Sequence record: LC765218.1 | Direction: 5' to 3' (one strand) | Length of the DNA stretch: 64,000 bases | Shown here: positions 1 to 64,000 of the stretch, piece by piece | Layout of the letters: each line of letters starts with the position of its first letter | Numbering within the stretch: position 1 is the first letter of the stretch | Translations under genes and position numbers: made by a program | Notes under the pieces: generated by a model | Told to the model about the DNA's origin: nothing | Seen by the model: the letters and a program-made list of their open reading frames with translations, nothing else | Database searches by the model: none

Positions 1-2121
1 ACTGGTCGAGTTAAATTTACCGCTATGTCTACAGCAAAGCGCCGCGAGATTCTTACGCGGATGTCAACTGTTGATTTGACTTATGCGTTAGATGTATACA
101 GAGACATTAAACAGGAACATCGCAGTCAGAAAGGTGTCATCGATCTAATCACAAAACGCCTAGTCACTGAAAATCACGATATCTTTAGTGATAGTGAAAT
201 GACACTGATGCGCGAAGAGACCTCTCGTCTTACTAAGCGTTTGAATAAACTCTTCCAAGAAAAGCAAAATGATGTTCGACCTGCTTTCCAGAATGTGCAA
301 CAAGCTGAAAACGAACTCGAATCTATTCTGAATGATGCACGCGCTTGCCTACGTGATTATCCAATGTTACCGGCCGCTATTCGTGTAGCTAACCATGGAG
401 AATTCCAGGTAGAATTCAATCGGGTATCGGAGCAATACTCTTCGATCAATGCAGTGATTAATCGTCTTGCAGAAGAACTAGAAAAGCTTCGTACTAACTC
501 TCCATCGGCGATTGAAATATCGGAAGATGATGTTAATGCATTGAAACAACAGCATGCTGCGAATCTGGCGAATGTTGAATCGTGTATTAACTCGATGAAA
601 ACTTATACTGGTCAATTTCCAATTATTAAGTTTAATACAGCCGGTGCTGATCCTATTTGTAAGTTGGATGGAATGTTCGACCGATGGTTTGATCTGTTAA
701 CTAGTTTCCCTGATAACGGTGACGGTTGGATGAATCGGGAAGAAGCAACCAAACGACAGAACCGTCAGAAAGAGCTTAGGAATATTTACGCACAAGTCTC
801 AGATAAAATCGAGCAGGCTAATTCCAGGTTGTCGCGTTTGAAAGGTTGTGAATCTGTGGTATGTCCATCTTGTACCCATGAATTTAAACCTGGCGTAGAT
901 CCATCTGAAACGGATATGCTTGAAGCTTCTAAAGTTAAACTCCACGAAGCTATTGATCGTATCGAAGCAGAACAAAAAGAGAACGAAGAATATCTTGAGA
1001 AATTCCAGGACTATTCAAGTTATGTTTTCCAGTACATGTCTTTGACAAAAGACTACCCAGAGTTTAATGAACTGTGGGATTACTGTGCAACTAACATGAC
1101 AATGTATCGGACTCCTGCATTGCATAAGACTGATGCTTTGCAATGGCATACAGCCATGCGGAGTTATGTCAAATCCCGTACTGAACTAGAGCTTGCTACT
1201 AATATCGAGAAACGTCTTAAAGTTATCGCTGAGATAGACCAAGATGCAATCGGTTATATGAAACGCCGCGCCGAAGAATTGGAAACTGAAATTAACATCA
1301 TGTATGTTAAAGCTTCAGATATCAATCAGTACATGCAAGATCTACGGTCTGGTGAACAATCTATTCTACGTAACAATAAACGTATCCATGATGTCCTGGA
1401 CCGTTATGAAATGTGGAAAGATAAAGTAGAGCGTCATTCGGAGTATTTGCTTGATAGAGCCTATACTGAAGAGATAGGAACCATCCAGGTAAAACTCGCT
1501 GAAACAACGCGACAGCTCACACAGATGGAACAACGTGAAACGACCATACGTACGCTTGAAAACGAAGTAACAAATGCTACTGAAGTACATAGCGATCTTG
1601 GTATTCTAATTAAGTCGTTATCTCCAAACGGTGGATTGTTGGGTCGATATATGCTTGGCTTCTTGCAGGGTGTTACTTACATTGTCAATGCATTCATTGA
1701 CGAGGTGTGGACATACCCAATGGAAGTACTACCTTCTAAAGTTGAAAAGGAGGAGTTAGACTACAACTTCCCTCTCAAAGTAGCAGGCGGTCAAGTAATG
1801 GCACCTGACATTTCGTATGGTTCCGATAGTCAATTGGAAATCGTTAACTTTGCATTCAAGATGGCTATTCTGAAGTTCCTCGGTCTTGAAGACATGCCAT
1901 TGTATCTTGATGAATTTGGTCGTACGTTTGATGAACAACACCGCGCAAACTTAATCCCGTTTATCTCTCGTCTTATCGAGAACGGTCAATTTAAACAAGT
2001 GTTCTTTATCAGCCACTTCCAGTCTACTCATGGTGCTTTCAATAATGCAGAAGTAGTTGTTATTAACCCAACTAATATCACCGTACCTGAAGCTTATAAC
2101 AAGAACGTAGTTATCAAGTGA
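1..2121 (+). CDS. sbcC: SbcC/Rad50-like SMC ATPase, 5' end outside window
   Basis: Frame is open from base 1. Long coiled coils with central zinc hook CPSC, degenerate signature ISYGSDSQ, Walker B/D-loop LYLDEFGRTFD and H-loop FISH. Walker A is not in the window. Confidence 0.88.
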   Translation, partial: TGRVKFTAMSTAKRREILTRMSTVDLTYALDVYRDIKQEHRSQKGVIDLITKRLVTENHDIFSDSEMTLMREETSRLTKRLNKLFQEKQNDVRPAFQNVQQAENELESILNDARACLRDYPMLPAAIRVANHGEFQVEFNRVSEQYSSINAVINRLAEELEKLRTNSPSAIEISEDDVNALKQQHAANLANVESCINSMKTYTGQFPIIKFNTAGADPICKLDGMFDRWFDLLTSFPDNGDGWMNREEATKRQNRQKELRNIYAQVSDKIEQANSRLSRLKGCESVVCPSCTHEFKPGVDPSETDMLEASKVKLHEAIDRIEAEQKENEEYLEKFQDYSSYVFQYMSLTKDYPEFNELWDYCATNMTMYRTPALHKTDALQWHTAMRSYVKSRTELELATNIEKRLKVIAEIDQDAIGYMKRRAEELETEINIMYVKASDINQYMQDLRSGEQSILRNNKRIHDVLDRYEMWKDKVERHSEYLLDRAYTEEIGTIQVKLAETTRQLTQMEQRETTIRTLENEVTNATEVHSDLGILIKSLSPNGGLLGRYMLGFLQGVTYIVNAFIDEVWTYPMEVLPSKVEKEELDYNFPLKVAGGQVMAPDISYGSDSQLEIVNFAFKMAILKFLGLEDMPLYLDEFGRTFDEQHRANLIPFISRLIENGQFKQVFFISHFQSTHGAFNNAEVVVINPTNITVPEAYNKNVVIK

Positions 2122-2151
2122 GTACAAGGTAATCTGTTTGGAGTCTATCAA

Positions 2152-2496
2152 ATGACCGAAAAAGAGAGAGTAGAGTTGCTGGAGATTATCTTCGATAACT
2201 TCTATTACCTACTTATACCACATTACCGACATGATCTTTCAGCCATCACTAGTCGGTTTGAATATGTGTTTAAAGAGCAAGCGAGATTGTTGTTGGGGGA
2301 TCTACGTATAGAAGTACCTCATATTAGGTCTAAAACGCTCTTTACGGTGGCGATCAATGAAACACGTGTCCTTGTAGTAGAATGGGAAGAAGGTGTTAAG
2401 GTGGAGCTCCTAGAAGGTTTAAATGGACAACTCTGGCGCTCCCTGTTGAAGGCTATAGTTGGTAGTTCATCGTACGTCCTAAGAGCATCGTGTTAA
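2152..2496 (+). CDS. hypothetical protein
   Basis: 114-aa ORF with GGAG RBS, followed by a terminator. Confidence 0.75.
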   Translation: MTEKERVELLEIIFDNFYYLLIPHYRHDLSAITSRFEYVFKEQARLLLGDLRIEVPHIRSKTLFTVAINETRVLVVEWEEGVKVELLEGLNGQLWRSLLKAIVGSSSYVLRASC

Positions 2497-2503
2497 TATA
2501 AAC

Positions 2504-2528
2504 GCCTCCCTTCTGGGAGGCTTTATGT
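2504..2528 (+). terminator. Rho-independent terminator
   Basis: GCCTCCC-TTCT-GGGAGGC followed by TTTATGT. Confidence 0.8.
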
Positions 2529-2556
2529 TGTCTTACATTTAAAGCATTTTAAACCC

Positions 2557-2564
2557 TATATTAC
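2557..2564 (+). promoter_or_regulatory. phiKZ-type early promoter TATATTAC
   Basis: Exact motif, intergenic after a terminator, AT-rich upstream, AAATGTGA downstream. Confidence 0.8.
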
Positions 2565-2601
2565 AAATGTGATAAAACTACCTATGTAAAAGGAAATTAC
2601 C

Positions 2602-2913
2602 ATGAATATTCAAACCAATGTACTCCTTGAGTGTGGTTACCGTGATGGTGACAAAAACAAATCGATAGCAATCTATCGCTTCGAGCAGACTCTTCCAGGA
2701 CGAGACCTTTCTTATTTTGCAGTAAGTAGTATCGATCCTAAAGAAGACCTCGATAAGTTCTTGGTATATGCCAAGTTCTTTAACACTCGCTCTGTTTCAA
2801 CTGCATACTTGCACGCGTTCATGAAATATGATTCTGGTCAGGATCTCACTGAACAAGATTATCATGACATGAATGTAGGTAAGTGCTACGAAGAGCTTCT
2901 CGCTGACGTTTAA
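2602..2913 (+). CDS. hypothetical early protein
   Basis: 103 aa, AAGGA RBS, first gene after the early promoter. Confidence 0.8.
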   Translation: MNIQTNVLLECGYRDGDKNKSIAIYRFEQTLPGRDLSYFAVSSIDPKEDLDKFLVYAKFFNTRSVSTAYLHAFMKYDSGQDLTEQDYHDMNVGKCYEELLADV

Positions 2914-2928
2914 CGTCAAGGACTAGTC

Positions 2929-3285
2929 ATGTTTAACGTAGACAGTATCAATCGGTTAGCTAAGCGTATACGCCTTATTAAAGGGTGTCCCGCTCGGATG
3001 TTTGTTACACTGAGATCAGAGCATGGGCATTACTATGATCTTGATATCAGTGGTGACGCTTTCATCTTTGTAATGCGTAATGGCCGACCAGATGCTACTG
3101 TTTACGGTCATTATAAAGAGGATGTTGGTGGGTACATCCAATTGACTCAATGGACATGTACGCTGACTGACGACGAAGTTGGAGACCTTCTCCACACAAT
3201 AGATCGTACTATCGCACTGCATACAGAATGCAATTACATTGTACTTGCTAACAAACATCTTTTTAAGGATACATTTCATGTTTAA
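2929..3285 (+). CDS. hypothetical early protein
   Basis: 118 aa, AAGGA RBS. Confidence 0.8.
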   Translation: MFNVDSINRLAKRIRLIKGCPARMFVTLRSEHGHYYDLDISGDAFIFVMRNGRPDATVYGHYKEDVGGYIQLTQWTCTLTDDEVGDLLHTIDRTIALHTECNYIVLANKHLFKDTFHV

Positions 3286-3973
3286 CAAAGATCTCTCGCG
3301 TGACGTAGCAATTGGTGTAACGTACTCCATCGATTTCCTTTGCCAGGTTTATGGCGTCAAGAATTCGCTGGATATGATTTCTTCTGAAGGTTCAAACCAG
3401 TCTCTTATCGATATCGCGCACGTACCTATGTTCCACCGTAGGGTTCCGATGAACCTGGTTCGATCGACTTCCAACTCCACTGGTTGGAAATATCATGAAC
3501 GTGATACCAATGAAGAGACCTGGAAAATGATGGACCTTACGGATGAAAAATTCCGTGAGTTCGTAATTCCTCTGGATGCTTATAATAAGATCCTGAAGTC
3601 CACTCCACCGACTGGCGTATGGGCAGCTGTATCGGGCCTATTCAATTCCATGTCGGCTTCCGAAGCATGCGATATTCTTTTCGGTAAATCTACTTACGGT
3701 GAAGCCTTTGCTGTCTCAGAGGAACGTCGTCGTAAAGAGGCAGAGGAAGCCGCCAAAAAGGCTGTATATCGCACGATAGTGAAAGAGCTGCATCGTCAGG
3801 TCTCTGAGACCCAAAACGTCATAGACGCCATGGGGAGCTCCTCTTTCATTGAACGCTTGCTTCGCACTGGTGAATACGGTGACGTCTACCGTATTGTTTT
3901 CATCGATCTGTACACTCAACACTTCTGTACTCCCCCGCGGGATAACGAGTGGAAAGGTACGGCACTTTTCTAA
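3278..3973 (+). CDS. hypothetical protein
   Basis: Start refined to ATG 3278 (AAGGA RBS, overlaps upstream stop). Confidence 0.75.
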   Translation: MFNKDLSRDVAIGVTYSIDFLCQVYGVKNSLDMISSEGSNQSLIDIAHVPMFHRRVPMNLVRSTSNSTGWKYHERDTNEETWKMMDLTDEKFREFVIPLDAYNKILKSTPPTGVWAAVSGLFNSMSASEACDILFGKSTYGEAFAVSEERRRKEAEEAAKKAVYRTIVKELHRQVSETQNVIDAMGSSSFIERLLRTGEYGDVYRIVFIDLYTQHFCTPPRDNEWKGTALF

Positions 3974-4009
3974 TCAACATAAATTCAAACCCAACGAAAG
4001 GAATATACA

Positions 4010-4402
4010 ATGACTACTCTTGCTCAGAAATACGCTGGTCACCTCGTTAACCTGACCGCGACGGCTGGTAATCTGGCTACCCTCACTCGCGATATCCTGA
4101 ACAACGCCGACAACCGTTCGTTCATGGATGATGTTCGTGAAGCGTCCGATATGTCTCTGTCTCACCTGCAACAGCTCGTGGAGATGGACATGAAGACGAT
4201 TGAACGTAACATGGCTCTTCTCAAGGCTGCTCTGTACGTCCAAGACGTAGAGCTGGCCAACGGTAAGGGCGACTGGCGTGAGGTTGCCGATACCGATCAC
4301 ACCATCAAAGCGGTGGTGGCGCTTCGTCGCAATATCACCGAACTGTCCGTATCGGAAGCGAAGGCGGTCGTCGAAGGTTACAAAGCTGGTATCTTCAAGT
4401 AA
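4010..4402 (+). CDS. protein with C-terminal ribosomal bL12 (L7/L12)-CTD-like motif
   Basis: TIKAVVALRRNITELSVSEAKAVVE resembles the bL12 helix-turn-helix pattern K..IK.VR..TGLGLKEAK.LVE. AAGGA RBS; locally about 50-60% GC. Confidence 0.5.
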   Translation: MTTLAQKYAGHLVNLTATAGNLATLTRDILNNADNRSFMDDVREASDMSLSHLQQLVEMDMKTIERNMALLKAALYVQDVELANGKGDWREVADTDHTIKAVVALRRNITELSVSEAKAVVEGYKAGIFK

Positions 4403-4412
4403 GTTGTAAATA

Positions 4413-4450
4413 GACATAAAGCCCTCTCCCGAAGGAGAGGGCTTTATGTC
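4413..4450. terminator. symmetric (bidirectional-type) terminator
   Basis: ACATAAAGCCCTCTCC-CGAA-GGAGAGGGCTTTATGT. Confidence 0.85.
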
Positions 4451-4470
4451 AATAAAATTTTTTTCAGATC

Positions 4471-4478
4471 TATATTAC
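4471..4478 (+). promoter_or_regulatory. early promoter TATATTAC
   Basis: Exact motif after a terminator and an A/T tract. Confidence 0.8.
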
Positions 4479-4527
4479 CTAATTGAGCCGTATCTAAGGA
4501 TACCGTTCGTTTAAAGAGGTGACTAAC

Positions 4528-4671
4528 ATGAACTGGAAAACTTTGGCCGCTATTAGCATCGGCGTATTCATTGGTGCTACCATCGTATTCGGAGGAGATC
4601 TATTCGCGACTAATCAGAATGATGAAACTACTGTCGATGAGGCAGATGCAACTCCAATCAACGTAGAATGA
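4528..4671 (+). CDS. small single-pass membrane protein (47 aa; not in ORF track)
   Basis: MNWKTLAAISIGVFIGATIVFGGDLFATNQNDETTVDEADATPINVE. GAGGT RBS; stop overlaps next ATG (ATGA). Confidence 0.7.
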   Translation: MNWKTLAAISIGVFIGATIVFGGDLFATNQNDETTVDEADATPINVE

Positions 4672-5108
4672 CTTACCGCAGCATAGAGGTCCTTAGGAGC
4701 CACTTTGCTGTCGATCATTTAACGGATCTGTTGTACATAGATTCGGTAAGAGAACAGATTGAACATTTCCGTTTCTATTACCGTGGTACTGAAAGACATA
4801 TCTGTAAAGAGAAAGGCGAGTATTGGTGTCTTCATAGAGGACGTAATGGGGAGTGGGTTAAAGAGCAACTCACTGAAACAATCCTTTCTGAATTTAAGGT
4901 ACTCGATCACGAATGGCGTATACTTGCTGGCATTGAGTTAGATGATACTACTGAAGTAAAAGAAGAACAAAAGGAGTATTATGATTACTTGAAACAAAAT
5001 GAAAAGAAAGTAAAAGAGGAGAGTGCTAGTGAATTGATGGCAGCATTGTTCATGGGAACAATGTTTACTGTAACAAGTTGCCACATCTATCGGATGTGGA
5101 ACAAGTAG
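4668..5108 (+). CDS. hypothetical protein
   Basis: 146 aa, translationally coupled, hydrophobic C-terminus. Confidence 0.7.
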   Translation: MTYRSIEVLRSHFAVDHLTDLLYIDSVREQIEHFRFYYRGTERHICKEKGEYWCLHRGRNGEWVKEQLTETILSEFKVLDHEWRILAGIELDDTTEVKEEQKEYYDYLKQNEKKVKEESASELMAALFMGTMFTVTSCHIYRMWNK

Positions 5109-5235
5109 TTTGAGTGATGTTTGTTCATGGGAATATTTACCTGATAGGTAAGGATATGTAGGACTAAGAATAAGGAGGGGACTCTTTATATTCTTTTATC
5201 CTACAGTTCTTTTAAATAGACCTAGGTAAATACTC

Positions 5236-5871
5236 ATGAGCAACATCCCTTTCTACTGGACTGTAAAAACAACCGGTTTAACCGAATCCGAATTAATCAA
5301 CACCGTACTTCGTCTTCATGAAGAAGTTGACAGTGTAAACGATACTATCATCGATGGTACTCTAGTAGACCTCGATGTATTGTTAGAAGTTAAAGGACAA
5401 GATGATCTAGTTGATGATGCTATCATTGATTGGATCCGTGATAACTATAAAGCAGGCGATAACATCGTTCTGAAAGTAAAAACTAATCGATTTGTATTTG
5501 GTTGGTTTGCACAAGGTATTGTTGATATTGGAGCAATTCTCCAGAAATATGAACAAGTCCCTGACATGCCAATGGTATTCGATACCTTTAAGCTGAAAGA
5601 TTACAATAAAGAGAAACCCCGTAAGAAAGGTTTCTTTGAACAGTTTAAAGAAAGTATAAATCCGTTGGTTGAATTAGCATATCAGAATAAAGGCTCTATT
5701 GCTGGAATTGCACTCGTTGCAGGTAGTGTACTCTTTGCAAAAAAGTTACAAGACGATCTGGTCAAAACCACAGAAGAAACCGTCCGTAAGACAATGCAAG
5801 AATTTGAACCACCAATCGTCGAAATCCATATCGATGAGTATGGTACATTTGAAGACGTTATTGTTGATTAA
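5236..5871 (+). CDS. hypothetical protein with a possible C-terminal membrane segment
   Basis: 211 aa; GSIAGIALVAGSVLFAKK near the C-terminus; AGGT RBS. Confidence 0.75.
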   Translation: MSNIPFYWTVKTTGLTESELINTVLRLHEEVDSVNDTIIDGTLVDLDVLLEVKGQDDLVDDAIIDWIRDNYKAGDNIVLKVKTNRFVFGWFAQGIVDIGAILQKYEQVPDMPMVFDTFKLKDYNKEKPRKKGFFEQFKESINPLVELAYQNKGSIAGIALVAGSVLFAKKLQDDLVKTTEETVRKTMQEFEPPIVEIHIDEYGTFEDVIVD

Positions 5872-5875
5872 GACA

Positions 5876-5912
5876 GCATATTGCCCAGCCTATGGAAGGC
5901 TGGGCAATATGT
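5876..5912. terminator. bidirectional terminator
   Basis: CATATTGCCCAGCCT...AGGCTGGGCAATATG between convergent genes. Confidence 0.85.
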
Positions 5913-5914
5913 CG

Positions 5915-6427
5915 TTAAGAGAGACCAAGTGCGGCTTCTTCCTCACGTGCTTTCTTTTCAGCAACCGCGCGCATGCGTTCGTTGAACTCTTCAGATGTCT
6001 CGTTAATGACACCAATTTCACCTTCGCCGGCGGCGTGTTCAAACTCACCAAGATCTTCATTATCGATATCTGGTTCTGAACCGCGGTTATCTTCACCAGG
6101 TACGGCAACGAACGGGTTCTTGTTCTTAGCTTGCCTAATGAACTCTGCCATCGATTCAACCAGATCACGTGCAGACTTATTACCTTCTGCTTCGATCTGT
6201 GTACGACGATTCTGGATAGTCGTGCGATCCATCGAGTCCATAACTTTCAACATCGAATCAATAGATTCTTTGTCGGTTGGAATAGTACCATCCACACGGG
6301 AGGTCATTACACCATGAAGAATCCGATGCTTAACGTTTTGTGTAAGTTTTAGCTGGTCTTCATAAGAAAGCTCAGAGTACAAAACCTCTGGTTCTGTCGG
6401 AATAAATTCCGGGATCGGAGTTTCCAT
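5915..6427 (-). CDS. hypothetical protein with acidic C-terminus
   Basis: 170 aa, GAGGT RBS on the minus strand. Confidence 0.8.
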   Translation of the reverse strand: METPIPEFIPTEPEVLYSELSYEDQLKLTQNVKHRILHGVMTSRVDGTIPTDKESIDSMLKVMDSMDRTTIQNRRTQIEAEGNKSARDLVESMAEFIRQAKNKNPFVAVPGEDNRGSEPDIDNEDLGEFEHAAGEGEIGVINETSEEFNERMRAVAEKKAREEEAALGLS

Positions 6428-6502
6428 TTTACTACCTCACTGTTGAGAAATACTCAACGGAATAACAATATGCCATAAAATGCGGATTAGGGAGTTTTCT
6501 AT

Positions 6503-7045
6503 ATGATTAATACGCTACGCCGCTGGTTACGGGTGTTCCAGCCAGTATCCAAAAAACAACTGTATTCAGCACTGCTTGATCAGTTTGAAGACGAGGGCGT
6601 GCGTCGTGATAATTATCCCATCATGCTTGCAGAATTATGGAATAGAATCGATGTCAAAGACTTCGGTGAAATTTCACCTAGAGACATGATGGCAGTAAAC
6701 ATGGAGCTGCGACATACTAACGTAACTTATCTGATTGAACAGATGAATGTCATTAACACAATGGTATCCACCGGCGATCAAGCAGCTTTAGAACAAATTA
6801 GTAAGAATGAATTCACCCAATTCAGTAGAGTTAACTTAGATGAATACTTTGCTGATGCAAGAGGTTATTCTGTAGATATAGTCGACTCTTTAGAAAAGCT
6901 TAAGACGTATCTTGATAAGCATGCAATGATTCTTGAAACACAAACCGCGAGCTTCTATAGAAGAGTTTTAGGAAGAGTGTATCATGATATCCTTGTACTT
7001 ACCCAAACGCTTGTTGATACCATGAAGGAAGAAACTATGAAATAA
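6503..7045 (+). CDS. hypothetical protein
   Basis: 180 aa, GGGAG RBS. Confidence 0.8.
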   Translation: MINTLRRWLRVFQPVSKKQLYSALLDQFEDEGVRRDNYPIMLAELWNRIDVKDFGEISPRDMMAVNMELRHTNVTYLIEQMNVINTMVSTGDQAALEQISKNEFTQFSRVNLDEYFADARGYSVDIVDSLEKLKTYLDKHAMILETQTASFYRRVLGRVYHDILVLTQTLVDTMKEETMK

Positions 7046-7098
7046 ATAGAGTTGCGAAACGAAACCTTCTCTTTAATCACCGTAGGTGTAAATGAAAA

Positions 7099-7854
7099 AT
7101 GGATTCTGTACAAGACCTTCTTTCCGATCCCCTTAAGGGAACGTTGCGAGCATCCGATATCCCGTGTTATCTGTTTCGTGAAGTTCTATTGTGGCGTAAG
7201 ATTAACCAACGTACATGGAACCGGCGGCAAGAAGCTTTCTTTGAGAAACCTTGGAATAAAAATAATCAAGACAAGGGTAACCTGAATAAAGCTCTTAAGT
7301 CAGACACGATGCAGTGGTCCGCTTTCAGAAAAGCAATTGACTTCCTGAACCCAGTCCACGCAACACTGGAGATTAAACTGACATGGCGTGACGATCGTGT
7401 TAGTTCGTATGTCATCACGATGGATCCCGAAGAACGGGAAGATGTTCTGACGACCAACAGTTTCCCTTGGCAGGATTGTAAGATATTCGAGAATGCTAAA
7501 CCCGCAGGTACATTGATGGCGCATCTTTTCAGGCACGTTGTTGCAATGGAAGGGAAAGATAAACCAGATATTAAACTCTGGTGGGAGAAGCTTTTTGATG
7601 ATTACACGAAGAATCCCGTTAATGTAGTTGGATTGACTCAGAAAGAAGTGAACCAAAATGTAAACACGTTACGACGTGCTCTGCTTGATCCGAGGGTATC
7701 TTTGAATAACTTCCGTCGTGGTATCCATTTGCTACGCGCAGTTAAGGAAGAATATATTCTGACCCTCCGTTGGTCCGATGATCCAGTTGTCCGTGAATCA
7801 CTTCCGGACTCTGTTCACAAGATCACTATAACTGACCCTGTAGTTGTGGAGTAA
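7099..7854 (+). CDS. hypothetical protein with an internal two-domain duplication
   Basis: Both halves show LFR.V...W...N.L..AL...FR..I..L...L.W.DD. Confidence 0.8.
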   Translation: MDSVQDLLSDPLKGTLRASDIPCYLFREVLLWRKINQRTWNRRQEAFFEKPWNKNNQDKGNLNKALKSDTMQWSAFRKAIDFLNPVHATLEIKLTWRDDRVSSYVITMDPEEREDVLTTNSFPWQDCKIFENAKPAGTLMAHLFRHVVAMEGKDKPDIKLWWEKLFDDYTKNPVNVVGLTQKEVNQNVNTLRRALLDPRVSLNNFRRGIHLLRAVKEEYILTLRWSDDPVVRESLPDSVHKITITDPVVVE

Positions 7855-7858
7855 GAGA

Positions 7859-8236
7859 ATGGATAACTGTATTGACCTGAGCTCTCCCCTTTGCCCTGAT
7901 GTCCTTCAGTTCCATTCATCCGTGTTGAAACATACGGTTACCGGAACAGCTTTTTACAGCTGGAACGGTTTCCGTTTGTATCTTATTACAGGAAAGGTTC
8001 ATCCCAAATATCTAGATGGTATCAACCTTGAAGAAGCTGGGGTGGAAAGTAGATACAAGTTCGTTCCAGATCTGTACGAAAAGATGGAGGAAACTCTTCG
8101 TGTGTGCATTGCCAAGTACCCCCTCCTAAAACTTAAACTTAATAAAAACACACAGATTGTGTGGCGTGCTCACGGTATTACCCCAGCTGAAGAAGAATGG
8201 GTCAATATCGTTAAACGTGTTGCTTCAAGTATGTAA
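7859..8236 (+). CDS. hypothetical protein
   Basis: Start refined to ATG 7859 (GGAG RBS). Confidence 0.7.
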   Translation: MDNCIDLSSPLCPDVLQFHSSVLKHTVTGTAFYSWNGFRLYLITGKVHPKYLDGINLEEAGVESRYKFVPDLYEKMEETLRVCIAKYPLLKLKLNKNTQIVWRAHGITPAEEEWVNIVKRVASSM

Positions 8237-8243
8237 AGTGACT

Positions 8244-8278
8244 GCCTTGGGTTCTCCCTTCGGGGAGAGCCTAATGGC
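8244..8278 (+). terminator. terminator-like hairpin
   Basis: GGGTTCTCCC-TTCG-GGGAGAGCCT. Confidence 0.7.
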
Positions 8279-8286
8279 AATCATTG

Positions 8287-8290
8287 TATG
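8287..8290 (+). promoter_or_regulatory. possible late promoter TATG
   Basis: TATG after a terminator, 28 nt before a probable virion gene; phiKZ late promoters overlap TATG. The motif is short and weak evidence. Confidence 0.4.
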
Positions 8291-8317
8291 ACTCTTATTT
8301 TTTTTTGGTGAAATTCA

Positions 8318-9442
8318 ATGGTACAATTAGCGATCCCTTCATTTACTGGTTTACCAGATGCGGCTGTCAAAGAGGTTGATGCCTATACAGAACAAAGCGC
8401 TGAATTAAAAAATCAGCTAGCCTCTAAGGTAACAGCATTTGGTGTAGGTGCAGACGAACTCATTCAAAAATCACTTGGTGTTGTTAAAGGTATCGGTAAC
8501 AAGATCCTTAACAACGGTATTGATCTCAACATGGCTAGAACACGAATTGCGGATGCCCTAAAAGGGTCACGTAGTTCCATTGTAAGTCTAGCTACGGACG
8601 TTGAACGATCGATTATGGAAGAGTTAACCGGAGAAGATACCGGTACAGGTTATGTTCGTAAAGCAACGGATATGATCGATGGCGTTAAAATGGTTCTCAA
8701 CCAAAAGGATTATTATTTTAAAGATGGGAACTTTAGCGGAGTTAATAGTATTATTGGGTTCATGGGTGACCTGACTAATAACTCATTGCTCCGTGTATTC
8801 GATCTTGGTGCTGAAGCAGCACTGATGAAAGGGATTATCGAAGAGGTTACAGCTTGGGGTATACCCGATCTAGTTGATGAAACCTTTGGAGCCAAGTGGA
8901 CGGATAACAAGTATGAATACGACTATGATGATGATTTCAGATTCTCTGTTGTTAAGCGAGCTTCTGCTAGTATTAGCCCTAGTACTGATCTTGCCACAAT
9001 CGAAAGGTTAATGCTGCATGGCGGTGTTTCAGCACTGATCGCTGAGAACCCAAATTTTCCTGCGCAGTTACTACAGAATTACGTGTTCCCTGAAGAATGT
9101 GTACCTGGTGGTCCTTTCCCTAAAATGATTCCTGACCCGAATAATCCAACTGGACCTGAGATCCCAGATCCAACTGATGCACAGGAACGTCCTAACTACG
9201 CCGACCAAATGGCTACTTTAGTACGCATCCTTAATCAACTCAAACCAGACTGGTTCACTACTCGGCGCCAGGGTCAACCCGTGTGGAATCTTTACTTCCT
9301 AAGTCACGCTTCTGAAGATGCGACCACATTGATTCTTAGTAGTGAAACTCATCGTGAAGCAATGTTGACAGCTCCGTTCTACAAGATGGAAAACCCAATA
9401 GAGCTGATCAAGTCGTTCTATCCTGATGCTGCTATTCAATAG
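8318..9442 (+). CDS. probable virion structural protein
   Basis: 374 aa next to the head protease block, as in phiKZ-like synteny; Pro-rich insert. Confidence 0.55.
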   Translation: MVQLAIPSFTGLPDAAVKEVDAYTEQSAELKNQLASKVTAFGVGADELIQKSLGVVKGIGNKILNNGIDLNMARTRIADALKGSRSSIVSLATDVERSIMEELTGEDTGTGYVRKATDMIDGVKMVLNQKDYYFKDGNFSGVNSIIGFMGDLTNNSLLRVFDLGAEAALMKGIIEEVTAWGIPDLVDETFGAKWTDNKYEYDYDDDFRFSVVKRASASISPSTDLATIERLMLHGGVSALIAENPNFPAQLLQNYVFPEECVPGGPFPKMIPDPNNPTGPEIPDPTDAQERPNYADQMATLVRILNQLKPDWFTTRRQGQPVWNLYFLSHASEDATTLILSSETHREAMLTAPFYKMENPIELIKSFYPDAAIQ

Positions 9443-9443
9443 C

Positions 9444-9479
9444 GACATAAAGCCCTCCCCAAAAGGGAGGGCAATATGC
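9444..9479. terminator. symmetric terminator
   Basis: ACATAAAGCCCTCCC-CAAAA-GGGAGGGCAATATG. Confidence 0.8.
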
Positions 9480-9505
9480 CGTCTTAATCTAACTTAATTG
9501 AGAAC

Positions 9506-9513
9506 TATATTAC
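9506..9513 (+). promoter_or_regulatory. early promoter TATATTAC
   Basis: Exact motif followed by AAACGTGA. Confidence 0.75.
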
Positions 9514-9609
9514 AAACGTGAATTGGGTGAGATGTTCGAGCATCTCCCCCAGTTTGCGATACGTCTGATTCGGTTAAACTCAGACTTTCTTCACATGGGA
9601 TAGAAACCT

Positions 9610-9921
9610 ATGAAAAAATGGCCTTTCATTAACGAGAACTTCCGAAGACTAGTAAGAATCTTCTCGATAGATGAAGGGCGGGAATATTACCTTACACCTG
9701 AAGGTTTGACACTGGATGATGTGAGTAATACTCTCGCATATAATTCGGTAGATAAGTATAAACTTGCTTTGAACAAAGCTCGTGAACTTATAGCCCAAGG
9801 TGTGTTCGGGAGATCGGTCTACCTGGACGGTCAAGATGTAACTGAAGAACAGATCAATGGTAAACCACAGTTAGTCCGTTGGCCACCTGTTAATGAAGAA
9901 GCTTATGGCTTCGTAGCATAA
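9610..9921 (+). CDS. hypothetical early protein
   Basis: 103 aa between the early promoter and a terminator. Confidence 0.75.
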   Translation: MKKWPFINENFRRLVRIFSIDEGREYYLTPEGLTLDDVSNTLAYNSVDKYKLALNKARELIAQGVFGRSVYLDGQDVTEEQINGKPQLVRWPPVNEEAYGFVA

Positions 9922-9922
9922 A

Positions 9923-9960
9923 GGCATATCGCCCTCTCCCGAAGGAGAGGGCTTTATGTT
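9923..9960. terminator. bidirectional terminator
   Basis: Between convergent genes; 29-nt core identical to 4421-4449. Confidence 0.85.
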
Positions 9961-9969
9961 CCATTTTTT

Positions 9970-10803
9970 TTATCGCATGTAAGCAGGTACACGAATCGGC
10001 TTCTTACGCGACCAACCTAGTTGTTGAATTAGATCAGTAACGTCTAGATTAGGATCAGATTCCATACCGATATTAGCACGCTTCTGTGCTTCATCCTGCA
10101 TCTTCCAAAGGGTAGCAGGTGTGATGATAACTTCGGTATCGGAGAAACTTTCCAAAGCAGGGGAGGTATATTTGTTAGCAATATAGATACCGCCCTCACC
10201 GACGAAGTCCCAGGTGGAAATTTCCCGTGTATACTTAATACCACGCATTACGTCGTCCTGTGTGATAGAACGAACGGAACAATAGGTATTGATACTTGGG
10301 TTATCCAAAGACTCTTTAAAAATGTGACCAAACGGACCGTAAGGTTTAACCTCACCGACGACCATTTTAACAGTCTTACCATTTTCATTCTTACCGGGAA
10401 CAATAGTCAATGCACGGATATGTGCACAAACCCGGTTATCGTCGATCATACGAATACGTTGCAGGTATTGACGATCATCCATCGGTTGACGAACAACACG
10501 ACCATCGATCATCAGGTCTGTAAACGGTTCAGGGTGTTTGAACTCCATGAAGAGAACACCTTTCTTAAGGCGACGCATCAGGGAAGAGTTCGGATCAAAC
10601 ATCGCAACGCCACTGGCTTCGTCATAGAACATACCAGCAGAGTTATGTGTACCATAGGCACCCAGAACTACAGTGTAATAACCGTCCGCATTCGGCGCAA
10701 GAATTCCTTTTTTGTCCGTACCCGCTAACATAGTGCAGCCGATACGTACTTGATTCTGCGGAGAATTTTGGACACCAAAAGAAGATTGTGCCAAAGGATG
10801 CAT
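9970..10803 (-). CDS. prohead (head maturation) protease, phiKZ gp175/SPN3US gp245-like
   Basis: Motifs EFKHP (catalytic His) and SVRS (catalytic Ser), TWDFV.EGG, C-terminal ALES putative autocleavage site; syntenic with vRNAP genes. Confidence 0.85.
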   Translation of the reverse strand: MHPLAQSSFGVQNSPQNQVRIGCTMLAGTDKKGILAPNADGYYTVVLGAYGTHNSAGMFYDEASGVAMFDPNSSLMRRLKKGVLFMEFKHPEPFTDLMIDGRVVRQPMDDRQYLQRIRMIDDNRVCAHIRALTIVPGKNENGKTVKMVVGEVKPYGPFGHIFKESLDNPSINTYCSVRSITQDDVMRGIKYTREISTWDFVGEGGIYIANKYTSPALESFSDTEVIITPATLWKMQDEAQKRANIGMESDPNLDVTDLIQQLGWSRKKPIRVPAYMR

Positions 10804-10818
10804 TTCTGCAACTCCGTG

Positions 10819-11541
10819 TTATGTCCTCAATAGCTCTTCAATCACTTCTACTTTCTCACTAGGGTTCACTAGTGCAGAGTTGATAGCGTCGCTGAAGTAA
10901 GCACCATTAAGTTTTGAGGTGGTATCTGAGGTGTTCCAAATAACCGATCGGAAAGGTACGGTTACTGGAGGTTTATTTTTAACATCATCATGCCGCGACA
11001 GAATGTGGCGGTATAGTCTTGTCATATCATCCGGATCACGAGCGATGGTTGAAATGATAAGCTCGATAATCGAACGACCACCAATAAATGTATCTGCATG
11101 TTCTTTTGCAGTTTCGAACATTTTCGCCATGTCATAATAGTTCATATACCAAGGGATGTTCCCTTTGGATACGAACTCGTCGTACATGTAATATGTTAGT
11201 GTGTCGTTGACCACAAGATGTGTCGAATAGAAAACTTTATCACCTTTCTCGAAACTAAATTCGTAATAAGGTTCACTCTCTACAACAACACGCTCAGTAG
11301 AGTTTGGAAGAATGCGCATCATCGCGATTGTATTATTAACCGCGTAAAACTCTTCATTCATGATGATAGGAAAGAATCCAAATATGAATACTTCACTACC
11401 TAATACAGCCAAGTTCTTAGCAGCAAAACGTTCTGGAATTTGAATCTTACAGGGAAGGTTTGTAGCAATACCACCATCTTCCAATTCAATCAGATTTGCA
11501 TTTACGCGTGCAACATCACGTGTTAATTGCCTAACGTTCAT
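10819..11541 (-). CDS. probable virion RNAP beta-prime C-terminal subunit (phiKZ gp176/SPN3US gp244-like)
   Basis: 240 aa next to the protease; SDTTSKLNGAYFSDAINSAL resembles the beta-prime C-terminal region; synteny. Confidence 0.65.
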   Translation of the reverse strand: MNVRQLTRDVARVNANLIELEDGGIATNLPCKIQIPERFAAKNLAVLGSEVFIFGFFPIIMNEEFYAVNNTIAMMRILPNSTERVVVESEPYYEFSFEKGDKVFYSTHLVVNDTLTYYMYDEFVSKGNIPWYMNYYDMAKMFETAKEHADTFIGGRSIIELIISTIARDPDDMTRLYRHILSRHDDVKNKPPVTVPFRSVIWNTSDTTSKLNGAYFSDAINSALVNPSEKVEVIEELLRT

Positions 11542-11576
11542 ATAAGTCTCTTCTTAGAAAAAGGAAAGTTGACACA

Positions 11577-11602
11577 CTCCGGTACCCCGAAGGATACCGG
11601 AG
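11577..11602 (-). terminator. UUCG hairpin, probable terminator
   Basis: Minus strand CTCCGGTATCC-TTCG-GGGTACCGGAG followed by a pyrimidine tract. Confidence 0.7.
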
Positions 11603-11610
11603 GTTATCAA

Positions 11611-13317
11611 TTATGCTTGTTCTTCTTCTTCAGTTTCAGACTCAGTTTCTTCTTCACTGGCTTCTTCCTGCTCTTCTTCGACTTCTTCAGTCTCAGATTC
11701 AGTAGGAGTTTCATCAGCGTAAGGATCTTCTTCGTCTTCTACCTCCGGAGTTTCAGCCAGGGGACCTTCACCTTCTACTGCATCACCGACAGCATCGGCA
11801 ACTTCTTCACTAGTTGGTTCAGTGATTTCCTCTGGCACTTCTTCTGGTTCAGGAAGAGTTGCATTCGGATCAACATCAGGATTGAATGTTTCTACTTTGA
11901 TCTGCTGTGCTTGGAAAATAGCAATCAGCGAAATCAGAGCTTGAGTATTCAATTCACGTAGTTCTGCACCGGGGAAGTTTTGGCCATATTCATCGATAGT
12001 ATCGAGATACAGCTTATACATCGGTTCGATGTAGTAAGTACGGCAGATAAGATTACTGAATACGCAGTATGGATTATCCAGATCTTCGCGCCGAACGAAA
12101 CGCATGGCGGTAGCCAGTAGTTCACGTACGTTACCGATATTCATTTCACGTAAAGGACCTTCACCACAGTGTGCGAGGAAGGTATCAATAACGTCCTGCC
12201 GACGACGGCTCTCAGCGTAGTCGAGTGCCGCTTGTTTGATTAGCGGATATGTAGCGGTCCAGCGTTTGATGTAATGATCAGCACGTGCGTCAATGCCCTG
12301 TGCATGTACGACATTACCGCCATCAATAGCTGCACCAAGCAGAGCTTCAACAGAACCACCTTTAACGAGCCAGCTCTCAGCAACGTCACCGTTAAGAGTA
12401 ACAAGTACACGACGGTTTTCAACTGGGCGATGAGCTTCATAACGAAGTACAAGAGTATTAGACTCTCGCATTTCAAGACGATTCTCATACGCACGGATGA
12501 TGTAGAAACCAAGCATCTCATGGAGTAGACGAACCGTTTGTTCCCATTCTTCCGATGTTACGGATTCACCAGGTACTTCTTGTGGGTTCTCGATGTAATG
12601 ACCACAGATGAAATAAGCTAGAGTCAGTTCATCAAGATTAAACGGGAAAGCATTAGGATTGATAAAGCTCAGGTTAGAAACAGTCAAACCACGTGCAGTA
12701 CCAAATAGTTCACTCCAAACGTTTTCTACCCGTTGTGCCGGAATCTTAAGAGCCCATTCGGTAACTTGCTCTTGATCCAGGTGCGGGTTATTGATGGATA
12801 CCATCTCGATGATGGTAGCAGCATCAACCGGGCGAAGCATAAAGGTGCGATATTCCGGTAGAGGACGCACTTTAGCATAGCGAGTTTGGATGTGGTTAAC
12901 TAGACGAGGATCGTTATGAATCGGGTCGTAGTTGAAAGTGCTGACATCGCAATCCGCTTGAGAACTTACGTTCTGACGGGAGGCATAGTCAGTGGCCATT
13001 GCTTTAATAGCCGGAATGATAACGTTTTGAGTATTGAATTGAATCTTGGCAATAGCGGTATGCATATTGCTGATGATCGCTTCACGTTCTTCATTAACGT
13101 TCTCGGGTGCTTCAACGTTACTTTCGACAAAATGAGCTTCAACGGAAGCAGCCAGTTCATCGGACATTGCAACTTTATTACCTTCGGTTTCACAGTTGAA
13201 ACCGTCAGCATATACAGCTAGAGGGAACTCGGGGTTCGGAATTGTCAGAACACGTTCCTGTTCAGTGAATGCTTGAGCTGCATCGCGAACAGCGTCCAGA
13301 GTTTCGGGATTAAACAT
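11611..13317 (-). CDS. virion head/ejection protein (phiKZ gp177/SPN3US gp243-like) with Glu-rich tail
   Basis: 568 aa; synteny; very acidic C-terminal ~80 aa; S/A-x-E motifs at the N-terminus. Confidence 0.65.
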   Translation of the reverse strand: MFNPETLDAVRDAAQAFTEQERVLTIPNPEFPLAVYADGFNCETEGNKVAMSDELAASVEAHFVESNVEAPENVNEEREAIISNMHTAIAKIQFNTQNVIIPAIKAMATDYASRQNVSSQADCDVSTFNYDPIHNDPRLVNHIQTRYAKVRPLPEYRTFMLRPVDAATIIEMVSINNPHLDQEQVTEWALKIPAQRVENVWSELFGTARGLTVSNLSFINPNAFPFNLDELTLAYFICGHYIENPQEVPGESVTSEEWEQTVRLLHEMLGFYIIRAYENRLEMRESNTLVLRYEAHRPVENRRVLVTLNGDVAESWLVKGGSVEALLGAAIDGGNVVHAQGIDARADHYIKRWTATYPLIKQAALDYAESRRRQDVIDTFLAHCGEGPLREMNIGNVRELLATAMRFVRREDLDNPYCVFSNLICRTYYIEPMYKLYLDTIDEYGQNFPGAELRELNTQALISLIAIFQAQQIKVETFNPDVDPNATLPEPEEVPEEITEPTSEEVADAVGDAVEGEGPLAETPEVEDEEDPYADETPTESETEEVEEEQEEASEEETESETEEEEQA

Positions 13318-13329
13318 GTTGACTCCTAA

Positions 13330-13524
13330 TTAACCGAGGAATTTGCACATACGGGCAACGATAGCTGCCTGAATATCTTCTTTGGTCAGATACTCACCTT
13401 CTAGAGTAGCTGCCGAGGTGTCACCGCCGATGGAGCGAAGCAAAGCTTCGGCTCCAAGTTCGGCAGCAGCAGTCAGAACAGCGATGTTCTGACTGAGTAC
13501 TACGTTGTTACTTTGATTTTGCAT
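13330..13524 (-). CDS. small hypothetical protein
   Basis: 64 aa, GAGGA RBS, fills the gap between two core genes. Confidence 0.7.
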   Translation of the reverse strand: MQNQSNNVVLSQNIAVLTAAAELGAEALLRSIGGDTSAATLEGEYLTKEDIQAAIVARMCKFLG

Positions 13525-16500
13525 TTGTGGTTCCTCGATAGAGAGCAGCTACGTGCTTGGAAAGAGCTTGCTGCAAGATTGTAGTGGTCGCAATCAGTTT
13601 AGGGGACATGACCATCCGTTCTTCAACCGAAGTGTTGCCGAAGATCAGACCAATCGGAGTACCGTCTTCACATTCGTTACGGCCATCCATTACCCGAGAG
13701 AATACAGTTTTCATCTGGTTCGCTACTACACCTTTGTCACCAGTACCACAAGGGATATCATGGTCGATGTAGATTCGGATAACCATGTTGTCAGGTTCAA
13801 GCATTTGACCTTTAACACGGAAGGATGCGTCGACTTCACCTGTGAATTCTGGTTCGTTCAACGACTTGGCCCTATCGGCTCTCTCTTTATCAGATGCTCT
13901 GGCTATCTTCTGAAGATTACTGGACATGTCTTCAATGTCACCATGATAGTAACATTCGATTTTAGAGATGGTCCCTACGACTTTAGCACGGGGTGCATTA
14001 GCCGAAAGTTTCTTCAGTGTTTCAATAGCAGCGGCACCAAACAGAGAGTTCTCGGCCATTTCGGGGTCTTGAATAGTACATAGAATTGAATCCAAGTCTA
14101 CGTGTTCTCCAACTTTGACCAAATTCTCAATCGACTGATCAAATCGAACAGTAATGTTCTTGATGTCAGTTGTCTGAGTATTAAGCTTAATAGCCACGTC
14201 TTTACTAATAACAGATCCGTCTTCAAGTGTATCAAGGTTATCGCAGAATGCAACACGAACCATGACACCAGCTTTCCAAAGAACTTGTCCAGGGGTATAA
14301 CGATCTTCGGTAAAATACTTACTATTGAAAGTAAGCGTATCACCGCGTTTGAACTTATCACCCTTCTTAAGTGTGGTAACGAGAGTATGCGGATAGTTTA
14401 CACCCGCAGCAGTACCATGGACGGTTCCAAGCTGAGAACTAAAGATCTCACCGTCAGCATATTTAACTGTAATGCCATGACCGTCTACTGCAATCACCTC
14501 TCCATCTTGTTCGGCGGCAGACGCAAAGATCGAACTGGTACGTTGAGCGATAATCTGCTCATAACCAGTGCGAAGAGGAGTTACCTCATAGCCATCTGCA
14601 TAGATACCTTGCTGTTGCTGAATACTAACGAAGTTAATCCGTTTCGGATCATCGTTTGTTGTAGCAACCCCGGTGAGAGCACCGGTAGATAGCATCTTAG
14701 CGGCGCCATCCTTACCTTTCTCAAACAACCGAGTTGTACCACGCATGCTGTTGAAGTTAGCATCAGGAGATAGATAAGCGATTACACCCACATCACCAGA
14801 GTCTACAGTGGATTCAGAAACTACACCCACGTCAGATTCATGGTAGATACGTGTACGGGCAACCATTGAAGTCGACCCACGACCACCATCACCACGATAA
14901 GTCATGGCTTCTTGCTCACGCAAGTTAGCGATTGGGTTAGAATCTTCAATAGTAGCTACGGTTGGGTCAGATGCAATCTTACGCCAAACTTCGTGTTGGT
15001 CCATCACGATCTGTTGATCCGCAGAACCTTCACGGTTGTTGTAGATACGAACAGCGCGGTTCAGACTACCGTAGATAGTTCCTGCCATGCGTTCATAACC
15101 ACGATAGCGCATATATGCACCATCTACTTCTGCTGGTGACCAGTCATTAGTTAGCAACTCTACGGAACGATACAGTAGCCCTTGGAAATCAGTAGGCTCT
15201 TTCATTTCTTCCAGAAGACCTTTTGTGATCGGGTCAACGAAAGAAGTAAACAAGCCATCGATTTCACGAGTGTATCGGGCAGACATACCAGCTTCTTCTA
15301 ATAGACGGAAGTAAACATCACGCCGGTCAAAGTCCCATCGAGAGAACTTCTTCAAAGATTGATGGTAACGTTTCAGCCCGGACAACACCAATGTCGCACG
15401 ATAATCTTGACGACTGAATACAAGGATCTCGTCAGAGAATGCCAGTGTATAATCATCAGGACTAACACTAATGCGAGTGCCACGCGGATGGCTCTGGTAT
15501 TGAACTCCAAGTGTATCAAGTAGAGTGGACAGGCCTTGGCGATAACCAAGAATGAAACCAAGTGGAAGCTCTTTGTTAGCAACTGAAACTAGAATAGCTT
15601 CAAGAGGAGCTTTAACCTGATTAAGACCTAGGATATCTACCATGGTGCCCATGGGTTCAAGTTCATTACCTTCTTTAACATAGAACTGAGACGAGCTGTC
15701 AACTAGAATAGGTAACCGATTATGGGCGCCTACTACAACCATCCCATCTTTCTCTAATGCTTCTACCGAAATACCGTAAGTCTTTTGGAAATATTCGGCA
15801 TGGTCATCGAACTTAAAATAGAACTCATTTGCTCCGTTCTTGAAAGAACGATAAGCTCTACCCAATGCAGAGTACACTCGCGGTAGAACGAACATAGACT
15901 GGTCTAGTTCTGCATAACGCACCTCAGTTACAGAGACATCGTTATTATCTCTTGCCCTAACACCAATCTGTCGAATCAACCAAGTATCGTAGTTGTTTTC
16001 TGCTCGTTCAGAACGTGTAACGAATGTCTTATTGTAATAACTTGTCAGAGCAACTTTAAGTGGGTTTACTTTACGGATTGGAATATCCGCACGTTGCAGA
16101 CGCTGACGATAAGTTACACCATTAGAACGGAAACGTCCATCGCGATCGATAACTGGAATACGGAAGCGCAGTTGAGAAGGTCGGCCACGAATAGGCTTGA
16201 CTGTTACAGTGAACGACTGATAATGGTTCATCGCGTCACGTACTTCTTCCATACGAACATCAGTTACTGCGACACCTTGTGCTTGAACAGACAAGATAGA
16301 TTGCATGATGTCTTTAGGTAGAAGAGTCTTCGTGTACTTACGCATCATCGATTTGTGAATAGAACCCAACATCGATTTATCAGTAATCGTGGATTTATCA
16401 GCAAACTGTTCGACTGGTACTTTAAAGTCTTCTTCTTCATAAACCATCGCCTCAGCGATAGTTTTACCAGATCCAAATGGATCAGGAATAGACTTGTACA

Positions 16501-17869
16501 TAGAAGCATCATCAACGGCTTGTTCAAACGAACGACCAGAGATCATGCCAACTTGATACAGTTCAAATGCTTTTTGTCCAACAGGGTCTACTAAAGCGTC
16601 ACCGCTGCTAAAAGCAGGTACGACCGATTTAGTTACCGGGGCTGTCTCTACTTTGAGAGTTGGTGTTTTATTGATCGGCGCCGTTTCGAGCGGATCTTTC
16701 TCGATGACGAGAGTAGTTTTCTCAAGCTCAGATTCAGGCGGTGGATCATAAACAACTTCGAGCATCCCGAGATCGAGTAATGTGCTAACATTAGATCCAG
16801 TTGCATTGGAATCATCGATCGCATCAATGTCGTTAGCTTCTTCAGTTTCTTCAGCACGTTCTGTAACTTCTTCGACTTCTTCGTCGTCTGTGTCAACCTT
16901 ATCTTCGGGTTCGATCAGGTCAGTGATCTTTGGAGTTTCAGGTTCGACTTCCATTAGAGTGTCGTTACCATTATTGAACTCAACCAAAGTAGTCAACAGG
17001 CTGATAACTCGACGTTGCATTACATCCGGTTTATAGAAAACTTCAAGACCGAGTTCATCCACAAAACTTTCAGTAGCTACTGTCTCTTGTTCCGCTATTA
17101 CTTCTGGAGCATCACGCCATGCTTCAAGTTGTCCAAGGTTAATAACAAAGAAGTTATTCTGGACACGAATCAGGAAGTTAATCTTTTCGTAAGCTTCTTT
17201 AGGTACGATCGACATATAAGACGAAGATCGATTATCACCAAGGAAACGATAAAGATCGAAAACGTTTAATACAGCGTTAGTACGGAATTTCTCAAGTAGT
17301 GCCTGAGTGGTACCGCGCTCTAACATCTTAAATTCATTAAACGTTGGCATGAATTCCGGAATATGGAGTTCGATGAACTGATTCCAACCAAAGCGTTTAT
17401 GTACATCGACAACACCTTTCCAGAAGGTAGCGGTGTTGTTACTCCAGCGATACCAGTTAGATTTGAAATTAGCTTGGTACTTCCAGAGTGGGTTTAGCAT
17501 GCTGTAGTTAAACACAGCAACGTTTTGAATATTGAGTTTTACAGCCGCATCTTTACGCAGTGGTTTGAAGAAACGGTGTTGGCGACGGAAATCAGCTTCA
17601 AGGGTAGTCGGAATAAGAGAAGTACGCCGAGCGTTACCATCGAGTGTTTCTAGCTGTGTAATGTGTTCAATGAACACCTTTCCCTGCAACTTAGCAAAGA
17701 GGGGGTCCGATTGACTCGGACCCTTTACAGCAGCGTTGTCATCAAGGAACTGATACACTACCTCTTGGGGTAGCTCTAGCTTCGTCAACGGGAACAGACG
17801 AGGACGCAGTAGTTCGCCTGAGTTTCGAAGACTGTAATTCTTCAGAAACTGATGAATTTTCAAACGCAT
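13508..17869 (-). CDS. rpoB: virion RNA polymerase beta subunit (phiKZ gp178-like)
   Basis: 1453 aa; beta-type motifs STVDSGDVG, DDPKRINFVSIQQ, LEDGSVIS, GDKGVVANQMKTV. Confidence 0.92.
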   Translation of the reverse strand: MRLKIHQFLKNYSLRNSGELLRPRLFPLTKLELPQEVVYQFLDDNAAVKGPSQSDPLFAKLQGKVFIEHITQLETLDGNARRTSLIPTTLEADFRRQHRFFKPLRKDAAVKLNIQNVAVFNYSMLNPLWKYQANFKSNWYRWSNNTATFWKGVVDVHKRFGWNQFIELHIPEFMPTFNEFKMLERGTTQALLEKFRTNAVLNVFDLYRFLGDNRSSSYMSIVPKEAYEKINFLIRVQNNFFVINLGQLEAWRDAPEVIAEQETVATESFVDELGLEVFYKPDVMQRRVISLLTTLVEFNNGNDTLMEVEPETPKITDLIEPEDKVDTDDEEVEEVTERAEETEEANDIDAIDDSNATGSNVSTLLDLGMLEVVYDPPPESELEKTTLVIEKDPLETAPINKTPTLKVETAPVTKSVVPAFSSGDALVDPVGQKAFELYQVGMISGRSFEQAVDDASMYKSIPDPFGSGKTIAEAMVYEEEDFKVPVEQFADKSTITDKSMLGSIHKSMMRKYTKTLLPKDIMQSILSVQAQGVAVTDVRMEEVRDAMNHYQSFTVTVKPIRGRPSQLRFRIPVIDRDGRFRSNGVTYRQRLQRADIPIRKVNPLKVALTSYYNKTFVTRSERAENNYDTWLIRQIGVRARDNNDVSVTEVRYAELDQSMFVLPRVYSALGRAYRSFKNGANEFYFKFDDHAEYFQKTYGISVEALEKDGMVVVGAHNRLPILVDSSSQFYVKEGNELEPMGTMVDILGLNQVKAPLEAILVSVANKELPLGFILGYRQGLSTLLDTLGVQYQSHPRGTRISVSPDDYTLAFSDEILVFSRQDYRATLVLSGLKRYHQSLKKFSRWDFDRRDVYFRLLEEAGMSARYTREIDGLFTSFVDPITKGLLEEMKEPTDFQGLLYRSVELLTNDWSPAEVDGAYMRYRGYERMAGTIYGSLNRAVRIYNNREGSADQQIVMDQHEVWRKIASDPTVATIEDSNPIANLREQEAMTYRGDGGRGSTSMVARTRIYHESDVGVVSESTVDSGDVGVIAYLSPDANFNSMRGTTRLFEKGKDGAAKMLSTGALTGVATTNDDPKRINFVSIQQQQGIYADGYEVTPLRTGYEQIIAQRTSSIFASAAEQDGEVIAVDGHGITVKYADGEIFSSQLGTVHGTAAGVNYPHTLVTTLKKGDKFKRGDTLTFNSKYFTEDRYTPGQVLWKAGVMVRVAFCDNLDTLEDGSVISKDVAIKLNTQTTDIKNITVRFDQSIENLVKVGEHVDLDSILCTIQDPEMAENSLFGAAAIETLKKLSANAPRAKVVGTISKIECYYHGDIEDMSSNLQKIARASDKERADRAKSLNEPEFTGEVDASFRVKGQMLEPDNMVIRIYIDHDIPCGTGDKGVVANQMKTVFSRVMDGRNECEDGTPIGLIFGNTSVEERMVMSPKLIATTTILQQALSKHVAALYRGTTNAKSK

Positions 17870-17871
17870 GG

Positions 17872-19524
17872 TTAAATCCTACTTTTCGGTTCCCCAGTCA
17901 TATACCGGAGAGTTAGATTAAGCGTGTGGATGTTGACACTGAATGCAAGACCACCACCAGCCTTGATATAAGCTAAACGAGATTTAAAGAATCGATCGGA
18001 TTCTTCAATAGCCTCTTTAGAATACACGGCGTTGAATGACACAGTGTCACCGTCGAAGTCCGCACCAAGAGGAGCAAGAATAGACGGGGAAATAGACGTG
18101 GAGTCATGCCATTGCGCCGGTTCGTTAATAGTGATGATTGGATATTCTAATGCGATCTCAGCATTAGTATCTCGTTCCCAGTCCCAACCAAGTGGGTAGC
18201 GCATCTCACCTTTAACAGTTGTCTTCACGTACATCTTTACAGGAATAGAACTGTTATAGTTCTCAACAGGGTAACGAGTAACGAATGCGGAGTTTCTTTT
18301 CCACATAGGTAATCCGCTTAGGTAAATCAATTCAGCATAGGAAATAGGACGCACGAACTTCTTGTCGAGCTTCTTCGGCATTTCTTCAATATCCCTAAAG
18401 ATCTTGAAGTTTTGCTTGTCATCAAGATAGACCAATGCCAAATAATGCCCAGCGATCTCAATTGCACGAGAACGCTTTTCGATGACCTTTAGTTCACCAA
18501 TAACGCGTTCAAGACCTTCGGGAGTTCCCCATATGTCCATCTCTTCGTTACTAATATTAACCCATTCCAGTTTCAATGTCTTCTTATTGATAAGCTCAAC
18601 ACGAGTAGAGAGACTATCGAAGACTTGACCGACAACACCATTGCGTAAATGGTAAATAGTCTTTGGTTTAACGGATACAGCTGCTTGATAAATACCAATT
18701 ACGGCATCTTTGAACTTAGGACGGTTTGGCTGATCAAGATCAGCAGCATTGGTATCAAGCGAACTAATAACGTTACGAGTACCATTAAATACTCGACGAG
18801 ATGCCCATTTCTGTTGAATATAACCACCCTTGCCAGATAATAGGTTTTCGTAATGGTTATAAATCGCAAGAGCAGTCAACTGCATCGAAGTACGCTTACG
18901 ATCATAAATACTCAGATCGTCATTAGGTCCGAAATATTCAGGGACACCATAAGACTGGTTAAGCAGATATCGATAGTGTTCGTTAACTTCGTCCATCGAT
19001 ACACGGCCATCAACATCAATCTCGGCCTCACGATATGCAGCTGGAATAACGAGCATGTTTTTGAATGTACAGTTTTTCATGTACTTCTTCATCAACTCTA
19101 CCCGTACTCGACGAATAGATGATTTAGTTTCACCGAAATCGATCTTCTTCCAGTTATCAAAGAAAAAGGCGTAACCGGTTTTACCTTCAAGCTCATTGGA
19201 ACGTACGAAGTCTTTAGCAACTGGATCAAATACAGCGAATGATTTACCAAGAATGATCTCTTCGTAGAAAGCCTTTAGTTTAATAAGGTTACGATAGATC
19301 ACAGGGTGGATAATCTCAAGACCCATGTTGATATAACCGAATCGACCTTCACGTTCAGTAGAGCCTACTCGTCCGAAAATCTCTACGGAGAATAAACCTT
19401 TCTCATGAAAGTTACCACCGGTACCTTCGAAGATCTCGTGGCTAGTTACTTGTCCCAACATCGAAAGCTGTGCTTGGGTCGGAATCAAAAGATCAATGTT
19501 GAATGGGACTAGTGCCTTCTTCAT
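17872..19524 (-). CDS. rpoC: virion RNA polymerase beta-prime subunit, catalytic part (phiKZ gp180-like)
   Basis: Catalytic ADFDGD motif; GLFS.EIFG; VTRYP. Confidence 0.93.
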   Translation of the reverse strand: MKKALVPFNIDLLIPTQAQLSMLGQVTSHEIFEGTGGNFHEKGLFSVEIFGRVGSTEREGRFGYINMGLEIIHPVIYRNLIKLKAFYEEIILGKSFAVFDPVAKDFVRSNELEGKTGYAFFFDNWKKIDFGETKSSIRRVRVELMKKYMKNCTFKNMLVIPAAYREAEIDVDGRVSMDEVNEHYRYLLNQSYGVPEYFGPNDDLSIYDRKRTSMQLTALAIYNHYENLLSGKGGYIQQKWASRRVFNGTRNVISSLDTNAADLDQPNRPKFKDAVIGIYQAAVSVKPKTIYHLRNGVVGQVFDSLSTRVELINKKTLKLEWVNISNEEMDIWGTPEGLERVIGELKVIEKRSRAIEIAGHYLALVYLDDKQNFKIFRDIEEMPKKLDKKFVRPISYAELIYLSGLPMWKRNSAFVTRYPVENYNSSIPVKMYVKTTVKGEMRYPLGWDWERDTNAEIALEYPIITINEPAQWHDSTSISPSILAPLGADFDGDTVSFNAVYSKEAIEESDRFFKSRLAYIKAGGGLAFSVNIHTLNLTLRYMTGEPKSRI

Positions 19525-19591
19525 TTCAAATTTCCTCTTAGGGGTTACAAAAAGCTAAACGATATGATTGTTTATATCGATGGAGTTGACC

Positions 19592-22500
19592 ATGGCTACA
19601 AAAAAGACCAAGCTGCCAAAACCTGCTGGGATGAATGCCCAGAACAGAATTGGTGTACTTGACCTTAATGAGCTGGACGACCTGTTTGATGATGTCGGTG
19701 AAACCACCAAACCTGGTGATCCAGTAACCGATTTCAAATCTGGTCTGAAAGAGGGCTTCCTCGGTGGATTGAAAACCAAAGACATCGTAAGGAATTTCTT
19801 ACGAAGCGCAGCGCCTGATGGTTTCGCGCGTCTTTTTGGTGCCTATGATGATGTAATGGCTTCGGTAACCGATATCAAAGATACGGTCGAAAGAGTCAAT
19901 GCATCCGACCTAGATTACCTTGGTCGTAAAGCACAGGATTATCTACCCCAGTTAAAAGATCGCATTCCAAATGCCTTATACGAAAATATCTCTGATACGC
20001 TCACCAGAAAGGTTGAACAATATCAGTACGAAGTGGATTCCCAAAGGGACCAAATCGCTATTCGTCGTCGTCGGCAAGAAAATGATGATGCAAATGTAAT
20101 TAAAGCTGCTCTCGATCAGAATACGCTGGTAAGCAGAGAAAACTTCCAACGTAGTGAACAGGGTGCAGTTGCCCGCGCTGCCGTTGAAAGAGCAGAACGT
20201 GGAATTCGTGATAAAGTAAGTGCTGGACGCTTTGACTTTATGTCCCGTTCGATGGGGATGGCTGTAGATAGTCTAACTCGTCTTGTAGGATATAACGAAC
20301 AAGTTAATTATGGAATTCAACGTAAAGGCCTTGAACTTCAGTTCCGTACCTACATGGGTATTAGGGATCTTGTTAAAGTACAAGAAGCTAATCTTGAATT
20401 GCAGAATAAGGCTTATGAAGCATTAGTTCGTAATACCGGCTTACCAGACTACAAGAAAGGCAATGTTGGCGATCTAACCAGTTTTGGTTCAGGTCGCGGC
20501 CGGGGCAACATGCTCGGACGCCTAGCTGGCGGAGCTGCACAGGGCCTTCATGGCTTCTTGGGTAGTTATGGTAACAAAGTAAACGAACGTGTTGCCAGCG
20601 GCCTGGGCGGACGTCTATCGGAGATCGTAGCCGGTCTACGCATGGGCGATATGGCTGGTTCATCCGTTTGGGATAATCGCTATAAGTTCGCTGGTCAAAT
20701 CGCAGGTGAATACGGTGCCGATATCCTTAAGTCGTCTATTGTTCCATGGGCAGGTCGTAAAGTTCGTCCGACTATGGAAAAACTATCCAACCGTTTTGGT
20801 GGACGCCATCATCAGGTAGGGTATGCCCTAGACAACGTTCCAGCATATCTACAAGAGTTCGTTAATAACTACCAAAACACTTATGGTTTCCGTGGCGTTA
20901 TCCGTGATGCTATTATGCCATTCGTTCCTCAGTACCACATGAACGATCGTTTGGAAAACGGAAACTATCAAACAATTGATCAAGGCACGGCCTTTAACCA
21001 ATTGACGCAGCGTAGTATCGTTGAAGTCATCCCAGGTTACCTGTCTCGCCAGCTTCAAGAATTGCGAATGATTCGCACTGGTCGTGATGATATCGAGCGT
21101 GAAGTATTCGATATTACAACTGGTCGATTCGAAGTTCAATCGCTGTCGGATGATCGTCTTCAGAAGAAGATTATTCCAGCAGCAGCAATTCGAAGTGCGA
21201 GTGGTGCCATTAATGACACATTGAACTTGATGGATGAAGAGGGTAAACTTTCTCCAGCTGCACGTAAGGCACTTGGTGAACGTATGCTTCGCGATGCATC
21301 TACAAACCGTAGATTTGATCCAGAAGCTTACCTTAAATCCGGCGGTTATATGGATGGCTTAGATGCCACCACCACAGATGAAATTCAAAGGTTCTTCAAG
21401 AGTAAGTTCCAGTACGACGATAAAGGTAAAATGGCGGATAACGCTGATAACCATCGTCTACGTGATGAATACTCGCGTGCCTTCCTCGATATTCGTTCTG
21501 TAAGTCGTGACCCAGTTAAAGAAGTACATCGTCTAATTAATGCCGGTCAAACCGAGCCTCTTCGGATGCTTGGCATTATCATTACTGAACAAGGTCAAGA
21601 TAGAATAAACTATAACCGTATTTGGGAAATCATGCGCTCCGGCGTGACTGATACAAACCCATGGGTTAATGGTGACTATCAACCTGAAGCTTCTGGTGAT
21701 ATGAATGATAAGAACTTCTTTGGTCCTGCTTACCCAGGTGCAGCTAAAGCCAATGCGCTTAATGCAATGCACCGCTTCCGGAATAAGCATGCTCCACAGG
21801 AAGATCGAATCAAGAAAGAACTATCTCGCTACAGCCGTATTGCACAGGGGAAATTCCAGTACCTGAACAATAAGCACGGCGCCGGTATACATGACTTTGC
21901 TAACAACATGCGTAATGGTCAATTTGGTCCTTACGTTGCTGGTCTGCAAGGAGCTTGGAATGATGCGAGTGTAATGGGTCAAGATCTCTATTCTAAGACA
22001 CGTGCTAAGTTTGGAGAACACATGGATCAGTTCCAGAATGATCCAACCCAATATGCAATCGGTCAGAAAGATAAGATCATTGATGTGTTCACGAAGTTTA
22101 ATCCAAATGAACCCATCATTAAAGGTATTGATTTTGTTCAAGGTAACCTTGTTGACTTTAATACTAAAAAGATTATCGAATCTGTACACGACATTACCGG
22201 TAAGGTTGTTTCTACAACTGGCATGACGGTTCTAACAGCATCTGAAGTTGCCCAGGGTCTGTTTGATAAGAAAGGAATGCGTCTTGAATTACCTGCCTTC
22301 ATGAGCAATGCAGCGGACAAAATCCGCGGTGCTCTAATGGGTGGACAAACTCCTCCTGCTCAACAGTTTGCTGAAGGTGAAAACGCACAGCAAAAACAAG
22401 CAGCTGAAGATGATAAGCATGACTGGTATTTGGATGGTGAGCAAGAACCTACTATCTCTGCTCGTGGTCTAAAGAACGGTGAATACTTCAACGCAGATGG

Positions 22501-25500
22501 TGACCAGATTAATTCGATGCAAGACATCAAAGGTGATGTACTTGATAAGAATGGATCTATCATTGCAACTGCTAAGGAACTAGCTTCTGGTCTATGGTCG
22601 CGTGCTACTCGTAAACGTTGGCGTCTTACTAAGACAGGTCGGCGTCTAGCAAATGTAGCGGGTTGGGGTGCCAAGTTCATGGCAACGAATACATCTACCT
22701 TAGCGTGGAACGCACTGAAGTTTGGTGCTAAGACAGCGATCGGTATGGGTTCGGCCCTATTCAACTTCGCGATTGAAACTCAGAATGCTTATTTACCTGG
22801 TGATGATGTACCTGTACTCGAACGAAGACTAGTTAATGCTGGTAAGTACTTCGATGATAAAGGTCGCGTAATTGAAAACTTTGGCGATGTGTATGGCACG
22901 ATCTTTAACGAGAGAGGCGAACCTGTAATAGAACCATCTCTGTATAAAGACCTTAAGAACTACGACGGTACCAAACATATATTAGCTAAGAATAAAGGTA
23001 TCATCCGTAAGACTGTATGGCGTGGTATTCGCGCTGCTCGTTCGAAGTATATCGATGCTTCCATGAAGTACATGGGTTGGGCATTGAAGAAGACGGGTAA
23101 GTTCTATGGTGGTGCAGCTAAGAAAGTGTTTGGTGGTTTCGCTAAAGCGGGTGGTAACGTTCTTGGACGTATCTTTGAACGAGTACCATACGAAGACTTC
23201 GAAACAACTGATCAAGTACTATTGGGTCGCATTCTTGAAACTCTTCAAGCACAAGTTCCAGAAAAGCTCCGAGCTGGTAGTTGGCAGGATAAAGCAGAAA
23301 AGGCCAAAGAAGGCGCTGCTGGCTTGATGGATAAATTGAAGGGGAAAGGAGATGGGGATACTGATAAAGCTGAAAATAAAGTCCTGAAGGGGTTATCCGA
23401 TGGACTGAAAGGTATCTTCAGTAAACTTACCGGTACCGAAGGTGAAGAAGGCTCTGGTGCGTTCGACGTGCTTATGGGCGGTGGTATGAAAGGTGGCGCT
23501 AAAGGTCGTTTAATGGGCCTTGCTAAACGCGCAGTTCCTTGGCTCCTTGGAGGTACCGCTGCTGCTGTAGGTACAGGCGCCATGGCGTATGGTTATAGTA
23601 AAGATGGAATGGATGCAAAGCAGACAGGTATCCTGACTGCGATGAGTCTTAATTCACTTGGACAATTAACTGCACGTTATATCCTGAAACCTATCTTTGG
23701 TCAAATGAATGATCAGAGGGCAGAGTTCCGTCGTCTTCGGATGCTGCAATACGGTATCACTGATCATGATCAGCAACAGAAAGTCTCTGCGCTTGAAGAT
23801 GCTTTTGATCGCGTAACTGAACGGACAGAAGAACCTGACTTTAATATCAGTGGAGTTGGTGGTAAGGCTATTCTTGACATTCTTGGCATTGACGTTAAGA
23901 ATGAAGTCCAAGTAATGCGGATGTCTCGCTGGTTGGAAATGCGTTTCCGTCCTGTCTTCCTGACTTGGGTTAAGGCATTAGCTAAACTCAAGAAGAATGA
24001 AGTTAAACTCGTTGATATCGATAGTAAGTTCCCACAAGAACTGAAAGGACCATTAGTTAAAGCTGTTAAGATTTCTGTATCTGGTGATACACCGATGCAG
24101 TATCGTGTCGATCCATTCTCTGAAGAAGGTGAATTGGAAGATACCATCCCAGCAGCCGATCAACTATGGAAAGCTCTATACGTTCGCTATAAAGCGGGTG
24201 AGAAGAAAGAAGATGCTGTACCGGCTACAGCGGCTAATACCGAAGTAGCTACTAAAGCTCAGGATATCGCCAAGAAAGCGGCAGATACTGCAACTGGTAA
24301 AACTACACCGAGTCCAATGGATCCTACTAAATCAGCAATGCCTTTGGCTGCTGCTAAGAAAGCTTTCCCTGGTCTAGGTGGTTCAACTGGTGCACCCATA
24401 GTCGCAACCTCGGCAGCTACCACTAAACTAACTGCACTCCAATCCATCCGGATGCGTGCTTACGGTTTAGAAGTACTGAGTTTCTACAATGTCTATCCTC
24501 TTCTAAATGCTGAGGCAATGGTATTTGATGGTCTATCTATTCAGGGTGGTATTCCTGAATTCCGTGGTGACCTAGAATCTATCATGCAAGAAACAGCACC
24601 GCTGTTTGGTAAGGATATCGTTGGTAGTGACGAAGATCGTTCGGCTTACTACGATTGGTTCGTTGGTCGATTCATGCCTGTTGCTCGTGCTTACTACGGA
24701 GCAATGCGTAGTTCGACTCAAGGAACAACCATTGCGAACATGGAATCTAAACTTAAACCCAGCGATGCCGTTATCGTGGGTAATGCTGTACTGGGCGTCA
24801 CTGATTTTGATGGCTCTAGCGTATGGCAGGTTGATTCCATTTTCCCAATTAAGGGAAGTAAAGACGATCTCAAGAAAATGGCTGAAGCTGATTTGGAACA
24901 ACTGAAGAAAGATGCAAGCAAAGACATCATGTCTACGCCGACTCAATCTGCTGGTGACCAAGCAGCTGGAACACAAAGTGCAGCCGCAGGTGGCAGCTTT
25001 GCCGAGAGGGCAATGGCTTCTATCTCGAATACTTGGGAGTCTACTAAAGAAACAGTGAGTAATGCATGGAATAATACCAAGGCAGCTGGCGCTAAAGCAA
25101 TGGACTACATGTCCGACGCTACAGCGACTGCGCAATACAAGCTTGGTATGGCTGGTGAGGTATCTGCAACAGGTCGTACATACGGAACTCTGACGAAGGG
25201 TAACGGTGGCGCTTGGGAACAGATTCCATATCCGAAAGCTAACAAGTCTCGTCAAGCTGCTGCTGAAACATTCCAAGCAGTTGCTGCGATGGTCGGTATT
25301 CCTGTAGAACTGCTGTTCATCTTTGCATCACTTGAGTCTGGTTTTGATTATACTGTCAAAGCTAAGACATCGTCTGCAACCGGATGGTTCCAGTTTATCA
25401 ATAGTACCTGGGACGCAATGTTGGCGAAACATGGCTCCAAGTTCGGTATACCTCCAGACGACGCCCAGCGTAGTTTACGTGTTGATCCACGTATCAACGC

Positions 25501-26362
25501 CTTAATGGGTGCATGCTTCCTTAAAGATAACTACACTTACCTCAAAGATGCATTAGGTCGTGATCCTACGGACGTTGACCTATATATCGCACACTTCATG
25601 GGTCCAGGTGGTGCTCGTAAGTTCTTGACTCGTAATCAGGATACTATCGGCGCATCTGTTTTCCCAGAAGCCGCATCTGCTAACCGACCTATCTTCTACA
25701 AGAAAGGTGGACAACCCCGTACACTCGGGGAAATCTATCAAATGTTCGAAGAGAAGATCGCGAAGCATCGCGGTGGGGCTGAAGGTAGCTCTGTAGCTAC
25801 ACAGGAAGCTGGTAAGACAATGACCACTGATGAGGCAACAGAAGAACAAGCTAAGGCTAATGCCAAAACATCTGCTGCTGAACTATGGAATACTGATGAT
25901 AGTAACAATGCAGGCAATGCAGCTGTTGCTCGCGAAGAAGCTTACAGTGCCACTGGTACTGCTGCCCAAACGCCGGTACTTCCAGGTATTACCCCAATGA
26001 ACCCTGTGGGTGGGACAACTACTAGCGGTGCTAATCCATCTGCTGATAGTGGCGGTAATGTGGTCCAAGCTCAACAAGAAGCAGCTCTTCAAGCAGCACA
26101 GCAGTATAATTCGACTCGTCAAGCTGAAGTACGTCGTAATAACGAGAAGGCTCAACAGATCGATGATATCCAAGCTGAGCAGCTTAAGACGTTAATTGAG
26201 ATGCGTGATCATCTCAAGCGTTTGGTACAATTGAACGAACAAAAGGACAGTGGTACCAAAGAAGCTTCGAAAACCCAAGCCGGAGGAAATAATAGTATGA
26301 CCTCCACGTTAATGAGATCGACCTCGGCTCAAAATCGACCGTCGCCGCTCACGCTAACTTAA
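19592..26362 (+). CDS. giant tail/ejection protein with lytic transglycosylase domain (phiKZ gp181-like)
   Basis: About 2256 aa from ATG 19592 (GGAG RBS); SLT motifs [32 protein letters not shown] at about 25310-25620. Confidence 0.9.
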
Positions 26363-26369
26363 TCAATGG

Positions 26370-26396
26370 AGCCTCCCTTCGGGGAGGCTTTATTTT
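26370..26396 (+). terminator. terminator
   Basis: AGCCTCCC-TTCG-GGGAGGCT-TTATTTT. Confidence 0.8.
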
Positions 26397-26417
26397 CCGT
26401 TAAGAAGGGAAATCAAA

Positions 26418-28394
26418 ATGGCAACAGATGTTAAGCCTATTTGGTTGCGCCAAGCTTTCTTATTGCCTATTAATGACAATAAGAACTCGTATGGTTCTCA
26501 GACCAAACGGCGTTATGCTAACTCGGCTGCTTTCAAATTTACAAATACGTCGCTGGGTGGTAGTTTTGCTATCAACCCTCTCCCACAATACACACGCTAT
26601 GCTGATATTCGCCAGCCTGGCCGAGGCCGCACCTACGAAGATCGTTTCTTAGGTATGGGTCGTTACTATTCAGAAGCACACGACGATACTAAACAAGAAG
26701 TCCATATGTCGTTTGGTGTTCCACGTTATTCAAGCTGGACCTCGTTCTTTACGAACTTCTATGATCGTTCGGCGGCGGGCCTAGCTAATACTGGTGTTAC
26801 ATCTGACCTTTGGTATAACTTAGGTAACGTGACTGGTTATTTCATCACTCTACCGCTACAACCATTTATTCTTGGGGTAACTGGCGTATCTCGTGTTATT
26901 AGTTTCTTGACTAAATCACAACCATCGAAGTGGTTCTATTTTAAACCGACTATGCATGCATACTGGTCGTCTGTGAATACGCTAGCTAACGAGTTCGCTA
27001 TCGCTATGGGCATGGTCCCGCGTATTCTCGATGATTCTCAACGTCCTCTAGAAGACCCAGGCCATCGAGTAGGATTAGATGATGTTAAACGTATGCACGA
27101 AATCTTCCCAGGTTTCTTCCGCCCAGATGGCGGCGTCGATGTAATGTCTTTGGCTGGACGTACGCAACGTATGTCTGACCAAGCTCAAAAATCAATGCGT
27201 GCAATGGCAGAGAAGGCGCGTACCCTTGCCGAACTTCGGGCTGGTATTGAATCTGAAATGGCCAAAGCTGTAACAGACCCTAAACCAGGCGCTGACGCAC
27301 GTGACTATTTCTTGAAGTATCTGGAAGCTGATAAGAAACCATCCGAAAAGAATGGTGTTATTGATACCGAGAGTTTTAGCAGTTGGGGTGAATTGAAGAA
27401 CGTATATGACTTCGTTGTAGGCGCACAGCGCGACGGTTCTCAGTTCGTTACATTCCGTGTTGACTATAATGGTGAAGTATCTGAATCCTTTACTAACACT
27501 ACACGAGATGTAGGTGTTGTACAAACACTTAATACGAAGGTAGGGGAAGGTCGAGCTGCATCGTTTGACTTCATGGGTGGTAACATCACGGAAGGCGTTG
27601 GTGCGGTTACAGACATGCTTAAAGGATTTATTTCCGGAGCACTAGACTCTGTTAACTTATCTGGACTTGAGACATTAGCAGGCGCGGCTTTCGTAGATGC
27701 ACCAGAGTACTGGGAATCAGCGATGGCTTCTTTACCATCTGCTTCGTATACTGTTCAATTGATCTCCCCTTATGGAAATAAAATATCCAGGTTCATGAAC
27801 ATATACGTACCACTAGCCATGATTCTCCCAATGGGATTACCAAGGTCAGCTGGTCGAAGTGCTTACACCTCTCCGTTCATCTGTCAAATTTTCCATAAAG
27901 GTCGAGTACAGAGACAACTGGGGATCGTGGATAGCATTCAGATCCGTCGCGGTGTCGGTAACGTTGGTTGGAACGCTGAACACGAAATGCTTGGTTGTGA
28001 AGTAACCTTCAGTGTTAAAGATCTATCTAAGCTAATGCATATCCCACTGAAGGCTGGCTTTGCTAGTCCGAGTTGGTTGGGTACTGCTGGTCGTGCTATT
28101 TCGGCTACAGCCGGTGAAGCCGTTGCAGGTGATGGTGGTATTGCTACTGCGCTAGCTCTTACTGATGGAGCGGTGTGGGATGAACAAAGTCTGTTCCAAG
28201 ATTACGTGTCGACTCTAACGTCACAATCCTGGGCAGATTTCTATTACGCTGGTAAACGTTTGAATCTTAACCTGACTCGTGCAGTTCAAAGCTTCAAGTC
28301 TTGGCGTAGTCCTTCGAACCTAATGTCTTGGGTTCTCGATGGTGAGGTCGCCCGTACGGTCTCTGCCTTCGCTCAAACTTCTGATCGCTTTTAA
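26418..28394 (+). CDS. tail tip/baseplate hub protein (phiKZ gp182-like)
   Basis: 658 aa immediately after the gp181-like gene; size and synteny. Confidence 0.75.
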
Positions 28395-28410
28395 TATAGG
28401 AAACGCAATA

Positions 28411-28881
28411 ATGTCTATCGTTCGCAAAATCGCTCTGAAACTCCTTGGTGTTGAATCCGTACCGGAACTGGCTCGCTCTGAGATCAAAGGTAATGACCTG
28501 GCTCAACTCGCGTCGACTCTTCCGGTAGATACTCTGACCAATCTGCTGGTTGGTAAGTCCGGTGTTCGTAACTTCGCCGAACTGGCTTCTGGTTATCTGG
28601 AAGCTGAACAGTACCGTGGTCAGAACCTGGAAGCTGAGCTTCGTAAACTTGTTCGCAAATATACTGCTGGTGCTCGTATCAATTCTTCCATTGAGAACAT
28701 CGCAGTCAATGCACTGATCGGTGGTGTAGCCGAAGTAGAGAACAGCAAAGAACGTAATATTCTGAAGCGTAAGGCTGCTGCCATGGTCGCTATTCGTGCA
28801 CAGATGCCGGGTATCGCTAAGGCTGATGGTAACTACGCTGTAGAACTGCTTCTGCAAATTGTTAAAGTCCGCTACTCTTAA
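28411..28881 (+). CDS. hypothetical helical protein
   Basis: Start refined to ATG 28411 (AGGA RBS); 156 aa. Confidence 0.75.
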   Translation: MSIVRKIALKLLGVESVPELARSEIKGNDLAQLASTLPVDTLTNLLVGKSGVRNFAELASGYLEAEQYRGQNLEAELRKLVRKYTAGARINSSIENIAVNALIGGVAEVENSKERNILKRKAAAMVAIRAQMPGIAKADGNYAVELLLQIVKVRYS

Positions 28882-28890
28882 GGTGAACTG

Positions 28891-29472
28891 ATGAAAGGTC
28901 TGGACTGGGCTCTTAGTGTAGAGAGCCAAGATGGTGTCGCCCAACCGGTAGATGCTAGTAATGTCGAATCTGAAACTGAGGTTAAAGATCTCGACCAAGG
29001 TAATCTGGATGTGGATAATGCTAATGCTGAATCCCAACCGGACGATGTTAAGGCTAGTACTACGGTAGATATCTCCGTTGAACAACTAGAAGATGGTCAG
29101 GTATCCGGTAGTTCCGGTGGTAAGACTATTGATGCCTATGGTGTCGATGAAATGTCTGGCGCACCAAAACGTATTGTGATCTCTGGTTTCGATGCATCTA
29201 CAAACAAAGCTGCTGAACCGAGTGATAATAAACTCGAACTGGTTATCCTGCTTCAAAACGGAGTAATCCCTGAAGTTGGTATTAACGGGGTAACTGTTGA
29301 AGATCTGCTGACTGCTTCGATCATTGTATTCGAAGGTTTCCAATCGGGTAAGTTTGCCTGTGAAGAAAATGCCAAAGCACTGTTCCATATGAACGCTGCT
29401 CGTGAACTGATTCGTGCTCGATTGGAGCGCCGTCAAGCACAAGGCACTGAAGGTACCTACGAAGGTAACTGA
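28891..29472 (+). CDS. tad1: Tad1-like immune-signal sponge with acidic N-terminal propeptide
   Basis: C-terminal LQNG..GVTVEDLL..FQSGKFACEENAKAL..R...R....EGT matches the recalled Tad1 pattern FQKG..GVIDSDLL..FQAGPFSSRENACAL..R...R....LGT. Confidence 0.8.
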   Translation: MKGLDWALSVESQDGVAQPVDASNVESETEVKDLDQGNLDVDNANAESQPDDVKASTTVDISVEQLEDGQVSGSSGGKTIDAYGVDEMSGAPKRIVISGFDASTNKAAEPSDNKLELVILLQNGVIPEVGINGVTVEDLLTASIIVFEGFQSGKFACEENAKALFHMNAARELIRARLERRQAQGTEGTYEGN

Positions 29473-29479
29473 TATAAAC

Positions 29480-29504
29480 GCCTCCCTTCGGGGAGGCTTT
29501 ATGT
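29480..29504 (+). terminator. terminator
   Basis: GCCTCCC-TTC-GGGAGGC-TTTATGTT. Confidence 0.8.
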
Positions 29505-29527
29505 TCCATTAAAAATAATTTCAAATC

Positions 29528-29535
29528 TATATCAC
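29528..29535 (+). promoter_or_regulatory. early promoter variant TATATCAC
   Basis: One mismatch to TATATTAC; same terminator plus A/T tract context. Confidence 0.6.
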
Positions 29536-29655
29536 AGGTATGCATTAGAGATTAACATCTTGAGGGTATTACCATGTAACAGCTAACAGATTATTCATTT
29601 GTGAAAACGATACCATGAACAACAAGTTAATTCCTTTAACAGAAGGTAATAAAAA

Positions 29656-30150
29656 ATGAAAGAACAGAACATCGACCACAATAAACCTTATACTTACGTG
29701 GTCAGTGATACTGAAGGCAATACGCGTGTACATACTACCATGGGTAGCACCCTGAAAGAACAGATCGACCATGCTGTCGGTACGGGTGGTAAAGCCAAGG
29801 TAGAACATATCGAGGAAGGCATCCGCAATATGCCTCATTCGTCCGAGTCTACTCGTCTCCTTCGTGCAACTATTCCAGGTTTCTACAAGATGCTTGAAGG
29901 CATCATGTCCAAAATCGGTAAGGCCCTTGCTGAGCCCGATAACTGGGAAACTGGTAACAATGGTCGACTGGTTTTCCATATCGAGACTCTATTTGGAGCC
30001 GATAAGAAATTCTGGCCGTTGATTACCCAGAGTGTTTACGAACGTCTGCAATACGACGGTTACGTTGGTGTAGATGTGGAGATAATGGAAAAAGAAAATC
30101 AACCGGTCAAGTTGATTACTCGTTTCGGTATTCCGGCGCGTATGACCTAA
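29656..30150 (+). CDS. hypothetical protein
   Basis: 164 aa, AAGGT RBS. Confidence 0.75.
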   Translation: MKEQNIDHNKPYTYVVSDTEGNTRVHTTMGSTLKEQIDHAVGTGGKAKVEHIEEGIRNMPHSSESTRLLRATIPGFYKMLEGIMSKIGKALAEPDNWETGNNGRLVFHIETLFGADKKFWPLITQSVYERLQYDGYVGVDVEIMEKENQPVKLITRFGIPARMT

Positions 30151-30159
30151 GGAATCGTT

Positions 30160-30360
30160 ATGGCTCTCTCTGATTGCTCCTGCTGTTGGGAAACTCCTTG
30201 TCGTGCTGGTGGAGCTAAGTTCGATGAATCGGACATGCGTATGATGCCTCTACCTCGACTTGGAGAACTGGTTGCAATGTCCAGGCGTATCTTCGATGAG
30301 CGTAATACGATGGCTTCTCTTACAGCCTCTCATGATCGTAAGGAACTTACAGCAGAGTAG
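30160..30360 (+). CDS. small protein with N-terminal Cys cluster
   Basis: MALSDCSCCWETPC; AAGGA RBS. Confidence 0.75.
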   Translation: MALSDCSCCWETPCRAGGAKFDESDMRMMPLPRLGELVAMSRRIFDERNTMASLTASHDRKELTAE

Positions 30361-30424
30361 GTTGTTCCGAACCGCACCTCAAAATCATAATTAACACATC
30401 AAACTTTCACAAGGAAATACTCAC

Positions 30425-30844
30425 ATGTCTAAAGATCTGAAGAGCTTTGCATTCATCGAAGAACACAAACTCCGCGAGAAGGTGATTCTCGGTGAAGCCA
30501 ATACCTTCGACATCCCGAACGATCTCTATGAATCGGTGGTTCTGGGTGGCGCCGGTATCAGCCTTGAGCAACTGAAGAAGAAAGAACGACTGGAAGGTGA
30601 ACTTCTGGCCGGTGTTACTCTTGTTGCTGGTGAACAAGCCGCAGCTCGCATGAAAGAAAATCCGGATCTTTCTGAGATCGGCTTTAACTACAATATGGGT
30701 ACCACCAACTCTCAGGTAGCTGGTATCTTTAGTCGTGATGGTAAAGACCATAGTGTTGTTACCGTATCGACCAAGACTAACTCGGCTGAGATGAAGCGTG
30801 TTTGCGCTCACATCAACCAGCTGTTCGAAGAAGTAAATACCTGA
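30425..30844 (+). CDS. hypothetical protein
   Basis: 139 aa, AAGGA RBS. Confidence 0.8.
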   Translation: MSKDLKSFAFIEEHKLREKVILGEANTFDIPNDLYESVVLGGAGISLEQLKKKERLEGELLAGVTLVAGEQAAARMKENPDLSEIGFNYNMGTTNSQVAGIFSRDGKDHSVVTVSTKTNSAEMKRVCAHINQLFEEVNT

Positions 30845-30908
30845 TCGAATGGGGCTCTACGGAGCCCCTTTCCATCTAATTAATTTTTATGTAAATACAG
30901 GAAACAAG

Positions 30909-31976
30909 ATGACCAAATCTGCTAGCCGTAATTTCATCGTACTGGAAGGCCCCGAGTTCTCCGGTAAATCGACGCTGCATCGTGCTCTTATTGAACGACT
31001 CAAAGCTGATGGTATCGACCACGTGGCTCTTCGTGAACCGGGTGGAACGGAAATGGCTGAAGAGATTCGCACTGTTCTATTGAAACATCGTGAAGAAAAG
31101 ATTGACCCAGTTTCAGATATTTTCCTGCATATGGCATATCGCCGACAGAATATCCAGAATATCGTCAAGCCATCTCTGAATGAAGGTAAATGGGTTGTAT
31201 CTGATCGCTTTGTTTTCTCTACTTGGTGCTTGAACGTAGCTCCTTATCTGGACACCAATCCGAATCTGGCAGATCTGTTCATGGGTGTAATGCCGCATGT
31301 TATCGGTGATGGTGTTCCTGAACCGCTGTGCTTCTATCTGGAAACTCCTGAGGAAGTACGGAAAGAACGTATGGTTAACAGTGGTCGTTCTCTGGATCGT
31401 TATGAAGATGACGAAGTTTACCAAACTCGTGTTAACAACGCATACGCTCAGATTAAGTTTAGTCCTTCGACTAAGGTAATTGACGGCACGGCTCCCATTG
31501 ATGAACAAGTTCAATTCATCATTGAAACTGTTCAAGCCCACGAAGCTCTGCGAGCTAAAGATGAGCTTGAAGAGAAAACCGAGAACAGCGGCCATCTTCC
31601 TCCGGAAACCATCCCTGGTGAAGAACACGATGAAAGCGGTGATGTTGTACAACAATCTTCTGTTGACGAAGAACCTGTTGAACCGGCTGTCTTTGATCTG
31701 GAAGTGGCACTGGAGCAATACGCTGAAACCCAAATTATCAAAGAGGTGATTTTGGGTCGAGAAGAACTCCTGCCGTATTACAAAGACCTGGCCAAGAAGA
31801 TTGTACGTAAGATCTTCGAAAAGACCAATGACGAGACTATCTTCCATCCAGCGCGTGTTGGTGAGTTGAACCGCGAAATCCATTCTCTGTTCCACTTCCA
31901 TGAACGTCTGCAAGACTGGAAAGATCTGATCAACAAAGACGAGCCGGTTGAACCTGAAACCGCTGTAGCAGAATAA
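30909..31976 (+). CDS. tmk: thymidylate kinase with a C-terminal extension
   Basis: P-loop EGPEFSGKS, REPGGT, SDRF; start refined to 30909. Confidence 0.9.
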   Translation: MTKSASRNFIVLEGPEFSGKSTLHRALIERLKADGIDHVALREPGGTEMAEEIRTVLLKHREEKIDPVSDIFLHMAYRRQNIQNIVKPSLNEGKWVVSDRFVFSTWCLNVAPYLDTNPNLADLFMGVMPHVIGDGVPEPLCFYLETPEEVRKERMVNSGRSLDRYEDDEVYQTRVNNAYAQIKFSPSTKVIDGTAPIDEQVQFIIETVQAHEALRAKDELEEKTENSGHLPPETIPGEEHDESGDVVQQSSVDEEPVEPAVFDLEVALEQYAETQIIKEVILGREELLPYYKDLAKKIVRKIFEKTNDETIFHPARVGELNREIHSLFHFHERLQDWKDLINKDEPVEPETAVAE

Positions 31977-31984
31977 AAGGAAAC

Positions 31985-32218
31985 ATGATGTCTGAGACTC
32001 TCTCTGTGAAACGTTACATCCAAGCATCGGAAATCGACGATACTCTGTCCGACTATATCGGTCGTACATTCATCGTTAAGCGCAACGGTATTACCACCGC
32101 TGTCACGTTGGATAAAGTTAAAACCAACAAGATCTATCTGAAACGCATGGGTGACCGTCAGGATGGTTTCTCCCTACCTCGTGCAGAGTTTGGTAAGTAC
32201 TACCAACTTGCTCCTTAA
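31985..32218 (+). CDS. small hypothetical protein
   Basis: 77 aa, AAGGA RBS. Confidence 0.75.
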   Translation: MMSETLSVKRYIQASEIDDTLSDYIGRTFIVKRNGITTAVTLDKVKTNKIYLKRMGDRQDGFSLPRAEFGKYYQLAP

Positions 32219-32231
32219 GTTGTAAACACAG

Positions 32232-32258
32232 GAGGCTCCTTCGGGAGCCTCTTTATGT
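32232..32258 (+). terminator. terminator
   Basis: GAGGCTCC-TTCG-GGAGCCTC-TTTATGT. Confidence 0.85.
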
Positions 32259-32277
32259 TATCAAGAGGAAACTTCAA

Positions 32278-32997
32278 ATGCGCTTTACCAAGATTATCGC
32301 CCTCTTTCTAATGTCATTTGCATGCATTGTGTTTGGCCAAGAAGTGAAAGACCCGCTGATATACGCACAAACACCTTTATTCTTTTCTACCTTCACTCCA
32401 AAAGTTGCACCTTGTTTCTTTAACAATGACTCACGCCATGGGGTGTGTGGATGGAAGACATGGCCAGATGAGATCACAGTAGCCGTTACGCGTCGCTCTA
32501 AACCTACTGAGGTCTACAGCTATGTAACTAATGGTAATGTAGAAGTAGTATGTATTGATGAATATTGTCGGGATGCATACGGACAACTCGTTGGTGTAGT
32601 ACGTGGACATTCGGGTACTACCTATTGGGAACTTCCTCGTGGTTATTACTTAACCATGGTTAATAACTCATTCACCGCTATTAAATTTGGTAATGGGTCA
32701 TTGAAACATGAGTTCCCAATTCGTGATCTTCTGCCTTCTAAATACAACGATAAGAAAGCAGATGGTGAAACTCTAGATTTACGTTTTACTGAAGCACTTT
32801 ACAATGTGTATTGTAATGTAGAGATGGAGCGTTGTAACTATCTTGGGAAAGAGTGGACTCTACTAGAGCTGGCTCAATTGGTTCCCTTTGTTAAGACTGC
32901 AACATGTGACGAGTATCTTTGTTACATCGATAACCGTAAATCTCAAGTAGCTGGTATCAACCCCGCGCGACGTGATATTTACGATGGCATCAAATAA
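32278..32997 (+). CDS. secreted/periplasmic Cys-rich protein
   Basis: Signal-peptide-like MRFTKIIALFLMSFACIVFG; multiple Cys; GAGGA RBS. Confidence 0.7.
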   Translation: MRFTKIIALFLMSFACIVFGQEVKDPLIYAQTPLFFSTFTPKVAPCFFNNDSRHGVCGWKTWPDEITVAVTRRSKPTEVYSYVTNGNVEVVCIDEYCRDAYGQLVGVVRGHSGTTYWELPRGYYLTMVNNSFTAIKFGNGSLKHEFPIRDLLPSKYNDKKADGETLDLRFTEALYNVYCNVEMERCNYLGKEWTLLELAQLVPFVKTATCDEYLCYIDNRKSQVAGINPARRDIYDGIK

Positions 32998-33006
32998 CAA
33001 TATAAA

Positions 33007-33047
33007 TGGAGTCCCCAAGGGGACTCCAATACCTTCTTTCTTTTTTT
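33007..33047 (+). terminator. terminator
   Basis: TGGAGTCCC-CAAG-GGGACTCCA followed by a T-rich tract. Confidence 0.7.
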
Positions 33048-33084
33048 GCTCTCAATCCTATAATCCAGCATTCGAGATACGATC

Positions 33085-33567
33085 ATGGTTAAAGTAGTAG
33101 TCATCAAAGGTAGTCCCAAATTTGGGAAAATTGAACTATCTGAAAAGTATTACGCTGAGGTTACTTCTTTCCTGAAGGATCTCGGTTGTGAAGTTATTGT
33201 CCGCGATGTTAGTGAAATGTACGCATGGGAAGCTGATGTTAAACTATACGTAGCACACGGTCGCGCTTGTAGATTAGCAGCTGAACATAATGCTACTGCA
33301 TCCGATGTACCATTCTTAGAATTCGGTAGCTTAAATGGAATTATCCATCCGATTGATAAAGCTTGGCAAGAGGGTTCTCGTCAAGGTCTTCCACCAGATG
33401 AACATTTTGAATTTATTCCAGAACAGAAGGAAGTGCTCGGTCGTTTGGTACATGACTTAATGGCACCTACTCCAACTATTTCCGGTATACAAACATTGCG
33501 TAATCTGGAAGTACGTCGACAAGGGAGACGTCAGAATATCTCTGGTTTTAATGTTCGTCGCAGTTAA
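33085..33567 (+). CDS. hypothetical protein
   Basis: 160-aa ORF. Confidence 0.7.
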   Translation: MVKVVVIKGSPKFGKIELSEKYYAEVTSFLKDLGCEVIVRDVSEMYAWEADVKLYVAHGRACRLAAEHNATASDVPFLEFGSLNGIIHPIDKAWQEGSRQGLPPDEHFEFIPEQKEVLGRLVHDLMAPTPTISGIQTLRNLEVRRQGRRQNISGFNVRRS

Positions 33568-33634
33568 ATACTTAAGTTGTAACCATATGTAGCAAAGACT
33601 ACAAAGCCTCATACCCACCGCCCGGAACATCACC

Positions 33635-33997
33635 ATGGAAATATTCTCCCTTATCGAACTTCTCTTCGTATTACTCGTCGGTCATGCTGTTTGCGATTAC
33701 GCGCTACAGAATGATTTTATGGCCGCTGCAAAGAACCATACTACTGAACTAGGTAAGACCTATTGGCTCTACGTTCTTCCAGCACATGGTCTTATTCATG
33801 GAGGTTGGGTATACGTAGTAACGGGTAGTTTTGTTCTAGGGGCGGCTGAAACAATTATCCATTGCATCACAGATTATCTGAAATGTGATGGTAAAATTGG
33901 ATTCCATACTGACCAATGGATTCATATTGGGTGTAAGGTACTTTGGGTAATTCTACTAGCATATCAGTTTGACTTCCTGCAACAACTCCCTGTATAA
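33635..33997 (+). CDS. DUF3307-like membrane protein
   Basis: GHAVCDYALQ, H..IH and IHCITDYLK motifs with several hydrophobic helices. Confidence 0.75.
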   Translation: MEIFSLIELLFVLLVGHAVCDYALQNDFMAAAKNHTTELGKTYWLYVLPAHGLIHGGWVYVVTGSFVLGAAETIIHCITDYLKCDGKIGFHTDQWIHIGCKVLWVILLAYQFDFLQQLPV

Positions 33998-34000
33998 ACG

Positions 34001-34030
34001 CATAGCTCGCCTTAGGGCGGGCTTTATGCC
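34001..34030 (+). terminator. terminator
   Basis: AGCTCGCC-TTAG-GGCGGGCT-TTATGCC. Confidence 0.75.
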
Positions 34031-34102
34031 TTATCTGATGAAAGTATAAGGATATATATTTTCGTGTTGTGGAAGAGACCGTGGCCCCTATAGGAGGGGA
34101 AG

Positions 34103-34591
34103 ATGGTTATTAGTCAGAATACTGCTACTGAGATTGATTCTCAAGTTGCCAAAGGTTTATCTATTGGGTATTTCGGTAAAGGAGATGACTTATCTCTTAT
34201 TCCCCGTATGATCGGTGACTGGAATATCAGAACAATAGAGGAACAGAGGTCACCCGGAACAGGGTATATTGTGGCGGTTCCATCGAATACACGCACTCGA
34301 CTTATTTATGCTGCTGGTCGAATAGCGTGGTTAGTAGCTTTAGGTTACTCTGAGCAAACAGCTCATGTTTATCTTAAAGCTAGTTCTACCGTTGCAAAAC
34401 GTTGGGATCATGAGGTGGCACAGTTTGTACTAACTAACTACGGAATTGATACATTTATTCTAGAGCAAGCCTTATCCAGTGATAACCCAAAGAAATATCT
34501 AGAATCACAAGGATATTATTCTAGGGTATCTCGTGGTAAGATTATTGCTAGTTGTCAGATTCTTCGCAATATCCGTGGTCTATCAAAATAA
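34103..34591 (+). CDS. hypothetical protein
   Basis: 162 aa, AGGAGG RBS. Confidence 0.8.
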   Translation: MVISQNTATEIDSQVAKGLSIGYFGKGDDLSLIPRMIGDWNIRTIEEQRSPGTGYIVAVPSNTRTRLIYAAGRIAWLVALGYSEQTAHVYLKASSTVAKRWDHEVAQFVLTNYGIDTFILEQALSSDNPKKYLESQGYYSRVSRGKIIASCQILRNIRGLSK

Positions 34592-34593
34592 CT

Positions 34594-34617
34594 GGAGCCT
34601 TCGGGCTCCTTTTATTT
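34594..34617 (+). terminator. terminator
   Basis: GGAGCC-TTCG-GGCTCC-TTTTATTT. Confidence 0.8.
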
Positions 34618-34667
34618 CGCATAGTCCCTTATTCTTATGACTTCCTTATCGTAAAGGTTCACTCCCT

Positions 34668-35099
34668 ATGAGATTCTTTTGTGACGCTGAATTTGACGTA
34701 CCAACTGATAGTTTGATTTCTCTTGCTATTGTATCTGAAGATGGCAACCGAGAGTTCTATGAAGTACTCGAACATAAGCATATTCAAGACGACTGGGTAA
34801 AGGCAAACGTCATTCCTATTCTTCAAAAAGATCCTATTTCGTTTGAAGAATTCCAGATCCGCCTTGAGAAATTTGTATCGCAATTTGCTGGTATGAATAT
34901 AATCGTTAACCACCCCAATGACGTTATTTATTTTAACAAAGCTCTATTAGGGGAGAAGGGGAAATGGATTATGATTCAACCATTGACTTTTGATATTGAT
35001 GATCGTCTCAGTGGTAAAGGATCTAAACTTTTGCACAATGCGCTATTCGATGCCAGGGCGACACGCGAGGACTGGTTTAAAAAGAATGGCTATACATGA
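34668..35099 (+). CDS. DEDDh 3'-5' exonuclease (RNase AS/Rv2179c-like)
   Basis: ExoI CDAEF, ExoII-like HPNDV, ExoIII HNALFDA. Confidence 0.8.
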   Translation: MRFFCDAEFDVPTDSLISLAIVSEDGNREFYEVLEHKHIQDDWVKANVIPILQKDPISFEEFQIRLEKFVSQFAGMNIIVNHPNDVIYFNKALLGEKGKWIMIQPLTFDIDDRLSGKGSKLLHNALFDARATREDWFKKNGYT

Positions 35100-35120
35100 A
35101 ACCATTTTGGATAAATAGAA

Positions 35121-35792
35121 ATGACAACTGTACTTGAACAGATGACGGGTAAACCCGGTCGTAAATGCCGAGGCGAATCTCTTTTACGTCTTCTGATCTC
35201 CACGAGTTATCCACAGACAATTCTGTCGGATCTAACATTTGCTTTTACTAAGCACTCTGGAACAGATGACGAAGAGTCGCTTGAAAAACTTGCAGTACTA
35301 ATGCGAAATATCGAAAAAGAATTTGATATGTTCGACTTCATCCGCTGTATTGAAATTAGACGAGATGGCGATGTTATTAACATCATTGTTAAACGACTTG
35401 ATTTTGATCCAACCATGCGTGCACTGAATGATAGTGTTGATACGCATGAACACATGGCTAGCTCGTGCGTAACTCTATCCAATGCAGATGACCGCCTTGA
35501 AGATGTTGAGCAACTAGCTATTAAACTGCTGGAAGTATTCTATCGTTCTCAAGTTAAAGTTAAACGTGGTACAGAAATTGCGACTACAACTTGGAAATGT
35601 CGTTATCGTGAATCTGATCGTCGTAAATCGAAAGCTGAGCAAACTGCGATCGATACTAACCTTGACTTTGAAGGTGTAGTAGAAACAATCGCTGCTTCGC
35701 TCTGTAAGCGCCGTTTCCATTTAGTCCTTACACAGAATGCCTTTCTGCTTCTGGATCAACGTAAACGCATCTGGGGCGTTAGCAGGGGATGA
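35121..35792 (+). CDS. hypothetical protein
   Basis: 223-aa ORF. Confidence 0.75.
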   Translation: MTTVLEQMTGKPGRKCRGESLLRLLISTSYPQTILSDLTFAFTKHSGTDDEESLEKLAVLMRNIEKEFDMFDFIRCIEIRRDGDVINIIVKRLDFDPTMRALNDSVDTHEHMASSCVTLSNADDRLEDVEQLAIKLLEVFYRSQVKVKRGTEIATTTWKCRYRESDRRKSKAEQTAIDTNLDFEGVVETIAASLCKRRFHLVLTQNAFLLLDQRKRIWGVSRG

Positions 35793-35794
35793 CA

Positions 35795-35827
35795 ACATAA
35801 AGCCTCCCCGAAGGGAGGCGTTTATGT
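35795..35827. terminator. bidirectional terminator
   Basis: ACATAAAGCCTCCC-CGAA-GGGAGGCGTTTATGT between convergent genes. Confidence 0.85.
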
Positions 35828-35829
35828 CG

Positions 35830-38800
35830 TTATTGTACAGGTACTGGATTTCCATTAACTGGAATCATCCAACGTTTTGTTGGATCTTCAAAACTTTGAA
35901 GAATCCTTGGTGCACCGTAGATGTCTTTTACCTTAGTGTTAGGTAAGATAGTCCAGGTATCATTAAACCAAGCATATACCGTATTGGTTTTCATATCGCA
36001 AACAATATTTCTCTTTAGACTACTCTCGTAAGTAATGTCTTTGAAATAAGAGTTAGCCTGCGACAAACTACCAAAACCATATTTCTTACCACCTTTGAAA
36101 ATACTTAATTCAGGATGGTCATTTAGATTAATACTCATGTCATAGGCTGGATTAAATGTTGTTCCATTCCAATCCGAACATTTAACATTAAACAGGTCAC
36201 CTGTTCTGATTACCTTAACACGTATGAATCTACCGCTCCAACCTTTAGGTGGTGTTGCTTCCCTAACTGAATATTCCTTATACTCAGTGGGATTCGCATT
36301 CCAAGTCGTATGCTTGCTAAAGTCCTTTACAATGGACTGAACTGGCCATACTGGTCTATTAGACCAATCTCCACTTGGACCGGATATTACTAAGTCAAGT
36401 GTATGGTTACGTCCAGCAGCTTCATCACGATTAAATGCTAGAATAACCGTGTTAAAGTCGTCGTCAGCATCACTTGATGTAAGAGTGACTTCAAGTTCAT
36501 ATGACTCTGGAGCTTCATCAGAAATGAATCCATTATAAAGACTAGTATTGATTGGTTGAACCGCAGCCTGTAATGTATCATTCCAGTACCAACTAGCGGC
36601 ATCACCTTCTGCACCTACACCACCAGGGAATAGTTTATCATTATTAAACCTATCCCAACTCTCGAAGATTTGTTTTGGCGTCGGAGGTTTTAACCTTTCA
36701 AGAGTCTCTAACGTTTCGGCTGTAGTTGCATAAGCTAAACCCTGAACATTAGTTTTCTGTAACTCACCAGTGAAATAACTAATAAGATTCTTAAAGTGAG
36801 AACCTACACTTAAAGTATTATTTAGAATATTGTAAACTGGTCGGAGTTGATGAATATCTTCAACTAGTTTGTGGGGCACTTGGATAGGAGTAACAGAATA
36901 GATAGGTTCACCCGTTTCTGTAGTACCTGTCTTAAATCGATCAAGATACGGCTTGGTATTTTCAGCGCGACCATATCGGTTAGCAATAGCAGGCGTATAA
37001 CGTTTGATCGGTAATCGGGATTCGTACTCAAACGGCTCTACGATTTTAACTCGTATTTCATCGTTATCATTAACATAGATTCCGTCTACTGGATAGATCG
37101 TCTGATGACTACCTGTTTCAGTAGAGTACCAAGCCTGACCAACTTTTGTTTCCCTTGCTGCCGCCGAACCTTCAGAACGGTAAATATCTGCTATAATACT
37201 ACCAACAGAAGATCCATCGATTTCTATTGTAATGTCAGCAATATCAGACAAGTCGGTATCGAGCAGGGTGATATTATTACCTTCTTTATCTTTGAAGATA
37301 ACATAGTCACCTGTACCAATGAGGTATGCGAAACTCATCGACTTAACGCTACCGTCCGTTAACCGTAGCAAGAAGTTAACAGTATGTTTTCCAGGGTTGA
37401 AGGTTAATGTCACTGGATCCTTCTTTTGGAAAACAACTTCTTTAACGACTACACTCGACTCACTACCACCAGCTACGATAAAATCGCCATCAGTTAGATC
37501 ATTGTAGAGAACATGATCGCCGTAAGTCGATCGTATAAATCCAACGTTAACATTCGATCTATCGACAGAACCACTGAAATATGCGTTGAAGTTTACAGCA
37601 AGTTGGTTAGCAGTAACAAAGAAACAGTTAGATGCAGTTGGAACCGGATACGCTTCTTCGATGCTGTTAATAACTGGACCATGGTCTGTAAATATGAAAA
37701 TGCCATTACCAGCTTTCCGATATGTAAGAATATCCTGAATCGCAGTTTGCGTAAACTTACCGTTAACTGATTGATTCGGATCACTTAAAGAACCAACAAA
37801 TACCAACCCTGCGTAATTGTTTAATTCCGTTAAGGTTGGATTTAAATGGGTTCCATCATAATCGGTCTGATCTTTCAGAGTGCATGTAAAACCACCAGCT
37901 CCCGCAACCTTAGTAATGTATTCATTGAACGCGGTCTTCAGTACATAGTTACCAGTAGTTGCATCACCTAGGACAAGAATGTTTTTATTACCGCTAGCGA
38001 CTTTCGCAGGGTTAGCAATAAAATCAAGACAGTTCTTAAAATAGGTTTGACTAGAGTTTAGGTTTTTACCTGGACCAAGATAGCGTTTACGGGTAACAGT
38101 CCAACTACCTATCCAATCCTGCGGTGTTGTTGGATTAACCACAAGACTGTTCGTCATGATAGCGAAAGCAACAGTTGTTCCGTTAAGGATCCGTGCATTT
38201 CTCAGCTGCCCACGATACTCTTTTACAAGGGTAGGATCTGCTTCATTTTCAAATGCCACGGTCCAAGTCGATAACCGCTTACCAACAATGGCTTCCAATG
38301 GGACTGTACGTGTTACCCATTTGTTTTTCCATTCTGGCCTATCTCTACACATAACTGGATGTGTTGCAGTGGCGGGGTTACCATTGTCTTTGATTACAGG
38401 ACTGTAGTTCCTAAATCGAACAGGGTTATTACCAGTTTCATCATAAACAGTACAGTCTAAACCAAAATATGCATCATCGAACACATAGTGATCGTAAACA
38501 AGAACATCTCCACTTTTAACTGTGTAAGTGTTATTGTTAATTACTTCATAGTAGCAAAGGTCTAGACCGTTTGCATCAGGTTGTAGTCTAGCAGAGAAAT
38601 CTAGAACACCCTGAGTCATGGAAATGTTTGCTGCCTGTGGATTCATGAACTTTGGAAAACCACCATCGTAAACAACGTTGCCGTTACCATCTTGGGTAAC
38701 GGCAATGAATGGAGTAGGCGGGCTTAAAGAATCGTAAGCGATATACTCAGAAACGACCGGCGGTAAACCATTAACAGAATACGCGACACCATTAGTAGCG

Positions 38801-38880
38801 ACATTAGAATCAAATGTCCATTTTACAACCTGGGTACTAGGATAGGCCCCAGGTTTTTTGTCTGGATTAGCATATGCCAT
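35830..38880 (-). CDS. large virion/tail-fibre-like protein with a C-terminal lectin-like (TSP-C/concanavalin-type) domain
   Basis: 1016 aa, beta-rich, AT-rich; DADDDFNTVILAF and YGFGSLSQ motifs. Confidence 0.6.
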   Translation of the reverse strand: MAYANPDKKPGAYPSTQVVKWTFDSNVATNGVAYSVNGLPPVVSEYIAYDSLSPPTPFIAVTQDGNGNVVYDGGFPKFMNPQAANISMTQGVLDFSARLQPDANGLDLCYYEVINNNTYTVKSGDVLVYDHYVFDDAYFGLDCTVYDETGNNPVRFRNYSPVIKDNGNPATATHPVMCRDRPEWKNKWVTRTVPLEAIVGKRLSTWTVAFENEADPTLVKEYRGQLRNARILNGTTVAFAIMTNSLVVNPTTPQDWIGSWTVTRKRYLGPGKNLNSSQTYFKNCLDFIANPAKVASGNKNILVLGDATTGNYVLKTAFNEYITKVAGAGGFTCTLKDQTDYDGTHLNPTLTELNNYAGLVFVGSLSDPNQSVNGKFTQTAIQDILTYRKAGNGIFIFTDHGPVINSIEEAYPVPTASNCFFVTANQLAVNFNAYFSGSVDRSNVNVGFIRSTYGDHVLYNDLTDGDFIVAGGSESSVVVKEVVFQKKDPVTLTFNPGKHTVNFLLRLTDGSVKSMSFAYLIGTGDYVIFKDKEGNNITLLDTDLSDIADITIEIDGSSVGSIIADIYRSEGSAAARETKVGQAWYSTETGSHQTIYPVDGIYVNDNDEIRVKIVEPFEYESRLPIKRYTPAIANRYGRAENTKPYLDRFKTGTTETGEPIYSVTPIQVPHKLVEDIHQLRPVYNILNNTLSVGSHFKNLISYFTGELQKTNVQGLAYATTAETLETLERLKPPTPKQIFESWDRFNNDKLFPGGVGAEGDAASWYWNDTLQAAVQPINTSLYNGFISDEAPESYELEVTLTSSDADDDFNTVILAFNRDEAAGRNHTLDLVISGPSGDWSNRPVWPVQSIVKDFSKHTTWNANPTEYKEYSVREATPPKGWSGRFIRVKVIRTGDLFNVKCSDWNGTTFNPAYDMSINLNDHPELSIFKGGKKYGFGSLSQANSYFKDITYESSLKRNIVCDMKTNTVYAWFNDTWTILPNTKVKDIYGAPRILQSFEDPTKRWMIPVNGNPVPVQ

Positions 38881-38892
38881 TTCAGGCTCCTA

Positions 38893-39282
38893 TTAAGGTA
38901 CGATTTTCTTATGGGGTGCTCTGACAATGACAATGTATGCAACGGTGGCAGACGACGGGTTAGCAATAACCAACGTACCATCATCTTTAATACCCCAGGT
39001 TAATACAGCAGAAGCGTCAATGTAACAATCTTTGGTGAGAGAACCGTTTACAGTATCTCTAATCTTTACTTCTACAGAAGCCGCACGGGGTACCTCTGAA
39101 CCAGCTGGAATCAAAGGAACAAGATCATACGTCCTAGTTCCGCCTGCCGGTACCGTTGTACTCTCGTAAATGATGGCTGCTGCGCCACCACCTCCACCAG
39201 AACCGCCACCAGCGATTAGTTCTTCGATCTTAAGTAGATAACGGTTGATGGCCGCAATCATACCTTTATTTGTTTCACTCAT
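38893..39282 (-). CDS. small virion structural protein
   Basis: Start refined to 39282 (GGAG RBS); Gly linker GGGSGGGGG followed by a beta domain. Confidence 0.65.
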   Translation of the reverse strand: MSETNKGMIAAINRYLLKIEELIAGGGSGGGGGAAAIIYESTTVPAGGTRTYDLVPLIPAGSEVPRAASVEVKIRDTVNGSLTKDCYIDASAVLTWGIKDDGTLVIANPSSATVAYIVIVRAPHKKIVP

Positions 39283-39294
39283 TGTAGACTCCAA

Positions 39295-42200
39295 TCACCG
39301 CAAATATGCGGGAACATTAGATTTGGGTTTAAGGGGTATCTCGAAATCAACTGTCGGAATCTCGATGTCGAATTTTTCGAATGCTTTCTGAAGAACACTA
39401 TGGATTACTTTGTTCTCATCAAACTGTGTTTCATCACCATAGTCTTCCATTGCCTCTCCAATCTCAAATGGAGACTTGATACCCATAATCGCTTCTACTT
39501 GATCCTGACTCCATTTAAGAATATCAGCCGATCGGGTAGAGATATTTGGGATATCCCCAGTATCGAGAGAACACTGGTAAACAACAACTTGAGAATCTTG
39601 ACCTAAACGATAAGCACGAGATATAGCCTGTTCCAGAATATAAGCTCTGAATGGACTATTCAATAGAATCAAGGTATCTGCCATTGTCAGGCGAACAGCC
39701 GTCGATAGAGAAGCATATGTAGCATTGAGTGGATTTAGATCCTTACCCGAATCAAAGCGTTTAACGATTTCAGCCAGTTCATTAGTAGTCTTCCCATAAA
39801 CGGCTAGTGGTTTCATACCTAGCTTAACACAATGTGCATCTGCTGCTTCCACTGCTTCAACAAAGCTAGTAAACATAATCGTCTTCTTGTGAGTAGATTC
39901 TGTAATACCAACCCAGTCGACATACGGGACCATTGCCACGTGGCACTCAATACGTTTACCACCTAACACACGTCCAAGACATTCACCTTGAATCTTAAGG
40001 TTAGTATATTTAATAACCGATTTGATGTCTCTGAACTCATGGATGAATTGCTTTGGAAGGGAAGGTCCAAATACTAATTTCTCGTATTGGTTCGTTGCTT
40101 TAATTTCCTCTCCTGCAAAGCGTGGATCAGGGATCTGTTGAACATACTTGACCAGATCCAAGTACTCTTTGAAGGCTCTTTCCTGTGCGGCTGTTTTGAG
40201 GGTTTTTCGATGGAGTCCACAGAACTCTGCCCAGCGTTTATCATCTTCAGGTCTCCGCTTCTTGTAGTAAGCCCAGCGTTCTTGAATAAATGCTTCCATA
40301 ACCTTTCTAATAGCCGGAAGGGTGAAGTCATCACCATTCGGAATTTTAATTGGATAAGGACGCATGATCGGGGGCTCTAGGTCGAGTTCTTGTTTCTCTA
40401 CCTTGTAGGATACGAGACCTAATCGATGTCTGATTATATCGAGTCCTTTAGATGCTTCTTTACCATACATCTTCTTGAAGCGTTCTTCTACCTGCGGAGT
40501 GAATAGAGGATCTACTATTCGCAGTAAGTTAATCAGTTCAACACCCAATGCTTTTACAGGCGTGCCCGAAGCTAAAAGATTATTACGAGAACCGACCATC
40601 TTTACAATGAGTTGATAAAGTTTAGTCCGTGTAGAGTTAGGGTCATTCATGTTGTGCGATTCATCTAGAATCGTCACAGTACGTTTGCTACCAACTATAT
40701 TACGGTTTCTAAGAAGTTCTACTACCTTATCCATTGCATCGTAATGACAGACGATCCAACGCTGTCCTTTGTAGGGCATATTAGGTTCGAACGTATGCCA
40801 AACTGTTTGCGGCTTATGGAACATCTCTTTCAGGGAATCTAACCAGACTAGATCCAAAGCATTCTTAGGACACATTACAACAATGAGTTCAGCATCAAGC
40901 ATCTCGGCAATAGCTGAAGTAAGATATGTGTTATGTGTCACGACGAAATCATCGGTTACATAAAGGTGATCGGGATGTTCAACCTGAATACATTGACATT
41001 CCACTCGATCTGACAGGTTAACATGTTTCACCTGTAAACGAAGATTATCCGCGTATTGGTGATTGTCGTTGCATCGAGCTATTTTGCGATCAAGGCGGAA
41101 AAGCGCACTGGGGGTATCAAACCGGACAGCTACCCGATAAGACATGTTACCGTACTTCTTGACGCCGTTGTACGTGAATGTAGGCTCTTTGAACGCCAGT
41201 TTGGCAATTCCACCCAGGGAACGAACTAGGTACTGGAACTGCTTGGCTAACATGTAGCTGCAACTGGTGAAACTGAGGTTGCTATTCTCGTCAACTGTAC
41301 CATCCGTGTCCATAAGACCTTGTACAAGAGCCAATCGCTGGGCAGTAGAACTGAACAGGTATTCTTGCGGAATGAATTTAGAAAGGGAATTCGTTCCTAG
41401 CAAATTCATATCTCGAAGAGCACTGATATATGGGTTACGTTCACCTTTCTTGTTGATGACCCCCATGGTAATGGAGTCACGGGCAATAAGATTGAGGTTA
41501 TCCGGGAGAGCTTTACTAAACGTGTCGAATAGCTGAGGATCACCACTGGTAATGGTCACACAACTCGAACTGATCCCACCGGCGCCAAGAATAACTCCGA
41601 GGTTATACGGATCGATCGGTAGATCGACATCCATACCTTCTTCGGACTTACAGAGTTGCACGTAAAGTCGATTCCGGTATGACTTCATAGACATGTAACC
41701 GAACAGGGTGGCGGTGTTGATTACTCGCCAACCATCGCTACCGTCCCTCGTCCAATTATAGCAATAGACTCGCCATAGGTGCTCATCACATGCTTCGGTC
41801 GTGCGACCGTCTTTGAAGGTAACCGTAAAAGTTTGTTTCTTCCCTTGTGGGTAAACGCCGGTGACCTTAGTCGGGGTACCGTCCCAAGCAGTGACCATGT
41901 CACCAACTTGAATATCACCCATACGTTTCCAGCCACCAGGAATTTTAACCATGGCGTTTAGTGGTTGTGCCTTACCCGTACCGGCGGCCGCGGCAATTAA
42001 GTCACCATTTAGATTGTATTGATCTAGCCGATAGGTATAGTTCTTGAAATATTCTAATTGATACGGTTTTGGATCAAATTTTAATCGAGACAGATTAGCT
42101 AGATTAAGTCGCCCTTGTACTGATTTCTCATCAATGGCTTTAGTAGAGGCAAGCCAAGTATTCTGTAAAAGCGCATCTTTAATAGCAGCGATCATTTTTA

Positions 42201-42450
42201 CAGAGGTGTATCGAGAACGGTAATAGACAATGTTTTCCAACATGTACATTACTTCAGGTGCAAAGAACTTATAGAAGCTTAATGAGTTCCGACCAATGTT
42301 GTTGAACAAGTTGGTTGTAATCTTGGAAGTCTTCCAATGCTTACTGATATCTCGGACTATGTCGAAGCCACGAATACCAGAGATGATAATCTCCGTTTCA
42401 GTTTCTTTGACTGTCAAGCCGCCAAATATCGAACGGAATGAGTCTAACAT
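39295..42450 (-). CDS. SF2 (SNF2/DEAD-like) helicase precursor containing an intein (phiKZ gp203-like)
   Basis: Walker A AAAGTGK^T split by the intein, LDESH, ASGTP, motif VI QAISRAYRLGQ. Confidence 0.9.
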   Translation of the reverse strand: MLDSFRSIFGGLTVKETETEIIISGIRGFDIVRDISKHWKTSKITTNLFNNIGRNSLSFYKFFAPEVMYMLENIVYYRSRYTSVKMIAAIKDALLQNTWLASTKAIDEKSVQGRLNLANLSRLKFDPKPYQLEYFKNYTYRLDQYNLNGDLIAAAAGTGKAQPLNAMVKIPGGWKRMGDIQVGDMVTAWDGTPTKVTGVYPQGKKQTFTVTFKDGRTTEACDEHLWRVYCYNWTRDGSDGWRVINTATLFGYMSMKSYRNRLYVQLCKSEEGMDVDLPIDPYNLGVILGAGGISSSCVTITSGDPQLFDTFSKALPDNLNLIARDSITMGVINKKGERNPYISALRDMNLLGTNSLSKFIPQEYLFSSTAQRLALVQGLMDTDGTVDENSNLSFTSCSYMLAKQFQYLVRSLGGIAKLAFKEPTFTYNGVKKYGNMSYRVAVRFDTPSALFRLDRKIARCNDNHQYADNLRLQVKHVNLSDRVECQCIQVEHPDHLYVTDDFVVTHNTYLTSAIAEMLDAELIVVMCPKNALDLVWLDSLKEMFHKPQTVWHTFEPNMPYKGQRWIVCHYDAMDKVVELLRNRNIVGSKRTVTILDESHNMNDPNSTRTKLYQLIVKMVGSRNNLLASGTPVKALGVELINLLRIVDPLFTPQVEERFKKMYGKEASKGLDIIRHRLGLVSYKVEKQELDLEPPIMRPYPIKIPNGDDFTLPAIRKVMEAFIQERWAYYKKRRPEDDKRWAEFCGLHRKTLKTAAQERAFKEYLDLVKYVQQIPDPRFAGEEIKATNQYEKLVFGPSLPKQFIHEFRDIKSVIKYTNLKIQGECLGRVLGGKRIECHVAMVPYVDWVGITESTHKKTIMFTSFVEAVEAADAHCVKLGMKPLAVYGKTTNELAEIVKRFDSGKDLNPLNATYASLSTAVRLTMADTLILLNSPFRAYILEQAISRAYRLGQDSQVVVYQCSLDTGDIPNISTRSADILKWSQDQVEAIMGIKSPFEIGEAMEDYGDETQFDENKVIHSVLQKAFEKFDIEIPTVDFEIPLKPKSNVPAYLR
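40930..41970 (-). mobile_element. class 3 intein (347 aa) with a LAGLIDADG homing endonuclease domain
   Basis: Starts AQPL, ends THN/T; W (HLW), C (CQCIQV) and T (THN) triplet; block E GLMDTDG. Confidence 0.9.
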
Positions 42451-42499
42451 GTGGGTTTATCCTTAAGGGGTAAATTCATAGAATTGGCCTACGTGTAAG

Positions 42500-42680
42500 A
42501 TTTAGAAAAAGATTACTAAAACAGTAATGATATAGTCAAGGCAGTCGCGCATAGCGCTGCACTTTAAGGGGGTGATCCAGCCGATTCTTTAACTTGATAC
42601 GTTAAAGTATTTGCGGGAGCAAAGACGAGTATCTAACTACGGTGCCTTGACGACTATGTTTGGACTCTCTAATCTAAACA
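42500..42680 (+). ncRNA. candidate structured non-coding RNA
   Basis: ORF-free interval with several hairpins, a long closing helix, G-U pairs favouring the plus strand and a downstream TTTATG-tailed terminator. Confidence 0.4.
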
Positions 42681-42716
42681 GACATATCGCCCGGCTCAAT
42701 GCCGGGCTTTATGTTG
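42681..42716. terminator. bidirectional-type terminator
   Basis: GACATATCGCCCGGC-TCAAT-GCCGGGCTTTATGT. Confidence 0.8.
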
Positions 42717-42718
42717 TC

Positions 42719-43672
42719 TCATCGAATCAAACGTAAAGCTGGATTGAATCCACGGCTACTACCATAAGCTGTAAAAGCATTGTCAAGCTGGTGAGCGATA
42801 GATGTGCTAAATCCACGTTGGATACAACGGTTATCTTCAGTAACAGCTTTATAGAAAATATTCAAGCCATTACCTGGAGCTATAGACGATGGTAACTGAT
42901 TACCATAACGACTGCGTTGATAACCAGAATACAACTGTCCAGTTGGGTTTACTGCTGTATTGAATAGACGTTCGAAGGTATCTAAAGCTAGATCATTCAT
43001 CACATGGAGACTTACCATCGCATCAGTAGCATTGGTGTATACTACCTTATCACCATGTGGGATACATCCAACAGCAAAACTATTACCATTCCTAGAATAG
43101 ATCCTACCCTGCATTACAGCTGGATTAGTGAGAGATGATGGCAAAGTACCAACACCGTCTTCTACCGTATCAAGGAGAACACCTGTCCTATAAACATCCA
43201 TGAATGACATTCCAGAATATGGAACTCTGTTCGGGATGTAATACGTTACACCTTTGAACTGTATTTTCCATGCTTCTGTTGGTTGATCAACAGTATTCGT
43301 GAAGTTAGATGGTAAAGCCAAATTTGTTTTAAAATCAGCCACCTCAAAGACATCTTCGATTGGACATGTTCCGAAGTAGCCAATCCACCAGTCACCGAAT
43401 ACGGGAGTTTCGGGACCAGGTCCTTTATTAGTGTAATCAATAATGCAAATAGCTTTTACATCACTCAATACGAAAGAACCTGTATTGTCCGTACCAATAA
43501 CAAGATAGAAATAAGGTGTATCTTTCAAAGCAGTATCGTCTACAAATTCTCGATCAGTAACATCCAGCTGCTTAAAAACAGCTGGAAGATTATTCACATC
43601 AAATGGTTCTGTAGAACGATAAGCTTTTAAGTCAACAATATCACCTGTAACCGAAAAGCCTACTTTAATCAT
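42719..43672 (-). CDS. virion structural protein, paralog 1 of 4
   Basis: N-terminal Fn3-like module (YRS...F.D...YFY), then GPGPETPVFGD..GYFG, C-terminal FNPALRL. Confidence 0.75.
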   Translation of the reverse strand: MIKVGFSVTGDIVDLKAYRSTEPFDVNNLPAVFKQLDVTDREFVDDTALKDTPYFYLVIGTDNTGSFVLSDVKAICIIDYTNKGPGPETPVFGDWWIGYFGTCPIEDVFEVADFKTNLALPSNFTNTVDQPTEAWKIQFKGVTYYIPNRVPYSGMSFMDVYRTGVLLDTVEDGVGTLPSSLTNPAVMQGRIYSRNGNSFAVGCIPHGDKVVYTNATDAMVSLHVMNDLALDTFERLFNTAVNPTGQLYSGYQRSRYGNQLPSSIAPGNGLNIFYKAVTEDNRCIQRGFSTSIAHQLDNAFTAYGSSRGFNPALRLIR

Positions 43673-43680
43673 CGAATCAC

Positions 43681-44631
43681 CTATAGCTCTAGTTCTAGAA
43701 TTGGCATGAATGCAGCCGCGCTATTTACCAGAGTACTGGAAACGTTTATAAGCGCTGCACCTCTGACCAATATAGACTGGGTTTCACCTACGAATGTACG
43801 CGTCATGAAGATACCCGAACCAGGTGCGCCGCCCGTCATTACAACGTTCGTTGAAGTCGAGTTAACGCGTGTTTTAAGGTTAGGCTTATTGATGTTCGAT
43901 GCATATGCAATTAGACGATCCCATGTGAGGCCAAGTAGATCATTAAACTGATCATAGACAGCCTGTCCAGCAGCTATACTTGCGAGTGATCGTTCACCAG
44001 CAAATGTAGGCAGGCCAACTCTGTAACTATGATTCTTAATAATGACAGTCTTACCTTGTTCGGTTGGCGTACCAACTACAGTCTTAACAGGAGCAGGAAG
44101 ATCATCCCAATGGTCTCCGGACGTTGACCAAGCACAACCCGCATTATAGACATCGGCCCAACGTAGGTTATAAGCCACGTAGCGAATTGGCAGCATGAAA
44201 ATGCGCCCATCTACAACGAACTTATGCCAAATGAAATCCGTTACAGGTGGAATTCTAATATCAGTCAAAAGACTGAGTCCACAAAGATCTGTTATTTCAC
44301 CAGGTAATACAAAATCTGGAACCTCACCAAAATAACCTAATTCATAGTCTCCAGAACGAAGGGTATTTGGTCCGAAACCAGTGTAAGGCATGTTAGCAAG
44401 TGCAACCACTTTGGAATAGGTTACATCACCATTTTCAAAATTAGAACCGATGCAGTAATAGTAGACTTTATTTCTAATAGCTGTTGTATCATCGTATTCT
44501 TTGATGTTTCCTTGCACATTAACTAATACACTAGGTAATGTCGATTCATCGAATTTTGTTTCAGAACGAAAAATATCAAATGTGACTGCTTCGCGATCAT
44601 TGGTCAAACCCCATTGTACTTTAATACCCAT
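43681..44631 (-). CDS. virion structural protein, paralog 2 of 4
   Basis: Same architecture: GFGPNTLRSGD..GYFG, WHKF, FMPILEL. Confidence 0.75.
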   Translation of the reverse strand: MGIKVQWGLTNDREAVTFDIFRSETKFDESTLPSVLVNVQGNIKEYDDTTAIRNKVYYYCIGSNFENGDVTYSKVVALANMPYTGFGPNTLRSGDYELGYFGEVPDFVLPGEITDLCGLSLLTDIRIPPVTDFIWHKFVVDGRIFMLPIRYVAYNLRWADVYNAGCAWSTSGDHWDDLPAPVKTVVGTPTEQGKTVIIKNHSYRVGLPTFAGERSLASIAAGQAVYDQFNDLLGLTWDRLIAYASNINKPNLKTRVNSTSTNVVMTGGAPGSGIFMTRTFVGETQSILVRGAALINVSSTLVNSAAAFMPILELEL

Positions 44632-44633
44632 TA

Positions 44634-45620
44634 TTACACCTCAAAGTCAACGAAGTTACCAGGGATAAGTTCCAGTACAGGGAACCAAATGTTTGAACTT
44701 GAGGTTCTACTTGTATGTTGAGGTACAAAAGCCGAAGCTTTCGTTGCACTCGTATTTCGCGAAATATATGCAAAAGCTTGAGTGGTTGGAGTATCTCGTG
44801 TTAGAATAGCTTTATTATTAACACGTGTAGCCTCATTATCACCGGTTACGTTAACTCGTTCCAATGTTTTATTAGCATAGAACTGACTAGTTATACCAGC
44901 TAAAAATAACTCGACGGTACCATTGCTGAGAGATGGGTCAGAATTACCTAATGCAGTCGCCGCGGATGACGATAGATCACTAACAGAATTAGGATCATCG
45001 TGATCAACTAGAACGGAAGGTAAAGATACCTCAAACTCAGATAGAGCAAAGTTAATTCGCTTGCCCTGAGGAACAGGAGTAGTCACACCAGGGACAGTGG
45101 ATGGTACTGCATTCCTACTGTACACTAGACCCGCATTATAGAGGTCCATCCAGTACAGATCACCAGTAGCGATGGAATATTCAGGTACATAGAAAGTCCG
45201 TCCTTTCCATGCGAATTTATGCCAACGTTGACCAGCATTATTAGCGGCGTTCCAGGACAAACCACAACGAGCGATTAGTTCACTGTCCGAAATAAATTCA
45301 ACAGTGGGAAGAGAACCGTAGTAACCATAATTGATGTTACCTGCAACTAAGCGCTGTGGACCAGGTCCAGTGAAAGGCACCGCATGGAACTGGAATACAC
45401 GAGATTTAGCTACATCCCCATCTTTCGATGATTCAAACATGTAGTAGTAAATAAGTCCATATGTAAGCCCTTCGTCAGCATAACCGTCAACGTCACCATT
45501 GACTTCTGCTATTGGTGTACCAGGGTTGTTTCTATCAATCATTGTTGCCGATCGATAAATTTTAATACTTACGGACGCGTCGTTTGGGTTTACCCAACGT
45601 AGATTGATTGTAAATGCCAT
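44634..45620 (-). CDS. virion structural protein, paralog 3 of 4
   Basis: GPGPQRLVAGN..GYYG, WHKF, WFPVLEL. Confidence 0.75.
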   Translation of the reverse strand: MAFTINLRWVNPNDASVSIKIYRSATMIDRNNPGTPIAEVNGDVDGYADEGLTYGLIYYYMFESSKDGDVAKSRVFQFHAVPFTGPGPQRLVAGNINYGYYGSLPTVEFISDSELIARCGLSWNAANNAGQRWHKFAWKGRTFYVPEYSIATGDLYWMDLYNAGLVYSRNAVPSTVPGVTTPVPQGKRINFALSEFEVSLPSVLVDHDDPNSVSDLSSSAATALGNSDPSLSNGTVELFLAGITSQFYANKTLERVNVTGDNEATRVNNKAILTRDTPTTQAFAYISRNTSATKASAFVPQHTSRTSSSNIWFPVLELIPGNFVDFEV

Positions 45621-45632
45621 GTTAAATCATCC

Positions 45633-46583
45633 TCATGTGAAACTAAAGCTATTAATTCTAACTTCAGCTGTTTTATCTATCTTTCGCGATATACTGTTCA
45701 AGTCGATAAGCGTTTCATCTTGTGGGGCATTGCTAATATAAGCAATACTTACAGGAGTTGGTAGTGAAGTAAGCTGAATAATAGGTTGAATTCCACCAGA
45801 GCTGATTTCTGTATTAGTTATAATACTAGCTTCGGCTAAATTACTGTAAGCATTAATAGTCGTTTCTATTGGTACTAGGTGATATTCATCTTTAGGAATC
45901 AGCTCTAATACCGGACGCCAAATACCATTATTCGTTGGGGCATTATTATTTACAGACGTGATACTTGTGTTGTAAAACTGATACATTGGGCGCTGGGCTG
46001 TATTTAATGCCTTTGTCCATGTACCGTTACCAAGACCGATAACACTTGTGGGTCTATTGTCCCAAGACCCATTAGTCACTCGTGTAAATACCTGACCAAG
46101 TTCACTTGTTGGGTCTTCATTATTAGTTGGAGTGAATGGGTTCTCAGTTAGATGACCCATACGGATTCTAAACTGCCAGCTCCCTTCATCGTCAGTAAAA
46201 TGATAGAACTTATCTTGAACGGTATTATATCCACTTGGAATATTTTGACCAATCGTGTTGTCTCCAAATACAAGGCCTTTATCGTAAAGAACCTTCCATG
46301 AGACGTTGGTCATGTAGATAGATAAAGGTGCAAAACAAACCTTACCCATCCAGAAATATTTAACCCATTGTTGATTAGCGAATGAACCTACAATAGAGTT
46401 GGTATAGTCGGCTATATCTGCTTGTTCGATAAACCGTTCACGAAAATAAATATCTTTCGAATCGACTAGACCGAAATACCCAAGTGTCTCATTACCCTTT
46501 ATTAGGAATTTACTTCCTGGTCCAGAAAATGGATACTCTATAGCTTGCTTCTTTTGACTCAATGATAACAGCACTTCAAACAT
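45633..46583 (-). CDS. virion structural protein, paralog 4 of 4 (no N-terminal Fn3-like module; extra C-terminal segment)
   Basis: GPGSKFLIKGN..GYFG, WVKY, WRPVLEL. Confidence 0.75.
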   Translation of the reverse strand: MFEVLLSLSQKKQAIEYPFSGPGSKFLIKGNETLGYFGLVDSKDIYFRERFIEQADIADYTNSIVGSFANQQWVKYFWMGKVCFAPLSIYMTNVSWKVLYDKGLVFGDNTIGQNIPSGYNTVQDKFYHFTDDEGSWQFRIRMGHLTENPFTPTNNEDPTSELGQVFTRVTNGSWDNRPTSVIGLGNGTWTKALNTAQRPMYQFYNTSITSVNNNAPTNNGIWRPVLELIPKDEYHLVPIETTINAYSNLAEASIITNTEISSGGIQPIIQLTSLPTPVSIAYISNAPQDETLIDLNSISRKIDKTAEVRINSFSFT

Positions 46584-46644
46584 ATTAGCACCTTTGCTGT
46601 TAAGGAAGAACTATATGATTGCCTAATAAAAATTATCTTACATC

Positions 46645-46652
46645 TATATTAC
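46645..46652 (+). promoter_or_regulatory. early promoter TATATTAC
   Basis: Exact motif at the head of the plus-strand accessory operon. Confidence 0.8.
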
Positions 46653-46688
46653 CTAAGAGAACATCTTTTCAAAGAAAGGAGAATATCG

Positions 46689-47471
46689 ATGAATATTGCT
46701 GAAAAAGTAAATGAGCTTATTAAGGAACTAGACAATAACAAATTTTATCTCATTCAGTTCAACCAACGAGTTGATGGAGAGTGCCAACATTTCTATCTTT
46801 GTGATGATATGGCAGGAGCGAGGCTCGACCGAGACCATCGGAAAGCAACTCTATTTAACCCGGTAAAAGATGATATTAGTCTCTTCATTAACCTTGGATA
46901 CTGTTTAGTAACGACTCGTACGCATCAGAGTCTTATTAAGTCAGCCAATATGGATCACCCGGCCTGGGTTGGTGATTGGGACGTAGAGCTAGCTCCCTGT
47001 ATGGTCGAATATGATAATTCGCTCCGTTTAGGTTTCACCGTTAGTAAAGAGGGAGATGTTCAAGCCGGTTATGTTTTCCCACCCGTTCATGTGACGGAAG
47101 AGAAACCTATAATCGTTCATGATAAGGAATCCATGGATTCCATCGTTGAAGAACAGCTTAATGCTCGGGTAACTCCAGATTTCTTTGATGGATTCGATAT
47201 TCTGTCTGTCCAAGATATCTTAACCTTGCTGCGTACTTTCAAATGGCAGAATGCTGATAAGGTTAAATGTGCTGGCCAACATGCAGTTCGACAAAAGAAA
47301 GATATGTTGATTTACGAATTCGGCATCAACGGAGTTATCCATATTGATATCTTGAATGAACTATACAGCGTTCTGAAAGAACAAGGTTGGACTGGTGCGT
47401 CTACTGCTGTATCAGGTATGGCCTCTGGTTCTTGGACCCGTCTCATGTTACATCGAAAGGTAGCTGTATGA
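46689..47471 (+). CDS. hypothetical early protein
   Basis: 260 aa, AAGGAG RBS. Confidence 0.8.
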   Translation: MNIAEKVNELIKELDNNKFYLIQFNQRVDGECQHFYLCDDMAGARLDRDHRKATLFNPVKDDISLFINLGYCLVTTRTHQSLIKSANMDHPAWVGDWDVELAPCMVEYDNSLRLGFTVSKEGDVQAGYVFPPVHVTEEKPIIVHDKESMDSIVEEQLNARVTPDFFDGFDILSVQDILTLLRTFKWQNADKVKCAGQHAVRQKKDMLIYEFGINGVIHIDILNELYSVLKEQGWTGASTAVSGMASGSWTRLMLHRKVAV

Positions 47472-47884
47472 GGAGAGTAAAATTCTATTCACGGTTAGCT
47501 GCACAGGCATTGACTGACGAAAGCTACATTATTTCTATTCGCTGTCCCGAACAAGACGTAAAATTTGTACGCGAACACAAAGCTGTATTGGTTCTTGTTT
47601 TCGATGATATTGAAGATTATGTAGATAATCGTTATCAAATGTTTGACTACGTGCATGCTGATAAGATTCTTACATTCATCGATAAGATTCCAGATGGCGA
47701 AACGTTAATCGTTCACTGCGAGGCTGGCGTATCACGTAGTGCAGCTGTGGCTAAGTTTCTTCAGGGTATTGGCTGGGAAATCAAGAAAGATCGTTTTTGT
47801 AATGGTAAATTAGACATGGCTAATGGTCGAGTCTACGGTATGCTTCGTACTGTACATTATAGCCGTTCCAAAAATGAAGCTTAA
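47468..47884 (+). CDS. PTP/dual-specificity-like phosphatase
   Basis: Canonical HCEAGVSRSAA (CX5R); start refined to 47468, which overlaps the upstream stop. Confidence 0.85.
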   Translation: MRRVKFYSRLAAQALTDESYIISIRCPEQDVKFVREHKAVLVLVFDDIEDYVDNRYQMFDYVHADKILTFIDKIPDGETLIVHCEAGVSRSAAVAKFLQGIGWEIKKDRFCNGKLDMANGRVYGMLRTVHYSRSKNEA

Positions 47885-47913
47885 CGATATGTCTATTCAA
47901 AAGAAGGTGTAAC

Positions 47914-48273
47914 ATGGCATTCCCAACATTTGATGAACTTGTCGATATCATCAAAGCTGATGATGTTGACTCCACAGCAGTCGTAGCTGCATTAGAAGCC
48001 GACATGGCAGATGCTGATAAAGTTAAAGCTGGTCATCGCCTGGTCAATGGAACTAGTACTTTTCAGTTCCACGTCCTTGGTCACATTACTGATTCCGACG
48101 TAATCACCAAACTTATTAAAGATCTGGGTGAAGCTGGTTTCATTATTAAAGACCTCAGTAGTATTACTGGTCGCATGCCACCTAATAGCCAGGACCGAAT
48201 CTTCAATGTTGAAGGTGAAGGTAATTCCTCTACAAAGTGGTCTCGTCTGGTAGTCGCTAAGAAACCTGACTAA
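47914..48273 (+). CDS. hypothetical protein
   Basis: 119 aa, AAGGT RBS. Confidence 0.8.
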   Translation: MAFPTFDELVDIIKADDVDSTAVVAALEADMADADKVKAGHRLVNGTSTFQFHVLGHITDSDVITKLIKDLGEAGFIIKDLSSITGRMPPNSQDRIFNVEGEGNSSTKWSRLVVAKKPD

Positions 48274-48302
48274 CATACTGCTCCCTTCGGGGAGCTTTAT
48301 GC
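48274..48302 (+). terminator. terminator
   Basis: GCTCCC-TTCG-GGGAGC-TTTATG. Confidence 0.8.
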
Positions 48303-48327
48303 CATCTCTCATTAAAAGGAAAATCAA

Positions 48328-49428
48328 ATGTCTTATCGTGGCCCTAAACTTAATCCTAACCAGCAATATTGGATTGAGCGTTATGTTGAACTAGCTCTGC
48401 GAGCTGGTCAAGCCGGTTCCCCTTGGAAAGTACACCACTATATTCTCAATGAAAAGGGTCTCAATACAGATAGCGAGAAGCTCCGCATCTATTATCCTTT
48501 TGGCGTTGATCGTGAAGAGTATATTAAAGAACGGATTGTCGAGATTAAGAAGAATGTCATTGAGACATTTAACCTTACTGCTTTTTCTATTAGTGGTGGT
48601 TGGGCGCTGCTTGATGCAGAAGGTATCCTCGGTTTCCTTATTGAGGGAATGGAAGGTTCAACTAGCCATGGCTTCACCATTTACTCCACTGAAGAATTTG
48701 CTCAGAAGTTCAAGGAACGTTTTGAGTCTGTATTCGATCAGACCAGACCTCCGAGCATCAAGCGCATTCGATTGAATCGTCAGAAGGATGAACTCTATGC
48801 ATGGAGTGAGGTAATTGCTACGCGTGAATACAATGATAAGCTGATGGCAATGTATCCGTTCCTGACTCGTTCCCCAGCTGAAACTTGGGAGGCATTCGCA
48901 GCATCCGATTCTAATATCCTCCTGTTGATTGGGCCGCCTGGCACGGGTAAGTCTACGTTCATTAACGAAATGGTTCGTGCACGTGGTTATGACGACCGTA
49001 ACGTATACTTGGCAGACCAAGACTCCGTACTGAGTCATGGTGATCTCACCAGCTTTATTCGTGGTGTCGAGGATAACTCGCTGATCATTACTGAAGACTC
49101 TGATAAGATGGTTGCCAAACGCGAGGATGGTAACAGTAATATGGCAGGGCTGTTGAATGCGACTGCTGGACTTGTGTCTACCAAAACCAAGATCATCATC
49201 TCTACTAATCTCCCAACTCTTCGTGATGTTGACGAGGCTCTAGTTCGTCCTGGACGTGCTTTCGATATCCTCACCTTTAAGACCCTTACGGCTGAACAAG
49301 CAAACGATGCTCGTATTGCTAACGGTCTTGAGCCTGTGGATTTCGTTGGTAATAACTTCACTCTGGCTGAAGCATTGAACACTGATGCAGCTAGTTCTCC
49401 CCGTAAAGCAAACCGTATTGGTTTCTAA
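48328..49428 (+). CDS. AAA-family ATPase
   Basis: Walker A GPPGTGKS, Walker B IITEDSD, STN sensor, arginine finger DEALVRPGR. Confidence 0.9.
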   Translation: MSYRGPKLNPNQQYWIERYVELALRAGQAGSPWKVHHYILNEKGLNTDSEKLRIYYPFGVDREEYIKERIVEIKKNVIETFNLTAFSISGGWALLDAEGILGFLIEGMEGSTSHGFTIYSTEEFAQKFKERFESVFDQTRPPSIKRIRLNRQKDELYAWSEVIATREYNDKLMAMYPFLTRSPAETWEAFAASDSNILLLIGPPGTGKSTFINEMVRARGYDDRNVYLADQDSVLSHGDLTSFIRGVEDNSLIITEDSDKMVAKREDGNSNMAGLLNATAGLVSTKTKIIISTNLPTLRDVDEALVRPGRAFDILTFKTLTAEQANDARIANGLEPVDFVGNNFTLAEALNTDAASSPRKANRIGF

Positions 49429-49437
49429 GGAAAAAGA

Positions 49438-49902
49438 ATGGCACATTCAGAAGCGTTTGAAGACGCTTGGGATCAAGTGAAAGCAGCGGTAGGTGCTGTC
49501 CCTATCGAACATCGAATAAAGATCATTGAAGCAGCTGTACGCAAGCATAAAGAAACTCTCCGTGAGCGCTGCTGGATCGAAGATGATGAAGATGGTTTCA
49601 CTGGATGGCGTTGGGATAAATATAATAAGACCCGCTACATTGTCTGTGCAGCTAACCGTTACAAAGACTACATTGTAACGGGTTCTCGCCATTACTGTGT
49701 ATCCATGAATGCGCAGATCGATCTTATCGGTATGGACGCACTCAGAGCTTATGCAGCCGATGACTATGAGCAAGGCTTCATTGATCAATACGGTGTATTC
49801 TGGTCTCGGAGTGATGCCCTGGAACACGTGAAGAAAACTGGCCAATTGCGTTACCCTGAACATTGCACACGAGATGAGCTTTTCTCGGAAGGTTTGTACT
49901 AA
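49438..49902 (+). CDS. phage protein with a conserved-looking C-terminal domain
   Basis: IVCAAN..IVTGSRH..QGFIDQYG..ELFSEGLY. Confidence 0.75.
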   Translation: MAHSEAFEDAWDQVKAAVGAVPIEHRIKIIEAAVRKHKETLRERCWIEDDEDGFTGWRWDKYNKTRYIVCAANRYKDYIVTGSRHYCVSMNAQIDLIGMDALRAYAADDYEQGFIDQYGVFWSRSDALEHVKKTGQLRYPEHCTRDELFSEGLY

Positions 49903-50216
49903 TGCTCGTTGAAACTATCGACCTTATAGAAATCGTAAAGTCTTCTAATAAGAAAACCGTTGAATTGCGTGATGCAATCGTAGGAGTACTGCGTGATCTA
50001 CTCTATGAAACCTCTAGCCTTAGAACTCGACTTAGATGTCAGTCAAAGAGAGAGGCTCCTTGGGTTCGTAAATACATTGCTAAGCGTACTGCATACAGAC
50101 ATCGACCTTTCCATTTGTCTGTACAGAGGGAAAACGGAATTACAGTTAGAGGCAGTTCATACAAACGTCGCTATATTGAAGGAACACTTCCGTTCCGCAC
50201 TAGAAGGGGCTACTAA
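49902..50216 (+). CDS. basic hypothetical protein
   Basis: 104 aa, coupled TAATG start and stop. Confidence 0.7.
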   Translation: MLVETIDLIEIVKSSNKKTVELRDAIVGVLRDLLYETSSLRTRLRCQSKREAPWVRKYIAKRTAYRHRPFHLSVQRENGITVRGSSYKRRYIEGTLPFRTRRGY

Positions 50217-50638
50217 TGTCGAAAAAGAAACAACGTCAACTCGTTACTGTCACCCTCAATGGCTTGGATATTGAGCTTAAAGATGTAGAGATCAAAAACA
50301 TTGGTCGTGGTAAAGGTGACATGTTTGTTCATCTGGAAGAACGTAATGAACGTTGGACGATCATTCACACAGATAGTCCGGTACAGAATGAAATGGGTGA
50401 TGAGCTAACCATTGAATTCAAACGTGGCGGGGATTTCCTTTTCCTGGAAGCTATTAATCCATCTGGACAGGGCTATGGTTTCGCTATTTCAAAAGCAGCT
50501 AAAATCGTTTCTGCTGGAGCGCCTAAGTTCTTGCATATTGATCAGCTGCCAGACGGATTCGAATACCGTATGAACTGGAGTGGGAATTTCTTTGATGAAT
50601 CTCGCTGCATTCAATCGATCGTAATTAAAAAGCAATGA
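50216..50638 (+). CDS. hypothetical protein
   Basis: 140 aa, coupled start. Confidence 0.75.
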   Translation: MSKKKQRQLVTVTLNGLDIELKDVEIKNIGRGKGDMFVHLEERNERWTIIHTDSPVQNEMGDELTIEFKRGGDFLFLEAINPSGQGYGFAISKAAKIVSAGAPKFLHIDQLPDGFEYRMNWSGNFFDESRCIQSIVIKKQ

Positions 50639-50709
50639 GGTCCTAACATGCCTATCTACAACCAAGTGTTTCCTGGCTTTATTAACATAGAGCCAAAGGA
50701 GGCACTCTC

Positions 50710-50871
50710 ATGTCGCGTAGCAATCATTCCAAACACCAGTCCGCCAAAGAGTTCTGGAGCCGTCGTCCAATGCGCTATTTCACTTCCTGTAAATGGGCTA
50801 AAGTGAAATGCCATCGGATCGAACGAGCACAAGCCCGTAATCTGGTTAGGAAAGAAGTGGACAAGCTGTAA
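50710..50871 (+). CDS. small Arg/Lys-rich protein (53 aa; not in ORF track)
   Basis: AAGGAGG RBS; MSRSNHSKHQSAKEFWSRRPMRYFTSCKWAKVKCHRIERAQARNLVRKEVDKL; terminator follows. Confidence 0.75.
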   Translation: MSRSNHSKHQSAKEFWSRRPMRYFTSCKWAKVKCHRIERAQARNLVRKEVDKL

Positions 50872-50875
50872 CTAG

Positions 50876-50910
50876 AAAAGGGAGCTTCGGCTCCCCTTTT
50901 TATTTCTTTT
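50876..50910 (+). terminator. terminator
   Basis: AAAAGGGAGC-TTCG-GCTCCCCTTTTT. Confidence 0.8.
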
Positions 50911-50921
50911 TGGAAATAGCG

Positions 50922-51659
50922 ATGAACCCATTGATCTTATTCTCGGGTGGATTAGATTCCACTTACATGCTTCAGCAGTATCTTCAAAAAGGTTCGGTGG
51001 ATGTCATGTACATCAATGCTGGTCAAGACGAAGAAAAGATGAAGTTAGAACTCAGGCAACGACAAGTAATCCTTGAAAAGTTTTCTGAGTTCTACCCTTA
51101 CAAAGTACAAGCGCAATATGAACGTCTGAAAAGTACCCAGTTACAAGGTGATAATACCAAATGGTCACAAGTTGCACCGTGGTTATTTGGGGCGCTAGCT
51201 ATAGCTGATTCGGCTCGACATAGCAAGTTGATGATAGGGTATGTCAGTGATGATGGTGCCTACTTCGGATCACATCTACGGTACATCGAAGACGCTTGGT
51301 ATAATCTACAAAAGGTATCTTGCGTTAATGATCCTATTCCAATTGAGTTCCCTTTACTCGGCATGACGAAGGTCGATATTCTTCGTGATCTAGATAAGAG
51401 AGTACTGAACGACATTTGGATATGTGAGACACCTACTAATGAAAAACATTGTGGCAAATGTAAGCCGTGTGTAACCATGACTCGTGTTCTTAGCGATTAC
51501 AAAATTCGACATAAGGAAACTGTATTTGCTACAGCTCGCAGAGCACTGATTCCACATAAGTTTCCAGTGGATAGATACCCAGGTCCGATGGATAAAGATC
51601 ACAACCATTATGTCTTTAACATGGCTGGTCCAGATTACTACAAAATCCCGAGGCACTGA
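50922..51659 (+). CDS. queC: QueC-like PP-loop ATPase (7-cyano-7-deazaguanine synthase family)
   Basis: FSGGLDST PP-loop; PLLGMTK; zinc site C-x7-CGKCKPC. Confidence 0.8.
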   Translation: MNPLILFSGGLDSTYMLQQYLQKGSVDVMYINAGQDEEKMKLELRQRQVILEKFSEFYPYKVQAQYERLKSTQLQGDNTKWSQVAPWLFGALAIADSARHSKLMIGYVSDDGAYFGSHLRYIEDAWYNLQKVSCVNDPIPIEFPLLGMTKVDILRDLDKRVLNDIWICETPTNEKHCGKCKPCVTMTRVLSDYKIRHKETVFATARRALIPHKFPVDRYPGPMDKDHNHYVFNMAGPDYYKIPRH

Positions 51660-51660
51660 A

Positions 51661-52137
51661 ATGACAGACAAGAACAAAGACGAATCTATTATTGTACTTA
51701 GTGCGAATGCATTCGAAGAACTGATGGCGTATGCGAGGATAGGCTGTGAAGAAGCTGGTTGCCCTGAGAAAGCAAACTCTCTGCACAAGCATGCACGTAA
51801 GCGCAACACTTGGTTGCGTGATAAACACATGCAAGATACTCAAGAGGCTCGTCGTAACTATGCTAACCTGAAACAACAGGTCAAGCAGTTCGTTGGTGCT
51901 CATGGCGGCACTACTGTTTACATGCGTTATGACGAATTCGTCGTTATCCCGGTTAAGGTACTTGCTGTCTATCTTCCCAACCGAGTTAAGATCCGTGTCA
52001 AAGAACATGGTTTCAATGGCGGCGAGAAATTGGTTGATCTGAGCCAATTGACTATCACCAAACCGGCAGGCACATGGACACCGATGGAACTTGCCCAGCT
52101 TCAATGGGATTCATCGAAGAGTCGCTATCGTGGCTAG
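51661..52137 (+). CDS. hypothetical protein (paralog of 53324-53902)
   Basis: Start refined to 51661; shared N-terminal pattern. Confidence 0.75.
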   Translation: MTDKNKDESIIVLSANAFEELMAYARIGCEEAGCPEKANSLHKHARKRNTWLRDKHMQDTQEARRNYANLKQQVKQFVGAHGGTTVYMRYDEFVVIPVKVLAVYLPNRVKIRVKEHGFNGGEKLVDLSQLTITKPAGTWTPMELAQLQWDSSKSRYRG

Positions 52138-52783
52138 GGGATACATGGCAATCGTAGGTTCTCGTAACGTACCCGAATGGATCCTTGAGGTAATGATCCG
52201 TCTTGGTCGTACACTCACGGACTACGGTTGGGCTATTAGTTCAGGCGACGCCTATGATTCTGATCGGGCTGGTTGGTATGGTGCAAAGCAGTCGCGTAAG
52301 TATGGTGAGGTAGGCGCTAGGATCTATCTCGCTAGTGGTACAGGTAGAAGCTTCTATCGTATTCGTGATAATGCTTTCTTTATGGATGCGTCTCAGTTCA
52401 CTGATACATGGGCTACAGCTGAAAGTATGGCTGCTTGTGCTCGTGGTAGTTTTGGTGGGTTGAACGATTACGGTAAAGCTCTCCATACTCGGAACGTCTT
52501 CCAGATCCATGGTCATACTCTCGATGAGTTGGTCACTGGTATTTTCTATTATGCCGTCCCTAAGGGGAAACGTGAGAATGAAGTGGTGAACGGTGGTACT
52601 AATACAGCAGTTCGCTTAAGTGTTAATGCTGGTGTTCCTATCCGTAAGAACCTGTACTACGATGATGACTTAAAATGGGTCATCAAGTTCCTAGATAAAT
52701 ACGAGCTTGATTATCCATACGAGCCGATTGACTGGACAGCTATCCATCATCCACAAGACCCGAGGATACTTGATTTTGAATAA
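52130..52783 (+). CDS. SLOG-superfamily (DprA/Smf-like) protein
   Basis: AIVGSRN, SSGDAYDSD, GGTNTAV motifs; GTG start at 52130. Confidence 0.75.
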   Translation: MARGYMAIVGSRNVPEWILEVMIRLGRTLTDYGWAISSGDAYDSDRAGWYGAKQSRKYGEVGARIYLASGTGRSFYRIRDNAFFMDASQFTDTWATAESMAACARGSFGGLNDYGKALHTRNVFQIHGHTLDELVTGIFYYAVPKGKRENEVVNGGTNTAVRLSVNAGVPIRKNLYYDDDLKWVIKFLDKYELDYPYEPIDWTAIHHPQDPRILDFE

Positions 52784-53168
52784 ACAAATAAAAGGCGTCA
52801 TATTCAAGAATTCCCCTATTGATCCGATTGAGTTCGGCAAACAACTCAAACGTAACACAGGGGAAACATACAAACTGGAAAAAATCAAAGGTACTCTGAA
52901 TTCAGCTAATGCGTCAGTTCAATGGCAACATGTTCATCAACGCCCATTGGATGAACAGATGATTTTGGCTAATATTGAATTGACTATAATTGAAGAAATC
53001 TTACTGGGTAACGATGTAGAGGGTATGTATGAACGTTTGTTGCAACAAGCTATTTCGCTCGATGGGTCGGAACCGAAGAGCACTGTTTGTGGATGCTTCT
53101 CTTGTAGAAACGTTATCTTCGGAAAAAGAGCTCCCACCTATCAATTGGAGAAAAGCCGTGACAATTAA
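52707..53168 (+). CDS. hypothetical protein (true start probably TTG near 52770-52776)
   Basis: Fills the operon gap; GAGGA RBS before TTG; C-terminal CGCFSC. Confidence 0.65.
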   Translation: MIIHTSRLTGQLSIIHKTRGYLILNKQIKGVIFKNSPIDPIEFGKQLKRNTGETYKLEKIKGTLNSANASVQWQHVHQRPLDEQMILANIELTIIEEILLGNDVEGMYERLLQQAISLDGSEPKSTVCGCFSCRNVIFGKRAPTYQLEKSRDN

Positions 53169-53337
53169 AGCATCTGAGGATTGGGTTCGTCGGAAACTCA
53201 AACTGTCAATGAAAGGAGATGAAAATCCAATCATTGAACTCGCTGAGAAATATGAATTCCGTAAAGCAGAGTTTAATCCGGACCACCTTAAGAAACATTA
53301 CTTTACCACTAACGGAGATTCCCATGCAACGCAATAA
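53158..53337 (+). CDS. small hypothetical protein
   Basis: GTG start with GGAG RBS, 59 aa. Confidence 0.6.
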   Translation: MTIKASEDWVRRKLKLSMKGDENPIIELAEKYEFRKAEFNPDHLKKHYFTTNGDSHATQ

Positions 53338-53902
53338 TGATCCGCAACAAATTATCATGTCCATCGAAGCATACAACAATCTTGTTGCTATGGCCGATAC
53401 CTCGCCGCGTTATAGCACCAAACTGATTCGACGACATGTTCGAAAAATGAATCCTTTCCTGCAACCAGCACATCAGAAAGCGGTTAGAGAAGCAGAGATT
53501 ATTCGCACGAAACGTATTAGGGAAGCACGAGCTTTCTTTGAAGCTAATCATGGTAAACTTCTTTACGCTGAAGTGGACTTGGGTAGTCTTAAGCAAGGTG
53601 ATGATCCCGTTTACTTCCCTTGTGTATCGGAACGGATTGACCGTAACCGTCAATGTATCCGAATTCACCATGTGAATGATACAGGTGAAAATATTCGTAC
53701 ACGAATTGTTACTGCTGATATTTTGACCACTGAGCTCCCGGATGGTTATATCCAAGGTATCTGGCATTTCCGTGACTATCTCGTAAAAGAGAATGGACCT
53801 TATGACCTTCGTGAGCAAGAAAAGCAACGGGAGATTTCACTTAAGAAATATGTAGATTCTCTTCCGGCATACAAAGGCGATGAAATTCTGGTAGAGCGTT
53901 GA
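53324..53902 (+). CDS. hypothetical protein (paralog of 51661-52137)
   Basis: Start refined to 53324 (GGAG RBS). Confidence 0.75.
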   Translation: MQRNNDPQQIIMSIEAYNNLVAMADTSPRYSTKLIRRHVRKMNPFLQPAHQKAVREAEIIRTKRIREARAFFEANHGKLLYAEVDLGSLKQGDDPVYFPCVSERIDRNRQCIRIHHVNDTGENIRTRIVTADILTTELPDGYIQGIWHFRDYLVKENGPYDLREQEKQREISLKKYVDSLPAYKGDEILVER

Positions 53903-53950
53903 TTTACTGACCATGTTAATAGTGTACGTCTCCAACAGGTAAATTAAAAA

Positions 53951-54595
53951 ATGACAGTTCTCTCTGATAAAACAATTCGTGAATACTGCGAAGGCACAAT
54001 GGTCGGTGCACATGGTCCAATGATAGAACCATTTCACGGTTCGTCAGTGAAAGAAGATAGTCATGGAAAGCGTATCGCTTCCTATGGTCTGTCCTCTGGG
54101 GGTTATGATCTTCGAGCTGGTACTGAGTTTAAAGTATTCAAGCCTCTACCTAAGTTCACTCTTTGGCAACGTTTCAAAGCCTGGGTAACAGGTAAAGAAC
54201 TTGAACACCCTGTACTGGATTACAAGAACATCAGCGCTGATCTGTTTGATACAGTCTACGGTGATAAAGTTGTAGTTCCCCCAGGTGGTTTCCTTCTGAC
54301 TCATTCGAAAGAGTATGTTCGAATGCCTCGGAATGTAATCGCAATGTGTATTGGTAAATCTACCATCGCGCGAGCTGGTTGGAACTGTCTGTGTACTCCA
54401 ATCGAGCCAGGTTGGGAAGGACATATCACGTTCGAGTTCCAGAACACTACTAATCGCCCTAACGTGTTCTATGCACATGAAGGTGTTTTGCAACTGGTGT
54501 TCCATGATCTCGATCAAGATTGTGAAACTTCCTATGCAGATCGTGGTGGTAAATACATGAAACAGGCAGATAAGGTTATTCTGCCTCGGGTATAA
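53951..54595 (+). CDS. dcd: dCTP deaminase
   Basis: SYGLSSGGYDLR, GKSTIARAG, TPIEPGWEGHITFE, YADRGGKY. Confidence 0.95.
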   Translation: MTVLSDKTIREYCEGTMVGAHGPMIEPFHGSSVKEDSHGKRIASYGLSSGGYDLRAGTEFKVFKPLPKFTLWQRFKAWVTGKELEHPVLDYKNISADLFDTVYGDKVVVPPGGFLLTHSKEYVRMPRNVIAMCIGKSTIARAGWNCLCTPIEPGWEGHITFEFQNTTNRPNVFYAHEGVLQLVFHDLDQDCETSYADRGGKYMKQADKVILPRV

Positions 54596-54638
54596 TTTAT
54601 TAAGGTGGTTTGGTTTACATTTAAGCCTTTTTAAAGGC

Positions 54639-54646
54639 TATATTAC
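54639..54646 (+). promoter_or_regulatory. early promoter TATATTAC
   Basis: Exact motif; about 40-nt context closely matches the 2557 promoter. Confidence 0.85.
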
Positions 54647-54684
54647 AAATGTGAACTACAAACCACCAATAGGAGAATACAAGC

Positions 54685-55152
54685 ATGGCACGCGTTAAAT
54701 TCAACTCGCTTAAAGACCTTATTGCTGCTCAAGGTCCTATTGCAACTGTACCGGCACCCAAGAAAGAAAAGAAGAAGGCAGAGCCTGTAGCTACACCTAA
54801 AACTGCTCTTCCGATGCCTACAGTACCTAAGCGAGTGAAGAACAAGAAGAAAGATCCGGTACATCGTCCTGCACCTGAAAAGGAAATTCGCTACGCCCAA
54901 GTAACGGATTTCCGCGTTAAACCCGAGGGGCAGAAAGAGGTCTCCAAGCCGGACCAATCTGGTTTGTCTGAACTGGGTCACTTTAAAAATAAACTTGATT
55001 GTCTCGGTCTTGAACTGTTTGGTTGTGAAGTTCGCAAGAAGAAAGAATTCGCTGATGAGTTCTTTAATGATGCAACTGAGACACCGACTCAACGGGCAAT
55101 GATCAAAGAGTTCCAAGATCTCTATGATTCTAAGTTCCGTGTAAAGGTTTAA
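54685..55152 (+). CDS. Lys/Pro-rich basic early protein
   Basis: 155 aa, AGGAG RBS, KKEKKK and KNKKK tracts; monocistronic unit. Confidence 0.8.
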   Translation: MARVKFNSLKDLIAAQGPIATVPAPKKEKKKAEPVATPKTALPMPTVPKRVKNKKKDPVHRPAPEKEIRYAQVTDFRVKPEGQKEVSKPDQSGLSELGHFKNKLDCLGLELFGCEVRKKKEFADEFFNDATETPTQRAMIKEFQDLYDSKFRVKV

Positions 55153-55159
55153 AACATAG

Positions 55160-55200
55160 TGCTCCTACCCAAAGGTAGGAGCATTTGCTTTCTTTTTATT
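55160..55200 (+). terminator. terminator
   Basis: TGCTCCTACC-CAAA-GGTAGGAGCA followed by a T-rich tract. Confidence 0.8.
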
Positions 55201-55212
55201 TTTTCTCAGATC

Positions 55213-55220
55213 TACATTAT
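55213..55220 (+). promoter_or_regulatory. early promoter variant TACATTAT
   Basis: CAGATCTA context shared with the 4471 and 62506 sites. Confidence 0.5.
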
Positions 55221-55249
55221 CAAAATGTATAACTATCGGAGATTTGTTT

Positions 55250-57839
<2,590 letters not shown>

Positions 57840-57857
57840 CTATCCTAGGAGATTACA

Positions 57858-58109
57858 ATGTTCGCGTCTATTAAAGAATGGTTCCGTAACCATATCCGTT
57901 CTATCCGGATTGCCAAGCTGGAAGAAAAACACCGTAAAGACGTTAAGGCTTTCCTCGATAAGATCGATAAATGGGGTCTGACTGTCCGTAAAGGTCGTGT
58001 AGTTGGAAATGCAAAAGATATCAGCATTTCCAATGATGCACGCGTCGAGCTTGAAGTTGAATATAAGACCATCGTATGGGAACATCAGCAAGCGTTGAAA
58101 GCGCTGTAG
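57858..58109 (+). CDS. small hypothetical protein
   Basis: 83 aa, AGGAG RBS. Confidence 0.8.
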   Translation: MFASIKEWFRNHIRSIRIAKLEEKHRKDVKAFLDKIDKWGLTVRKGRVVGNAKDISISNDARVELEVEYKTIVWEHQQALKAL

Positions 58110-58144
58110 GTTCCCTTCCATTAGGATCGGTCGAGGTCTCAATA

Positions 58145-58354
58145 ATGAAAAAGCTGCGATTGGTTAAAGTAATAGCTAAACGGGTTCTCTGGGTATTGAC
58201 TTTTATTGCCCGAGTCCAGATAGTTGATCCCATCGTGAAAGCAAAAGCCCGGCGTGCTGGATTCTATAGTAACCCTGTAGATCGTTCGTTGGAATGGAAA
58301 CTTGCAGATGCGAACTTCCATGCTGACTACAACCTTGCACGTGCAGTTAAATAA
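58145..58354 (+). CDS. small basic hypothetical protein
   Basis: ATG 58145 with GAGGT RBS, 69 aa. Confidence 0.65.
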   Translation: MKKLRLVKVIAKRVLWVLTFIARVQIVDPIVKAKARRAGFYSNPVDRSLEWKLADANFHADYNLARAVK

Positions 58355-58356
58355 AA

Positions 58357-58384
58357 ATAGCCTGTCCAGATGGACAGGCTATAT
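58357..58384 (+). terminator. terminator-like hairpin
   Basis: ATAGCCTGTCC-AGAT-GGACAGGCTAT. Confidence 0.7.
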
Positions 58385-58398
58385 TCCGTGAGGTCCTG

Positions 58399-58887
58399 AT
58401 GATTGGATTATTTAAGATGTGGCGGGGTTTCCGTAAAGTGCATTCACTACATCGTGAAGGTACACAAGCGATGTGGTTTAGACTACAAAGACTTGATCCT
58501 AAGCGGAAGTTGTTCAACCCTAATAAAATGAAAGAGTCTATTGCTCTGATTGACTTCTTGACTAATGTTAGTATTGGACTAGGTGATGAATTCACACGTT
58601 TCCTAATCGAGTCAATTGGAGATAATCGTAACTGCGACATTATTGCAAGAGAGCTCCGCGAATGGCATCGTAATACCGATGTATTGGCGAAGATTTTCTC
58701 GTTAGCATATACACAAGAAAATGCCGCAGCTCAAAGATATGCAATACTATTAGCTAAAGAACTCTCGTCTTTTATGCCGGAAAATGTGTACCTATGGTAT
58801 AGTCGAGTACGTTTTGCTGTTAGGAAACAATTGCATGAACTCGATAAGGGTAGACCAGAACCGTCACCCTGGGAAGCAAATTTGTAA
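58399..58887 (+). CDS. hypothetical protein
   Basis: 162 aa, GAGGT RBS. Confidence 0.75.
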   Translation: MIGLFKMWRGFRKVHSLHREGTQAMWFRLQRLDPKRKLFNPNKMKESIALIDFLTNVSIGLGDEFTRFLIESIGDNRNCDIIARELREWHRNTDVLAKIFSLAYTQENAAAQRYAILLAKELSSFMPENVYLWYSRVRFAVRKQLHELDKGRPEPSPWEANL

Positions 58888-58973
58888 GCAACACCCTCAA
58901 ACCGAAATGGCATATTACTCCTTCCGGATAGGATGGGGTAATATGTTGTCTATGCTATTTAAAGGAAATAGGA

Positions 58974-59363
58974 ATGTACGAACATAAAGAAGCCATGAAC
59001 AATATGCACCAGCGTATAGCTCTGCACAATGACTACTATAATGTCGTTATCGGCGGTATAAGGATGACCGATGAAAACGGCAATGTATTCGTAGTGGAAG
59101 GTGGTAGGAAGATGAAAGTTCGTCGCAGTAGTATCTTCCTGAAGAAACGAATTGGGAAGAAACGGCATAAAAAGGAACAGGATCAAAATGACATCCTTAA
59201 ATGGATTTATGATCTCAGGATGTATCTGGTCGAAGCAAATGGCGAAGATGAACGTGTAATTATTGACCAGTTCAAAAACAAAATGAAGAGTGTCAACAAC
59301 ATGTACTTTAAGGCGCCGTTAATGAATCATTACGTCAGTGTAGCGATGGGTGACACATTGTGA
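58974..59363 (+). CDS. hypothetical protein (paralog of 59360-59743)
   Basis: Shared C-terminal pattern; AGGA RBS. Confidence 0.7.
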   Translation: MYEHKEAMNNMHQRIALHNDYYNVVIGGIRMTDENGNVFVVEGGRKMKVRRSSIFLKKRIGKKRHKKEQDQNDILKWIYDLRMYLVEANGEDERVIIDQFKNKMKSVNNMYFKAPLMNHYVSVAMGDTL

Positions 59364-59743
59364 GAGACGTTATTATTGTCGGATCAGGTGACCTAGGGCG
59401 CGCCTCAGCACTTGCTCTAATTGGTTCCATGGCGCTTAAAGCAATCGTGGATATTCCAATTAATGAAACTTACCCACAATATCTAACTGCTGCTGATGAG
59501 GATGACCTTGATAACGTTCAAGGTCATCCCACTTGCTATGGTTGGCGACAATGTCGAAAAATGAACCAGCGTGATAAAGCCTGGGATATTTATTGCTTTT
59601 TCTTAACTGCCTATAAAAATGCCACTACAAAGAAAATGAAACAAAAAGCAATAACGGAGTTTAAACGTAATATGCGTCGTAATGGTGGTAGGCATTTCCC
59701 AACCAGTCGTATGCATGAATATATTGTTTCCGCATTAAAATAA
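59360..59743 (+). CDS. hypothetical protein (paralog of 58974-59363)
   Basis: GTGA coupling; shared C-terminal pattern. Confidence 0.7.
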   Translation: MRDVIIVGSGDLGRASALALIGSMALKAIVDIPINETYPQYLTAADEDDLDNVQGHPTCYGWRQCRKMNQRDKAWDIYCFFLTAYKNATTKKMKQKAITEFKRNMRRNGGRHFPTSRMHEYIVSALK

Positions 59744-59789
59744 TCCCAGCTCAAGCTGGGTACTATAACGAGCTATCGAGGACTCAGCT

Positions 59790-60140
59790 ATGCAAACACA
59801 CATTGATTTATTCACAGTGTACAGAGGGAAGTTAAATTCTCTCTTTACCGAAGAAGTGGACCTCACTCTACAACAAGCAATTACACGAGTAGAAATCCTT
59901 TCTGATAATAAAACTACAGATGAGTTTAAATGGTCTATTAGTCGGTCAAAAAACATAGATGGTTTGGTTGACACTATTTTTATTGTTCCGCGTGATCAGC
60001 AAGGCATTGTCGTTGCTTATATTGAACTTCAGTATGGTTCTAACCATTTTGAAACCTTTGTAAGTCCAAGCTATCGAACACGGTTCATTTCCGTAACATT
60101 CGATCTGGAGGTTGATAATGGAATTAACTATACCGCTTAG
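59790..60140 (+). CDS. hypothetical protein
   Basis: 116 aa, GAGGA RBS. Confidence 0.75.
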   Translation: MQTHIDLFTVYRGKLNSLFTEEVDLTLQQAITRVEILSDNKTTDEFKWSISRSKNIDGLVDTIFIVPRDQQGIVVAYIELQYGSNHFETFVSPSYRTRFISVTFDLEVDNGINYTA

Positions 60141-60450
60141 TTTAGACAATAACTTCGAACATGTTATTTTTAAATACGGTGACCTGACAGATTGTATCTC
60201 TATACTTGACCGTAAAGGTAGGATCGACAATACGTATTCTATCACGGTTGAGATGGATGACCTGTTTGACAACGAATGGTTAGTGACGATTCAATCTAAA
60301 CCAAACTGCCGACGCTTCTTAAAATTCAAACGGTATTGGTTTAGATATAATTCAGCAACAGGTCGTTTTGCTGGAGATCCATTCTTCATAGCCGGTTTAA
60401 GAAAACGCTTTATTCATATAAAAACACCATCTGGCATATCGCTTCCCTAA
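60118..60450 (+). CDS. hypothetical protein
   Basis: ATG 60118 with GGAGG RBS. Confidence 0.75.
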   Translation: MELTIPLSLDNNFEHVIFKYGDLTDCISILDRKGRIDNTYSITVEMDDLFDNEWLVTIQSKPNCRRFLKFKRYWFRYNSATGRFAGDPFFIAGLRKRFIHIKTPSGISLP

Positions 60451-60478
60451 GGGGAGGCTTTATGCCTTTTTTTATTTT
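60433..60478 (+). terminator. terminator
   Basis: GCATATCGCTTCCC-TAAG-GGGAGGCTTTATGC followed by T tract. Confidence 0.75.
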
Positions 60479-60516
60479 CCTAACCAATCCTGTAGATTAT
60501 TACAATCTGAGGATAT

Positions 60517-60912
60517 ATGAGTACTCGATTAAACTCTGTTTTTGTTGACCTTGAATACTACTTCCGTGGAACTTACTCTGAACGTTTTAAGTCACTTCGC
60601 AAGAATGGCATTGAAGCGTTAGAATTCACTGATGTAGATATAGAAAGGATTATCAACGGTGATACACAAAAAGATGCCGATACACTAAAGTTCTATAAAG
60701 AGACATGGCTAGAGAAACCAAGACATGTCTGCTTTACCATCTTCGAAAAACAAAGAAACCGTGTCTTAGTCGAACTGCATGTAGAGCTCGATAAGAAACG
60801 TATATATTGGAAGAAACCTATTACACGTTGGAACATGCCTAACTTTAAGCTTCGGCTTAAGATAATACAGGATACATCCAAACGTAACTGGTCCGGATCG
60901 GAGCAACTGTAA
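60517..60912 (+). CDS. hypothetical protein
   Basis: 131 aa, GAGGA RBS. Confidence 0.75.
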   Translation: MSTRLNSVFVDLEYYFRGTYSERFKSLRKNGIEALEFTDVDIERIINGDTQKDADTLKFYKETWLEKPRHVCFTIFEKQRNRVLVELHVELDKKRIYWKKPITRWNMPNFKLRLKIIQDTSKRNWSGSEQL

Positions 60913-61337
60913 TGTCAGCGCAACGTGTTATTATCCCAATGTACCATGGTGTAAAAGGGGATTTAAAACAGTTCTTTTATTCACGCGATGGAAACCTGAA
61001 ACTAACTGAGGTGTTTTGGCTAGTACCAGTAGCTGTCTTCACTCCAGATGGATTAAACGTTTTCGAATTCAAGACAATACCTACAACTGCTCGATACGAA
61101 AACAATCTTACGTTCGAGGTTTGGGATAAGCTTCGTAATAGTACGCCTAAACTTGTAGCTACTGTAAAAATCGACACCATTGCAGATACTTATGTTGTTG
61201 AAGTTTCTGAGCGATATATGAAAAACCGTTTCACGATGGAATTCAATTTAATTATCGCAAATCGAGAACCTGATCCAGCTCTGCTGTATCGGAACAATAC
61301 CCATCATGGCGACATTCACTATAAAGGTAAACTTTAA
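60912..61337 (+). CDS. hypothetical protein
   Basis: 141 aa, TAATG coupling. Confidence 0.75.
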   Translation: MSAQRVIIPMYHGVKGDLKQFFYSRDGNLKLTEVFWLVPVAVFTPDGLNVFEFKTIPTTARYENNLTFEVWDKLRNSTPKLVATVKIDTIADTYVVEVSERYMKNRFTMEFNLIIANREPDPALLYRNNTHHGDIHYKGKL

Positions 61338-61501
61338 TGGGTGATAAGAGTGAACGTATAGCTCTATTAGAGCAGCGTTTAGACGATATGGCGATCCAGT
61401 TTGAATCTATAGTAAAAATGCTAAGTGAATCAAGACGGATCATCGAACGCCAGCAGACAGCATTGGCTAGTTTGCAACGTAAAGTTAATCGCAAGTCCTA
61501 G
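61337..61501 (+). CDS. small coiled-coil protein (54 aa; not in ORF track)
   Basis: MGDKSERIALLEQRLDDMAIQFESIVKMLSESRRIIERQQTALASLQRKVNRKS; TAATG coupling, AAGGT RBS. Confidence 0.7.
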   Translation: MGDKSERIALLEQRLDDMAIQFESIVKMLSESRRIIERQQTALASLQRKVNRKS

Positions 61502-61509
61502 GAGAGCAT

Positions 61510-62010
61510 ATGTCCGTAAACATTCATCAATTCTCGCACGGCCTATCGTTCTGCACTGCTGTTATTCAGTATCACAAACTCGTGACATTCATACAACAGC
61601 ATACAGAATCTAATTCACTCTCCATCGAGAAAGGGTCAAGTCTATATACGCAGTTTATTGAATGGTTCAATAATAACTGCGAGTGGATTCCATCAGCTGC
61701 AAAGTCGGATCCAGAACTAATTCGTTTTATGGTATCCGCCGATGTTTCTGGTTATGATGACCCTAGATCCATTGTTTACGAAACAACAAGTCAGCTCTAT
61801 GGAATAAATGGTAGGGGTCTTCTGACTGAACATGCTATAAATTCAATGGTTGAAAACGTTAAAGAATATTTCGAGAGTAACAACTCTAATGTCATATTTG
61901 GAGACGAGAATACATTCATTGAACTTATTACAGATGGGACACCCAATGGAACTAAGATGTATTCCATTGTCTTCATCGACGTTAATGAGGCTACCCCAAA
62001 GAAAGAATAA
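61510..62010 (+). CDS. hypothetical protein
   Basis: 166 aa, AGGAG RBS. Confidence 0.75.
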   Translation: MSVNIHQFSHGLSFCTAVIQYHKLVTFIQQHTESNSLSIEKGSSLYTQFIEWFNNNCEWIPSAAKSDPELIRFMVSADVSGYDDPRSIVYETTSQLYGINGRGLLTEHAINSMVENVKEYFESNNSNVIFGDENTFIELITDGTPNGTKMYSIVFIDVNEATPKKE

Positions 62011-62062
62011 GATACGCTGTAGTGTATTATATTCTGACCTAACAACCAAAGGTACCAACGTG

Positions 62063-62428
62063 ATGCAATGTTTTACACACGTAATGCGGCTAATGGTTGT
62101 AGCTGGAATCTTAATGGTTCCACTGCAAGCTGAAGCTACAGAGGTGCGTGTCGATGAGGTTTATTGTGAAGCACTAGCACTAGCTGCTCATGCTACAGCA
62201 GAAGCCCGCGGCCGTTCTGAACCCATTGCAAAATGGAAACAGAACCTCCTTGCCCTAAAGGGATACGGTGTGAAGGACAAAGATAACGTTCTTTACAAAA
62301 TCCTGCCCAAAGCTATTCAAGACGTCCGTGGTATATACGACGCTAAGGATAGTCCGCGAGACGCATACATGGCATCGTTTGATTCATGCATGTCTGAAGA
62401 TTACGGCAAAATGGTCGTGATTAGGTAA
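62063..62428 (+). CDS. secreted/periplasmic helical protein
   Basis: Signal peptide MRLMVVAGILMVPLQAEA, Cys pair; start refined (AAGGT RBS). Confidence 0.7.
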   Translation: MQCFTHVMRLMVVAGILMVPLQAEATEVRVDEVYCEALALAAHATAEARGRSEPIAKWKQNLLALKGYGVKDKDNVLYKILPKAIQDVRGIYDAKDSPRDAYMASFDSCMSEDYGKMVVIR

Positions 62429-62439
62429 TGGTACATTTG

Positions 62440-62480
62440 GCCCTCCCTTCGGGGAGGGCTATATGTCGTTTTTTATTTTA
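62440..62480 (+). terminator. terminator
   Basis: GCCCTCCC-TTCG-GGGAGGGC-TATATGT followed by T tract. Confidence 0.8.
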
Positions 62481-62505
62481 CTTACGCTAAAAAATATCTC
62501 AGATC

Positions 62506-62513
62506 TACATCAT
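62506..62513 (+). promoter_or_regulatory. early promoter variant TACATCAT
   Basis: CTCAGATCTACAT context identical to the 55213 site. Confidence 0.5.
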
Positions 62514-62550
62514 GTGTTTGATCCCCCTACACACCCAACGAGGAAAATCA

Positions 62551-63066
62551 ATGTCTTTTATATCTGCGGAATCTTTCACTAATTGGAAGTTCTATAAGGA
62601 ATTGAGAAAACAGCATCGCAAACATTTACAACTGTGTCGCCACCGAGCAATTTTGTTCTTTGGCGATGTAATAGGTAGACCCAGGTTGCATATTGATGGT
62701 ATTTTATTCAAAGATCTATTTGTCATTCCAGATGTCTTCGTTGTCAGTGGTGGTGACGAGGATTCATTCGATCATCGACTGGAAGAACTGGACAAAGAAA
62801 TATGTGTGATCATGAACAATGTCTTCGTACAGCTTGAAGCGGAAGCTATCAACGATTACTACAAAAGTTCTTCACGAGGTGTTACTATTCGTCCTAATGG
62901 AGAAACTCCAGTAAAAGACGATGTTGTTATTGGTGAAGGGAAAATTTATATCTGTGATGGCAATGGCAATCTAAACTTACTTTCGAACGAACCTGGTGTA
63001 GTCTATGCATCGACAACTCCATGGTATCTTAAGCCATGGAATTTCATAAAGAACATGTTCCGTTGA
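62551..63066 (+). CDS. hypothetical protein
   Basis: Start refined to 62551 (GAGGA RBS). Confidence 0.75.
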   Translation: MSFISAESFTNWKFYKELRKQHRKHLQLCRHRAILFFGDVIGRPRLHIDGILFKDLFVIPDVFVVSGGDEDSFDHRLEELDKEICVIMNNVFVQLEAEAINDYYKSSSRGVTIRPNGETPVKDDVVIGEGKIYICDGNGNLNLLSNEPGVVYASTTPWYLKPWNFIKNMFR

Positions 63067-63073
63067 GGTAATC

Positions 63074-63505
63074 ATGTATCCATTCCAGAAACCCAATGAG
63101 CTGCAACCACGTCATGAACTTGATGGTGATGTTATTACCAATCGTTGGGTTCCGGGTGTAGCACCGCGTACTTTAAAAGAACTCAAAGAAGTACATGCTA
63201 ACCTTCCCAAAGGTGATCTTAGTGCTCTCGATGAATTCAGCCGATCGGTTAGTCAATCCATCGATGCTTATCTCATTGAAGATAGCGATGAGTCTAATGC
63301 AGCTGTAAAGAAAATAATCTCGGAATCCAAGACATGGAACATTAGTGTCTATACGGGTACCCAGATCCATCACATACTCACGGCCAATCCCAAAATGGCA
63401 AATGGTCCTGAAGATGTAGGTTACTTCAAGAAATACCGTGATCACATGTCTTCTCTCAATAAAGAAAAGAAACTGATCACTTCTATCACTGAACGATTCC
63501 TTTAA
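63074..63505 (+). CDS. hypothetical protein
   Basis: 143 aa, GAGGT RBS. Confidence 0.75.
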   Translation: MYPFQKPNELQPRHELDGDVITNRWVPGVAPRTLKELKEVHANLPKGDLSALDEFSRSVSQSIDAYLIEDSDESNAAVKKIISESKTWNISVYTGTQIHHILTANPKMANGPEDVGYFKKYRDHMSSLNKEKKLITSITERFL

Positions 63506-63519
63506 TCTGGAGACTCAAA

Positions 63520-64000
63520 ATGATCAAACTCACTTCTGCACTGAATCAAAAACTGGTTGAAGCATACTACAACTGGAATGCAGATAACAACATGTACCGC
63601 TTCGACTGTGTTATCGATGTAGGTTATCTGGCAGAACCGCTTCGTAAAATCATGATGCGTTCGAAAGATTTCAATGCCACTAATGGTACCATCGTTCTCA
63701 ATCTGTCGGTAAATGCGTGCCGCCACATTGATTATTCGGGTGATTGCTTCTATGGTGAAATTGCTTTCTCGGGTATGCCTACTCGTTTGCATCTGCCATG
63801 GCATTCTTTCATTGGTGTGAATGTGCAGATCTCTGAGAATGCAAGTGTGTTCTCTTCGTTCCCTAATGTCGATCGGATTTTGTTTGATGCCGAGAATCCG
63901 ACGTATGTTCATCCCTTCCGCGATATTGCTAATGGTGCGCCTGGTACCGTCAGCATTGATATCGTAGATGTAATGGCATGGCTGGCAGAGAAGGGAATCA
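63520..64000 (+). CDS. sspB: SspB-like ClpXP adaptor homolog, 3' end outside window (not in ORF track)
   Basis: GGAG RBS; LVEAYYNWNADN and NGTIVLNLS..A...I....G.IAFSGMPTRLHLPW match the recalled SspB pattern LLRAFYEWLLDN and DGQIVLNIA..A...L....ARFGGIPRQVSVPL. Confidence 0.75.
   Translation, partial: MIKLTSALNQKLVEAYYNWNADNNMYRFDCVIDVGYLAEPLRKIMMRSKDFNATNGTIVLNLSVNACRHIDYSGDCFYGEIAFSGMPTRLHLPWHSFIGVNVQISENASVFSSFPNVDRILFDAENPTYVHPFRDIANGAPGTVSIDIVDVMAWLAEKGI

Follow-up and report, generated by a model that had tools for sequence, protein, structure and literature searches.

The gene RVBP21_0900 of the Pseudomonas aeruginosa phage BRkr (LC765218.1, 306 kb) is the ortholog of phiKZ gp184, a Tad1 protein, and probably encodes a sponge precursor that is packaged into the phage head, cleaved, injected into the host and able to bind Thoeris and CBASS signals. 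The gene lies on the plus strand at positions 28891-29472 of the 64,000-nucleotide stretch that was analysed (the window). It was called as an open reading frame with an ATG start, encoding 193 amino acids plus a stop codon, and is labelled 'hypothetical protein' in the BRkr record and in the listed records of its close relatives. The membership of the Tad1 family and the orthology to gp184 are both close to certain. The evidence from BRkr itself comprises homology, conserved residues, the predicted fold, the order of the genes, and the presence of a head protease and of its motif. The initial annotation, made from the sequence alone, had proposed a Tad1-like sponge with a protease-cut propeptide and virion delivery. 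This proposal matches the published results on phiKZ gp184, but it is not novel, as a protease-processed, packaged and injected Tad1 is a concept already published for that protein. For BRkr, we infer packaging, cleavage, injection and ligand binding from the orthologs and the literature.

Tad1 family membership and orthology with phiKZ gp184

A phmmer search of the PDB sequences returned phiKZ gp184 (8y6v chain I, 230 aa) as the best match of the BRkr protein, with E = 8e-36 over residues 75-193. Solved Tad1 chains were matched over residues 119-191, with E = 8.2e-8 for CmTad1 (8kbb) and E = 0.012-0.016 for CbTad1 (7uav, 8kbe, 8kbg and 8kbh), and this range of 8e-8 to 0.016 bears out the Tad1 likeness noticed in the initial annotation. 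The C-terminal residues on which that likeness had been based are present in the translation as they were quoted. The Pfam domain PF24729, named the Acb2/Tad1 hairpin domain in a paper, is carried by nearly all of the 46 database homologs. From this domain, the sequence matches and the predicted fold, the Tad1-like domain was assigned to residues 65-193 (29083-29469, plus strand).

The AlphaFold2 model of the BRkr protein, built on 27 homologs, showed a confident predicted fold across approximately residues 71-190, with four strands (71-121) followed by helices at 136-152 and 158-184. This part of the protein is predicted to fold as Tad1. A Foldseek search of the PDB with the predicted structure, one of the checks put forward with the original claim, gave Tad1 structures for all of the top 20 matches (probability 1.0, with E = 2e-6 to 3e-5 and a target TM of 0.63-0.74), and the first match beyond these 20 had E = 0.29. 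The matching structures in BFVD carry the name 'Acb2/Tad1 hairpin domain'. Three PHROGs families were matched, all of 'unknown function'. PADLOC gave no match; as it is a library of defence systems, none is expected for a counter-defence protein.

The classical stand-alone Tad1 proteins are CbTad1 from a Clostridium botulinum prophage (7UAV/7UAW/8SMD), CmTad1 (8KBB-8KBD) and Tad1 of the Bacillus phage SBSphiJ7. The binding of gcADPR and the inhibition of Thoeris have been reported for members of the family. The BRkr protein shares the sheet-plus-two-helices fold with these proteins, which, in contrast, lack an N-terminal propeptide; packaging is not known for any of them. The residues that form the hexamer interface of CmTad1, a trimer of dimers, are not conserved, most of their equivalents being different. 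Acb2 is likewise a phage sponge for immune nucleotides and has the Pfam 'Acb2/Tad1 hairpin' element in common with Tad1. It belongs, however, to a different overall family, binds cyclic trinucleotides and has not been reported as packaged in virions. No Acb2 structure was present among the PDB matches of the BRkr protein by either phmmer or Foldseek.

Identity to phiKZ-type gp184 was 54% over residues 77-193 (BLASTP), and the gene order gp181-182-183-184 is common to BRkr and the phiKZ-type phages. In BRkr, this co-oriented run on the plus strand is opened by the gene for a gp181-like giant protein of 2264 aa (19568-26362). The second gene encodes a gp182-like virion protein of 658 aa (26418-28394), and the third, in the position of phiKZ gp183 (28411-28881), a protein of 156 aa with 31% identity to phiKZ-type gp183 (E = 1e-6). 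The Tad1-like gene is the last of the run, as initially described. A Shine-Dalgarno-like AAGGTGA, read directly from the sequence (28880-28886, plus strand), lies 4 nt before its ATG, and part of it falls within the stop codon of the gene before. The run is closed by an intrinsic-terminator-like hairpin of seven base pairs, six of them G-C, followed by a T-rich tail (29480-29497, plus strand), in agreement with the terminator that had been placed at 29480.

Several other features of the neighbourhood were recorded. The protein in the gp183 position has 156 aa in BRkr and 101 aa in the phiKZ-type phages, and the same interval of 201phi2-1 is occupied by two genes (gp278 and gp279). An A+T-rich intergenic stretch of approximately 160 nt (29498-29655) extends from the terminator to the next gene (29656-30150) and is likely the promoter region of the block that this gene opens. 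A thymidylate-kinase-like ORF of 375 aa (30849-31976, plus strand) has a long acidic C-terminal extension; its counterpart in PS119XW is annotated as a thymidylate kinase. An ORF of 263 aa on the opposite strand (28294-29085) was rejected, as it is absent from the BRkr annotation and homologs were found solely for the plus-strand gene. No second copy of the Tad1-like protein was found in the 64-kb window by tblastn, which returned the gene at 28891-29472 alone.

The window matches BRkr at 100% identity, and is 86-99% identical to HHBS36_1, phiHQ, PA1C and PS119XW (genus Pawinskivirus), phiLBG22 and HPP-Temi. By tblastn, the gene was present in 66 Pseudomonas phage records, including those of phiKZ-like phages, PhiPA3, 201phi2-1, Phabio and Noxifer, and more distant Tad1-type genes were present in 74 Bacillus phage records. 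The proteins gp280 of 201phi2-1 and gp217 of PhiPA3 have 53-60% full-length identity to the BRkr protein. Like it, they are comprised of an acidic N-terminus and a Tad1 domain, without the capsid-wedge module of phiKZ gp184 that is described below. Both phages belong to genera other than that of BRkr (Serwervirus for 201phi2-1, and the PhiPA3 lineage), and neither record annotates Tad1. The GenBank note on gp280 reads 'identified using mass spectrometry; similar to phiKZ gp184'. Among the Bacillus Herelleviridae, several stand-alone Tad1-like genes carry the label 'putative structural protein'. Orf166 of Bc431v3 (L005:2366-2746) encodes a stand-alone protein of 126 aa amid recombination and sigma-factor genes; its 'structural' label was considered as evidence of packaging and rejected, since the protein was named by similarity alone.

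Processing signals and the proposed route into the virion

The phiKZ ortholog has been located in the inner vertex-binding complex of the capsid, as a minor capsid protein that undergoes cleavage by gp175, the head protease, at sites verified in earlier work; the modelled part of gp184, described as mainly beta-strand, fills the gap between gp86 and a subunit of the major capsid protein (PMC11297242). It has been validated as an injected protein by proteomics, using tagged virions and translation-blocked cells (PMC10449902). In the preprint of Chan et al. (2025), the gene is named tad1 and is non-essential, the N-terminus of gp184 is wedged in the capsid, and the C-terminus is 'liberated by a head protease' and injected. 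The same account is given in a 2026 review of jumbo phages. In both works, phiKZ Tad1 is described as countering Thoeris and CBASS (Chan et al. 2025; 2026 review), with a citation of Li et al. (2024, Nature 635:719). PhiKZ goes unmentioned in the preprint that Li et al. released in 2023.

In BRkr, residues 1-64 (28891-29082, plus strand) form an acidic region that is predicted to be disordered, with pLDDT <50 across most of residues 1-71, and that we propose to be a propeptide and capsid-targeting part. The first 70 residues contain 11 D and 7 E against 3 K and no R, so that the count of 18 acidic residues against 3 lysines in the initial annotation holds, as do the S-V-E tripeptides at 9-11 and 62-64. 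The window has 90 ORFs of at least 100 aa, and in none of the others are the first 70 residues as acidic as here (net charge -15). The pattern of the N-terminal leader was not found in the other 89. Strongly acidic N-termini, again over 70 residues, were also seen in two further ORFs, at 5236-5871 (plus strand; net -12) and at 11611-13317 (minus strand; net -11), the latter of which (PHROG 3841) adjoins the head protease gene; both may encode propeptide-bearing head proteins. An NCBIfam match to nitrosocyanin on the low-complexity region was discarded as noise, with 23 bits against a cut-off of 143.

The first candidate site for the prohead protease (S/A/G-x-E) is S9-V10-E11 (28915-28923, plus strand), and the second is S62-V63-E64 (29074-29082, plus strand), approximately six residues ahead of the first predicted strand. 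The number of such motifs in the protein was not above chance (6, compared with 5.2 ± 1.9 in shuffled sequences), and the evidence was therefore taken from positional conservation. At the first site, S/G-x-E was aligned in 40 of the 42 long-form homologs. An S/G/A-x-E within approximately 15 residues upstream of the fold was present in all but one of the 42, the exception (P0046) being a marginal match. The tripeptides of phiKZ-type gp184 that align with the two BRkr sites are S-L-E (11-13) and G-H-E (106-108). Conservation of the leader and of the two S/G-x-E sites extends even to lineages at approximately 50% identity, and phiKZ gp184 shares them with BRkr, as well as the acidic N-terminal region. 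The virion-delivery account of gp184 is carried over to BRkr by homology, and these conserved processing signals support doing so.

The window also encodes a head maturation protease of the phiKZ gp175 type (9970-10803, minus strand; PHROG 3014, E = 1e-91), at the position where a protease had initially been noted, and this is the proposed processing enzyme of the Tad1-like precursor. Cleavage after E64 is predicted to release a product of 129 aa and 13.7 kDa. This is near the size of the classical stand-alone Tad1 proteins (123-138 aa), as had been remarked at the outset.

On the proposed mechanism, the Tad1-like gene would be expressed late, alongside the structural genes gp181-183, and the N-terminal region would bring the precursor into the prohead. 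The head maturation protease would cut at S/G-x-E, after E11 and/or E64, and the freed Tad1 domain of 129 aa would be stored inside the filled head. It would then enter the next host cell together with the DNA, and its pocket (F150/N160/R177/R181) would sequester the gcADPR of Thoeris and the cyclic dinucleotides of CBASS before the onset of phage gene expression. Such a scheme is alike in principle to that of T4 IPI*, an anti-defence protein with a short N-terminal capsid-targeting peptide that is cut by the prohead protease after Glu, packaged and co-injected with the DNA. IPI* is unrelated to the BRkr protein in sequence and fold, and its target is a restriction enzyme, which it inhibits through protein-protein contact and not through sequestration of a small-molecule signal.

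The BRkr protein could instead act as a sponge in the cytoplasm only, following new synthesis, with an acidic tail that serves solubility or regulation and is neither cleaved nor involved in packaging. We consider this unlikely, while noting that the classical Tad1 proteins do work following their expression from the phage genome, that the motif count given above is at the level of chance, and that the capsid-wedge module of phiKZ gp184 is missing in BRkr. Against it stand the position of the gene at the end of a run of virion genes, with a spacing like that of translational coupling, the retention of the leader and of both sites across distant lineages, and the presence of the cognate protease in the window. 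Furthermore, the GenBank record states that gp280 of 201phi2-1, also a protein without the wedge module, was identified by mass spectrometry.

The beta-rich module of phiKZ gp184

The BRkr protein is 37 residues shorter than phiKZ gp184. In the phiKZ-type protein (L002:8662-9351), the acidic region is separated from the Tad1 domain by an extra beta-rich module of approximately 45 residues (about 60-108). The module is present in 5 of the 51 relatives, and is absent from BRkr and from the other 46. The representative of the phiKZ cluster, which differs from the deposited gp184 at nine positions, was folded and searched against the PDB. Besides Tad1 structures, it matched 8y6v_I at 97% identity and an rmsd of 1.5 A; the target, the only piece of gp184 that is resolved in the capsid, was 34 residues long. 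A stretch of 34 residues that has exactly one mismatch and is mainly beta-strand fits only within gp184 residues 55-108. The capsid-resolved residues thus most likely lie in the beta module and not in the Tad1 domain, and this placement agrees with the description of a wedged N-terminus and a freed C-terminus (Chan et al. 2025). Since BRkr lacks the module, its protein cannot be held in the head by a wedge contact of the gp184 type, and the BRkr precursor is simpler, comprising the acidic region and the sponge domain.

The same structural data bear on a second alternative, in which the protein is purely a minor capsid component that cements the vertex complex, its Tad1 fold is a relic and no signal is sequestered. 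The modelling of phiKZ gp184 in the vertex-binding complex, between gp86 and the major capsid protein (PMC11297242), would fit such a role. However, the 34 modelled residues of 8y6v were placed at 55-108, outside the Tad1 domain, and the module that holds them is missing from BRkr and from 46/51 relatives. The Goslar vertex complex shows no homolog of gp184, and gp184 itself is non-essential and is reported to be injected (Chan et al. 2025; PMC10449902). The invariance of N160, R177 and R181 in 51/51 relatives is also not expected of a mere spacer, and we regard a solely structural role as very unlikely.

Ligand-site residues and predicted signal range

The residues of the ligand sites were those named in the Li et al. 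preprint, and were placed in the BRkr protein through HMMER alignments to the Tad1 chains. The predicted pocket for gcADPR and cyclic dinucleotides, mapped from CbTad1, spans 29338-29433 (plus strand). It includes F150 (29338-29340; CbTad1 F82), N160 (29368-29370; CbTad1 N92), R177 (29419-29421; CbTad1 R109) and R181 (29431-29433; CbTad1 R113). The first of these is F or Y in 49/51 relatives, and the other three are the N, R and R seen in every relative (51/51 each). The spacing of the four residues (10, 17 and 4) is identical in the BRkr protein and CbTad1.

The equivalents of the two phosphate contacts for cyclic trinucleotides (29362-29385, plus strand) were, in contrast, replaced. The arginine of CbTad1 (R90) and CmTad1 (R88) is E158 in BRkr (29362-29364), with Arg in 0/51 relatives, and the threonine (CbTad1 T97, CmTad1 T95) is F165 (29383-29385), with Thr in 1/51. 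Because both phosphate contacts are replaced, no binding of cyclic trinucleotides is expected, and the BRkr protein, unlike classical Tad1, probably lacks this activity. The contacts are substituted alike in phiKZ gp184. Substitutions at these contacts occur in approximately 6% of Tad1 orthologs (Li et al. preprint); the replaced site thus marks a subgroup and does not exclude membership of the family. Judged from these residues, the BRkr protein would keep the binding of gcADPR and dinucleotides and would have lost that of cA3.

Two residue changes had been singled out in the initial annotation as possible causes of a shift in ligand specificity. The change from REN to EEN is real, but it affects the arginine that binds cyclic trinucleotides and not the gcADPR pocket. 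The loss of a late arginine was located to position 184, which is Q in BRkr, is equivalent to CbTad1 R116 and begins the C-terminal lid; the pocket arginines R177 and R181 are, however, retained.

An indirect observation on phiKZ is consistent with the predicted loss of cA3 binding. A phiKZ mutant that is sensitive to a cA3-NucC CBASS system was rescued when Acb2 was supplied, and this suggests that cA3 is not removed by the gp184 that phiKZ itself encodes. Five metagenomic homologs of 125-148 aa (P0040 and P0042-P0045) have a helix of the gp184 type with Glu at the position of the trinucleotide-binding arginine, and have no acidic N-terminal region. They look intermediate between the stand-alone Tad1 and the packaged form.

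It is highly improbable that the packaged Tad1-fold protein has a ligand outside the known signals of Thoeris and CBASS, such as another nucleotide-derived messenger: lid and loop residues do differ from those in the solved Tad1 structures, at the equivalents of R57, R116 and the loop (I126; Q184, with Q or E in 44/51 relatives), sponge families show a wide and shifting specificity and the dinucleotide spectra vary between Tad1 homologs, but the four residues common to gcADPR and cyclic-dinucleotide binding are retained, and Chan et al. (2025) and the 2026 review have phiKZ Tad1 acting against both systems.

Returning to the packaged sponge with a Thoeris and CBASS ligand range, the form found in BRkr, PA1C, PhiPA3 and 201phi2-1 could represent a minimal 'propeptide plus sponge' cargo without a capsid-anchored piece, within a gp184 clade that as a whole binds only gcADPR and cyclic dinucleotides, having lost the trinucleotide site of classical Tad1 and possibly its hexamer. 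We hold this combined reading tentatively, at somewhat less than even confidence. If true, these phages would depend on other means against CBASS systems that signal through cA3.

With the concept already published for phiKZ gp184, the finding opens no new question. The two refinements made here are modest, and both may already be covered by Li et al. (2024, Nature): one is that the trinucleotide site has been lost across the family, the other that the wedge module is missing from BRkr. The residue comparison predicts a narrower range of ligands, without cyclic trinucleotides, and the comparison with phiKZ gp184 separates the capsid-wedge module from the delivered domain. The analysis gives a function to a 'hypothetical protein' of BRkr, PA1C, PS119XW, phiHQ, HHBS36_1, HPP-Temi, PhiPA3 and 201phi2-1. 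The nucleus-forming jumbo phages of Pseudomonas, several of them being studied as agents for phage therapy, appear to have in common the pre-loaded anti-Thoeris/CBASS sponge known from phiKZ.

Follow-up and report, generated by a model that had tools for sequence, protein, structure and literature searches.

An SspB-like protein with a ClpX-docking-type tail in the Pseudomonas jumbo phage BRkr

The jumbo phage BRkr (genome 306 kb), which infects Pseudomonas aeruginosa, encodes a protein, RVBP21_1410, that is a diverged homologue of SspB and belongs to the long-form jumbo-phage family of phiKZ gp232 and PhiPA3 gp270. The protein fits the pattern of this family, namely an SspB-like N-terminal domain combined with a tail of the form P-x-L-T-[VL]-I-[KQ]-G-G-K, and is filed here as diverged SspB-like rather than as a canonical SspB because its score against the corresponding Pfam family falls below the cut-off. 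For this gene, annotated in LC765218.1 as encoding a hypothetical protein, we propose the annotation "SspB-like protein with ClpX-docking-type tail". SspB-like genes are a known kind in phages, with annotations in GenBank and mentions in published work; in the literature searched, we found no description of the fixed two-part tail module or of the non-homologous middle modules.

The gene, its conservation and its surroundings

The window, i.e., the entire stretch of 64,000 nucleotides analyzed here, corresponds to positions 62001-126000 of LC765218.1 and is 100% identical to Pseudomonas phage BRkr. Direct reading of the sequence shows that an ATG at position 63520 on the plus strand starts a frame that stays open through 63999 (160 codons, open at the 3' end). 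An earlier note on this DNA had pointed to an open reading frame of at least 160 codons at the window edge, missed by the program-made track and preceded by a GGAG ribosome-binding site; all of this proved correct, as did the peptide quoted for the frame. The complete gene is annotated in the source record (798 nt, 265 aa) and ends at record position 126317, equivalent to window position 64317 (L001 coordinates 6001-6798), so that it is missing from the track only because the window cuts it. The features relevant to the analysis, in window coordinates, are as follows.

62438-62461, plus strand: GC-rich hairpin followed by a T-run, terminator-like, closing the preceding unit; an AT-rich stretch comes after it
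62551-63066, plus strand: RVBP21_1390, first gene of an apparent four-gene unit; no Pfam or PHROG match
63074-63505, plus strand: RVBP21_1400, directly upstream at a gap of 14 nt; no Pfam or PHROG match
63509-63512, plus strand: GGAG ribosome-binding site with a 7-nt spacer to the ATG, read directly from the sequence
63520-64000, plus strand: RVBP21_1410, codons 1-160 plus one base; SspB-like gene of 265 codons in full
63535-63897, plus strand: predicted SspB-fold substrate-binding domain, residues 6-126 (VIA-align, Foldseek, phmmer, hhalign)
63952-64000, plus strand: start of a predicted three-helix module, residues 145-210, mostly past the window (AF2 model)

Eight closely related phages possess the gene, with protein identity of 97.5-100% over the first 160 residues, and the full frame of 265 codons is present in eight related phages; at a greater distance, PhiPA3 gp270 shares 46% identity with the BRkr protein. 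A scan of viral_contigs for further relatives found none. Comparison with the copy from phage HPP-Temi yields 86 nucleotide differences and 12 amino acid differences, with a dN/dS of 0.036, half of the amino acid changes falling into the linker described below and none into the tail module. This ratio indicates strong purifying selection and shows that RVBP21_1410 is no chance open reading frame. The notion of a chance frame or a decaying gene, for which the only support is the lack of a stop codon within the window, can be virtually dismissed: it is refuted by the intact gene in the eight relatives, by the low dN/dS and by a confident fold model, and products of orthologous genes are known from mass spectrometry.

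From the arrangement of the sequence, RVBP21_1410 seems to occupy third place in a set of four genes between two hairpin terminators, the second of which, also GC-rich, lies past the window (L001 7080-7099); the stop codon of RVBP21_1400 occupies 63503-63505. Pfam and PHROG searches revealed no recognizable function for the neighboring genes. No infection RNA-seq run covers this stretch, and what the three RNA-type runs contain is limited to short parts of the neighbors. Within 62438-62500, the strong hairpin has a 10-bp stem with 7 GC pairs and a T-run, and the AT-rich stretch after it contains TACTTA. The middle-type promoter of phiKZ has been described as a TACT motif with an A-rich repeat before it, and the 62438-62500 region may be where the unit of four genes around RVBP21_1410 begins. 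Two neighbors bear on annotation in their own right. The HPP-Temi homologue of RVBP21_1390 (L104:211-744) is annotated as a "tail protein", a label that looks unsupported, the BRkr copy having no Pfam or PHROG match. Two genes downstream and past the window, RVBP21_1430 (L001:7131-7886) is the syntenic counterpart of PhiPA3 gp271, for which a note in GenBank gives similarity to the macro domain; RVBP21_1430 itself has no Pfam match, and its PHROG matches are to a family of unknown function and to a family labeled "tail protein".

The SspB-fold domain and the phage-specific modules

Multiple sequence and structure comparisons support the suggestion of the earlier note that the frame encodes an SspB-like protein. 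In a phmmer search of the PDB, the ten best matches were all SspB (best E-value 4.6e-5; residues 10-120 covered), and hhalign comparison of a four-member family profile with E. coli SspB gave a probability of 93% (E-value 3.5e-7). PHROG 8945, labeled "SspB-like", matches the BRkr protein with an E-value of 6e-5, and phrog_25970, the family of phiKZ gp232, matches residues 1-121 with an E-value of 8.3e-10. The Pfam SspB family (PF04386) is recovered independently by 13 of the 21 family members drawn from a search of 1.84 billion representatives (E-value <= 0.01; best 6.2e-10); the BRkr protein itself reaches 16-17 bits against a gathering score of 27 (E-value 0.006-0.01). Apart from this score, all of the comparisons point to homology. 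The fragments of E. coli SspB that the earlier note had quoted match the actual sequence.

An AlphaFold model built from an alignment of 41 sequences has a mean pLDDT of 84, with values above 90 over residues 1-135. In a Foldseek search with this model, the top 13 matches (E-value <= 0.001) were all SspB, with E-values from 1.9e-7 to 3.6e-6 and target TM scores of 0.69-0.80, the targets including both crystal and cryo-EM structures. VIA-align likewise superimposed the model on SspB structures with Z-scores of 12.1 and 11.4 (rmsd 2.1-2.3 Å); the best of these, with an rmsd of 2.1 Å, takes in the E. coli SspB of 8ET3, which shows the protein in the ClpXP delivery complex, over its full 105 residues. 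By these comparisons, residues 6-126 have a genuine SspB fold. The model also has a helix at residues 8-22, a possible counterpart of the N-terminal helix through which SspB forms homodimers.

When aligned together with SspB from gamma-proteobacteria (80 sequences), the BRkr protein keeps the bacterial-invariant A15, W19, D22, I58, L60, N61, A66, G85, and P93, including the I-x-L-N positions, and differs at six other positions that are invariant in bacterial SspB, namely the equivalents of E. coli P11, R15, P42, F72, R96, and G99. The bacterial proteins (E. coli b3228; Pseudomonas SspB; PF04386) thus have in common with the BRkr protein the fold, these kept residues and a disordered tether that leads to a C-terminal G-[RK]-P-x-L-x-V-[VI]-K peptide. 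In contrast to them, the BRkr protein is phage-encoded, deviates at the six invariant positions, scores below the Pfam cut-off and is longer by 100-130 residues, with a three-helix module and a PLLDFG motif added; furthermore, it carries GGKK after the docking motif, and T where SspB has R or K.

The three-helix module (helices at 148-157, 165-177, and 180-210; pLDDT 75-95 in the AF2 model) is phage-specific. It has no Pfam, PHROG or usable ESM Atlas match and cannot be aligned to the central part of phiKZ gp232, and a wide structural search returned only heterogeneous helical matches with Z-scores of at most 5.5, under the level that the tool treats as meaningful in the case of helical folds. 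Residues 211-265 are predicted to be coil (pLDDT 54-74 in the same model), and the linker varies in sequence and length across the family, being about 32 residues shorter in member P0004. Such variation in length is as expected of a tether, and we predict from the model a flexible, disordered linker that follows the helical module and leads to the docking peptide.

The C-terminal module and its distribution among phages

The last approximately 35 residues of the BRkr protein consist of PLLDFG, about 17 variable residues, and S-R-Y-K-G-K-P-K-L-T-V-I-K-G-G-K-K. The fetched sequences of SspB end with G-R-P-A-L-R-V-V-K in E. coli and with G-R-P-S-L-K-V-V-K in 13 Pseudomonas species; against these ends, the phage protein can be seen to carry the docking-peptide pattern G-[RK]-P-x-L-x-V-[VI]-K, in the form G-K-P-K-L-T-V-I-K, followed by four further residues, GGKK. 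The earlier note had raised the prospect of an XB-like tail downstream of the window, and the motif is indeed there; however, it does not lie at the extreme C-terminus, and one of its basic residues is replaced by T. L161 and V164 of E. coli SspB are the key docking residues, and we take the L and I of the phage tail to be their equivalents. In UmuD, a similar motif is used internally, and if this holds, the internal position of the motif in the BRkr tail is not disqualifying.

The strict tail pattern has no match in the 128,000 residues of the six-frame translation of the window, and shuffling the protein 200,000 times produced it in 5 cases, so that, by these sequence statistics, its resemblance to the docking pattern is unlikely to be due to chance. 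Within the 306-kb BRkr genome, the tail pattern and PLLDFG are each unique to RVBP21_1410. A role of the tail as a general phage tag was considered and rejected, the pattern being found in this one BRkr gene only. A complex prediction for tail residues 221-265 with two copies of residues 1-62 of P. aeruginosa ClpX scored 0.28 (mark 0.34) and bears on docking neither way.

Across the family, the tail is the best-conserved part: BRkr and phiKZ gp232 are 53% identical over the last 38 residues and 24% over the N-terminal domain. The tail is near-invariant among 35 long-form members, and 35 of 41 family members, BRkr included, end in GG[KR]. PLLDFG, which is absent from bacterial SspB and from the short phage forms, occupies residues 232-237 of the BRkr protein (L001:6694-6711, beyond the window), 30 residues before the end; in 25 long-form members, the spacing from PLLDF to the GGK end is 26-37 residues with a mode of 30, for total protein lengths that range from 196 to 327. 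A sub-group of the long form (P0037 and P0039-P0043, from contigs of ~310 kb) has W for L in the tail core (P-x-G-W-x-V-I-Q-G-G-K-A) without PLLDFG, and this may be a variant docking module.

A tblastn search with E. coli SspB detected homologues in 78 phage records, mostly from jumbo phages; many nucleus-forming jumbo phages that infect Pseudomonas, Erwinia, Ralstonia, and Xanthomonas have such genes. SspB is already named in the annotation of PhiPA3 gp270 (where the GenBank note refers to similarity to SspB), Churi gp079, and RAY gp039. PhiPA3 gp270, phiKZ gp232 (phrog_25970), and Churi gp079 share with the BRkr protein the long-form architecture, the tail ending in GGKK and the syntenic position; the three carry SspB notes or names in GenBank, whereas the BRkr copy is labeled hypothetical. 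Between phiKZ gp232 and the BRkr protein, only the N-terminal domain and the last 38 residues can be aligned, the middle modules being unrelated in sequence, and gp232 has MVEDFN in place of PLLDFG. RAY gp039 of an Erwinia phage (phrog_8945) and pf16 gp18 of a Pseudomonas phage, the latter discussed as a phage SspB in 2017 (PMC5587285), are also phage-encoded SspB-fold proteins; however, they are only 128-150 aa long, end as bacterial SspB does (...TLRVVK and ...TLTVVK), and lack the helical module, PLLDFG and the GGK extension, all three of which are present in BRkr. Given that these short forms end exactly like their bacterial counterparts, the step from canonical SspB to the long form is a gradual one.

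Possible action on host ClpXP

No ClpX zinc-binding domain and no ClpP are encoded by BRkr; the idea that the phage brings its own Clp partner was therefore rejected, and any such partner would have to be that of the host. We favor, with moderate confidence, the reading that the BRkr protein docks on host ClpX via its tail and acts as an SspB-like ClpXP adaptor. Under this scheme, docking would take place in the cytoplasm of the infected P. aeruginosa cell, between the tail and the N-terminal zinc-binding domain of ClpX. The SspB-like body, perhaps together with the helical module, would hold a cargo and in this way deliver it to ClpXP, and the docked protein would also be in competition with host SspB and further clients for the ClpX N-domain. 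The cargo is probably something other than the standard ssrA tag, given the changes at several positions that do not vary among bacterial SspB proteins. In line with this reading, the orthologues RAY gp039 and phiKZ gp232 are both cytoplasmic; against it, the main text of the phiKZ co-fractionation paper (PMC10449902) names no ClpX partner for gp232. The earlier note had suggested that an early phage adaptor could redirect host ClpXP to defence proteins or antitoxins, or act as a dominant negative, and these are hypothetical roles. In the literature searched, we found no experimental demonstration of a phage-encoded ClpXP adaptor and no binding or degradation experiment on a phage SspB-like protein. 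Adaptor-like engagement of a host Clp unfoldase by a phage protein has been studied experimentally for Gp53 of Bacillus phage SPO1, a modulator of ClpCP; Gp53, however, is an unrelated protein whose target, ClpC, is a different unfoldase and whose host is Gram-positive, and its likeness to the BRkr protein is functional only.

The same tail evidence would apply equally to a decoy or inhibitor, in which the tail occupies the ClpX N-domain and the body perhaps sequesters tagged proteins without delivering any, such that host SspB and N-domain-dependent degradation are blocked and phage proteins are shielded from ClpXP. Such tight, non-productive binding could be served by GGKK, by PLLDFG at its fixed spacing and by the long helical module, and SPO1 Gp53, which competes with host adaptors on ClpCP, offers a precedent. 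SspB and RssB share one hydrophobic patch on the ClpX N-domain and, since this patch is common to host adaptors and substrates, competition is to be expected whether the phage protein is an adaptor or a blocker. A pure blocker, however, needs only the tail, whereas in the BRkr protein the body, too, is subject to strong purifying selection and retains residues that are invariant in SspB; on these sequence grounds, we argue that the body matters beyond the tail alone. For this reason, we prefer the adaptor over the pure blocker, and consider the decoy, as the main rival, unlikely while giving it some weight.

A different possibility is that the SspB fold has become a scaffold for another partner, such that the tail and PLLDFG bind a host machine other than ClpX or a phage protein, the resemblance to XB having been inherited and then repurposed. 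GGKK, which makes the position of the motif internal rather than C-terminal, the T at its middle position and the PLLDFG motif would all be compatible with a partner other than ClpX or in addition to it, and PLLDFG and the helical module have no counterpart in SspB. Moreover, phiKZ gp232, which was detected by co-fractionation mass spectrometry, co-eluted with shell-enriched fractions (PMC10449902). However, in the same study the gp232-mNeonGreen fusion gave a diffuse signal outside the shell (PMC10449902), BRkr has no Clp partner of its own, and the short proteins RAY gp039 and pf16 gp18 end exactly as bacterial SspB, with a continuous series leading from them to the long form. We therefore regard a non-ClpX partner as improbable.

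Going further than the adaptor reading itself, the long form could be more than an extended SspB: PLLDFG, the XB-like peptide and GGK could grip host ClpX or ClpXP at two sites in the manner of a clamp, with the helical module bringing new cargo, so that jumbo phages would re-aim ClpXP at host proteins; this is a speculative proposal that we rate as quite improbable in its full form. Were it true, nucleus-forming jumbo phages would redirect the main cytoplasmic protease of the host, early in infection, at targets such as defense factors, in an area, phage control of host proteolysis, that has been little explored. The question of ClpX docking spans the whole phage family, including phages considered for therapy, and the tail is the most constrained part of the protein.

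With respect to timing, the earlier note had called the adaptor early; this is supported through a single orthologue, Churi gp079 (named stringent starvation protein B), whose presence at 15 min post infection is documented by 8 peptides with 45% coverage (PMC11849849, S3 Table), and the source for the expression class is the Churi proteomics. As read from the table columns, phiKZ gene 232 has 22 transposon insertion sites in one data set and 43 in another, and it is located in a region described as largely non-essential (PMC12676376); these 22 to 43 insertions indicate that the orthologue is dispensable in the laboratory. Host SspB (Q9HVV8, 135 aa) appears in a list of host proteins of the Churi study (PMC11849849, S4 Table).
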